Below are positions 1 to 64,000 of a stretch of 64,000 bases of DNA, one piece after another. The position numbers were made by a program, and so were the translations under genes. The stretch is from Pocillopora damicornis (Eukaryota), in contig NW_020844063.1 in NCBI RefSeq assembly GCF_003704095.1, forward strand, positions 62,001-126,000. The letters run 5' to 3'. The first letter of the stretch is position 1. Every line of letters starts with the position of its first letter. Under the pieces are notes generated by a model. The model was not told where the DNA came from. It ran no database searches and worked only from the letters and a program-made list of their open reading frames with translations.

Positions 1-245
1 TTAGGAGGGACGTAATATTTGCTGAAATTATAATTAATATCAAAACGCAGTTAACAATAATGGAAATGATAATGATGATTCCATAAACAGATGTGAAAAA
101 AAATCTACAATTAGCATTTTTTGGCCGCACGCGAATAATTGTCATAAAAATTTATCTACTCTTAGACCCTTAGATCAGTGTTTCCCCTCTCCCCTGCCCC
201 TAGTAGACTTGCAAAATAAGTTTAAACATTTCCATCTCTTACTTG

Positions 246-335
246 GCCTATTTACGTTATCAACTCAGTTGATTATACTAAATTACTCAAAAAATACTCT
301 GTTGTACTCTCCCACCGACGCAGTACCACAGTTTC
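246..335 (+). mobile_element. Fragment of the same Penelope-like repeat family
   Basis: tttacgttatcaactcagttgat matches the reverse complement of 14072-14097, and ctcccaccgacgcagtaccacagtttc matches 14174-14210. Confidence 0.55.
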
Positions 336-392
336 AGATAGCCTGTCTTCGTTTTATAAACTCTTTAAAGATAATTCTTTATGTATGCATAC

Positions 393-3300
393 CTGGACAT
401 TTCTTTAATAGTGGTACACACGGCTTTGTCTCGCTATCTGGTCCAAGACCTGAACAGTCCTTTCCGCCATTTTCTGGTGCTGGGTTATCGCACGACTTGA
501 CGCGTGTCCTTATGCCCCTCTCTTTTCCACAAGTTATGGAGCATTCGCCCCAAGACCCCCATGGTCCGTAACCTCCATTCACTGGAAATATTCAATGCAA
601 TGATTAAGAAACATCATAATTTTTTCTTTAGATCATTGCTAAACTCTTTCACCACGTTGCAATTTGATTATGGTTTTCATTACCCTGTGAGCCAAAGGCT
701 CTCTCGGCGTTAGGGCCTTAAGAAATCCAATATTATCATCTATATAGGTTAGGAGTATTCCTTGGTCCACAGCGTTTATATGAGCTAATTAACAACACGC
801 TAGTGATATAAAGTACGTATAAGTGCATGTAGGAAACGGATCCTTTCTTTCAGTCACAATCATGGGAGTGAATTAGACTGTATGGAACGAAAATTTAAGT
901 TGATGATTAAAAATAATAAATAGCCATTTGAATTAAAGTAAACTGTGTCAACCTGCACATCCATCCTTATTACAATCCTCTTCCTGTGTCTTCGGTCCCA
1001 GATCTGAACAATCTTTCCCACCGTATTGTGGTGTTGGATTTGTGCATTCCCGGCTACGACTGCGTGTTCCTCCTCCACATTTGGCAGAACACTCACTCCA
1101 CTTACTCCAAGTCGTGTAACCTCCGTTGACTTAAAGAAACAACGAAATAATATGGATTAAGTGACTTACAGTGCTTATATATGTACATATGATAGGTGTA
1201 TAAATGGTAAATATTTTGAAAAAGGTTAAAATTAGACGATTTTTCATTCTTTGGTGTGTATGAGCATTTATTTTGTTGAATAATGTTTTAATATAGAATT
1301 TAATCAGTAGGAACAGAAGTATTTCACCTCTATACACTTCTGACACAAATGAAAACACTTCTCAGTCCTTAAAACGTTTTTAAATATTTTTTAGAAGCTT
1401 TTAAAACCCTTTTCGATAAGGCTAACATCAAATATATTTTAATCTTTCATAATTCTGTTCATCAAATAATGCTTTTTAAATATTACCGTTGGTTATTATG
1501 TTTCAATTTAATAAAAACTCACCAGGGCAGTCCTGATTATTACATTCTCTACTTGTTTTACTCGGTCCAAGTCCGTCACAATCCTTTCCTCCTGCACTTG
1601 GCGGTGGATTGGTGCACGTTCGCTCTCGATATTGCTTTCCACCTCCACACGTTTTTGTACATTCACCATATGGTTCCCATGCAGAATAACCGCCATTCGC
1701 TACAAAAAAATTACAGCTAAAATAGTGCGCTTTAACCTGTCATTGAAAATTACAAGTTGGCATGTAGTACGTTCATGCAGAAGCCACTTCTCGGAAGGTT
1801 CCACATTCAATATTTTACACAGAGCTATTCCGGAGAAAGAAAAAAAGTAATGAAACGGATCTCTCTACTGATTATAACGAAAGCAAACCAAACACGTAAA
1901 GACCCGTATTAAATGGCTGATCAGGCAATGTTTAATAAATTGTAATAAAATGAGAAAATTACGCGCGTCTGATCGGCTGAAATGTGTGCATTGTTCATGT
2001 AGTACGAGTGCAAATTACAAATAGCGCGCGCGCTGCCAAAATCTCGTTCGTCTTGACTTACTGTGGTGCCTTTTTCATGTAAATTATTTACAATAACCAA
2101 CAAGATTTCTCGTGAAATTTGGTGTAAATAAGCCTTTTTAAATTTTTTAAAGACTACAAATTGCAGTTGCCCAACGGGCTCGCGTAGTTTTGCTCTCTTT
2201 GTAAAATTTACTCTTGCTTATTAACACCAAATTTGCACTCAAAATCCTGTTGTTATGAATACTAATATTATAAAATTAGTAATAATAATAATGATATATC
2301 AAGTATAAGTGAGAAACACCAACTGGGGCATTCTTCCTCATTGCAATCCTCTGTTTCCAGTGAGAGTCCGACGCAATTCTTTCCTTGGTACTGTGGAACA
2401 GGGTTATCACATTTCCTGCTGCGCGCTCTGCTGCCTCCACCACAGGTGGCAGAACAATCGCTCCATTCGAGCCAATTACTAAAACCGCCATCAACTGGGA
2501 ATAAAATAAGAGGCAGTGTAATGTTATTGAACCACACACAATTCGAATGCATCATATGAATTTCTAATGCCGAAAGAAGCCTTAATTCGGAAGAAAAGAA
2601 ATTTGGACAACCTGTAAGTGCTAGTCATAGATAAAAAAAAAAAAATGGCCTAAAAATTCTTGGCAGTGTTAAGTTAAAACCGAGGCCAGTTAGCCTCTAT
2701 CCGTAGCTCTTGAAAGTAAAAGCGCTCACTTGGACAGTTTTGAGTGTTGCATTCTCTGGTTGAAAGTTCTGGTCCCAGACCGGCGCAATTTTTGCCACCG
2801 TGTGCCGGTGGTGGGTTGGTACAAGTGCGCCTTCGAGTTTGTTCTCCTCCGCCACATTGTTTACTGCATTCACCGTACGGTCCCCAAGCGGAGTATCCGC
2901 CATCTACAGGTTCTTCGCCAAAAAAAAACAAAAAAAAAACCACAGTTAGTTCGCAGTCACCTCAAACTAAGCTGTGATTTGTATTTCGCTAAAAGTGTTT
3001 ATTTTCTCTATCTTACTTGAAACACAGCCATACAATTCCACTCTCATCGAAGCAACCTGAAACCATTCTTGTGGAAGGATTCGGACATACTGTGCCTTGA
3101 TTGACTGGATTAAATCGTTGATGACGAGGGTATTCTGGTCTTTATTCCCAAAGTATTCCTGGAATCGTAGTTTAACTCAAGGTAGTTATGACAGTTTGGT
3201 ATAGGACTGTTGTGAATTAAGCAAATCTAAAGAGGGAATCCTACCGATTTGTCGGCCAGGTTAATGAAACACTTTCATGTAGTCGTTAAAGCTCTTTACA

Positions 3301-6300
3301 ACTTGTCAAGATACTCGCGTTAATTCAATAATAACTCTTTGTATAATGTCGCCTAAATTATTAGTAATTGGATCTTGGAAGGGATTGACGTTTCACCTGA
3401 TTCTGAGATGTGAAGTGATGACCGTCCGTGCTGTAAGACACCTTGTATTTGGTGACCCACTGAGCGGCTTCTTGACGACCTTGACTCCCTACTTTGGTCA
3501 CCTCCACAATTTTACCAAGATTGATTTGAATCCATGGTTCTTTGTCGCTTCTCCGCGCTGACCACGCCCCTTTTCTTGAACCTCCAGCCATGTGGTAGAT
3601 TCTCGCATTGTTCGCTCCATGGTTGATGTCCCACTTGTGAAAAGATACATTTGAATTAGACAGGAATGAACAAATTCATGTTTATCTTCAATTTCTTTTT
3701 AAATCAAATTTTAGCTTGACAAAGCCACGATAGCTAACTGTGGACTGGATAGCGTGTAGAAAAGTAAAAAAAAAAAAAAAAAACGGGATAGGGCGGACAC
3801 TAGATAACCTGTGTATCATCACTTAATGAAATCTTCCTAATATTTTATTCATTCAATGAAGAAACAAGACGAGAGAAACAAACATGGCTGAGGGGAAACA
3901 TTTATTTTCAACGAGGCAAAACGTAGATACGTAACAAGCAGGCTGAGGCTTAGGTTAAGCCTGTAGCTTTGGACTGATCTACCTCTGATGATGCTGTTAT
4001 AGCTGAGTCTAGTATGCTTTTGTCCTCCATTCCCAGTGGTGAAGAACATCCTACCGAGATATAAATATCATGGTTCCTTCACCTCAATTCGTGGAATCAG
4101 TTAAATGCGAACGCTTAGTAATCGTTTACAGCATTCTCATGAGTCTGACTAAATTTGACGTCTTTGAGACCCAAACTTTCAGTGTTTGTTGCTAACGAAG
4201 CCATCTCAGTGGTTTCTATTCAGAGTCGTAAAGGCTTTTCAACTTGAATGATCATAGAAAAGATAGAGCCTGACACATACAGCATACCTGAGGAGATTTC
4301 ACAACCATACAACTCCATTCTCATGGAAATATGCCCACTCCAACTCTCAGGATAGAGGCGAACGAAACGTGCTTTGATTGGTTGAATCAACTTATTGACG
4401 ATAACGGTGTTCCTGTCTGCATTGCCATCATAAACCTGAATCGTGAGGCAATTTTTATTAGAGTAATTCCTGAAGCGTTTAAATTTTTTTTCAGTGAAAC
4501 TAAAGCACTGCAAATGTTCTATCTTTGACCTCAATGAATTATAAAATGGGCACTTGTCTAAAAAGACTCGGCAAAAATAATGAGACGCCACAGAACTCGG
4601 GCCGAGAGCAGTTCCATTCGTCCCTTTGGTAATACAAAATTTTACACGTATAAAGTCCTTTAAAGAGATAAAGTCAACACAAGATATTTAAATCCCAACA
4701 TGGGCCAAACTCCTTGGTTAATCCGTCTGTGTCAGAGCACCCAGAAGGTCATGAATTTTGTCATCTTGGACGTTCCATGAAGTTTTTTCTTCATTTTAGC
4801 TATTAAAAAATGGCATACTCATATCATTTAACTAGGATAACAGATACCCTCATACAAAAAGGTCTGAGAAAGAATTATACTTAAAGAAACAGATAGATCC
4901 GTTCCGGGCCTTTACCGAGATCAAAATGATTGAGAACTCTTGAGGTTGTGTATTTGATTATGTCAGTATTTACCTTGTCTTGAAATTCAAAATGACTTCC
5001 ATACTTGCTGTAAGCCACTTTAAAGCTCTTTACCCACTGATCATAGTCGTACCGTCCCTGAGTTGCCACCATAGTGACAGTGGTCGTCTCGCCTAGATCT
5101 GCTTCTAACCACTGCCTTTTATTGCTAACTTGGGCAGACCAGCCCCCATTCCTCCTATCAGTTGATACATAGTAGAGTCTTCCAGTACTGGCCCCACGGT
5201 TTCCATTCCACTGACAACATAAAAGGGAATAAGCGTAAGAGCCTCTCATATGCATCACACTTCCTACATATTTGTCATCTTTGCATGACAAAGACGAGAA
5301 AATTACCAATGTAGCGTGGCATGGGACACCGGTCGCAACTAGTCGATCACAACTCTTTCTCTCTTTCTCTCTTTCTCTCTTTCTCTATCTAAACTCACTC
5401 TGACAGCTATAAACGTCTAAATATGAATTACAGACTGAGTGAATTACAGCTACTGTGATAAAGTATGAAAAGACAGAGGAGCCCTTTCTGGGCCCCTATC
5501 CGTTCCCATCACGTTGTGGGTAACAGATACGCGACGGAGAATTTTCGTGCTATTGAAGTTATCATTTGAAAATCATAAATCATAAAGCAAAATTATAGAA
5601 AAGACATGCTCAACTTATGCTCCCAAGATTAATGATGTACGGAAAAAAGGAACTCTCTGTCAAATTCCTTTTGGATATATCAGAGAGAAGTATAACTTAA
5701 AATTGGCGCGTTGATTATGAGGATTTTTTTGCAAGGGAGTGGAATAGTGTAGGCTATACTTACCTCGGAAGAGGCTGTTATTGCCGAGTTGGGTAATTTC
5801 TTACTGGTCAGTCCGAGTGGCGTCACACATTCTGCAGACATGGAGATCAATACGTCATGTATTCAACACTAGTTGTTTGATAAACAAATCAAAGGGGAAT
5901 TACATAAATGTGTGATGACTGAAAAAATGAAATTTCACCTTCAGAGACGTCGCATCCATATACTTCAAACCTCATCGAACAGTGGTTACTCCATTCCTCA
6001 GGTTTTATCCTAACGAAACGAGCCTCGATGGGTTTCACGAGAGAATTAACAACGACGCTGTTCTGGTCACTGTTAGCTTGGTAAACCTATAAGGATCCAA
6101 ATCAATTGTACCGGCGGACTTGCAAAAATTCTGATGTGGGAAAGGCAAAACTTCGCCCATCGACAGGAAGATGTTACTGTAACTTAGTGATGAGAGTCAT
6201 TTCAGGTTATAATGTTCATATGGTGTTCTAAATTATCAAACAATGATCACGTTAAGTTTGTTGGGCATACTTTTTGGGTATGAATTTCAATGAAAACACC

Positions 6301-9300
6301 AACAAATTGCAAATCTGTCTACGATAAATTGGTGTTTCAAAATAACGGACCCATTTTGAACAACTTTAAAGAAAGGAGTCTTTCGGAAATAATGGTATAT
6401 GTTTTTCTCTCTCATCGCAGATATTTTTATAAATGTTGATCGATGTCCAAAAGATTGACGGCATTTTAATATCTTGAAATAAAACAAAACAAACAAAAAA
6501 ATGGGTTGTATTCGAGTTTTCTTCTGCATTAAGGGTTGGTTAGAATTAAAACTAAGAGATCATCAAGCCTAGAATAATACAGCGCAAAACCCTATCAAAA
6601 TGCAAAATATATGTATGTTATCTAAGCGTAGCTTACGCGATCTTGAAGCGTAAACGTTTTTCCAAATGTACTGTACGAGACCCTGTATTTGGTCACCCAC
6701 TGGGCGTAGTCTGAGCGGCCTTGACTGGCAATTTTCGTCACTCTCTTGATCTTCCCAAAGTCCACCTGAACCCATGGTGATTTGTCGTCTGATCTTGCAG
6801 ACCATGCACCAGTCGTTCCGTGACCCGCTTTGATAAGGTGCAGCCTGGCATTTGAGGCTCCATACGCTGAACCAAACTAAAGAAAATTAGTCAAGATAAG
6901 TTAAGCACTCGAAAATGCGCGATAAATGTTACCCAACCAGTAGTACCGCCAGTCTTTCCATTAGCAGCCATATTTTTTGCATCCCACAATGAATTATTTC
7001 ATACATGAAATGCAATTGGTGATAAATAGGCTACAGACAGGCTATAGTGTTGACGACAACGGGTCTTTCAACAAACCGTTCATAAAATGTTGAGGCAAAT
7101 GTGTATCTATTGCCACTAGCATGATTCTAAGAAAAAGCTAAATGATCTCGCTTTCAGCACTCGTTAAGCAAAGCCATAAGGTACGTCCTATTCTTGAAAT
7201 TATGAATTCTTCCCAGAACTGCAATATAAATATCGTTTGCAAAAGGAAATGGAGAGTCCTCTATCTGTAAAAGCAGTTTTTTCTCCGTAGCTCTTACCTC
7301 AGTTGAAGCTGTTATGGCATAGTCAGGGATGACCTTTTTTTCCATACCCAAAGCTGTTGCGCACTCTGAAGGAAAAGTTATCATTTTCTCTTTTTCAAAA
7401 CTTTTGGTCCAAGATATGTATAAGAGCACAGTAAAATCCAAACCATGTGCCCCCTTCTCACCCTCTATGATAATCTTCGGGTAAATAATTTTCAACTTAT
7501 TTCATAACATGAGCACCAAGTGAGCTTTCGTGATACATAATACCAAACTCCGTTAACCCTTTAAATCTCAAGATCTGATTGTCGATTCTCCCCTCTAGCT
7601 GCTACAAAATTTCTTGTAAATAAGTGATGAGAATTTGGTGTTAGATCAGGAGAACAACTGTAACCTGATAAGTTTGAGTATTCTCATAACCTGTTTACTG
7701 GATGTGGTATAGATATTATAGGGAGAGATTACATGTGAATCACTTCTGGGATTTAAAGGGTTAATTATAGGCCTCCTTGACCTCTGATCAAATTTCATAA
7801 CGGTAAGAAAAAGTAAGAAGTCACACTCTCCCTGTCCGTATCTGTACCCTAAAGCCAAAGACAATAAAGACGCTACGAAGATTACAGAAAAATTAAGAGC
7901 GAGAATAAATATTATGATAATCACCTGATGGTAAACCTGGTTTTAGACTACAGCCATAGAGCTCCATTCTCAAGGAGATGTGTACATGCCAAGCGTATGG
8001 GTAAAGACGGACGAAGCGAGCCTCGATCGGTGTTATGAAAGTGTTTACCACAACACCGTTTTGGTCGTTGTTGCCGTAGTATATCTAAAGGGAGACCAAA
8101 ATATACTAAAGTATGACCATAAGGGATTTCCTTAGCATGGATAATGGGCAGTCAAGTAGTTTTTTATCAACTGAATATTTGATTGTATTACTTTTTGTCT
8201 TATTGTCTAAGTATAAATGATTCATACAAGTGAAAGTTAGGTCATAACTATTTGAATAGTTGTAGTATTTAGTGCACTTCAAACGGAAGAATAGACGTGT
8301 GTATGTACAGTAATCAATTTGTTTCGACGATGACTGTATCGTTTTTGGCAGGTGCGTTTGCGCGCCATATCGACAGCATCGTTTATGATAGCTGCGTAGT
8401 TGTACTAATTGCTCAAGCAAAATTAATTTGAACAAATACGTTTTATCCTTTTCTATCTGCACAGTTATATACCATGATCAATCAGGTATACGCTTATTTA
8501 AGCAATAGACTATAATTTCTTTCGGTAAACGATAAAAAGTGTAATCTATTGCTTTAGTAAATTATCAACGGGTTACCTATGTAATAAACGATAGGCTTTG
8601 GACCAATAAAGGCGCTCGTATTATTTCGTTAATTTCTAAAAAGCGTTAAGGCAAGTAATTGATTCGTTAAAGCCATCTATTTAGCAGTCACACTCTGCCT
8701 TATCCACAGAGCAAGTCCTTATCATTTCTTTTCTTATCTCATTCAAATACCTTTTCTAGAAATTGAAAGTCTTTTTCATCCGTACTGTAAGATATTTTAA
8801 ATGCAGTAACCCACTGGAGTCGGTCTTGTCTTCCTTGGATTGCCACCTTAGTCACACGAGTTAGTTGACGAAGGTTCACCTGGATCCACTGTCCCTTTTC
8901 GTTTTTTCTGGCAGACCAGGCTCCAGTCTTACTTCCACCAGCTGGACGATTGAGCCTTGCATTGCTGGGCCCATGGTTTGCAGCCCACTGCAGACAAATA
9001 TGACATTTAAAATATTGTTAGTTGTATAGTCAAACAGCGTTTAGATACATGACAAGCCTGACTTTTCGTTGTAAATCATTAAATTATTAATTAACAGTGT
9101 TGCAATCTGATAAAATATGTCAATTGGTTAGTTCTGAATAGTTATGTTTTTTCATAAAAAAAAGGAAAAAGTGTTTTAAGCATTTTGCCGTGAAAATTTG
9201 GAATCATTTTGAATTAAAAAATGGGGAGTGGAAGCACAGACCTTGTTTTGAAATAACATGTAGGAGTCAAGTAATGAAATTTCTTGTAGCTAAACGCCTG

Positions 9301-11565
9301 TGGTTGGACCAGTAAATATCCTTTTCCGTGTTGCTCTAAGCTGAAGGAAAAATACCCTCTCCGAAAAATTGAATTCTTCAAGTTTGGTTAAGTTCCTTAC
9401 CTCTGAGGAGGCGGTAATGTCTGAGTCGGGTATATCCCCGCTTTGAAGACCAAGTGGTGATTCACATTCTGCAATTTGAAAAAAAGTTCTGATAGGATTG
9501 CTGTCAAATGATTGGCGTCTTAATTTGTCAAACTACATCAAATTTACAAGGTATGATCGCAATGAGTATATTCTGATAAATGTTTGTTCCAATGTTTTTC
9601 TTTAAGTTGAATAAAAGGATCGAGTCCTCTTCCATAATTTTGCGTTATTTTTTACGTTTAAGTGTTCTCAAATCCCTCCGTTTTTTTCAAAAAGCAGTCC
9701 ACACTCTAACAATAAAAATTATCCTGGTATTTTTTAACCGTTGTTAAATGTTATATAACATACCTCCATGCACATATCCTGTAAGAAATATAATGAAAGA
9801 AGAACGTTAACTCATTATGTGATACGACGGTTTACCATTGTAATTTATCTCTGAACTATTTTAGGACTTGATTTAAGTAATTTTTAAATTTCTCTAACTG
9901 ATCGTGATCGCTGGAAAGAGCGGACAAAAGAACGAATTCCATTCCTATTTACGAGTTATATAAGCATGTAGTATGAATACAAGTGGTCAGATTAATATTC
10001 TCTCTTATTGGAACCGATTGATGGGAGTTTTATTTAGCACTTAACTCAGAAAAATTTACTGCTGAAAGGACATATTTTGATTTAATTTCCACCTTGAAGT
10101 AAGATCAGTGTGTTGGTTTTGTCTCACTTCAGGATTTGATTGTTCAAGAAAACTTGCACCACTTTCTAAACCAATTACACTCGATTGCAAAAACGTTGAC
10201 ACGCAACAAGCGTTTATAATGAACGATGAGACTCAGCAAAGAGCTATCCAAACTTTCCCGGAAGAAAACGTTTTATCATGAGAAAAGATTTTTCATGAAT
10301 AATGAGAGAAGTAAATCACTGATTGTGTATCTGTGCGAACATTTCCCATAAAGGTGATGGGTCTTGTCGTTCGTGAATCAAGCTTATTAGGTGTCAACGT
10401 TTTTGCAATCGAGTGTAGTTCTAAAAGTGAAATCAATTGAGTTAGCTGCGATATTTTCTGGCTAATCAATGTGAATTTTGAGTGCTGTTTTACAGATCAT
10501 GAGTAATTTGCAAAGCCGGCTCCATGTACCTCTCACCAGAAGTTTCTCTTAAAACATTCTTTTAGCAGATCACTTGGTTCCTAGCAACGCTCAAGCTACC
10601 TGCATCTTGCTAGTTTTAACATCCTCTAAAATAGCTTCTTATTACGAGACCCCTCCAGCGCTTTATTCAACAGTGACCTGCGGCAACAGGTGATGATACG
10701 CTAAGGCATTTACCTGATGAATTTCAACATGATCTTTACACCTTTGAGTAAAATCAAACCCTCCCATCTCCCATTTTTAACTTGTCATTGTTCTGTTTAT
10801 TCCAACAATAAAGTAATGTTACTGTGACATTTCTAAAAAGAGGATTCAGACAACTCAAAGTACCGTTACTAAAATAGGGTTTCCAAAGTCAGCGCTGGAC
10901 TAAGCAAGGCTGGTCTGTTTCCGAGTTGACTTGACAAATAATCTCTATTGGTTTCCATGGGCCACATATATCGTGCTTGGTTCATTTTTTATTAGTGGGA
11001 GTGTAAGTGTGACAAAACTCATAGAATAAAAATGAAACCGTAACTAATGAAGATGATTCGTCTGAGTAACGGAACCAGCCCATAACGTAATTTAAAGTTA
11101 AGAAAATGAGTCAGAATGACACTCCCGAAAGATGATGTTTTCCGAGAAAACCAAGAACACTCATGCACCACACTGACTTTAGACAGCTCGAGAGAGAGAG
11201 GGGGACCAGAATTTAACGAGAAACGAATACGAACGAGGCATTTTTATGGTGACGACCACGAAGGCGTAAGTCGTTTGATACACCTCAAGTTAATATCGAA
11301 CGGACATTTGATGATATTTTGTTATGGGCTAAACAGCACTTAGCACATAGGCTTATATGACCGGCACTCAGCAATCAGATTCTGACCCCTTTGACCGTCA
11401 AAATGGTATGATTGTTTTTTGACAACCCTTTGGCCTCTCCTTTGCTGGTGAAGAGAGAAAAAAAACCCTAATACACTTTCGATGTTGTTGGATTGAATCA
11501 ATCTGGTACTTACCAAATAGAAGAATAGCCTCTAAAAGAGCGATGAGGTTGGCGCTCAAGGCCAT
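393..11565 (-). CDS. Gene B: coadhesin-like paralogue (signal peptide, 4 F5/8 type C, >=5 TSP1), 3' end beyond window start
   Basis: Exons: signal peptide 11565-11514 ([17 protein letters not shown]) and 9778-9764. F5/8C: #1 9468-9401,8987-8751,8084-7925; #2 7365-7298,6876-6637,6086-5939; #3 5831-5764,5210-4974,4435-4288; #4 4050-3983,3633-3397,3158-3017. TSP1: ~2912-2730,2494-2324,1699-1523,1129-953,581-393. The last exon ends at a GT donor with no stop. Confidence 0.88.
5353..5390. repeat. (CTCTTTCT)n microsatellite
   Basis: ctctttctctctttctctctttctctttctct. Confidence 0.8.
7557..7760 (+). mobile_element. piggyBac-like MITE copy
   Basis: TTAA-CCCTTTAAATCTCAAGATCT...GGGATTTAAAGGG-TTAA. Internal sequence similar to 33541-33744. 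Confidence 0.8.
10178..10415. mobile_element. Tc1/mariner-type MITE
   Basis: Perfect 25-bp TIRs CACTCGATTGCAAAAACGTTGACAC, TA on both flanks, no ORF. Confidence 0.85.
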
Positions 11566-12884
11566 TGTGACAACTCTGAAGAAAGACCCGAAGATAATGT
11601 GAGGTGTGAGGCTGTAGTTCATGTTATAACACAAATTTTTTAAACCCTGCATTACTAATTAAATAGTAATTAAAAATGTTTTAATTTGTTATATAAACCA
11701 CGAGAATGCTGCGGCAAAAATCGTTTCATTTATCACTTTAAAAAGAGGTCCAGGACTTTTCTTGTCAAAATGGAGAGACAAAATGTTAACTGGCATGTTG
11801 TTTCTTGTCACGAAAAGAAGTTTTTTTCCGATGAAAAATATATTCAGAAATTTAATAAAAAAAAAAAACTTGCTTGGTGATTTGCTAAGTCGTTAAATAT
11901 CCTTTGTTTGATTTAAGAACAAACAATACTCACAGTTTAAATGATAATGAATCGTCAGCCTTTTCACGCGTTGCTTATTTGTAAGTTATATTGTAGGGTT
12001 AAAAAACAAATGGAAATATTTGCCACAGTGTCAAACTTAAATTTCACTAGGAGGGTCTGTAATTGCACTTTCCTTTGTGATAAACCGCCGACTACACTGC
12101 ACAATTTTCTTTAACTTTGATTCATTAGCAAACCACGCCAATTTTAAAACCCCAAAAGAATGTATCTGTCAACATTCTCTTGAGTATTGACGTTAAAAAA
12201 AAAGTACCAATCAGGTATCCTTATGCCTAGAGTTAGTAATATAGCAAGCTTCTTCAAAACTCTGCACGTGAGTTCTCCTTTATAGATATGTTTCAAAATA
12301 AATCTTATTTGATCTGGTAATTTAATTTTTTTTATTGCAGTTTTTCTCCGTGGGGTCCCGCTCAAAACATCCCTATAACACGTTGAGAACACCGTGGTAA
12401 TTAGAGGTGATAAGCAAACTTCTTTACTCTCTGGATGGATAAGGTTGAACAAATTTCAACGCTACAGGAAGGGGTCACTTTTGTGTCATAAATTTTTTTA
12501 AGTTTTTTTTTTTTTGCTAGAAAAAGGAAGGGCCAGTATGTGACCCCTTAAAGACCCCCAATAGAAAACAAATTAAATGGGTCATAGACCCTATTGAAAT
12601 TTGCTCTGTATTTGACATTGGTGAGTAAGTAAGGAAATTGGTGATTTGGGCAAATGGGATATGGAAATATTCGAGGAAAAGCCTTTCAAAATGTTTACCA
12701 AAGTACCCTGGTCATATGCGGGAAAAGCGAGATTAGTTTAAAAATCTGTGATTGCTTTCTTTAGATGCCTAAATTTAAATATTCAAAGAAAAAAAGTGGC
12801 CTTGATCGAATTAAAACTCCACTGAAATTACTTGGTTATTGTACCGGATACAGAGTATAATTACGAAGTTTAATATTTAATTTT

Positions 12885-13200
12885 AGTATCCACTAAAACA
12901 GTAAATAACGTTGAGGGCGCGCTTTGATTGGCTACCCAATCACCGATAATCCTTCACTATTCACCTCCGAGCAAAGCGCGCGGTATTTGCGCCTGAGAAT
13001 ATTGTAATCGTTGCAGGAATAAATGAGTCGAAATAATATTTTTTGCTTTCTTACCTCACTGATTTATTATCTATCAAAACAGCTGTTCACCTCAGTGTCG
13101 GTGATTAGCGGTGGATATAGAGCACGCCGCCTCGTGGCCGGTCGTTAATTATCCACCACTGGGCACTTGTACCTCCACTTCGTTAAATATTTGTTAGTAA
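12885..13200. repeat. Interspersed palindromic repeat family
   Basis: Shares TTCACCTC.GTGTCGG / GAGGTGAA(T/C)A motifs with 23073-23183 and 40594-40822. Confidence 0.55.
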
Positions 13201-14059
13201 TTATTTCTTAGAATTCAAAGAAAAAGAAGAAAGAATCCTAATTTATAATGCGTATTTAAAGATAATATCTTGTAAAAGTTCTGGAAAAACAGAGGGAATA
13301 GAGTAAAACTTCAATTGAGTAGCACAGTTTAGCCGTGAATTCACAGTTTGTGAATTAACGACAAAAGAGATTTTGCCTTTGGGTTTCATTTAGGGGTTCT
13401 AGAGGATCTTTTCAGGTATCTTAACCTGGGATGGGCTTGAAAACTTGACTGTTTATGTACGGCATTTATAACGTAAACTTTAGAACATGCCGACCGCCTT
13501 ATCGAAGGCTAACTCTTGTGTAGAGGAGGGAGGGGGGGTAGAGGAAGGGAGGTGGAGGGGGAAGAAGTCATCAGTAACATGTTAATTTCGTTGCCTGTTT
13601 AAAAAGTTGAATGATGACGAATGATGACGAATGATGGGCACTCTCATGAGAAGTTTTGTTCGTTTCACTCTAGTTTGTGGATATTTTTTTTGCTGTGACA
13701 AATTGAGTTTCGGATGATAACGGTATGATAATGGCATGGAAAGAAAAATAATACAATCAATATTTTTTCATTGCTTTTTTATTAACCCATTAAGCGCGCT
13801 AAACTTTTTCCCCAATATCCTTACAATTTATAAACCAGAGAGTAGCTAGACTACTGTTTTGTATTATGATATTTCCCTTTTGTTTCCGCGTACGTTCCAG
13901 TTCTGTGGTTAATTCACTTTTGAGTTGCATAACTCTGGCCCTTGATCTGTGAAAGATAATATATATGCGACTTGAGTTTCGCATTTTGAAAAGTTGTAAA
14001 CTGCCTACATTGTACTTGAAGTCTTGAACAAACGTGAATAGCTACTTTTGGTCATGCAG

Positions 14060-14212
14060 GGTAATTTCGTTTATAAACTGAGTTGACGACGTAAATTGTC
14101 CACCGTTAGGAGTTTTTAAGCTGACTTTTCGAGCGTTAGCCCTTCGTCAGAAATTGATGACGAAGGGCTAACACTCCCTCACCGACGCAGCACTAAGGTC
14201 TCTTTAGAAACT
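14060..14212. mobile_element. Penelope-like terminal-repeat remnant with inverted, degenerate hammerhead motifs
   Basis: Minus strand 14150-14119 reads CTGACGAAGGGCTAACGCTCGAAAAGTCAGC. Opposed plus copy TGACGAAGGGCTAACACTCCCTCACCGACGCAGCAC...TCTTTAGAAACT. Confidence 0.7.
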
Positions 14213-14584
14213 CTCCCCCTTTATTATAATTTTGCTCTTGATTTGGTTAACTGGCTGATGGCTTGTATTACCCACTAACTCAATTTCTCTAACTTCTAAG
14301 GTGTCGTTTTCTTTTATTTTGGTTTTAGCTTCAAATGAAAATGGATTGTGAGACTTGAATTCGGCTAAGGGTCCGAAATGTCGAGGTTTTCTACTCGATA
14401 CCCAAGAGGTGAACTCAGCAGAATATCGTTCGTGTTCCGCGAACAAAGTTTACAAAGCTCAACTTGACTATCATGGGGTGATCATACGCAGGTAATAAAC
14501 CACACAAGTTAAATCCGCCAGCTGCATAGCTGAGGTGGAAAAGTTTTAGCAATTTGAAAACAAACTCCGAACTTACCTGAACCA

Positions 14585-17500
14585 CTATTCATACTTATAG
14601 ACAAACATGTCACCATTAATTTCCTTGCCGGACCCGTTGCCACTTTTGCTGACAGAGCATGTTGAGGATTTCCCGTACCTATCGTACTTGTTCTCCCCAT
14701 CGTTATCCGCCCAGCAGATCTTGTCGTCAACTCCGAATAGCTCGTGGCCTAAAGACTCAGCCTTCTCCTTGCAGTACAAGAAGATATTGTCATTACCTTG
14801 TATTTTATCGACACCGTCGTCCAAAGAGTCTGGTAAAGCCAATTTCGATGCCTTGTTGACGTAGCATCCTTTTTGTGCCCAGTCCCCTTTGTGAAAAATA
14901 GTAAGGAGAATTAGAAATCCGACCTCTCTAAACGCTCTTTGTGTACCTCTATGATTTCAAGAAAAATATGCGTAATATTCAGTCTCTTTCCAAATTTCTA
15001 ACGGTCTATGTCTAACAGTTACACTGGTGGTTATCATTCTCGCTTTTCATGTAATTCCGTGGTCATAACGTTCGTCCCACCTCAAGGCTCTCTTATTTTC
15101 TATGTGGGTGCTTTACAGCGGGGGAATTATCAGTTATGACTTCATATTTCCCAGAGTTCAAACTATAATTGCGTTCTCTCATCCTTTTCTTTTTTTTTTT
15201 TTTTCGGCAATTCTAGTGGTTACACGACTGGCTTTTAGCTTTAAGTTTACAACTGATAAATTGTTACGTCACGCGTATTTTGTATTTTGTATTTCATTCT
15301 CTAATTTAGATTTTATTGTTGTTATCATTATTACTGTTAGCACTATTTAATTTTGCATCGATAATTATTGATGATTATGGTATCGATAATTATTCCTCGT
15401 TTTGATTTTATCATCATACTCGTTACGAAAATGATGAACATGCACTTATGGAGATCACGTTTTACTTACTGCAATTACATGAACAACGTGAACAAACGAT
15501 ATAAAGGCTACAGTAAATAGATAAAATACTTAATCAATCATACAGATTTCCCAATACGTATAAGGAATAGATTAGAAATAAGACTTCGGTCATTATCTGT
15601 TTTAAACACAATGAAGCATTTTTCCTATAATTATGATCATTTTTATTGTTTTGTTGCTCTCATTAGTACATCATTACCCAGTTTCCTTTTCACCAGAAAA
15701 CAGAATGGAGTAAAAAAAAAGTTTTCTTACCATCTGCGTCTTTCTCGTAGACAAACATTGTTTCCGACTCCGACAGACCACTACCTAATCCATCCTTTGT
15801 CTTGCACTGCCCTGAGGTTCCATATTTGCTGAATGTGCTTTCTGCATTTTCACCGGTCCAGCATCTCCTGTCGTCCATACCAAACAAGGCCACATCTTCA
15901 CTGTTAGCCACTGATGTGCATGCTGTATAGCGGGCGCTTATTGATTTCTTGCTTCCCACTCTCTCAAGAACCACGTCGAGAGCGCGATCGCTATTCTTAA
16001 AGCAGCCCACTGGCTTCCATTCAGCTTTTGAGAAAACGAAGAAAAAATATTGTGAGTATTCCTGCAGTGAGCGGGAAACTTGCGCATTGCAGAAGACCCT
16101 TCCCACACCCTCTCCGGTCATTTGTCCAACTACTTCCCATCAGTGTAATCGTTTAGAGGCTTGGAAAATTCATCTTGGATCAAATTATACAGCTTTTAAA
16201 AAAAAAATCATAAATCTCGTAAAAGAAAGTTGCAGTTGTTCAACATTGTTAATGATGCATAAGAATAACTGTATGCAGTTTAAACGTCGTGATTCACATA
16301 GGAAGCGATTAATGCTTTATTACTAAATACGGTGGCCAATCGAAGGCTTGACCTCGGAGTCCACGATCGGGAGTCCAGCGTGACAAACATAGTTTCCATC
16401 TGTAGTACACATTTTACGGCATGTAATGAAAGGAGAATGCAAATGTCCTTTACTTACGTCCACACACTTGAGGGTTACACTCTTTCGTCTCTGCCTCGTC
16501 TCCTTCACAATCCTTACCATCAGCTGCAGGCTTAGGATTGTTACACTTTCTTTCTCTGATCAGTTCTCCTCCTCCACATGTAACTGAACACTTACTCCAA
16601 TCGCTCCAGTCTCCCCATCCGCCGTCCACTGGGAGTAAAAATGATGCGCTTAATGACATGTTCGTAATCAAAAGAAGAATCATAAACTATGCATAACAGG
16701 AGACGATCAAGCTGAGGGTCTCAATATGTTTTATGAGACCTCTTCAAAGATAATCCGACTTGAGTAATTTCTAAATTCTTGCATCTAGTCGTCTGGGAAT
16801 AATCTTGTGCGCCTAATGAGTGGCTTAAAAATCTCGAGGTGGAGGAGTGGAAACCACTCAGTGTTTCCACACGAGCAGAGGTTGGATCACGTTATTGATA
16901 AATAAAACATCCTCCAGGGATTATGGGAAAACGATAGTAATACAGTAATTGAAATCGGTGAGCAAGCTCAACTGAACTTGATTTTTTCGTGATAATTATT
17001 ATCGGTAAACTTACCGGGACATTTCTTTATTGGTGGTGTGCATGACTTTGTCTCGCTATCCTTTCCAAGACCTGAACAGTCCTTCCCACCATCCTTTGGT
17101 TCTGGGTTATTACACAAGCGATCACGTGTATGTTTGCCCTTTTGCTTGCCACAAGTAATAGAGCAGTCGCCCCAGGAACCCCAAGGTCCATAACCTCCAT
17201 CAACTAAAAATATTGATTTGACTCAGATAAAAAATTTGGTCGTAAAAACTAGGATTCTTTTACCTCAAAATAACTGGCAGTGGTTTATCTGACTATTGAT
17301 CTTATGAACTTAGCATAAGGACAAAAATTAGTAAAGAAGGTCAGAAGCAGAAGAAAATGTCGTAAATGAAGAGGAGTTAGTGGGGCTCAACGGCAAGAAG
17401 TTTATGCCAAATTAATTAATGGCGAGAGATGTTAAAAAATCTCAACATGAAATGATCTGATCAATGTCAGTGTGAGCAGCTGCGCACCAACCCCTCCCCT

Positions 17501-20500
17501 AATGTGAAAGTACGCTGGGTAAGGGGTAGCTGCGCGGTTGCTGAGATACTGACATTGATCCAAATTATACACAGAATATGTGAACCTGGACATCCAGCTG
17601 TATTACAAACTTCTGTCTGACGGATGGGCCCCAGTTCCGAACAATCTTTTCCACCATGTTGCGGTTTGGGATTGGTGCACTGCCGATCACGTTGGCGTAT
17701 TCCTCCTCCACAGCTAACAGAACATTTGCTCCACCCGTTCCAGTTAGTGTAACCTCCGTCAACTACGTAAACGTGACAATAATGGATTCGTACATAATAA
17801 AGACCGTTTTACGTTTCGGTATGCAAAGGTAACATGTTATTCAATGTCGTCCAAACAGTTACACGTAAAACATAAAAAAAACTTTTTAATGTGCATCCCG
17901 AACCGATATTGGCAACTTTAGAGATTACTTTTAATTGGATGTGACCAGCTTTCTTAAAGAGAGTAATAAACCTTCTAGAGAAGAATTTGCCTCGCTCCCA
18001 ACATTGCGCTTTGTTGCTCAGTTGATAGAAAAGTCCAACTTATGGAAAAAGTTTGGTACGAATTCGAATCCCGTCAAAGCTCAAATTTTTCAGGCTTCCT
18101 TTTCCTAAATCTTTTGAATGCAGATCACTTGCGAGGATCATATCTTCCGTTGCGTTTCTTTCCGCAGGTCGAAATGGTACTTTCTTTCTTTTGATTCAGA
18201 CCTAAGCGTTGTAGTTGGCACCTGATGCCTTTTTTATTTTCCTCTGTGCACTGAGAAAATAAAGCTTTCTGTATGGTACGCTTCAGTCTTTAAATAAACA
18301 CATACTCACTGGGGCAATTTTGATTGCTGCATTCTCTGCTTGATTTACTCGGTCCAAGTCCCGAGCAATCCTTTCCTCCGGCACTTGGAGGTGGATTTGT
18401 GCACGTTCGCTCTCGATATTGCTTTCCACCTCCACACGTTTTAGTGCATTTGCCATATGGCCCCCAAGCAGAGTACCCACCATTCCCTACAAATAAATGA
18501 GGTTTTATGAGTTTCTTTATCATGACATCAACAATTGAAAGTTGTTTCTTTACTTCTTGATACACAGCGGGTAAAAAACAAATGTATCACTGGCCTCCAG
18601 GTGATATAGATGTGAGAGGTACGACCCTGACCTTTGGATTTGATTCCTAACGGAATCAATCAATGAACTAATACAGTTTTGGAGGTTTTCACTAAATGTG
18701 ATGGTAAATCCCTAGGCTAGTAGATTGAAAATTCACATTACACAAATAATCCTACCTACATATAGTTTGACGAACCGTGCACCGTTAAACCTTGTTTGGG
18801 AGAGTATAGAATGTTTCGCTATTATAGCTTTAGAAACACTAGAATTTTCAATTCGAACTGCAATTTCCATGGGGTTTGATTTTTTTCAATTGCCTTTGAA
18901 ATTCAAAATAAATGAACATGTAGCGCGCTCACTCGGGCATTCTTCGTTATTGCACTGCTCTGTTTCCAATGAGGGTCCAACGCAGTTCTTTCCATCATGC
19001 TGTGGAACAGGGTTGTCACATTTCCTGCTGCGCGCTCTTCTTCCTCCACCACATGAAGCAGAACAAGCACTCCATTCGAGCCAATTGCTATAACCACCAT
19101 CAACTGGAAAGAAAGAAGAAGTCAACTGTTGCTTTGTGTAGTGCTAAACGGTTCATAAGCCAAGTGACCTGCACCTTTAGGGCTTTCCAAAGCGACCAGG
19201 GATGTGGCTACTTCCTCTGGAGGAAATACCTATCTATTCCACCCCCTGGAATTTCATAAACTTTTGCTAACAGTTTGTTTGTTACTATTAATGCTTCAGA
19301 ATATCTAGAAGAGGACACTGAGTGCAAATTGTGTCTTGGCCGAGAAAATAACTACATAACCTTGGCCAAGAATAGAATTCGAACTGATCCAAATCTAACA
19401 TGTCATATCCGTCACCAATATTCATTATTAACCAATATTCACTATGGTATAATTAACGTTGAAAAAAGCCTTAAATAAATTGTCTATTTAATTATGAATA
19501 TTCTGAAATTCCCACAAAAATGCAAAACCAATACAAAACATTGATCATCATGGTTATCACAGTCATCATCCTTTTACCACCAGCGAAATAAACTCAAAGC
19601 TACCACGTTCCGTTACTGGATCCAGGTAATGCAGAAGGTGACATGAAATAAACCAGGTATGCTTCTACTTCAAAACAATCGCTATTTTAATTAATATTCA
19701 AGGGGAAGAATACATATTTGCCTTATCTAAAGTTCGTTAAAGTAAGTTAACAGTTTCTCACTTGGACAGTTGCGTGTGTTACATTCTCTGGTTGAAATGT
19801 CTGGTCCCAGACTATCGCAGTCTTTGCCTCCGTTCGCAGGTGGTGGATTGGTACAAGTGCGCTTGCGTGTTTCTACTCCGCCACCACACGTCTTGGTACA
19901 TTTGCCGTATTGTGACCAAGCAGAGTATCCGCCATTCACTTCAAAACAAAAATAAAAATTATTGTTAGCATAATCATGCTAGTTTCCTCTAGAAATTCCT
20001 GCTCCATTTAAGGGCGATAATCTTTGACAGAAAATTTGATTGTTTGATAGACAGCTTGGAGCCGAGCACAATTTTTCAATTTGATGTTCTCATCCTTAAT
20101 AAATGTTACTTTTTTCCAATGAATCTCTCAAGATAAGAAGTGGGATTTTGACTGAAAAATTTTTATGCGTTTACCTGGGCAGCTTCCATCATTGCAATCT
20201 TCATATTGTGTGTCAGGTCCCAGGTCAGAGCAGTCCTTTCCACCAGGGCTTGGAGGGGGATTGGTGCATGATCGACGGCGACTCCGACGCCCATCTCCAC
20301 ACGTTTTGGAACACTGAGACCAAGAGCCCCACGCTGAAAACCCTCCGTCATCTACGGTGGAAAATCAAAGATGATGAAGTGTTTGCAATTTTTTTTCTAG
20401 CAGGTGATATCTATTATCTAAAAATACATAAAAAATATTTTTCCCTGCATATATGACGTAACACAGTGTCTACAAAAGAGTCTTTATGTGGTAAATGGTC

Positions 20501-23500
20501 TTTATGTGGTAATGGCTTTTACGGCGAACATATAAAATTTTGGCAATTTAACAGGTAACAGTCAACCCAAAATTACTCAAAATTACATGTTATAGAAAGG
20601 AAAATTATAACGGTTGACTCCTCTTACGCCTAACGGCTAAATTTTTGACTGTTTTACCCCATAGCGATCCTTATGAAAGTACTTTAAGGTAACTAACAGT
20701 TGTTAACAACAAAATCAGAAAAAGCCAACATAAAACTATTGATACACGCAAGATATTTAATCTCACTTGTCTTGCATCCGTAGAATTCAGCCCTCAGGGC
20801 GATGTAGCTGTACCATTCCTCTGGAACAATCCTCAAATAGCGCGTGCGAATAGGTTTGGGTAAATCGTGGCTTACGACTGTGTACCGGTCACTGTTTGCC
20901 AAAAATGTCTTAAAAAAAAAACAAAAACAATGAAAATAATGATAACAATGATGATGATGATAAAATACTCCATGGTAAATTGAGAGACTTTTTACTCACC
21001 ACGGTGTAACCAAATGGTTGATACTGGTTCCAGTAAGATTTATCGAGACTGTATCTCAACGTGTATTTTGTGACATACTGATTTGCATTCTGGCGACCTT
21101 GGGTAGCAATTCGTGTGACTTGGGTCTCAACTCCAAAGTCAACCTGGAACCACTGATTATGGTTCTGAACGCTTGAAACCCAGGCTCCTTGGCGGCCTCC
21201 GACGGGATGAGAGTGAAGTCTCGCATTTTCAGGACCATAATTAGCATTCCATTTCGATGAGGCTGACAATGCAGAATTTGGTATCTTGCCATTTTGCATC
21301 CCAAGTTGAATCTGGCATGGAGGAACACTGGGAATGGGAAAACCTAGGAAGCAAAAAAAAATCGGTGTCTCAACAAGAAATTATTATTATGGTTTTACAT
21401 TAGATGAGTTCATGGGATCTACAGGAAACGGGGTTTTGATTTACCTTGCTTGTTACTTCTTATCTCAGAATGAATATCAGACTGCAAGGCTAAATTTTCC
21501 GGCGACCTAGTTAATTGACTCTTACATGGCAAACTACTATATGCATTGTGCCCAATATCAAAATATGCTGTGATAAACATACATTTTATCATTCTTCCCT
21601 GGAATTGCTTCTTTTTGCCTTCATAATTGTGATCAATTTTTTTGTAATTTAGTAAAATAGGATTTTTTCGTGGTTTAACAACTACTGAAATCCGAATTCA
21701 CCGGTAAGTTTCCCATTAAAGGTAGAAAAAGAGAAGTTCTTTCATTTTTTACGCGCAAGGGTTCTTTTCTCAACCTAAAATTCTCGTTTTGAACTGCAGG
21801 GAGAATTTTCATGTAAAAACTTTTCTCGAACAAAATTGTACAGATAATATTGAAATGAAGGAAAATAGAGGGGTTGGAGAGTTATTGTATTCTGACACGT
21901 TTTTGAGTGGCTTTGTGGCAATAGGCTCGTGTAGGCTATTGACAAAATCGATTTACTAACCGCTTGTGCATCCGTAAAGCTCGAAACGTAGTGCTATGTA
22001 ACCTTGCCACTCTTTTGCGTGGATTCTAATATATTGTGCTATTATAGGCGGATTGAGAATGTTCCCAACTATTGTATTCTGGTCCGTATTGCCTGGAAGA
22101 ACCTATAAAACATGAGAGGTGATGGTGAGTTTATTGTTTCTGTCACTTAAGGACTAAAACGTAACAAGGGTGTTTCGTGTTCGTCAGAAAAAGGAACACT
22201 TCCAAGAGATGAGACTGACGTAGATTGCATCGTTTAAAGATAAGTGACATGTGGAGAGGACCACACTGCACGTAAATAAACAAAGATATCGATGAGGGCC
22301 TCCTGATATTTCTGTCTTGCTCTTATCGGAATCAAGAACGCACAGGTTCAAATTGTTCCCCTCGGAGCCAAAACACGGCTGAGCTGCGCGGACACAATTG
22401 TCAGTTGACTCACACCTTATAAAAAGATCGTTTTAGGGGCACAGGCCTCCTATCTGCAGAATTAATACAAACATATATAGTGGCTAGAGGAATGAAACTT
22501 AGTTTTGTAACTCAAGGAGGCTCGATACAAAACGAAACTTCACGTCCACCCTATACCTGGTTGTCATTGTAAGGCAAGAATGGTCCACCTTCAACACTGT
22601 AGGTAAGAGAGAAGCTTTTAACCCAGTGACCCGCCTCTTGCCTCCCTCTCGTGGCTATACGTGTTATTTTTGCAATTTTTCCCAAATTAACTTGTATCCA
22701 TTGACCAAGGTCCTGCGCATTAGGAATCCACGCTCCAGCAAAACTCCCTGACTTCACTGTATTCAGTCTGGCGCGCTCTGGACCATAATACTGATTTAGG
22801 CTGGTAGTAGCAGTGATAGCGCTGTTGGGTATTTTCCCGTTGCTCATTCCAAGTTCTGCTTGGCATTCCAGTTTTGGGGGCTCAAATCCTGATAATTTAA
22901 GAGCAAAGACAGTTAAAGCCAGGAAACTGCGAAGCACCAATCGAAACGAAGGGAGGAAAGGGTGATTCTGATTATGAGCGAATTACACACTCTTCACTAT
23001 CACCCCTTCAGAAGAGCCGTATCCGTCGATCTTCGTTTTACAAAGCAAAAGCAGCATGTTTCGCTACTTTTTAAACAATTATTTACGGTGCTGGGAGAAA
23101 ATATTGTTGGATATTTACCAAGCTGCAAAGTGGTGTGGTAAATGTCCACCACTTTCACCGACAATGAGGTGAATAATTGTTTAAAAGTAGTTAATTCTAT
23201 CAATGTACCAAAAAGTGGTTGGGACTTTAAATAGCTACGCGCGATTTTGCCTGTTCTACTGCTCGCAGGTGAATAGTATTTGCAAATCACTTACGAACGA
23301 GCTAATTAGCGCACACAAAAAGTACTATTCATTTGTATGGTATATAATAAATATTTTTGTGCTACAAATTATTTACAGAACATCATAATCTTACTAGAAA
23401 ACTTGCCAGTTTATACCACATAAATGGCCTCATATTACGTCGGTAATCACGCGGGAATATTTATTGCTTTCCCTTACCATCTTTGCAACCATAAAACTCT

Positions 23501-26500
23501 GCTCTCATAGATATGTGACCATACCATTCCACTGGATGAATTCGTATATATCGAGTGATGATGGGATTTTTTAGATCATGATATGCTGGGGTATATCGAT
23601 CAACACTACCAGCAAAGACCTAAAAGAGAAAGAAGTCAATTATCGTACTTGACCCTCACGTTTTCTATTAAATCGTTCCGCAGAGTAAACAAATCTTCTA
23701 CGTTTCAATACTTCATCTGGATATTACATGTACAAGGCACTAAAAAAAAACTGATAGTATTTACGAAAGAGAAGAAAAGTATTCTGGATTTGAACCAAAC
23801 CCGGCCTTAATTTTGTGTTTTACCCCTTCACAGAATAAAATAAGAAGCATTTAATCCAAGGGCATTTATGTCCGTTCAAAAGCTGAGGATTGCTAGAACG
23901 CAAGAAGATTATATATCCTTTTCAAATGAAAGGAAAGCTTAAGGTGATTCCTCAGCATTGAACTACGCATACTGAACTGTGCATAAAAACCACGTAATCA
24001 GGCGAAAAAGCGAGCGCATTCCGAGAACAAGGTATTGTTTTTCAGTAATAGACCCAGTAAAGAGGTGCGATTGTCTTTAGCTCTTGAACAAGCACAGTGA
24101 CCTACATTTTTACTGTCATGTTTTTTTTAAACAGACATTGGCAAGGAATATTTATGGAAAGTTTAAGATATATTGTTCTATAACTTTTTTGTTCTAAGGA
24201 ATCACCTTAAGCCTCTCATCTGAACAAAAATTCTCATATTTTTATTAATTCTCCTCCGCTACACCTTCAGCTCATCCTAACCACAAATCTGATACCATAC
24301 CCATGCTATGCACATTTTTACTCCAGATCCCTGAGTAAGTGCTTTGACTTCACAAACAGACTTTTAAAATTCCACTATTACACCATTTTACCAAATTAGG
24401 GCAACAGAACGCACAAAATATGCTACGGCACTATACCGTAAAACAAAGAAAAAATACGAAAGGAAAGCAGTGCAACAAATTGTCACGATTTTGGTGCTGC
24501 TACATATTTATCTTTCATGGAAAGTATTGTTAAAGTATATCATGAAAAAATTACTCATAAGTATAGAAAGCGACGCTAGGTACCTCTGCACCGTCTTCTA
24601 AATAAGCTTTGAAGAACACTGCATCGTAGCCATATGAAAGTTTAAACCTCTTCACCCACTGCTCCGCGTCTGATCTCCCTTGAATGGCAACTCGGGTGAT
24701 CTTTGTCCAGTCTCCAAAATTTGCTTGCAAGAACTGGAACTTATCATTTTTTTGTGCTATCCAGGCTCCATGTCGGCCTGACCTGTAAAGGAAATGTAAT
24801 CTGCCGTTGATGGCAGTCCCTGTTGAAGCACTTAAAGCAGAGTCTGGAATTCTTTCATTCTGCATTCCAAGAGCTTCCAAGCACACCAAGGCCTTCGGTT
24901 TTTCGAATCCTATAGATATAACAAGGGAGAAAATGAAAGGAAACGTTAGCATTATACAGCGGGGAGAATGTACCAAGAATATAAATGACTTTACAACGAT
25001 TCTTACTGAGAAAATTATGGAGGGGTTAAGTAAAATTCAGCAAAGTTTTCATTGACATACTCGTCGATTCTTTTTTTTCGTAGTATGTTACGTTAAAAAC
25101 TTTCTAATTGGGGTGTTGACTCTTTCCTTCTTTTCCACTGTAGACCATTGACATTATCTACCGACTACCCGTTCTCATTGAAACCCTGTAGGTAACTCCA
25201 GAATATATGATACAAAATTTTTATACGACACTCTGAATTCGTTTTTGAATTGAAACCCATACTGAAGTACCTAAAAATTTTCGTATGGAGATTACCTTCG
25301 GTACACCCATAAAATTCGGCTCGCAGGGCTGGATGTCCTTTAGATGTTACCACACGAATCTTAATGAACCGGGCGACTATTGGTGGATCGATGACGCTAC
25401 CAGCGGGTTCATTTTTATCCTGAGTGTTCCCTGTAAATACCTGATAGGAAGATTTTTCGAGGGTTGGTAAAAGTTCTCAGTAGGTGTATGAATGAGTGAG
25501 AGATGAATAAATGAACGAATGAATGAGTGAGAGTATGAAAGAATAAGTTTGTATACATGCATGAGTGTAAGAATGAATTTAATGATGAAAGATTAATGTG
25601 TGGTTAGATTAATAAATGAACGAGTCAATAAAAGAATGAGTGAATGAATGTTGAGGCTATTCCACAACAGGTCGTTAAGACCATTACGCAGTTCTACACT
25701 CTTCTATAGATACGTAAGACCATGATGCCTCAGTAGCTTGTTCTTTTCATTTTCATTTTTTTTTCAATCGCACGCGGTGAAGCTAATTTGCTCTGATATT
25801 GTGATTTGTCTTTTGTTTCCCTCCTTTCATCATATGGTAAGTTTAGATAGTTTCTTTTTCGAATTTCGCTTCGCTAAGTAATCTTTGTTGTGTCGCAGGT
25901 TATTACGGCTCAAAGAGTTTGTAATCCAAAATGAAAGGCTGTTGTGCTAACGATTTGTGACGTCCTCCGCCCGATCAATAAAGAAGTTGCGTTTGGAAGG
26001 CTGTTCGTGTTATAAAGCCACGCCCTGAACCGCCTTATATGTCCAGCCCGGGCAATGAATGAATGAATGAAGGAATGTGTTACTATTCTTGAGTCAGAAA
26101 AAGTTTTTTCGATAGAGAACTGGAAAAGAAGCTGCCAAAAAAAAAGCGCAAATATGGTTTTAGCCTGTGAATAAGTTCATGCATAAAAAATGAAAGAATT
26201 TATGAATGAAAAGTAAATTAAAGAATTAATCAGTATTAATGTTCAAAAGACAGAAGGAGTTTCCAAACTCATACTTGTCCATCACCGGCACCGTATGTCG
26301 TGAAAGAGACGCCATCAAGACTGTAGGCCAAGATGTAGCTGCTGACCATCCAATTAGCGTCGGAACGCCCTTGAGTTGCCACACCAGTAACCTTGACAAA
26401 CTTACCAAAGTCGTACTGTATAAACTGGTGAACGTTATTATACTGAGCAGCCCAGCCGCCGTAATAGCTTCCCTCTTTTACGGCGCGAAGCCTGCCACGT

Positions 26501-29500
26501 TCCGGTCCAAAATACTGGTTGTACATTGAAGAGGCCACTATGGCGCTGCTTGGAATTTTTCCACTTTCGATACCCAGGGGATCTTTGCATTTAGGTTTTG
26601 GAGGCGTAAAACCTTTTGAAAAAAAGTTAGAATTGAAATTATTTCTATATTTCTTATTTTATTTTTTACTCACTGTAGAAATCTTAAAAAGAGTGCATGT
26701 TCAGAGTCTCTCTTTGTTTTTCTGTTTTTTTTTCGATTGAAAAACCTCCATCAATGTTATTTGGTGAGTTAAATAAGGCCTCACTTCACAAACTAATATA
26801 AGAGGCAAACGGGAATTGTAGTAATCATAGTAATTGTCTGTCGGAAACATAGCTCCCATTACCCGAAACGGTTTGGGTGACCTTGAGCAAATATGTCACT
26901 AGAAGTCCATCACTGATCTAAAAGAAGCCCATACGTTCTTTAAACGCCTTGTGATGAACATTAATTTTTATTTGTATTTTACCTTCCCTGCAGCCATAAA
27001 ACTCTGCTCTAAGCGATATATAGCCTTGCCATGTCTTTGGTTTGATTCGAAGGTAACGAGTGATGATTGGATTCTTTAAAGTATGCTTCACCACCGAGTA
27101 TTTATCACTGTTTCCAGTAAAAACCTTAAACAAAATGACCAAAAATGTAAGGTTCAATACTTTAGAATGTTAACTTAACCAAGAGAAAAATCTTCAGCAT
27201 AAATAGCTTCGCATGGAGGTGAACCTTACGATATTTAGCGTTTCTGTTTACCAGACTGATTCAGTACTAAACTATGTGTGGGAGGGATGCTTCTGTCTTG
27301 TCCAAATATTGACGCAAGTAAAATTGATACCTTACGGAGGTGGGATGGAATTTACCTCATGCTTCACGTGCGCCCCGCGTATTAAAAAAATTATTTTCTT
27401 TCGATGTAAATAAGGTACCTTCACTTCATTGTCTTCTTGATAATCCCTAAAGAACACACCATCGTCACTGCTGGCAAGGATGTAGCTTTTAACCCACCAG
27501 GCTCCATCTTGTCTGCCTTGAGTGGCTACTTGAGTTATTTGGGTCCAATCGCCAAAACTGACCTCAAAGTACTGGAATTCGTTATTTGTTGAAGTGGCCC
27601 ATGCTCCGTACTGTCCTGACTTCGCTTGGAAATGCAATCTTCCATTCCTTGGACCCATAGAGTTTACATTGTAAGACGTGGACGCCCTCAAAGCAGAATC
27701 TGGTATCTGGTTATTTTGCATACCAAGAGGTGCTACGCAGGTTGGTGGTTTTGGTGGAGTGAAACCTTTAATCAAGAAGGAAGGAAAAGTAAACTCTAAG
27801 AACCGAAGATGTAGAGCAATAATCAAAAGTCACCTAAGAGAATATTTCATTATCACTATAAACATTCCCGGAGCTATGTTTTTACAGTTAAAGGTCAGCT
27901 TCTGTAATCGTAACCAGAGATAGATACTTTAAATATTGTCGCTATTTTTGATAGAAAGATGAGATCATATAAATAAAACCCTTCCATTTATCCACCTTCT
28001 CGTTGCCAAATATGTATTGATCCGTTCATTCATTCATTCATTCATTCATTCATATTTCCACCCATTATTCGTTTATTTTTACAGTAACACAGTCTGTCAG
28101 TCGCATGATTAGTCACTTTGTCAGTCAGTCACTTCGTCAGTCAGTCAGTCGGTCACTTCGTCAGTCAGTCAGTCAGTCACTTCGTCAGTCAGTCAGTCAG
28201 TCACTCAATCAACCCGCCAGTAAACCAGTCACCAAAAAATATATTTTCTGGTTCATTTATCCATTTACTTTATCATTTTTAGCACACATACTCGTATCCA
28301 GATATGATATCAAAATCACCTTCTCTGCATCCATATAGTTCCACTCGTAAAGAAATGAATCCCTGCCAAGTTTTGGGGTGAATCTTGATGAAGCGTGCAA
28401 TTATTGGTGGATTAATCATGCTGCCTGCTGGCGTATTTCTGTCTCGACTTCCAAGAAATACCTTGAATGTATTGAATTACATCAGTCGTATAGAGTGAGA
28501 CCAGATCAAATCATATGGCTAACAATGGTGGCTCTAAATACAGGAGCATGCTCGCATACCGGCTTCAAAACGTGTTTTAAAGATTAAAATCGTTCCTCGC
28601 CAACGTAATATACTTTTTGAAGGGTAACCCATTTTTTTTCACCCAGTGTGGCAATATTTTCACGGTTTCGCTGCCGTTTCGCATTTGACTCGTAAATATC
28701 TATAGGCCCACTTAAAAAAAATTACCCTTTACTTTTTTTGATGAATTTAGGTGGCTCAGAACTTCTTCCACAAGTCATATTTCTTATTTACTTCTAATAG
28801 TTGCTACGTCGAAAAATTTACGTGCGGGGATAGAGTTAGGAAGATGGGATTCACTATAATAGTACCTGGCCATTGTTGTACGACTCAAAGCTTCCTCCAT
28901 TAAGCTTAGAGGACATGGTAAAACTAGTTGTCCACCAATCCGCGTTGTCGCGACCCTGGATAGCAATCCTGGTCACTTTTGTATTCTCACCAAGGTCAAA
29001 TTGTATCCATTCCCCTGTGTTGGATGCCTTTGGAGACCATCCCCCGATAAAGCTTCCTGCTGTGACCTTACGCAGCCTTGCTCTTTCCGGTCCATAGTAT
29101 GCATTGTATTGGGAGGAGGCCACAATAGCAGCGTTTGGAATCTGGCCGTTTTCTAATCCAAGCGCTGATACGCAGACAATCTCAGGATCTTTAAAACCTG
29201 ACCGAGAAAAGCAAATTTGGCTTACATTATAAAAGTATACAGGATACAGTGACTTTATTGATCAGCGATTGCACTATGCCAAAGAGGGTAAGGTAGTGTT
29301 CAAACCCTTGTCAAAGCCTTTGCTTTGTACCAAAGAGCTTGACACCATAATTTCAAAGTGACGTAAATAAAATGAATAAATAAGAAGCGGAAAAAACTTC
29401 TGCTTTGCTTTGTATTTCTCATAATGAAACTTTCACTTTCAAAAAACCCTATTGACTACTAACTTAAGGTAGGGCACGGTTTGGTATTGTATGNNNNNNN

Positions 29501-32500
29501 NNNNNNNNNNNNNNNNNNNNNNNNNNNNNNNNNNNNNNNNNNNNNNNNNNNNNNNNNNNNNNNNNNNNNNNNNNNNNNNNNNNNNNNNNNNNNNNNNNNN
29601 NNNNNNNNNNNNNNNNNNNNNNNNNNNNNNNNNNNNNNNNNNNNNNNNNNNNNNNNNNNNNNNNNNNNNNNNNNNNNNNNNNNNNNNNNNNNNNNNNNNN
29701 NNNNNNNNNNNNNNNNNNNNNNNNNNNNNNNNNNNNNNNNNNNNNNNNNNNNNNNNNNNNNNNNNNNNNNNNNNNNNNNNNNNNNCTTGTACCTAACTGG
29801 TTAAAATTCATCTGTTAACTCATCAAATTGTATGACAAACGTTGTTTGTTTAGTCGTTACCTTCTCTACAGCCATAGAATTCTGCTCGCAGGGAAATGTA
29901 CCCTTGCCATGTGATTGGGTTTATGCGAACGCACTTTGAAATGTGGGGGATCTTAAGGTCGTGGCTAACGANNNNNNNNNNNNNNNNNNNNNNNNNNNNN
30001 NNNNNNNNNNNNNNNNNNNNNNNNNNNNNNNNNNNNNNNNNNNNNNNNNNNNNNNNNNNNNNNNNNNNNNNACCGTCCGTTTCTCGCACCCATGGAGTTA
30101 ACATTGTACGATGTGGAGGCACGCAGAGCTGAATCAGGAATTTGGTAGTTCTGCAATCCTAAAATTTTCTTACACTCTTCAGTAGGGCCTTGTTCAAAAC
30201 CTGTCAGGCGAGTAGAAAATGTAGTGAACAGGAGGAGAAATTAGTTATTAATCGCATTTTACTCTGCTATGTGCTTCACGGTAAAGTAAATCTAGTTCCT
30301 GCTTTTACTCAGCAAAAGGGATTGTTTTCAAATTGAGGGACAATTTCTCTTCTTAGTAATGAAATGTATTGCATTTGCGATGTTTAGACAGGCTGGCCCA
30401 GTTCAGCTCAAAGATGGTTTAAATGTGGGCACGTTCCCTACTCTACGTGCGAGAAGTGCATGGGTTCGTAAACGTCCCCTGCTAACCAGTACAGTGAGGG
30501 TGCAGAAGACGGTACCAGAGAAGACTAGAATGTCTAACCAATTGCGGATGTCCTAGCAAAGAGACTTAAGCCCTTGACCTCTTGCACGGTAGTCCGGCGC
30601 TTTATAACGTGAACTAACCAAGCAGGCATGATCGTAGTTAAAAAGCTCTCCGCGGAAAGACACCTAATCTATATGTCCTGTTGGCTTACCACTGAGTTTT
30701 AAGTTGCTCTGCTGTCAAAGCATCCGGCCTGAATCTGTAGTTTCCTTAGGCTAAAATATTCATTTTTTTTCCTAAGTACACAAGATCACTGAATAACAAA
30801 AGGGATCACATCGAAAACAGAATGGTACTTCTGTCGAATTCGTTACGAATTGATGACTCTGCCATATGCCTAGTGTGAATGATATCGTGATGAGTAGCAT
30901 ACCTTCCCTGCAGCCAAATAATTCCACTCTCATGCAGATGCGTCCATTCCAGGTCATAGGATGGATTCGCACGTACCGTGCTATTATTGGCTCATCAAGA
31001 ATTCGACCTTCCGCTGTATTCCTGTCGCTATTTCCAATGATCACCTTTAAATACGACACCTTCATATAAGATTCCTCCATTTTGATTAAACGAAAAACTA
31101 TCATAAATTTGACCAGCGCAGAGTATTGAAGTTTTTTTTTGTCATGGTCTTTTTTCTATTCATTTGTAAGTATTTTTTCTGTTTGTCATGTTTTTTTGTT
31201 TTGTTTTTTTTGGTTGTTTATATCGCAGTCATCAGAACACGTTTTTGTATGAGAACTTGTGAAGTCGAAGATGCAGCCGGGGGTTGCAGCAAAGGAAGTC
31301 AGGATTGGTGCGACTCCACCGTATTTTTCAAGAGGAATATGAGTTAAAATCAAATCAAATGCCTTTGCACTTCTCAGAATAGGTATAAACAAAATAAACA
31401 TAACGTTTCATGCCAAACTAATTATCACTCAGAAAGGATATTTAGCATACCTCGCCATTTTTGTAAGACTTATATTTCCCTCCATCGCTGTAGGTCAGTG
31501 TATATTTCGTAACCCACCAGTTAGCATCATATCTTCCCTGGGTCGCGATTCGGGTGACTTTTGTGATTTTTCCTAAGTCTATCTCAAGCCATTGACCAAC
31601 ATCCACGTGCTTTGAGGCCCAACCACCGTAATAGCTTCCCTCTTGCTTCATGTGTAACCTGCTTCTTTCAGGTCCAAAGTATTGGTTGTAGTCGGAAGAA
31701 GACTTCAAGGCAGAGTTAGGAATAATTTTGCTTTCCATTCCGAGAGGTTTTGCACAAGCTATTTTTGGAGGATCGAATCCTGTTGGAGAAATGTAAGGGA
31801 ACAAACATTTCTTTTCCAAGAAAGTAAGCTTCAAGACCCAATTGTTCAAAGAAGGATCGATCAATTCAAAGCTTCAACATCTCCCCCCCCCCTGGGAAAA
31901 CCCCGAGCATTTGAACTTTTGAAGACTGGTTTGTTCCGCCCATTTTTTTTGTTAATTGTAAAATCGGCGACCGTGGCTTCTACACATCATTGACCAAGCT
32001 GTAAAGCCTAAACCTTGTAAACCTTATCTTCTGAGCCATTCGCTTGCGAAGGTAAACTTTTTACCTTAACCACCTCCATATTTAAAGATATAACACCGGA
32101 AAGACTCGAAACTTCCGATTCAATTTCCCAATCCCAGCCGGACAAGGTTTAAATGATCCACCTCCCGGGCACGAAAGACGGTCAAATGCCTGTGGGTTGC
32201 CGGGGGGATATTGCGACTTTGATTGGCGTATAACGTGATGCAACGGATAAATTGCTATGTAGTGGGTGAGTGTCAGTAAAGCACACTGACGATAGGACAA
32301 AAGAAAGACAGACAATCACACCAATCCTTATAGGATCCCATTGGATCATTTACCTTTACTGCAGCCATAAAACTCTGTTCTCATTGAGATGTGTCCATTC
32401 CATTCTTCAGGATGAATTCGAATATATCGGGTTATAACTGGTTTGTACAAGGTGTTTCTTACCACTGTGTATCGATCAAAGTTCCCTTTAAAAATCTGTG

Positions 32501-35500
32501 CAAGAAAAATGTTTATGACGAATTTCAAAGAGTTGCTAACCTATTAACGAACGAACGAAAACAAACGTTCATACACCTTTTCAATGAACACCTCCACGTC
32601 AATAGATTACAGTGTGTAATAAAATGCACGTGATACTGATAGGACAAAAATGTAAGTACTTCTTTTTGCATTAGCGCCCTATCGGACATATAAGCTGGTT
32701 TGCTTCCATTTGATTAAAAGATCAGGTGCCCCTCAAACTCGCAAAGCTACGCCCTGGTTCGATTACTAGATAGATATAAATATAGTTCGGTGCAGCTCCA
32801 CGGATATATCAACAATGTAACAGTACTATCCAGTTTCTCTATGCAAAAAAGAACTGGAAAGAAGCTTCACCAGATGCCGGAGAGGGTATGCTATGTTGCC
32901 CTTACGAGGACGTGCGCATGGCTCTACTAACAACATACCTGTTTTGAAGCATGCTCGTTGTTTACAACTTCCCAAAACACAGAATCATAGCTGAAAGAAA
33001 GGCTGTACAATTTAACCCACTGATTAGAGTCCTGTCTTCCCTGTGTAGCAACAGCCGTAATTTTTCTCCAGTCTCCAAAATCAACCTGTAACCATTGCAA
33101 CAGATTGTTGGTTCCGGACGCCCAGCTGCCATATTTTCCACTGCCAGCCATAAGAAAATGAAGGCGGCCAACGGAAGGGGCATGACTGTTAACGTTGGCT
33201 GAGGATGATGCAGAGATAGCAGAGTCGGGTATCTCACCGCTTTCCATACCCAAGGCCTCCATGCATTGTGGCGCTTTTGGGACTGAATCACCTGCACGAG
33301 CCAAACGTAAAAACTGTGCGTGTTTGATATTTCAATGGGGAGGGGAACAAGTCAAGTTAATACCTATCAGTGGTTATTCATCTAGTAACCGCCTTAAAAA
33401 AGGCAGTAAGAACTGATGTAATAAAAGTCTGTTTTACAGCGTCTTTGGAAATTTTAAGTGTTTGAACTAATAGTATTAGTTGTCAAAAGTCAAATAAGAA
33501 ATCACCCTAGCGGTGGAAAGCGGATTTGATGATTTTTTAACCCTTTAACTCCCAAGATCTCATTAGTTATTCTCCTTACTGTCTGCCATACAGTTCTTGT
33601 GATGTTAGTCTGGAGAATTTGGTATTGGATCAACCAATTATCCCCTAATTAAGATTTTTCTTTATACTCATCACTTGTCTGCTTGATATTGTATTGATAT
33701 TGTAAGGAGAAATTCTCTCTTGGTCATTCATGGGAGTTAAGGGGTTAAGGATAATAAGAATCATTTTTTTCCTGTGTTATCCATGCTCAAAGTGACGTTT
33801 TCCTAGCTTCTTTCTCTCACTAAAAAAACACACTTGAAAAGTGCCTGAATCGGCAACCTTACATTTCCTCAACAGTAGCTTGAAAAGTGAGTATGTCAGC
33901 TCAGTCAGGTCTCAGCCCCTCAATCCCCCCATCCCCTCGCCCACAAATGCCATCTTTCTCGGTCTAACAGGAGAGCTTTCGCATAACTCTCTCTTATTTT
34001 TCGTAGCAAGGTTCATTTGGCCTTGTGTGGCGTTGGCGTACCTTACTTTTCTATAATTTGAAGTTCCTCTGAAAAGGCATTTTTTTCTAATATTTTAAAC
34101 ACGAAAGAACATTTACGCTCCATATTGTATGAATCTAAAGGAACTTAATGGTGCGTTGGTGACAGAAATTAAGACAATGGTAAGCAGAACGGAAGCCATC
34201 ATAGTACCATCGACAGAGCACCCATATAACTCCACCCTCAGCGAGGGATATCCTTGATATGTTTTGACGTTGATTTTGATGTAGCGAGCCATGATGGGTG
34301 GGTCAATAATCCGGCCAACGGCAGTTTTGTAGTCGTAATTGCCGTGGAAAACCTTAAAAACAATGACACGTGGAATTTGAAGTTATATCATGTATATCGA
34401 AGTAATAAAACCTTACGTCAAATAATTGCTATCATAACCCACCCATTAATTACAGCTCGATTTTATTGGCTACTTTACGTCATGTGGTGCAAAATCACCG
34501 GACAGTTTACAGCAATAATCCCTGTCTGCGTCGACATTATTTTATATTATATTATTTTATTATTTTAGACTATTATTTTACATGGAAACTACAAAAACTC
34601 GTTTTGTAGAGTCTAGTGATAGTGATATTAAAATATGCATCCGCCACTAGATCAACAGTGAAGAGTTTGCTTCTCGGCCAAATATTAATAATAAGTACGT
34701 GGAGATGAAGACGGCATATTTTATAAACGTGGCTCCGATCGTAACGAGGACGAAAGAAGTTTATTTAAACGGTGGATAAATGGCAGGATAAAATGGCAGG
34801 ACAGTAATCCAGCAGTGAACTGTTGTCGTACGAAATCCAATTAGCATGGCGAAAAAAACCACATGATAGATAAATAGCCAATCAGGAAGTTGCTGTGATG
34901 CTAAGCTACTAGCTTTTAAATTACAGTTTGCATCAACATGAGCGGCAGCAAAGAATAATAACGCACCTCATTCCCACTAATGTATGGTACAAAAGCTTCC
35001 CCATGAACACTGTATTCCAAGGTATAGGTCTTTGACCACCAGCCTGCGTCATAGCGCCCTTGTGTAGCGATCCCGGTCACGTTGGTCACTTTTTGCAGGT
35101 CAATCTGCAGGAACTGCTTATCGTCCCGGTATTGGGAAGTCCAGCCTCCATTAAAGCTACCTAATTAGCGATATCAATGACTTGTGTTAATCGGTACAGC
35201 TGCCTTATACTCGTCTACGTTATGTTCCTCCGTTGTCATCATGCAGCCAGGTTGCCACAAAAATTCATTTGCTGGGAAGCCAGCTATCTTTTTTCCTGTA
35301 CACTGTACTTTCTGTGTGTGTGTGTTTTTTTTTTCTCTTTTGAGTGGGTTTTTCGGTCTATGTTATTTAAGTTTTTAAAGGCTACAAGTGACATAAGGAA
35401 ACTATAGGTCTACAAAAAATTTCTTACCTTCTTTCTTCTCGTTCATTCTTCCGCGTTCAGGTCCCCACCATTGGTTGTAACGCGATGATGCTACGATGGC

Positions 35501-38500
35501 CGAATCTGGAATCGCGCCGTTTTCCATTCCCAGAGCCGAAAAACATTCTATCTTAGGAGCTTCGACGCCTGTTTTGAATTTAAAGAGAAAAGGTAGTCAT
35601 TCTTCTATATGCTGTGTGAAATCTTTAAACTGATTAGTAGATGTTAGAATGTTCCTCAGACGCCTTAGATACCCTTAGACACCTCATGAAGCCATGTTAT
35701 CTTCAGCTTTTCAGAAATTCAGAGATGATGACGGTAGGTCGTTTTTGATGATAATTGATAGCTACAAACATCCATTATGTAAGTGCGTTACATCCATCTG
35801 CATTACATGACATAATATTGCTATTGTAAGGTTTTTCCACTGATTGAGTTCATCATGCAGCCAGTGATTAGTTTCCAACCTCATTACGTACTTTTAAGCA
35901 ATTATGAAGCAGTCTAAAATTATTTTAAAGCGGCAGAAATACAGAAACGAGATATTGCACTCCTAATCCAAAGTTAGAGTTAAGAATCAGCTTCTTTATC
36001 AGAGAATGCATTACTCGTTAGTTGTAAAGGAATGAGATAAGCTCTGCATTTCATGCGAAATGCAATTTATGCAAGCTGAATATATATTTTCCGTGACTGG
36101 AAGAACCCTAGCATCAGTGATCTAATCCAATTTGCTTTTCCATAAGTAGATAAAAAAGTAGATTCTGGAACGCTGACGATGTTGTCTTCTCAAACGTTCA
36201 TTTAAATTGCATTTTTCATCTTTCTGACCCTAGTTGGATTAAATCGCGTTTATTTTTCTATACCCTCTCAATTTAGATAAGAAGAACAACCTGCTACCTT
36301 CAATGCAACCGTAAAATTCCGTTCTCATGGACACATGTCCATACCACTCTTCAGGATGAATCTGGATGTACCGAGTTACAACTGGTCGGTCCAGCAAGTT
36401 CCTCACAACCGTGTATCGGTCGGAGTTGCCATTGAAGACCTGTGGAAATAACAACAAGCCTTTCAAGCGTTTCACAGCAGGGATTTTACGTATACATCAT
36501 GGATGCACTTGTCAAGCAGTCAATAGCTGTAAGGTCTGATTCAAGTTCGTCTATGGAGATTACTGAGGTCTGAGCTACGTAATTTTTAGATCAACGTCAG
36601 TATCTGAGAACTGTGCACGTACCCCTTATCCCCCCCACCCTCAACCCGACAACAGTCAACTGATTACAACTAAGAGTTAATATTGGGTTATAATTACATG
36701 TAAGTGTTGTGACAAATGACCGATGGATAATAAGTGAGAAAATCTGAACCACAAATGAAAAATTCCATGAAAGGAACTGCAGAAAGTAAAGCCTTAAATT
36801 CGGGCTGGACAGGGGCTAACATCGTATCACCCAAAAATCGTTCTGCGTAAGTTTAATTCTACCGCATTTATTTTATGTCACTGATTTTAACATTTCGAAC
36901 GGAACAGAACAAATCAACCAAAGTGTAGTCGCCTAATTCTTCATCTAAGATTAACTAACCATTTTAATACCTGTTTTGAGCCTTGTTCGTTTTTAACCGT
37001 TGCCCAAAACACTTCATTATAGCTGTACGAAAGGCTGTACTTTTTAACCCATTGATTGGAGTCCTGTCTCCCTTGTGTGGCGACAGCTGTAACTTTTGTC
37101 CAACGGCCAAAATCAACCCGAAACCATTGCATTAAATTGTTTGCTCCAGCAGCCCAGCTGCCATATTTTCCACTGCCAGACATAAGAAAATGAAGTCGGC
37201 CAACGGAAGGGGCATGGCTGTTAGCGTTGGATGAGCTAAATGCAGAGATAGCGGAGTCAGGTATATTACCGTTTTCCATGCCCAAGGCATTCATGCACTG
37301 TGGCGGTTTTGGGACGGAGAAACCTAAATACCAGTGTGTAAAAACACATGTGAGAAAATAGGTGTGTTTTTTATGTGCAAAACTTTGGTGACTTTGGTTA
37401 GTTGGTGTGACGAGAAAAAAAATGGCACAGCTACGCCAAACTAAGAAAAATATTACGTAAGATATGTCATCAACGTGCGTCCTCGATTAGGCCTAAAAAC
37501 ATAGCCAGGTGTTCAAGCAACTGAGTAGGAGAGAAACCGTCTGCGAACCGGGACTGGTCTTAAAATATTGGGCCATCGAGAACTGTTAAAACAGATTGCG
37601 AGTGTGTCTGTCAAGCTAAAATTCTCTTAAGAAATTTCAAACAATAAGTGCCCTACACTTTTGTGTATGAGAAAGCCAATAAAGCTGTTAAACAGCCAAA
37701 AACCAAAATGTAAATTCGAAAGCTGATTAGCAAAAGAAGGCATGTTTCAACCAACGAACATTTTTGAAAACTGAAAACTCGTCTGACACTTAAACCATGA
37801 TTTATGAGCACGTTGGAAGGGTGGATCACAAAACGGCTTGTAAAAGATAAAAAAATATTGAGAATTTGTCTCTGGTGCGTTCGGAAGCATGCTACCTCGT
37901 CACCTTTCCCCTGTACTTCCATGGAAATTCATTTATGATACTACACATACCTTTGGTGCATCCAAATAATTCCACTCTCAATGATGGATATCCAACGAAT
38001 TCTTTGACGTTGATTTTGATGAAACGAGCTACAATGGGTGGGTTGAGGTTATGGCCAACAGCAGAAGTATAGTCAATATTTCCTTGTAGAACCTTTGGAA
38101 GATCAAAGTATTTATTCAAACAATTAAAAACATACTTTTGTTTAAACCTTGTTTGAATTCATCATGTTAATAGGGCCGAATGAAATCCAATTCGCCCTTG
38201 AAAAAAACAGCTCGACGGTGAGACAGAAGTCCGACTTTTTGATTAGGATTCTAATAACAGATAGAATTAGACAACGCAAACTCCTGTTGCCCGTAAATCA
38301 AAATGACTGTGACAGTAATTGACAAACAAAATATGAACCAGTTAAACGTATACACAAAGAGAAAAAACCACAGCAGTGGACTATTTTCCACAAGTCTTTA
38401 TAACAGCGCGAGCAAATAGAGCGCATTGTTTAATCACGTGATGAATTAACTCTCCAATTCAGTTGTCCAGTAACTGAGGAACTAGCGCTTAAATCGTGAT

Positions 38501-41500
38501 GTTGTTACCCCGCTACGATTGTAAAAGTTGGTATGGTTTAATTGATAGGCTATGTGATGGAGATATAAATTACCTGGCCATCATTATACGATAAAAATTC
38601 TCCTCCGTGTACACTGTATTCCAGGGTATAGGCCTTTGTCCACCAGCCGGCGTCATAACGCCCTTGAGTTGCAATCCTGGTCACCTTGGTAACATTCTGT
38701 AAGTCAATCTGTAGGAACTGTTTATCATCTTTGTATTGGGAAACCCAGCCTCCTTGGAAACTCCCTAATAGAAATAGAGATTATTCCATGGAAATTGTGC
38801 ACTTACGATTTTCATTCATGAGTTGCGATGCATCAAAAAAATGAACGAATGAGCGCAGTGAACAAGTGAGGTTTTTTCTTTACGCATCCAAACGCATCTT
38901 GATGCATCGCAATATTGCAACGAGAGAATGAAAATCGTTCAAGCAATTTCAATGGTATGATGTATTTATTTCATAAATACTGAGATTTTTTCACATTTCA
39001 ACTTGAAGATTGGAAGCGAACGACTATGAAAATACATCATCAGTCCAATCAGAGACACAAACGGTAGTACTTTACAATGTACTTTTCAGTAATATATGTG
39101 AAATAAATAAGCATTTGCAATTGATATCAAACATTCATCAAATCCACTTCATTTCAAGGCAATTTAGTGCATTTCTGTTAAAAAAGAGAATAAGCCATAT
39201 TTAATTTGAAGAAGTCAGGCGGCATCTTGATAGGGCAGAATCGGTTTCCCACCAAAGTTCAAATTTCGACCAAAGCTAACATTAACGGACGAGCTTAATC
39301 TAAGGTGGCTCACTAATTTTTTTGTACTTTTTCAATACATGAAGCTAGCGACCGTCAATGCTTTGCAACGTCTGCAGCATTTCATTTAAGGCATAAATCG
39401 CAATAACAGGAGCAATATTTCAACAGAGGGACTTGATTAACGACGAAAAAGGCTCAAATTCTGATTTGAATGAATCAGATAATTGAGTAAAATGTAAAAG
39501 AAAAATCTAGTGATGCACAAATGAATGGAAGAATTAATTAATCAATCAATTAAATCAATTTCCAATTCAACGTAAGTAATCCGAGAGAGAGTGCATTCCT
39601 TTTTCTTCGCCCTGTGATAGTTCCAGAAACCTCGCACCACTTTCTCAAACAATCAGGTGCCAAACTAAAACAAATCACGACTTCTTTTTTACTGCACTTT
39701 AGGTTGTTTGGTTGCTTTTTCACTTTGAGTTCTCATTGGCTCTTAAAGATATTTTTCTCTCTTCCGATTGGGCGGTATGGTTACTTTGGTTTTAGTTTTG
39801 CGACATTAAATCGTAAAGCGCTCTAATCAATCAATCAATACATACATACATACATAGATTAAACAATATCTAAACCAGTAACTAAGCCTGCTATCATTTA
39901 AAGGAGGGACCACGATACCATCAACTGCCTCGTTGAATCTTCCACGCTCAGGCCCCCACCACTGGTTATAGCGCGACGACGCTACAATGGCTGAATCTTC
40001 TATGTCACCGCTTTCCATCCCTAGAGGCGACGCACACTCTATTTTGGGGATATCAAATCCTGGTTGCGAAAAAAAAAAAAAAAGGACAGGAAAATTGTAT
40101 TATTTTAAAAACACCATCATCTTTACTACCTGGAATTATTTGAATTGCTACCTAAAAAGTAAAAACATTTTCCTATTTCTTCATTTATAATAATACCGTA
40201 ACGATATGATCGCTTGATCAACCAGGTACTCATCGGTAATGTGGCACGATAAGCGAAATTTCTTTTATGCCGCAATCCCCTTCGTGAATTTCAGGTACCC
40301 TTTTTAAAGAAAATGATTCGGCATTGAATAAAAGGATCTCATATGTTGAGAGAAAAACGTACCAGATTCACAGCCATAAAAACCAGCTCTCAAGGCAATA
40401 TGCCCATGCCAGGACCGAGGAATAATTCGCACATATCGCGCTATCACTTGTCCCCGCTCCAGCAAATGGCAAACGGGCATAAATTGGTCTGTGTTTCCCT
40501 TGAATGTCTGACAAGATACAACAAACGTTTAAAGATTAAATTAGCTAGATTTTTATAGTTTTACATCAAAATAGTTTAAAACAAAATAATTTAAAACAAC
40601 TATTCACATCTGTGTCGGTGTCACCGCTTGCCACCGAGACTGAGGTGAACAGTTTTTTTAGTTCATACTAGAACAGTGAGAGAAAATTGCACAAAAGAGA
40701 TGATTTAAACTCATTTACCCCTGTAAAGATTACAAATCCCGTGCCAATTGCTCAGAGGTGAACAGCAAAGGGTATTCGAAGTTTGACTAGCCACTCAGAG
40801 CGCGCCTTTAATACCATCCACGAAGATATACGATCTTAAGTCAGGGAGAGTTTATACATAAATCCATGTTTACTTCCGTAGTGCTTACCGCTGAATATTT
40901 GGTGCAAAGGCCGCTATTAGTTATTTTTTTCTTCTGTTTGATTTTACATTTTGCCTCTGGATAACATTAACAATTACAGACTTTCATTCCTTAGATTGTA
41001 AGAGCTGCATCGACTCGAAAATCATTTTATAATATAAAACCACTTGTTTTCTAACTATAAGAACATTTCTTCTTGAGGATATGGAATTTTCATTTCGGCA
41101 GCCAGTATTAAGAAAAGTCTATTCATCACTAAAACAAGTCGTTCATTACCCCTTGGAGCGTTCTGTAAAAGACTCCATCATAACTGAACGCCAGTGAGTA
41201 GCTGGTCAGCCACTGTGCCCCATCCAGCCTTCCTTGGGTGCAGAATCTCATCACTTGCCTCCATCCTCCTAAGTTCACTTGAAGCCATTGGTTCTGGTCG
41301 TTTGTTTTGGCCAGCCAGCTTCCAGAACCTCCCTGATACTGTTGGTAAAGACGACCTTGGCTCGGCCGGTAGTTTTTGTTATAATAGGAAGAAGCAGTTA
41401 TGGCTGAATCAGGGATTTCGTTGGGACCTTCCATTCCAAGTCCATCCATGCACGTAGGAAAAACTGGAGGTTGGAAGCCTTGAAAAGCAAAAAATAAAAA

Positions 41501-44500
41501 GACAGGAGAACAGGGCATAAGTAGTTATATTCTCACATGCAAGCGTGAATACTCGATAAATGCTAAGAAACAAATCAGCGTATTAGTGTTAATAGGATGT
41601 ACAGTTACCTGAGTCACAACCAACAAACTCAAGCCTCATTGAAATGTATGCATGCCATTCCACCGGGTGAACACGAAAAATACGGGCGATGATTGGTTCG
41701 TCCAGCTTGGTTTCCGCGACAGTCTGATAGTCTCTATTGGCATAGTATTCCTAGAAAGAAAAAAAAAACACATTCAGCATACTTACAAACATTTTTTGCT
41801 TATTTAACAGATATTGTTGGGTTGTTGTTAGACCCATAGCGGTATCTTTACTCTTTTTTTTTTTTTACAAAAAAGATCATTCCATCCAAAACTATACGTG
41901 ACATTTATTTTTGGATGTACATAAAGTTCGCGATAAGAAAGAAAAGTTAGTTACATAGGTTTCTTGTTTTAAATCTACACGTGGAATCTATATTTAGACT
42001 CAGTTTGTGATTTTAGGCAACGCTCAGTGATTGGTCTAGAAAGCTCGCGTCAAACCAATAAGATACAAAGTTTACTACAAACAACGACTTTTACTCCAGT
42101 TTGTCTCAGTGATTTATTTGGTTTGGGTTTACCACAGGAAGCACTTAGTGTTCTCTGCAATGAGTGAAGGCTCCCAGCTCGTAAATAGCTCAAAATTATC
42201 TCTATTGGTGGAATTTTAAAGCTCAAATTGTTCAGAGCAGAAAATAATTTCACTTTATGAATTTTTCTATGAAAACTATTATATGTTTTTACCCGCGGAA
42301 CATTGTAAGGATGGTGAAGTTGAAATGAGAAATATCCTCCATCAAGGCTGTAAGACACTATAAACTTGGTCACCCATTGTGCAGCGTTATGGCGTCCTTG
42401 GGTCAAAATCGTCGTTATTTTGACAATCTTTCCAAAATCCACTTGGAACCACTGGCCCTTGTCGTTGCGCTTAGCAATATAAGTGGTCTGGTGGTTGAGC
42501 CTTCCTTTATTTGCTGCATAGGATGCGCTATACTGCAAATATAAAAAACGTCAAGTACTGACTTAGTTCTGCGATGTAGCCTCTAGGACAAGCTTGTTTT
42601 CAAAAAGTGCAGTATCGAAACTTTCTAAGGGGTGAATAAGCACCCTTCATTTAGATTCTTCTTGAGAAAAACAGCTCATGGTCATGAAACTCAATTTTGC
42701 AGCAGAAATTACCTTGATCAAGTTACGAGATACAGTGTGTATTGAGGTGCGACCTTCAGATGGGAAAACCGTGACGGGACATGCCGTGACACGTCGCGTT
42801 ACCGTGACCGTGACATGCTGGTATTGCGTGACGCGCAATACCAGCATGTTAATAAGAAAGAAGGGTCTGCTCTAAAAGCTGTGGATTAATCGAAATAAGC
42901 GAGTTCGGAAATTAATAAGCAAGCCCATTGATCTATTCTCCAGTTTTGATCGTGAAACAACCTTTATAAATAACCAATATGTATTGAAAAAAGGCCACTC
43001 TATTTAAAGTAAATTAATTCATGATTATCACTACGAAAAGGCTTCTTTTCGAAGCCACATAATTCGTCGAGATGAGTGAGTGTGTGACTGAGTGAGCGGT
43101 AAACATTTAAGTTATCTCCTTTTGTGATTTCAAGCTTATAGCCACTAGCGCATCATGTTTTCAGTTCTTTCCGTGACATTACAGAAGACAGCAGTAGACG
43201 ATGAACATTACACAATCATTTCAGGACTGCACGTGACTAGAGACAACACTTTTCCTTGCAGAAATGTCTTGACAGATACATCATGAAACTCATAGGAAAA
43301 GATTTTTTTTCTTGAAATAATTACCAACGCGTAATTTAACTCAAACTTTTCATTGCAGAAACATCTCAATAGGTATGATCTGCACATCAAGGAAGCTTTG
43401 AAGAAAATATTTTTTGTTTGAAAGGAGAGCATTTTACCGTTTGAATCAGTGACTTATACCCTAAAGAGCCGCTTAATTTGCGAAGTGAGCAAGCTGCGAG
43501 ATTTACAGGGTGACTCTATTCAATGGAATGATAGGAAACAGTCGAACGGTAGAACGGTGGAATGGCGGAACCGAGAAATATCTTTAAACGCGGAATGCTT
43601 TGTTGTATGAGACAAAAATCGTGCAAAAATGTATTTGCAATAAAGTAATAATATTAGTTATAATTAGGAAGCAGAAGTACTTTCATAAATACCTCACTAG
43701 CAGACGATAATGCGGAGTTTGGAATTTTTCCATCTTCCAATCCCATCTTATCCATGCAATCTTATTGAATAAAAAGACGGGAAAGGGATGAATAAGGTTG
43801 ACGCAAAGTATAATCAGAGATTAAGGGCAGTTTATTTTAATGAATTCAAAGATATTTGTTGACTGTTTCTACCAATTGTAAACTTGTACCTCAAAATCAT
43901 TGTAACAGACATCACAGTACAGTTCTTCAATTGTTTGAACAAGTATTACTAGTAAATAAAGTTGATCTGGAGCTTCGGTCTGTGTCTGACTTATAGGTTT
44001 CTAGTTCTTGATGACCGCAAAATGATAAGAAAAAAGATCGAGTTAAATCAGACAGTTTCAATATGCTCATTCTTTTTTATTTCTCTACTTACACTTTGAA
44101 TTAGGCTTATATCAAGTAAATAAAACTCACAGCTCACTAATTTTTCCCCTTCACTTCTCTGTAAGTCTATTGGGAAAACTGGTGTTGTATAAGATACTGC
44201 ATTCATACCCATGCAATTTTTTTTTATTTGAGAGACACAATTGAATATACTTTACTCTCCGAACATACCTCCAGCAGCAAAACCTGAAAAATAATTCGAA
44301 ATTATAGTAAATCGACTGATATTCATTACAAATACTGCATAAAAATTTTGGCCTGACTGAATCAAAATCGTCTCTTAGAATAAAAGATATTTAAAGTCTA
44401 ATTCACGTTGTTTGCAAGATGCAATGTCATCTTTAGGAAAAGTTTGAGGAATTCCGGAACGATATTCTGGATATTCAGGGGAGGCGTGCATGAGTAATTA

Positions 44501-45748
44501 AGATGAGACCCGCTGAAAGTCACTTTGTAATAACTAGTTAATAATAGTAATAGAAATAAAAATGGAAATAATGTTTAAGAATTTAAGAATGGACATTCTA
44601 CTAGGTGGCTCTTCTTTTCCTCTGTTTCCAGATCGAATTGGAATTTGAAATTTTGGATTTAGTGGAAAACCGGAGGATCCAGAGGAAGAACCTCGAAGCA
44701 AGGACAAAAACCAACAACAAACTCAACCCACACACGTGACACCAAGTCCGGGAGTGATTGAACCCAGGCCACAGTGGTGGGAGGCGAGCGCTCTCACCGC
44801 TGTGCCATTCCCCACTCCCCAGCATAAGTGTGATAAACAGCCACTTTAATTGAACCTGCGCACAGCATGAATACAAAACAAATAATTTTTGGTTCAATTT
44901 AAGCATTTATAACGACTTTGGTGAAACTCATTGCTTATTTCGATATGAATTTTTAAAAATGGGCAGATTCATAAAATAAAGCTTATTTGAAGAACTGAGA
45001 CAGAAAATATCTGACTTATCTGCCAGCCTAGACCAATCAATCAGCTAGTCATCTGAGGTATTTATATGTCTCGCTCTAGAACAAGTGGGGAATTACAGAA
45101 TTCTAAACTAACCAAAAATTGAAAGTCAAAATGATCGTAACTACTTCAAAATGATAAGCTTTTGCGTCAAAAATAGACGATTCGTGATATCAGAATAACA
45201 AGTGTTATTCTGTGTTCTGTTCTGAAACTAGTGTTCTGAAACTAGACGGGAAGAGTGCCAAATGAACTTAAAAATATTTCAGCTTTCGGCCCTTGAAAAA
45301 AAAATTAAAAGCTTTATTTTAAAAAGATTTAAAGCTGGACATTGTGAATAGATCAGCGCGCAGTAACACTGGTTTTCGATTTGAATTAGGGGTAGCTCTC
45401 ATAAAGGTAGCTCCAAACCAAACAGTGGCTCTGATACTGAAATGGTACTGATACTGAACGATAAAACCTCGACGAAACACGTGAAAGGCGAGGCGACGAG
45501 ACTACTCAAATCAGGCTATCTCCTGACGTTTTCTTTTAATTACTGTTAAAGATAGAAAGAGAGACTATGTACCCGACGGACGTAACCATAATCAGTTTAT
45601 CCTATAGATTAATAGCTTACCAGTAATTTTATCTGTCACTCCCAGGAGTCAGGGAAGCTGCCTCCCACCAAATAGGAATAAAAAAACATGACTTACCTAC
45701 TTCAAGAAATAGTCTGAGCAAGATTACAAATTTCACTCCAGCGCCCAT
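14585..45748 (-). CDS. Gene A: large secreted coadhesin-like protein (signal peptide, >=14 F5/8 type C domains, 7 TSP1, 2 WSC-like domains)
   Basis: Exons (GT/AG, frame-consistent): signal peptide 45748-45697 and 44283-44269. F5/8C: #1 43760-43693,42532-42293,41750-41609; #2 41478-41150,40507-40363; #3 40059-39919,38764-38574,38092-37951; #4 37323-36971,36439-36298; #5 35568-35428,35160-34967,34352-34208; #6 33291-32939,32495-32354; #7 31779-31451,31044-30903; #8 30200-(gap)-29861; #9 29197-28866,28461-28320; #10 27765-27419,27124-26983; #11 26612-26275,25440-25296; #12 24909-24584,23618-23478; #13 22888-22557,22102-21961; #14 21343-21000,20908-20767. TSP1: 20351-20175,19938-19761,19103-18933,18486-18310,17762-17586,17203-17015,16628-16458. 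WSC-like: 16024-15731,14886-14585 (TAG). Motifs C..LGM..G.IP, QW.QVD, ATQGR, LR.E.YGC; DGG..W..W..CS.TCGGG..R.R.C. Confidence 0.88.
17458..17561. mobile_element. Palindromic MITE (GATCAATGTCAG...CTGACATTGATC)
   Basis: Terminal inverted repeats. Partial copy at 36588-36690. Confidence 0.65.
18012..18150 (+). mobile_element. Degenerate tRNA-derived SINE
   Basis: GCTCAGTTGATAGA ... TTCGAATCCCGTCAAAGC...TTTTTCAGGCTT. Confidence 0.55.
23943..24206. mobile_element. Non-autonomous TTAA-targeting element with GG...CC termini (Kolobok-like)
   Basis: TTAA-GGTGATTCCT ... AGGAATCACC-TTAA. Confidence 0.7.
25485..25650. repeat. Degenerate (GAAT)n tract
   Basis: Repeated atga/gaat units. Also at 26055-26075. 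Confidence 0.6.
28110..28207. repeat. 24-bp minisatellite built from (TCAG)n
   Basis: gtcagtcagtcagtcagtcacttc, about 4 copies. (TTCA)n at 28025-28052. Confidence 0.85.
29494..29785. other. Assembly gap (292 N)
   Basis: N run. Confidence 1.
29972..30071. other. Assembly gap (100 N, probably an unsized placeholder) interrupting F5/8C domain 8
   Basis: N run of exactly 100 with coding sequence on both sides. Confidence 1.
30390..30630 (-). mobile_element. Degenerate tRNA-derived SINE
   Basis: Minus strand GGTTAGTTCACG...GCGCCGGACTACCGTGCAAGAGGTCAAGGG, a tRNA-like head with a decayed B box. Confidence 0.4.
31858..32230. mobile_element. MITE with C-run/G-run inverted ends
   Basis: caattcaaagcttcaacatctccccc...ccccgagcatttga versus tcaaatgcctgtgggttgccggggggatattg...tttgattgg. 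Confidence 0.55.
33541..33744 (+). mobile_element. piggyBac-like MITE (TTAA CCCTTTAA ... GGG TTAA)
   Basis: TTAA TSD, TIR CCCTTTAACTCCCA / TGGGAGTTAAGGGG. Related copies elsewhere in the window. Confidence 0.8.
38785..38960. repeat. Fold-back (palindromic) element in intron
   Basis: ccatggaaattg..cgattttcattc..ttgcgatgcatcaa versus ttgatgcatcgcaa..gaatgaaaatcg..caatttcaatgg. Confidence 0.6.
39574..39825 (+). mobile_element. Abundant MITE-like repeat
   Basis: aaacctcgcaccactttctcaaacaatcag...tttggttttagttttgcgac...gcgctcta. Related pieces at 10095-10175 and 42000-42150. Confidence 0.5.
44593..44820 (-). mobile_element. tRNA-derived SINE
   Basis: Minus strand: A box TGGCACAGCGGTGAGAGCG, B box GGGTTCAATCAC, then a non-tRNA body (GGGTTGAGTTTGTTGTTGG...TTCCAATTCGATCTGGAA). 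Confidence 0.75.
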
Positions 45749-46566
45749 TTTGAGTTTACAACGAAATGTTACAACAGTGGTCGCCTCAAGGAAAACTCTA
45801 TGGTATCTCAGACTTAACGTAAACTTGTAATGACTTAAACGTGTAATGGAACAAAATGGGACTCTAACTTGATGAGAACCAAAGAAAATTCACGGAATAC
45901 ATCAAGACGTGTCACTTTCGGTTAAACGAGCCAATCAGAGTCTACATAGAAAAAAGTCGAATGGTAGTCATTTACGACTGAAAATGTTTTAAGTGACCAT
46001 CTATGTGGCCATGGTATCAGGGTTGTTGATTAAACTAGGAAACAATTGCTTTTTTTCTCCTTTAAAATTTGTTTACACAATTCCGCTGTGTTTGAATTAG
46101 TTATTCCTTTGAACATTGAAAAAGAGTAATATTCCTTGCACTGTAACAAATTAAATGAAGAAAAAAAGGTGTTACTAAAATATGTTTATCATAAGTGTAA
46201 TTCAGAACTTAAAATTTTACACATTATCTTCAAACAGTGAATTCAATTTTACAGCAATATTCTCAAGTAATATTGTAATAGTAAACACGTCTCTTACATC
46301 TAGACGCTCAAATATTTGTGTCTTTTTTAAGTGGTACATAACTATTTGTTTTTTCTGAACAACCGTTCGCATGAAAGTTGAAAATGGTCGGAGTATCTTA
46401 ACTAGTAAACAGAAACATCAATTAAATAGTATCATTACCCTTAAAATACCCATGTTTCCTTTTTTTTAACATTTTGAACGATTTTAGGTTGTTTACGCTT
46501 GATTCAAAGGAAATTAAAAGACCCCCACACTCAAACTGTGAAAAGATCCCTCAATAGGAAAATGAC

Positions 46567-47370
46567 ATTTACAACATAAATATAAGCACGTTCTCTTGCA
46601 GTTCTGATCGCAATTAATTGTGCTTATTTACTTTGATTTGAAAGACAATGGAAAACGTATCGGAGGTTAGCTTTAGGTTAGGAGGTTAGCTTTGCCCCCC
46701 AGATTATGATAATGTCGAACTTTGAACATTGCACTTTTTAAATGAAAGCGCTGTATTTCTGATACGTTCATTTCCGTGAAGTTGAAACTAAGTCTTCGTC
46801 CCTTTGTCATTTTGTTACTTTTAAATTGCCAAAATTGAAGGACCGTTGAAGAAGTTTTGTTTCGCACTTTGCCGCATGTACTATTGTAAACATAGTATAA
46901 TCACTATATGCAAATAACAATTTTGTTTGTATATCTTGGAACTGCTATATGCAATGCCAGTAAGATAATCTTTATCTATCTTAAACATATCTCGTATCAA
47001 TAAAATTTACAACATAAATGTAAGCACGTTTTCCTGCGGCCCTGATAACATTTAGTAATGTTTTATTATCTTGTTTTAAAGAATAATGAAAAAGGTATGG
47101 GAGGTTAGCTCAGCCCCCTAGGTTATGATAATGAATAACTTCGAACAGGTTACTTTTTAAATGAAAGCGCGTATACTATTGTCTTATACGAAGTCTTCAT
47201 CCCTTTGCCATTTTGTTACTGTTAAACTGTCAAAATTGAAGGGCCATACAGAAATGTTTTGTTTCAAGTTTTTTTTCAATGTTTTTTGCAGCCACGCACA
47301 CTATTGTCAACACAGTATAATTACTTCATGCAATGACAATTCTATTTGTCAATCTTTGAACTGCTATATT
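46567..47370. repeat. Diverged tandem duplication, 2 x ~420-440 bp
   Basis: atttacaacataaat.taagcacgtt at 46567 and 47005; ggaggttagct, aaatgaaagcgc, cattttgttact and aactgctatat each occur twice in the same order. Confidence 0.8.
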
Positions 47371-47583
47371 TCTCTAACACCAGGTGATACTTAGAACCCG
47401 TGCAAAACGTTTTTCATGTACGAGCTGTTTGTCTAAACACACACCGTACCAAATATTGGTGGGTTTGTAACCACTCAAAGCGTTAGAAGTACAGAAATTC
47501 GAAGGTGATCTTCCGTCCTCATCAAATTTAGTTTTGCAAGACTCATGCAAGTGATATTTTAAGTTGTCCTTTAATGGTATGTT

Positions 47584-47782
47584 GGGTAATTGATTAAATT
47601 GACGATTCGATTGAGGCCCCGCGCTACTGTATTTCTTTTTCTGTAACAAGCTTTCGCCGATCTACGACATCGTCATTCGTCGTCATTCCCTGACGATGCC
47701 GTAGATCGGCGAAAGCTTGGAACAGTAAACGAAATACAGTAGTGCAAGGCCTCAATCGAATCGTCAATTCAATCAATTACTC
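47584..47782. repeat. ~200-bp inverted repeat (~90-bp arms), probable inverted Penelope-like terminal-repeat pair
   Basis: gggtaattgattaaattgacgattcgattgaggcc...aagctttcgccgatctacgacatcgtca pairs with tgacgatgccgtagatcggcgaaagctt...ggcctcaatcgaatcgtcaattcaatcaattactc. Confidence 0.85.
47686..47722 (+). ncRNA. Minimal type I hammerhead ribozyme (Penelope-type)
   Basis: UUCC-CUGACGA-U-GCCG(UAGAU)CGGC-GAAA-GC-UU/GGAA: intact core boxes, 4-bp helix II, 4-bp helix I (UUCC/GGAA), palindromic AAGCUU helix III. Predicted cleavage after 47718. Confidence 0.72.
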
Positions 47783-49049
47783 ATACAGTTGAAATGAGCT
47801 CAATGTGCCGAATGTGCTTTCCTTTCCCATTTTGCTTGGCGGCGCATCAAAGCGGCCGTCCACGTCAAGAATTCACAAAACCACAAGATTTGGCGGTCAG
47901 ATCACAGTCAGATACAGAAAACTTGGCAACAGAAAAAATGCTAGTGAGTTAGGCCATATACTCGGTTTACATGTGAAAATTGTCCTTATAATGTTAGATA
48001 AACGTCTTCCAAAGCTCTCGGTGTGGAGCGAAATTCTTATATCGGTTACGGTGCGTAAATTATATATTTATCATATGGCTTAGGTTTGTGGCCGATGTAA
48101 CGCGCGCTCTGATTTGCTGAGTGAGATCAACGCAGGGTATTAAGCTCCCGTAAAATCATGGGCTGATTACGGATTTTGCGAAAAGGTAAGAACACAGAAT
48201 TTCTTTCAAGGATTGCGACTTTTTCTTAGAGGAAAACCGTCAGTGTCAACAACGTAATTTTTCGTCGATTGATATGGGAAGATGTTAACCTTGGGAACTA
48301 CAGCAAAGGTTTTAATGATATCCACAGAAAATAGGCTTAATGATGACAAAACCTAACAGGCAAACTTGTTTCCAACGATGAGGTTCAAATGGTGAATCCT
48401 TCTTCAAAAATTCCTTGAACGACTTTTTCTTTAAAAATTTAATATTTTATATTTCGTTAAGTAAAAATGCTGACGCCAACTCGCAAAAATAAGTGTGACG
48501 TTTGAAAAAATATTCAGGGACTGTATTCCGTAGCGTTTACATTTTCATTCACCAAGAGACCTTACATACTTGGGCCAGTGGTTTGAGGGAGACTTCTGTC
48601 TTTTCTGTATGCACTGACGGAGTTTTGCCCTGAGAATCGGACAAAATTTCTCTTAATAAGTTGTGACACCGCTACACTGAAATAAATTTACGCTTTCGAG
48701 AGCAATTTTTTTCTCGAAAATGCATTTGTCTTCCTGACGGAATGCTGAATAGTGCACCGACTTCATTTGCGTTGATAGACCGTGGATTTAAATCGATGAA
48801 TGAAAAAGTAAGCGCGCGCATCGCCGGATGTAAGGTAACGACTTCTGATTGCATGTATTTCCCTTTTCTTCGGAAAATGTTGTAAGCCAACACTTAGGAA
48901 GACGTTCATTCAATTCATATTTTTAGTTTGTACTTCGCGAATGGCTGGATGTGAATACCGTCCCCCACAGCATCAAAACTTCAGCATAACGTATGTTCCA
49001 GGTGGAACTTCACTATTTTGCCGTGGGGGTTTTCGTTCTCGGACCGCGC

Positions 49050-49325
49050 AAATTGTTTTGATTTTAAGTTGCTCATTTGCAGGGACGACCACGAAATGTA
49101 CACAGTTTTAAAACGCACGTGCTAAGCTATTGTTCAGGGCCCAGTTATACAAAGAGCGGATTACACTATCCAACGGATAAATCGCTATCTAGCGGATAAG
49201 TAATAACAAAACTTATAGCGTTATCCGCCGGATAGAGATTTATCCTGTGGATAGCGTTATCCGATCTTCTTTTGTTTTGCTACGTCCTCGTTGCCGTCGC
49301 CGTCTTGTTTTGCTAAAGTTCCCTC
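49050..49325. mobile_element. Nested insertion: GGATA/TATCC-rich MITE (49136-49265) inside an AGGGA...TCCCT element
   Basis: The flanks tttaaaacgcacgtgct... and tttgctacgtcctcgttgccg...ccct are nearly contiguous in the copy at 56844-57190. Confidence 0.6.
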
Positions 49326-49439
49326 TGACTTGCTGCTATTTTATGACCATTAGTGGCCAGAGAAATAAAGAAAAATAATTTTAAACTCGATTATATTTCT
49401 TATTATTTTGGTAACTAGCGCTTCTAAGAAGAACCTCTC

Positions 49440-50900
49440 ATCCTTCTTTGGGACCATGGTGTGGATCCTTAGGATACTTAAGTAAACGATCATCAACTCA
49501 ACTCCTTTCGCATGAAAGCCTTGGAAATCAATTAGCCACTGGTGGGGGGGGAGCCAATAAGGTGGTACATCTTGCTTTTTTTTTAATCGTCATGATAACG
49601 CAAAAGAAGTGGAAAATCTACCACAAATCTATGATAATCCGATGATGATGGCGCAGCGTAACTACGCCAAACGCTTCTCCTGTCAAATGACAGCGCAGTG
49701 TAGAGGTTTATAGCGATAGAAATAAGAGTGTTATAGCCAAGGACTGAGTAAAAGATTATCATTTCAAATACTTATGATCTTTACGTGGTAAGGAATATTT
49801 GAAAAAAACAATTTTAAACTTCATTATGTTTCAAATTGGTTGGTTAAATAGTGCACTCTAGAAGAACTTTTAATCTCACTTTAGGATTGCAGTGGGGATC
49901 ATTGGGATACTTATGAAAACGATCATCAACTCATGCAAATTCTTGTGATTAAAGATTGGTAAGAGAAATATGAGCAAAGAATCTTAAAATTGGTATAATC
50001 GCAAATCCACTTAGTAACCAACGAGGTACGGTGCGAAAGGTACTTAGCTCTCTCTTAAAGGTTGTGGCACGTACAGCTGGATACCTAAGAAGGCAAAGTG
50101 TTATCACTGAAGACTGAAATTCCCAAGATTATATCGTGCTGAGAGAAATAAGAGGGGAGAGTTTTAAATTTTATTACAACTCTAATTAATAATCAGCGCA
50201 GCATGAATGAAACCGCCTTGAAGTATTAGGACATTTCTTCACGATCAAGTCTGGATAACAAGTATAAATGTATAAAGGGTTTTTATTATAAAAACTTGAG
50301 ATTATAGGACGGTAAATAAAGTAAGAGAGAGGAATTTTACACCTTAAATATCTAGTTGATGAACAGTGGCAATGTAAGTTGAAAAAAAAAGAAAAACCGT
50401 CCACTGAGAGGCATTAGTATTCCTCTGTAGAATGGTGACCGAGGTGTCCAGTATAACGAAACGATTTGATTACAAATTCTTACGGATATACTGTGGTAAG
50501 TGAGATAAGAGAAAACATTTTTAACTCAGTTGATAATTGATATTGGCAGTGCAGCTTTCAAAAGATCGTCTACGAGGTACAATTGTGTGTATTGGAATTC
50601 CTCTCTATTTTCGTGGCATAGGTTATTAGGATAACCAAGTCAAAGATTATCATAACAAATTCCTATAAGATTATACAGTGGTAGGAGAAATGAGAAAAAA
50701 TAATTTAAAATTCAATTACATATCTACTTGTTTTTGATCACCAGTGCAACTTTAAAACCCCCCCAAAGGTCTCGGCATCCATATCATGCCTGGCTGCTAG
50801 GATAGCTGGAATAACTAATTAAAGTGACAGGTACTATTTCAAATACTTATGATTTTGGCGAGGTAAACGAAACCATAAATCATAACTTTGACCAGGGATG
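49440..50900 (+). repeat. Degenerate tandem array, ~180-bp period, ~8 units
   Basis: Motif aaat(a/t)c(t/c)ta(t)ga(t)...GGTAAG...gagaaa recurs near 49623, 49767, 49936, 50117, 50290, 50473, 50657 and 50840. Confidence 0.55.
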
Positions 50901-52443
50901 AACAATGTTAAAGGTTGGGGACGTTACTATAATCGTGGAGAAAAAGCTAGAAAAGGCGCGTGGTGGACGGCTGACGCCAAACAGGTTTTAATGTAAACAA
51001 TACTGTCGAGCAAGGAATTCTTTCGTAAGTACCGAAAAACTAAACTCATTAGTACTGAACGGAAGATACTCTTTAGCATGCATTAAGAAAGCTGATAACA
51101 CCATGGGTTGAAGCTGTTATAGTGCAATAGAGTTTCTACAGAGAGATAAAATGTATTGTTATGTTTGGAGTATTTAAAGTTCTCATGTCTTTATCGAGCT
51201 ATTTATATAACTGATAACAGTTATTTGTATGAGTTTTTATCTCTTTTGCACCAAAAAAATGTGCTAATTAGCCTATGCTTCTCGAGACTGACGGAAGTAC
51301 GGCTTGAGAGAGAAGCAGGCTCAAAATAAACGCCTTCTCTGTTTGCAAGAAGGAACCTTTTTTTCTCAGTACAATAGGCTCTAAATTTATCCGACTGACA
51401 AGCAGCGCTACAAATCTAGTGCCACCTGGCAATTGAGGATGGAAAATGGAGAGACGAGAAGGAACAATGTTAAAAAGCAAATCTTGGGGTATTACAATGA
51501 GGAAAGTTTTACATTTTTTGACTCCTTTGTAAGGTCAAAGTAATTCATCTTAAATCATAACAAGTGGAAAGCCTAGATACCAAGGTTAATTAGGTAGAGT
51601 TATGCAAAGTTTAATTTTGGCTGTTTCGGTCTATTTATGGTAGTGAATTGTCTAGTTTTAGCTTCCTTTCTTTATTTTCTACCTCAAACCAGAAAAATAT
51701 TTGCAGGTGATAATTTGGCGAGGCCGTTATTAAAAGTGGACTGAAAGCTTTAGGTCGTGAAATATTGCACGAAACAAAACTGCCCCTCTCTACTTTCACG
51801 GTATGTAGAACGTTGAAAAGAACTTGTACATCAGAGCGAGCTTGCAGCGTATTTTAATCTTGAGTTAATAACTTGTATGTTTTAGTCTTTCGAAAAGTTT
51901 TTGTATCTGCTCTGCTAGGCGAGTGTGTTTTGATAACAAGGTATTTTTTCTCCGCAGATAAGACAACCGCAATCTTCATAAAAAGCTGTCGTGCTTTCTG
52001 TCACCTGGTAGTAGAAAGTGAGAAAGGATAAAGTGAAAGTTATTTCATTGCGAGGCAAAGGTTACAAAGGATTTCCTGTTGAAACGCTTTTTCATTTACA
52101 TTCCAAAGAAGGTTAATATATGATTAACTCATACAAACAAAGGCAGAAAAAAAAGCTAAATCTCATTAAAGCTTTCTCTTAAAGTGTGAGCCTCTTCTGA
52201 AGAAAGTGTCGTTCATGATCACAGCTTTGGGTAATTGTGGCTTTCGAGGAATATTTTCCCATACTTAATTTTCCTGTATAATCTCTCAACAGGAATTTGT
52301 GCCCTTGGAATTGGGATGGTTGCCAATCTAAAACGGAAAAGCTTACAATAGGTACGTACGTAATCATGTGTTTAAATAAATCCGATTTCTTGCAATAAAA
52401 TTCGTGTTTTGCGCTGTCGTTGATCTGAACTCATTAACAAATC

Positions 52444-55400
52444 ATGGAAGTGCTAACCCTCGTAGCCGCTCTGCTTGCTTTGAGCATCACCCCTTACGGT
52501 GAGTGGAAATTGCAGTGTTAGTTTACCAAAAAGCTCCTTCACATATTTTCGGCAAAACCTGATCTTAATCAGGGTTTAAGACATACTGGAAATTTTCGAA
52601 CAAAGCTGGCTAGCACCCTTTTGTGGATAAAACTCTTTAGAGAAATAATGAAAACCTCACATTTCCGGAACAAAATAAAAAGAAGTGCATTTTTCATTGG
52701 AATAACAAAGTATGTCCCGTCGTTAACGGCCAAGTGAAGCTATCGTTTCGGTACGGAAAACCATCATTAAAGAGACAACCTGGCTACATTTTTGATACAT
52801 GTAACTTCGTTTTCTGAGTACACCTTTCTTCGGTATGTAATTAAGAGCTATACTATAAGGTGGAGACCTCGAACAGTGATGCTCTAAGGTAATTCTCTAA
52901 TTTTTCTCGTGGATTGGTTTTGGATGCGTTTCTTTCTTTTGAATTAATTCTTTTTTTACTCCAAACTTTTTTCCTAATTTTCCCAAACAGCCCACTCCGT
53001 GAAGCTCTTGTACGCCAACCGACATGACATAAGGATTATTTCAACAAATCAAAGTGACCAAAAGGAAACTACGATCGTGGACACCCTTGAGGATGCTATT
53101 GCGTTGGACTTTGACTATACGGAAGGATTGGTATTTTGGGCCGACGTTGGTCAGCAGAAAATCGAACGCGTTCGTATTTCACAAGAGAAGAGTGGGGAAA
53201 TCGAAGATGTCATTTCGTTTGGGTTAAAGAAGCCTGAGGGTTTAGCCGTAGATTGGGTAGGAAAAAAGTTGTATTGGACCGATTGTAGCGATTCTGACTG
53301 GGAAACGAACAGAATCGAAGTTGCAAATTTCAATGGATCAGATCGCAAAGTTCTTTTTTGGAAAGACTTGGATTTCCCCAGGGCTATTGCCGTGGATCCA
53401 TTAAAAGGGTACGTAAAACCTGGTTTCCTCATTAAAATGCCGTTCTAACAATAAATTTTCCAACAAATAACTCAATGAAACTAAATTTGAAACACAACGA
53501 ACGAACTACATTAGTCGGAACAAACACTATTGGACACAAACTTTCAAGAATCTTTCTCTTTGAAGAAGTCTATCGATCAAGATTTATCTCAGTTTATCCT
53601 TATTGGCAAACTGATGTCATCTGAAAGAGACGATAACAACATCAAAGGCATTTTACGCTTTTGATAAATGTCCAAAATTGGCAAAAGCACGATGAACTAT
53701 ATAAATCTTGCCAACTCAAAAATAGTTTTGGCGAATAATTTCCTAAATCAATCCTCAACCCTCTTAACATGGGTGGATCGTCACGCGTCGATTGGAGACA
53801 CACAAGCAACAAGCCAATTAAACTTCAGGATCATGTGGATATCATGCATATATCTGGCAATGATAATGCACAATGATAACATAATCTAAGTTTGATTTTT
53901 GTATCCCTTTGATTTTTTACTTTTATACTGAGAAAACAAGCACTCATAACATCACGTATGGAGCAGTTGGTTGAAAAAAACGCATTCTAAACCATATTCA
54001 ATTCCGCTGAACGTTGTATCCAAACGTTGGGTTTTGTGAACAAAGTCACGAAAGCTTGTAGCTAATTTTCTCTGGAAAGGCATCCATTCAGTTGTCATAA
54101 CTGCGGTCTAAGTTAGAATCCATTTAAAGAGGAATAGGCTTAGGGTGTTAGTAACATGGGTAGAACTTGTCAACAGTAGTCCTAAACTGGTTTCGTGGAG
54201 AAATCTTTATCCATTTTCCGTGCCATTGGCAAACTCCAGCCACGCACAAAAAAAAAGGGCACGACATCTAGAAAGAACTAGGATAATCTGCTGTAAAACG
54301 TGACCTACGGAAAATATCCTAATTTCCATTGCCCTAAAATCTGACATGAAATTTTCCTAATTATCTTGTTTTTTTAAATTCGTCGATCACGTAAGGAGTA
54401 GAAATACATGTACGTGCTATAGAATTGTGAGCAACTTATGCGCCCAAACTTTTTTTGCTCTTAGCGAGACTTTTCTCGCAAACATTTCTCCACATTTAAG
54501 TGAAATGCTTTTCATGCAGCCCCAAAATCTTAACGTTATTTTAAATACTTTTCATTAATTATGAGTTTGGAAGGAATTTCCTGAATTTCATGCTCATTTA
54601 GTCTATCAATGAGTCAATTCTAATTTTAAAGTAGCCCCAAAAAAAAAATACAGTGCTGGCAACAGCCAAGATATGTTTGATTGTAAAAGCTTTCAGCTAA
54701 CCCTCTTAGCACTCATCCTATTATTTAAGAGTTCTTCTGGCTTTCTGGTAAGCTGTTAAAACAGATTGGCCACCCCACTTGACCTGTTGAGATTTGAAAT
54801 AGCAATTGCCAGCGATTACAAGTGTCAGTAACTTGGATGCAAAACAGAACCTACATGGTCGCCGGGGATGATTTGGCAATTGTGAGATCTGTATCGAAAA
54901 AAGGGTGTGTAACTCAAAAACCACAATATCCGAAGTTTACAAAGGTGGTAAATCAAATTCCATCAAGATACGAAGAGACAATTTATCGAAAACTTGAAAT
55001 TATTATGCGACTACGTTTGTTGACCTATTAAGTCCTTGGAATCATCGGAAAGACCTACTGGAAGATAATTAGCATAGGTTTATTAGACATTCTTTCATAC
55101 CCCAGCATGCCAGGCGTCTACCAGAGGCTTAATTTTTTTTCCTATTGTTTTAGTCACACATTTCTTTATGCGTGTTTTTCTTTTTTGCATGGTTTCTCTT
55201 CATCATTTTTTACATTGTCTACTTTTTTATGTTTCTTTCCTAGCCCTTGCTCCATTATTTTTTGTCTTTTTGGGTTTTGAACAAACTTTCAGTTTGATAA
55301 ATAGTAACTATTTCAAATGAACGCCATTATTATTATTAAATTTTTTTTACGGCTAGGTATATGTTTTGGACAGACTGGGGAGAGAACCCCAAAATAGAGC

Positions 55401-58400
55401 GAGCTGAAATGGACGGCTCCAATCGTCGAGTCATCATTGAAAAAGACGTTCATTGGCCAAATGGGTTAGCAATAGACTACAAAGCTGAGAAAATATACTG
55501 GGTGGATGCAAAGTTGTTTCACATAGCGGCTGCCAACTATGATGGTACAAAACGTAAGAACATGTTCAAGTCTTCAACCCAATGCACACTGGCTCATCCA
55601 TTTGCTATGACACTGTACGAGAACAAAATTTTCTGGACAGATTGGACAACTAAAGGGATACACTGTACGAACAAGAGCTCTCTCGAATGTCGAGAAATCT
55701 GGACCACTAGCTATTCGCCCATGGATATTCGTACATACGAGCCACAAAGACAGAGGCAAAAGCCAGGTAACGCACCTATCTGCATCAATCTTCCTCACCC
55801 TAAGCAATCAACATTCAATCTTTGTTCATCATTATCTCTTTAATAAATATCTATCTTCGAAGTTGTTGTTTTGTGTTTCTCCCCAATGTGATAAAAATTT
55901 TTTCGGCTCCTAAAAGAAGAAGAGGGAGATCGCGAGTTATAATCCATCAAAAATTTTTGCTTGCGTGCGATTGTCCTAAATCCATTACATGACTCAATAT
56001 TCCAAAGATAAAACATCGGAAGATTCGGTGATATTCCCCAAGTGATATTCCCCAATTAAGAACCTTGCCTCCGACAATGGCCCTATGAAAAGCTTATGAT
56101 GCTGAATTCAAAATTAAATATCATCTTGACGCATTCGAGAGTCCGCATCCTTAGCATTCTTTTGATTCATACTTTAGGTCAAAATCCTTGCAACTCCCCC
56201 ACCAATGGAGGATGCAGTCATTTGTGTTTGTTGAATGCTCGAGGTCATTCCTGCGCATGCCCAACTGGAGTGAAACTGTTGCCAAATGGTAAAACTTGTG
56301 CGAAAGGTGAGTTGGATGTAACATGAGAAACTATCTTGTACTGATGATGCTGATAGCTCTTTCCGCTTAACAGGTTTCGAGACAAATTTTAGATAACTCA
56401 AAATTGCTGTGAAGGCTCTGATTGCCGTCATACTTAATTACAGAACTCTTTTTGAAAAAGCTGAGGATTTTTCTGAACCGCCAAGAAATGGCGAGCTTTA
56501 ATATATTGTTGAGGAAAGAAGGATGATTAGATTTGTTCAAATCCGGATACGAGTTTTATTTTCACAGGAAGTGCTAAGTTTTTACCCAAATCTTTCTGTC
56601 TTTGCTCCTGTTTGGTAACGTAGAGTGAACGCGTTACAGCACATGAAAATTAAATTGCGAATTCGTTAGGTTTGTACGTCAGAAGAGATCTTCTTACTTT
56701 CCTTGAGTAGTGTAAACTGAAAAAGTGGACCAAATCCTGGCACGCAACCAAACAGAGCCAGCTTGTAACATGGACGAAAGATGTGATCCACAACCTGTTC
56801 CTCTAAACTGGTAGAATCGACGTCAGTGTGCTTTCCACGGTATTAGGGAGTTTAAGATTTATGACATGTGGGAAAACGTTGCCGAAAAAACGAAAGTTTT
56901 TCTTTAATATAAAATCTCGTCAGTAGCCAGATGCGTCTACCGTTTCTGACGATGCGACATTTTCCCTTCGGCAGAACATGCGAATGTAGTGTTGATTTCG
57001 ATCGAAAACATGACTAAATTGCTGCCGAGGTTACCTCTCTAAGCGGAAGTAGAAGTTGGTGATTTTACGATTCTGTTCTGTACGGAAATGCTATGAAATT
57101 TATTAAGTTTAAAACGCACGTGCTGCTCTTGAGATATTTTGTTTGGCTACGTCCTCGTTGCCGCCCGTTGTGATTTCCTTTAAGTCCCTATTTGTCGTTA
57201 ATCACTTTTGTAAAAATCTTCAAACCGTGGGCGACATTAAGCCAAACCTTACAAATCCGTCAACCCTGTAATTACAAGGACTGATAAATACGTAAAGGAG
57301 TTCTGAGAACTGAGAAGCTTATCAGCTTGAGAGTGTTGTTCTCTTAATATTACAACAAATACTTCAGTCAAATTTACAAGGAAATGAATGACAGCCAGAA
57401 GGAAGGGTTACTGATCGGATATTGGGGGTTATCGGGTTTACTTATTCAAACCCGCATTATTCTTGCAGGGTTGTGCCAAAAGTGTAATCAAATCCTCCCA
57501 AACATGCAATTTGGATGCTCTTTTTCCTGACCGTGATATAATTATCAATTGGATTATGATCTCCAGATTTCTATCGCGTGATAGTTGATGAAGGTGAAGC
57601 AAAGCTCTCATGAACTTGCGCATAAAGAAATCGAGAGCGAATGATCTAATTGTTTTATCATAAATTTACTAGCTAGTCGTTTGGTGCTCAGCTCCACAAC
57701 GATGAAGGTTCGTGCTATTTTTCTCCTGTTTACAACAGCGTACCATTTTGCCACGAACTCTAATCTCAGCTACCATCAAGACATAATTTACGTTGCCACT
57801 CAGATGGCAGCACTTATGATAGCACGGTAGTACTTTCGCGTTAATTTCTAATGTCCAAGATAAATGTCTCGTTGTCATGCGACGACAAACTATGCAAAAT
57901 ATTTTCTTATGCGAACCAATGAAGCTGTCATTTTCATGATAGGTCCTGCTAATTTCCTATTGGTGGCAAGAAAAGTGGACTTGCGCCGTATATCACTCGA
58001 CACGCATGATCTACATGATGTACTTTTGCCAGTTTCCGGTGTGAGACAAGCTGCGGCCATTGATTTCGATCCAGTGGACAAATTTGTTTATTGGAGTGAT
58101 AATGAAGCGCTTGAAATAAAGAGATGCAGAATGGATGGGAAAGGTACGTAATTCTCATTGATTATTCTTCGTGTGTTACAGAAACCTTGATGTAATTCTG
58201 AGTTATCTCGACAACACAGAGAGCTGCCCTAAGGTTAAAGTAACAATAATGCATTGATATAGTTTATTCCTAATTTTATATTCACTTTGGAAGAAAGCAT
58301 CAAAACTGAACATAGGGAAAATGAGAGCCCGTAACCGTGTTAAACCACCTTGAAAGATTCTATCACTACACTCTAGGTGTAGACGTTGTTCACAAATTCA

Positions 58401-60444
58401 ACCTATGTTTTGAAGGCACTTAGCGAGCAGCTTGTGCTCTTTTAAAATATTTGTTGCTTTTGAAGGTCCCGTAATTAATTTACATTGTTTTTCTTGGATT
58501 AGATGTTGAAGTAATAGTATCAAGTAAACTTGAATATCCCCAAGATGTTGCAGTCGACTGGGTGGCGCGGAATTTGTACTGGTCAGACACAGGAAATGAT
58601 AGAATTGAAGTCAGCAGACTGAATGGGTCAGCTAGGAAAGTTCTCATCGATGACAATCTTGACGAGCCAAGAGCATTAGCATTGGATCCAGCTCATGGGT
58701 ACTTTTTTAGTAAATACTGGACGAGGTTTAGCAAAATATCGAATTTTCCGGTAGCGACCCTATGAATTAGTTCCAAATCACGGAATTCTCCGAAAAACCA
58801 ACTCAATGATTTTTTTGTTATTCGATTGCCGTGTTTCTTTATCATAATTATTTTCGATAATCGCCCTCTGACAGCTTAGCTGCTCAGTCTCCCAGTGGTT
58901 TCAATGAAAACAGGTTACCGGCGGTCTATCGCTGTCTGTTGAGCCTGTTGAGGCTCTCGTGTTTGTGTTTCGCCTTATGTCCCCCGTCATGGGCACAGCC
59001 CCCTATCACGCTATAGGCCGCTGCGAATCGAAAAAAAATTATTGTAACTCCTGATGATCTGCGATTTTCGCCAAAGATTGCGAGAACAACTACGCATGAG
59101 TAGGAACATGATTTAAAGGCATTACGCATGACCATACCATCATTAACTTCGGCAGCAATATTTGCAGGTCTCTCGTTGGGCTCTTGGCTAATGGGGAGGA
59201 AAGGAATTTTTAAAGATATTAATGATTTAGATGATTAGTACAGTATAAAGTAACCGGCTATGAGTACACATGACTTCCAAAATAAATATAGATTTCATTT
59301 TGGAAAAGTCCAAGATGCAAGTTGATACAAATAGAAACTTTTAACATCGTGTAATGTTCCTCAAATGTTCTTAATTCTACCAGATACATCTTCTGGACAG
59401 ACTGGGGAAAGAAGCCGAAGATTGAACGCGCAGGACTGGATGGGAGTCGTCGCATTACTTTGGTGAACTCATCTATAGGTTGGCCCAATGGTATCACCAT
59501 TGATTACCGTCGGGGTAAAATCTACTGGGCAGACGCTAAGTTAGACAAGATAGAGGTCATGAACTTAAATGGGAAAAACCGTAAAGTCATCGTGGATACA
59601 GATGTACCACACGTTTTTGGTCTGACAATTCTCCATAATCGTCTTTACTGGACAGATTGGCAAAAAAGATCAATTGAAAGTGTGAATAAACGAAACGGCA
59701 GAGGCAGAAGAGTTATCAGAAAAGGTGTAACCAGTCTAATGGGACTCAAGGCAGTCGACCTTCACTTCCGTTATGGTAAAGGTGTTCTTTGTTGTTACTG
59801 TTGTTGTTGTTTGTTCCTTCTATCCAATTGTGAACCATTGAATTAGATTGAAGTTAAGACAGACGTCTACGTTCACGCTCAATATCTAACTTTCACCTGG
59901 CGAAGGAAGTTATATCTCTCCCTACTTCACCAATCTCTTTGAACGATCTCCCCCCCCCCCCCCCCCCCCCCCCTTTTTTTTAATTTCCTCTTCAGGGCTG
60001 TCTTTCATTGACCTGCGTTTTTTGGGGTGCAGTAATGCACAAGATCGCTTGGACTTCGTCCGTACCCTCAGATTCACTGAACAGCAAATTCTTAGGAATA
60101 CGATGCCCGGTGGGATACCCCCGCACTAAATTTAGGCTCGAAGCCCACGGCAACCAGGTGTGCCGCACCCAAACAACATCGGTGGAAATGAGTCCACATG
60201 ACTATAAAAACACCTTGCATGGTTCTCTGCCCAGCATGACGCTGGTAATAGAACCCTACAGGAAATCGCTCTTATGCATTTAGGAACTCTTGATTAAAGA
60301 ATGTTCTCAACTTTTTATTAGGTGTTAATCCTTGCCAGAGAAATAATGGGGGCTGTAGTGATTTATGTTTGTTCGGACCGTCAGGAGTTAAATGTGAATG
60401 TCCAACGGGAATGAAACTACTTGTTGACAAAAAGAATTGTATTT
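52444..60444 (+). CDS. LRP6: LRP5/6-like Wnt co-receptor, 5' part (signal peptide, YWTD propeller 1, EGF1, propeller 2, EGF2)
   Basis: Exons 52444-52498 ([18 protein letters not shown]), 52991-53408, 55357-55766, 56178-56306, 57943-58143, 58503-58698, 59384-59775, 60322-60444. [57 protein letters not shown]...[15 protein letters not shown] and [17 protein letters not shown] match the LRP5/6 N-terminal architecture. A single cnidarian-type LRP5/6 is likely, so the symbol is approximate. Confidence 0.9.
56844..57190. mobile_element. AGGGA...TCCCT non-autonomous element
   Basis: tagggagtttaag ... tttaagtcccta termini. Similar to 49050-49325. Confidence 0.55.
57260..57440 (-). mobile_element. 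Degenerate piggyBac-like MITE copy
   Basis: aaatttacaaggaaatgaatgacagccagaaggaagg...gatattgggggtt resembles the reverse complement of 7557-7640. Confidence 0.45.
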
Positions 60445-60534
60445 GTAAGTATTTTATATCTTCATTATTGTTTAGACTCTCTAGTTGTCTTTATTTTTCA
60501 TTTCATATTTTCTTTATGAATCCCAAAGTGATAA

Positions 60535-60910
60535 TACAGTCGACTCCCGTTATTGCGGACACCCTCGGGGGGAGACTTAGTGTCGGTAACAGCGCGAGTC
60601 CTCTATAGCAGGTTGCGAGATGAAATATATAGGTTTTTTTATGATATGTAACTACGCAAACAAGTTTCTGACGTGGCCTCACGATCCTGAAAAAGACTCG
60701 GTCGCAAGCAAGAAATTCTCATGTTCACACCCAATCGAATAATGGTCTCTTCATTTTCCTTTATCGTAATGTCACTCTATATGATGTGAGTCTGGATTTT
60801 GGACGATGTATTTTAAGTGTCCGCTATAGCAAGAGAAAAAACAAGTGAAATGTCGCGCTGGGGGCATGAAAGTGTCCGAAATTCCGTAATGGCGAGAGTT
60901 CGTAACAAAA
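60535..60910. mobile_element. pogo/Tigger-like MITE remnant
   Basis: TA-CAGTCGACTCCCGTTATTGCGGACAC start, with internal GTGTCCG inverted motifs. Confidence 0.45.
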
Positions 60911-61522
60911 GTTTATTTCAATCGTTTCTTTATGCATTTCGCTTTATGTTATTGGGCACAAAAATTTTTTGGGCCATTCCGGATCCCATTTTAACCCTCA
61001 CCTTATGGCTTAAATGAGGGAGAGTGGTACCGAGTATTGTAGTAGAGGTTACCAAACTAGGTGCGGTAGCGAAGTGTGATTTCTTCGAACCGGTTTCTCA
61101 TGGCGGTTCTTCCGTAGTAACGTCGTTTCCGCGAACATTAACCCTGTATTTTTTTTTATTTATACTATGTGAAATTAAGTGACATTTCATCTTACGCAAA
61201 TTTTTAAAATTGCAGGAGTTAATTGACTGCTTGACAATGATGTTGGAGAACAAACGATTAAAGATAAGAAGACGAAAGAACCATTTAAAATATATACTGC
61301 CAGATAAATGTAGAACTAATTCGTATAGTCTCACCTATAAAAACTAGGTTACACATTCAAATAAAAGTGAAATATTAGAGGTACGTAATTTAGCGGATAT
61401 GCATATGTAATACCAAAGCATTGATATCTGAGTGATACTTGGTCGTGTTAAGAGGCTTTCACAACTTTTAATCACCTTATCGCAGTTATTATATTTTTTT
61501 TCCGATGACAATTTTCACTTAT

Positions 61523-61726
61523 TCCTTAAACTTCCATAAGGGATCATGACAGAATTTCTCCTTACAATATCAGTGCAACATCGAGCAGACAAGTGATGAG
61601 AATAAAGAAAAATATGAGTTAGTGGATTATTAGTTTAACCTATACCAAATTCTCCGAACTAACATTATGAGAATTGTATGGCAGACAGTAAGGAGAATTT
61701 CAGTTGAGATCTTGGGAATGAAAGGG
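61523..61726 (-). mobile_element. piggyBac-like MITE copy (reverse orientation)
   Basis: ...GGCAGACAGTAAGGAGAATT...GAGATCTTGGGAATGAAAGGG-TTAA is the reverse complement of the start of 33541. Confidence 0.75.
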
Positions 61727-63372
61727 TTAAGAATTTTCTTTTGGGACAGTCAATGGATAAGTTTAGGTACTTATTCCCTAAAACAACTCTTTTGAACAAT
61801 GACGTTCTGATGAGTAAAGAAGAGAAATTGTCAATAAGTAAAATTGCTTAACTAAATTGTAAGTGACGGTATATTTTATATGGCGCAATTCACACGATGC
61901 GCCAGAAAGCAGTCAGAAATAAAAAAAGAAAGAGATAGTTTAAACTTTAGTTTTAAGTAAATGTTATATGCATGAATGCTGCTAGCAGAATGGATATGCC
62001 AAACAGTTTTTTAACTTCCCGTGAGTGGCGGTGATGCAACCCTCTTTAAAAAAAATACCCATATATTTGATTCTGTAGATTTTCTGATATTCCATCCAAA
62101 CTAGTGTTATACTACTCCTGAGCCGGTTAATAGTTAGATTCCTTGCTCCTTCTGAATCTTTTCTCTCGCCCCACTCCTTCTCCGTCCACGCGCCTCCTAG
62201 CTTCTAAAAGCGTAAGGTTACCACCTCTGGCCCATCGTAAAATCGGCTCGTTGATTCCTAACAAATTTCAGGAGGGAGCCTGTTTTGAGGGTCTTACATT
62301 TCTAGCTAAGAGTCTTATCCTCATTATTAGTGCCAGACCCCCAGCAAATCTCTTCCCGACTCGTCTCATATCTTCTCGCAGGCGGAGAAACAGGCCTCCT
62401 ACAGCGCAAATGATAAGGGTCTGATCGCAGGTTACATCCGAGGTCTGAGAAGAAAGGTTTGGCTTTGCCAACGCACATAATTTAGGATTTGTCTCAAAGC
62501 TGTTTAGATCCTCAAAATAAATTTAGCACAAAATCTTGTTAACCGCATAACAATCGTATACACACTTCTTCCCGATCGCTAATTCCATCACGCTTATGAA
62601 TACAAATTGTATTCACTATGGCACATTTATTCTTGTAATCGTAAAACAATGTATCACTCTCCATAATTCACTTTCGTTATCGTTAACGGATGAAAAAGAA
62701 ACTTTTACAATCGCATTCTTGGAGTAATATCCCTCAGGTAAAGAGAGAGGCTTGTTGGTATGAGGGCTGACCCAAATGTTTACTTTGCTGAAAGGCGGCG
62801 ATTCTTACACAAAATGAACCGAAGTGTCGGCACGTGCTGTAAAATTCTGCCATCCGTTAACTATTTGCAAAGATGCTGGCACAAACGTCACTCTTAAAGG
62901 GAATTCCTTGAGAGTGTCTTTTCCCAAATCCTGAGAGGACTGTTTGTCTATCAGTCTCGCACATCTGCCAGGGAAGAACGATGAAGTTATTGCTTCGCTT
63001 ACTGATCGCTATTCTATCACTCTGTATTCCTCTTTCTGGTGAATTACTAACGATATATCTTACATGCTTGGTGAAAAAAACTGCAGAAGTACTGACGAAG
63101 TGACGTCAATCGGGTATTACACATAAAATATTTCGTGACTGCGGAAAACACTGAGCGAATTCGAAGTGCAAATCAGCTGAGTACTTTTTTAGTCGTGAAC
63201 TAAGCGTGTCCTTTCATCTTAGTCCAGGGATGAAAGGCTCTTGATCGCTCCGTTCTTTAGGAAGGAACAGTTTTGGAATCCATGAGCAGAGCCATACGAG
63301 GAATTAAAAAGGTATCCTCTTTCATGACTGACCTACTCAGCAGTTATTTGAAGTATTCTTTACTTTTCACAG

Positions 63373-63549
63373 TTACTTCTCCGAAGATACTATATGTAAA
63401 CCGGAAAGACATCAGAATAATATGACCGAATCAAAAGAGACAAAATGAAACTATTGTAGTTATTGGTCTTTTGGATGCTATTGCTGTGAATTTTAGGCTA
63501 CCAAGATGGATACATATTTTGGAACGATGTCAGTGTTTATGAAATCAAA
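63373..63549 (+). pseudogene. Decayed duplicate of the LRP5/6 propeller-1 exon
   Basis: After an acceptor (ttttcacag): TSPKILYVNRKDIRII*PNQKRQNETIVVIGLLDAIAVNF, then +1 frameshift near 63495, then YQDGYIFWNDVSVYEIK. Aligns with exon 52991-53408 ([49 protein letters not shown]). TGA at 63423-63425. Confidence 0.75.
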
Positions 63550-63557
63550 CTGGATCA

Positions 63558-63701
63558 CACATTAAGGTCACGAGAATAAAGGAATGATTACCAACTAAAG
63601 AAGCTATCGATTGTTAAACAAATTCTCCAAGTCAGCACTAAAGTGAATGCATAGAGAACAGGATGGAGAATAGGCATAATGATGTGAGGGTGAAGAGTTA
63701 A
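63558..63701 (-). mobile_element. Partial piggyBac-like MITE truncating the LRP pseudo-exon
   Basis: aaattctcc...gaacaggatggagaata...gggtgaagagttaa resembles the family terminus. Confidence 0.5.
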
Positions 63702-64000
63702 GACCGAGGACATAATAATTGCCCATACATGACGTACCTACTTTAAGACCAAGAATTACCGCTGACCAGCTCTTTTCCCACGTGCAGACCTGAAAACGTT
63801 TGGGTCGATTGACATAGTCCCAGTAAAATACAAAGAGGCCGTCACTGAATTTCAGCGCAAGCCTAGGATGTATACCTCAAGTCTTGCTGATTCGAAGTCA
63901 TTGATCCAAGTTAAACCAGAATGATTTTAAACATGCAGTTTCATTTCCATGTTTGGACCTTACGTCCACACTCGACAGGACCCAGAATAGGACTTTCTGT

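Follow-up and report, generated by a model that had tools for sequence, protein, structure and literature searches.

A decayed head-to-head pair of truncated Penelope-like element ends carrying a minimal hammerhead motif in the coral Pocillopora damicornis

The window analysed here, a stretch of 64,000 nucleotides of the Pocillopora damicornis genome (RefSeq assembly GCF_003704095.1, contig NW_020844063.1, positions 62,001 to 126,000), contains a short inverted repeat lying between two divergent genes. The minus-strand gene encodes an F5/8 domain and has its first-exon ATG at 45748; the plus-strand gene encodes LDL-receptor-class-B repeats and has its ATG at 52444. An original prediction, made from the sequence of the window, had named these genes as coadhesin-like and LRP5/6: their divergent arrangement is correct, and the names are borne out to the level of the domains only. 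Other repeats populate the same interval. Degenerate tandem duplications with periods of about 420-440 nt and about 180 nt occupy 46561-47370 and 49371-50870, and a short repeat motif at 48067-48118 is also found at many places in DNA run X21. A palindromic repeat at 49093-49300 (arms 49152-49199 and 49221-49268) is matched by many RNA contigs with differing flanks and is a widely transcribed dispersed repeat.

A minimal type-I hammerhead motif can be read directly from the plus strand at 47686-47722, with the CUGANGA, GAAA and UH boxes in type-I order. Helix I is formed by TTCC (47686-47689) and GGAA (47719-47722), the core box CUGACGA occupies 47690-47696 and is followed by a single extra U after A9 (47697), and the 4-bp helix II, which includes the G10.1-C11.1 pair, joins GCCG (47698-47701) to CGGC (47707-47710). 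The GAAA box (47711-47714) runs into the palindrome AAGCUU (47713-47718) that represents the helix III region, and the predicted cut falls between 47718 and 47719, behind a CUU triplet. CUU is a weak cleavage triplet for hammerheads. The complete core announced by the original prediction is present in every box and helix. A covariance-model scan of 44000-53000 matched no Rfam hammerhead family at E<=10 (its weak miRNA matches were rejected as reflecting only the hairpin), and within the 64-kb window the bare core pattern does not exceed its chance frequency (7 found vs 5.3 expected); the case for a hammerhead therefore rests on family evidence. At the genome level the 29-nt motif has 72 matches with three mismatches or fewer, vs 0 for the reversed control. 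In 10 hand-picked family copies, 94 % of the helix cells are paired, and helix I has UA, CG or AU as its outer pair, with changes on both sides. Helix II is nearly invariant and thus uninformative on covariation and, since the 10 copies are related, the support from pairing is modest. We conclude that the motif is a real minimal hammerhead belonging to the element in which it lies, with cleavage as a prediction from its sequence.

That element is an insertion of about 220 bp (47557-47778) composed of two 5'-truncated pLTR ends placed head to head. The left arm (47583-47675, minus strand) is truncated at U4 (+1) of the hammerhead, the right and shorter arm (47684-47778, plus strand) begins 6 nt upstream of C3, and a short slippage-type duplication makes up the inversion junction between them (47676-47683), the 9-mer at 47670-47678 recurring at 47680-47688. 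As inverted repeats the arms extend over 93 nt (47583-47675 and 47691-47783) with 89 % complementarity, and the fold-back has a folding z of -21, equalled by none of 200 shuffles. The fold-back seen by the original prediction is confirmed; the insertion itself extends further, through a one-sided tail that had been missed. This tail (47557-47582, minus strand) is carried by the left arm only, which reaches 47557, whereas the right arm ends at about 47778; it matches the 3' extension of the family copies and appears to be the decayed start of a Penelope-like element (PLE) reading frame. In the left-arm hammerhead, helix II is altered at one position and the 3' strand of helix I at two. It also lacks C3, as originally noted; given the positions at which the two arms start and the slippage duplication between them, the missing C3 is the truncation junction and not a point mutation. 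A degenerate 16-nt target-site duplication (47541-47556 and 47779-47794) flanks the whole, with 12/16 identical positions, a score equalled or exceeded by 36 of 5000 random position pairs (empirical P about 0.007). The locus holds this single inverted pair and no head-to-tail hammerhead repeats.

The two arms are alike at only 72 of 81 sites, which makes this an old copy. When the 9 differences are polarised by eye against other copies of the same type, 5 belong to the left arm and 4 to the right one. The core of the right arm is perfect, a point against reading the locus as a relic; none of the 4 right-arm changes hits the 25 core bases compared, a result that is not significant (P about 0.23, hand calculation), and selection sparing the core was rejected on this ground. 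The copy is old, and its decay has not detectably spared the core. The insertion is also present in three further samples, taken from three studies, whose contigs each differ at 0-2 positions. The contigs of three DNA runs list no empty-site joint, with little power for single-arm alleles; run X21 covers repeat parts only, the flanks of the locus lying outside it. According to the original prediction, a polymorphic high-copy status, together with a lack of cleavage even in dimer constructs and of transcription across the site, would mark a neutral relic. The copy number is indeed high, and polymorphism is unsupported because the three samples carry the insertion and no empty site is listed.

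The element belongs to a multi-copy family, with at least 78 BLAST matches in its own genome in addition to the 72 motif matches, a copy number check that the original prediction had proposed. Five of the 72, the window included, are identical to the perfect 29-mer, which leaves four other such copies. The copies sort by eye into four sister types, A (that of the window), B (young), C and D, which have the ribozyme in common and differ in their flanks. Fragments of reading frames precede types B, C and D at a distance of about 150-170 nt upstream. One such frame (P0001) matches GIY-YIG (PF01541, E 1e-6), two loci (L111 and L129) carry reverse transcriptase (RT) motifs, and the RT-EN linker of the relatives contains a C-x4-C-x7-C motif. 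Type A is tied to coding sequence at L144, where an inverted tailed arm is followed by the end of a C-terminal ORF and then by a decayed hammerhead arm; the link of the window's own type is thus to a C-terminal fragment, not to a full RT and GIY-YIG frame. Scoring of 150 of 321 candidates gave 11 protein matches at E<=1e-20; all are partial or broken, and an intact parent, whether of the family or of the window's own type, is not among them. Three type-A arms (L138 and L139, G000:C3410) form part of a longer duplicated segment; two of these arms face each other head to head at a distance of 3 kb, and no PLE frame was detected in the sequence that separates them. In the tails of the four sister types (L003, L064, L116 and L122) one short peptide start is conserved, by eye, with mostly third-position changes, a bias that suggests that the reading frame starts in the tail.

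The fold-back recurs at many loci. In type B, exactly one arm is tailed in 12 of 13 two-arm loci (the thirteenth runs into a gap), target duplications of 12-15 nt are present in 14 of the 14 fold-backs tested, and the arms are 95-100 % alike in the 12 loci where both can be aligned; young junctions contain fillers resembling that of the window. Descriptions of PLE insertions already include inverted 5'-truncated copies, one-sided tails, duplications and palindromic head-to-head junctions, and complex EN+ insertions combine an inverted 5'-truncated pLTR, a one-sided tail of 30-40 bp and a target-site duplication (PMC3846280, PMC8557442). The window shares with them the head-to-head arms, the palindromic junction, the single tailed arm and the target duplication, and its relatives have the RT and C-terminal GIY-YIG domains; it differs in being reduced to about 220 bp with no coding part (PMC3846280, PMC8557442). 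The fold-back is thus a routine product of PLE insertion, with a layout that has been published, and the locus is a copy of a known kind.

The ribozyme also conforms to type. Minimal hammerheads reside in pLTRs and are widespread as single copies and as opposite-strand pairs (PMC4209133). Metazoan PLE hammerheads share with the window the boxes, the extra base past A9, the G10.1-C11.1 pair, the 4-bp helix I and the palindromic helix III region, whereas helix II has 4 bp here (5 with a U-G pair) vs 7-8 bp in the Schistosoma families, and the two motifs lie about 15 nt apart vs about 100-700 bp (PMC4209133). Animal non-LTR retrozymes resemble the locus in being non-coding, in having a type-I hammerhead and in their origin from a PLE pLTR; unlike them, it has neither a head-to-tail array nor a second same-strand ribozyme (bioRxiv 10.64898/2026.07.22.740005). 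With relatives downstream of RT/GIY-YIG frames and a matching pLTR layout, the original attribution of the motif to a Penelope-like terminus holds.

A route to this structure can be proposed by analogy with PAc, a Poseidon element of Anolis, in which both strands are nicked and the tail is set by two internal RT starts (PMC11167929). The endonuclease of the element would nick both target strands about 15 nt apart, and, with each nicked strand serving as primer, reverse transcription would begin at one or the other of two internal sites, so that one arm is long and tailed and the other short. Both cDNAs would traverse the uncleaved ribozyme up to the RNA 5' end, a few bases upstream of it, and end-joining with a small filler would fuse them. 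As in PAc, the two 3' ends are about 30-40 nt apart; unlike in PAc, the frame seems to start in the tail, not at helix II (PMC11167929). We consider it very probable that the locus is an old, non-coding, head-to-head pair of 5'-truncated PLE ends, tailed on one side and probably flanked by a target-site duplication. Its own hammerhead is predicted to be sequestered, and the pair is likely a neutral relic without a role for the flanking genes.

The first alternative is co-option: the intact arm would cleave, or define the 5' end of, upstream transcripts of the LRP5/6-like gene; alternatively, the hairpin would act as a conformational switch or yield small RNAs. The core is intact and lies in the orientation of this gene, about 4.7 kb before its ATG as originally stated (4.73 kb from the cut site), the insertion is present in three other samples, and some RNA-library contigs fall on the site. 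These contigs are short and of low depth and, like all 24 RNA runs listed, they are contigs from which strand, ends and level cannot be read. Against co-option, both genes have spliced first exons of their own far from the element, at 45695-45852 for the F5/8-domain gene (1.7 kb away) and at 52418-52497, with minor ones from 51452, for the LDL-receptor-class-B gene (at least 3.7 kb away); no splice joint connecting the element with either of them appears among the RNA contigs listed, which is not evidence of absence. Moreover, one RNA-library contig (run X18 record 18, depth 4, possibly DNA) spans the predicted cut with 0 differences, four other genomic copies have the identical 29-mer, and the CUU triplet is a poor one. 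In vitro, minimal hammerheads were not cleaved as monomers and showed low cleavage as dimers (PMC4209133), and the ribozyme of PAc needed the protein of the element (PMC11167929). With these remote first exons and no detectable sparing of the core, the proposed action on LRP5/6-like transcripts is not supported, and a regulatory role for the flanking genes finds no positive support; co-option as a whole appears very improbable.

Folding predictions bear on the hairpin itself. Helices I and II are predicted in the isolated 42-mer, the predicted probability of helix I is <=0.002 once the downstream flank is included, and in the full fold-back neither helix is predicted to form. The idea that a full-length transcript would sequester the ribozyme in a hairpin is therefore supported by modelling, but its extension to a conformational switch is not, since the same fold-back recurs at many loci as a routine insertion product. 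Co-folding of a dimer predicts a swapped helix II, not an extended helix III. Downstream bases complementary to the core, at 47761-47767 and in the tail of a type-B copy (L064), are predicted to make helix I less likely to form in types A and B; such pairing is possibly inhibitory.

A second alternative takes the fold-back for a self-propagating, non-autonomous unit, MITE-like or retrozyme-like, that is copied whole. Many loci do share the fold-back shape with its axis at the ribozyme. However, breakpoints, filler and duplication differ at each junction, so that the folds arose one by one, each at its own insertion; the two arms also differ from each other, only one being tailed, and a tandem array is absent at the locus. 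Whole-unit copying is already largely refuted and, like co-option, highly unlikely. Least credible of all is a fold-back made after insertion by hairpin-mediated inverted duplication of one stub: both arms have, by eye, several variants rare among other copies, but one template RNA explains these equally well, the target-site duplication flanks the entire two-arm unit, young copies are already two-armed, and a single-arm allele with the same target-site duplication is not listed in the DNA contigs, which have little power here.

In type B the ends of the arms pile up near the 5' edge of the ribozyme core. From 51 type-B arms sampled by a 3' anchor outside the ribozyme, 48 were counted after dropping two that abut gaps and one with an A-run insertion (starting at +17 by eye). 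Relative to C3, 26 of the 48 end at -7 to +3, where about 2 would be expected under a constant truncation rate; 6 lie elsewhere in +4 to +64 and 16 further upstream. As the arms of one insertion are not independent, the same result can be given by locus, 17 of 36 scorable type-B loci having an end in this interval. No arm (0/48) begins at the cut site (+27 to +31), and cleaved RNA was rejected as the insertion template on this account; the template here apparently is uncleaved RNA as in PAc, where cleavage is protein-assisted and uncleaved RNA is the main template (PMC11167929). A second hammerhead in the window (14050-14185, minus strand) belongs to an unrelated and far more abundant family, with 203 exact genome matches to a 29-nt 3' anchor, and shows a short fold-back at the 5' edge of its core. 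In the first 30 of these 203 matches, 29 arms stop short of -13 and 15 end at -9 to +2, positions that are approximate since the copies are diverged and local alignment under-extends. The available part of the PAc account does not describe a pile-up at the ribozyme edge (PMC11167929), and none was found in the literature searched outside subscription papers.

One explanation places the start of PLE RNA 4-8 nt before the hammerhead and about 30 nt past a TATA-like box in the pLTR, with priming in the tail copying the first 95-135 nt of this RNA, uncut; in our judgement this could well go either way. A promoter lies inside the pLTR in D. virilis (PMC2377424). In a scan with a TATA consensus, the best or joint-best site falls at -31 to -42 from C3 in 14 of 19 long copies, counted by hand; many of these sites score poorly (5-6 of 8) or tie with others, and among copies of the window's own type just 2 of 5 have one there. 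The unrelated family has weak TATA-like boxes about 30 nt upstream. As a promoter signal these boxes are suggestive only. The main rival attributes the pile-up to arrest of the reverse transcriptase at the ribozyme or at a ribozyme-protein structure. The intron of the D. virilis element ends at helix I (PMC4209133); a splice acceptor as the cause of the pile-up was rejected, as there is no AG directly before it in the five lineages examined.

Taken by itself, the locus is of little weight, being one decayed transposon remnant of a known type. The family statistics are relevant to a question that the literature consulted leaves open, namely the role of the hammerhead in PLEs and the way in which their inverted ends form. 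If RNA does start just upstream of the ribozyme, capped RNA 5' ends are predicted at -4 to -8, and the ribozyme would not cut the insertion template. A start at this position would also account for the abundance of solo and head-to-head minimal hammerheads in animal genomes.
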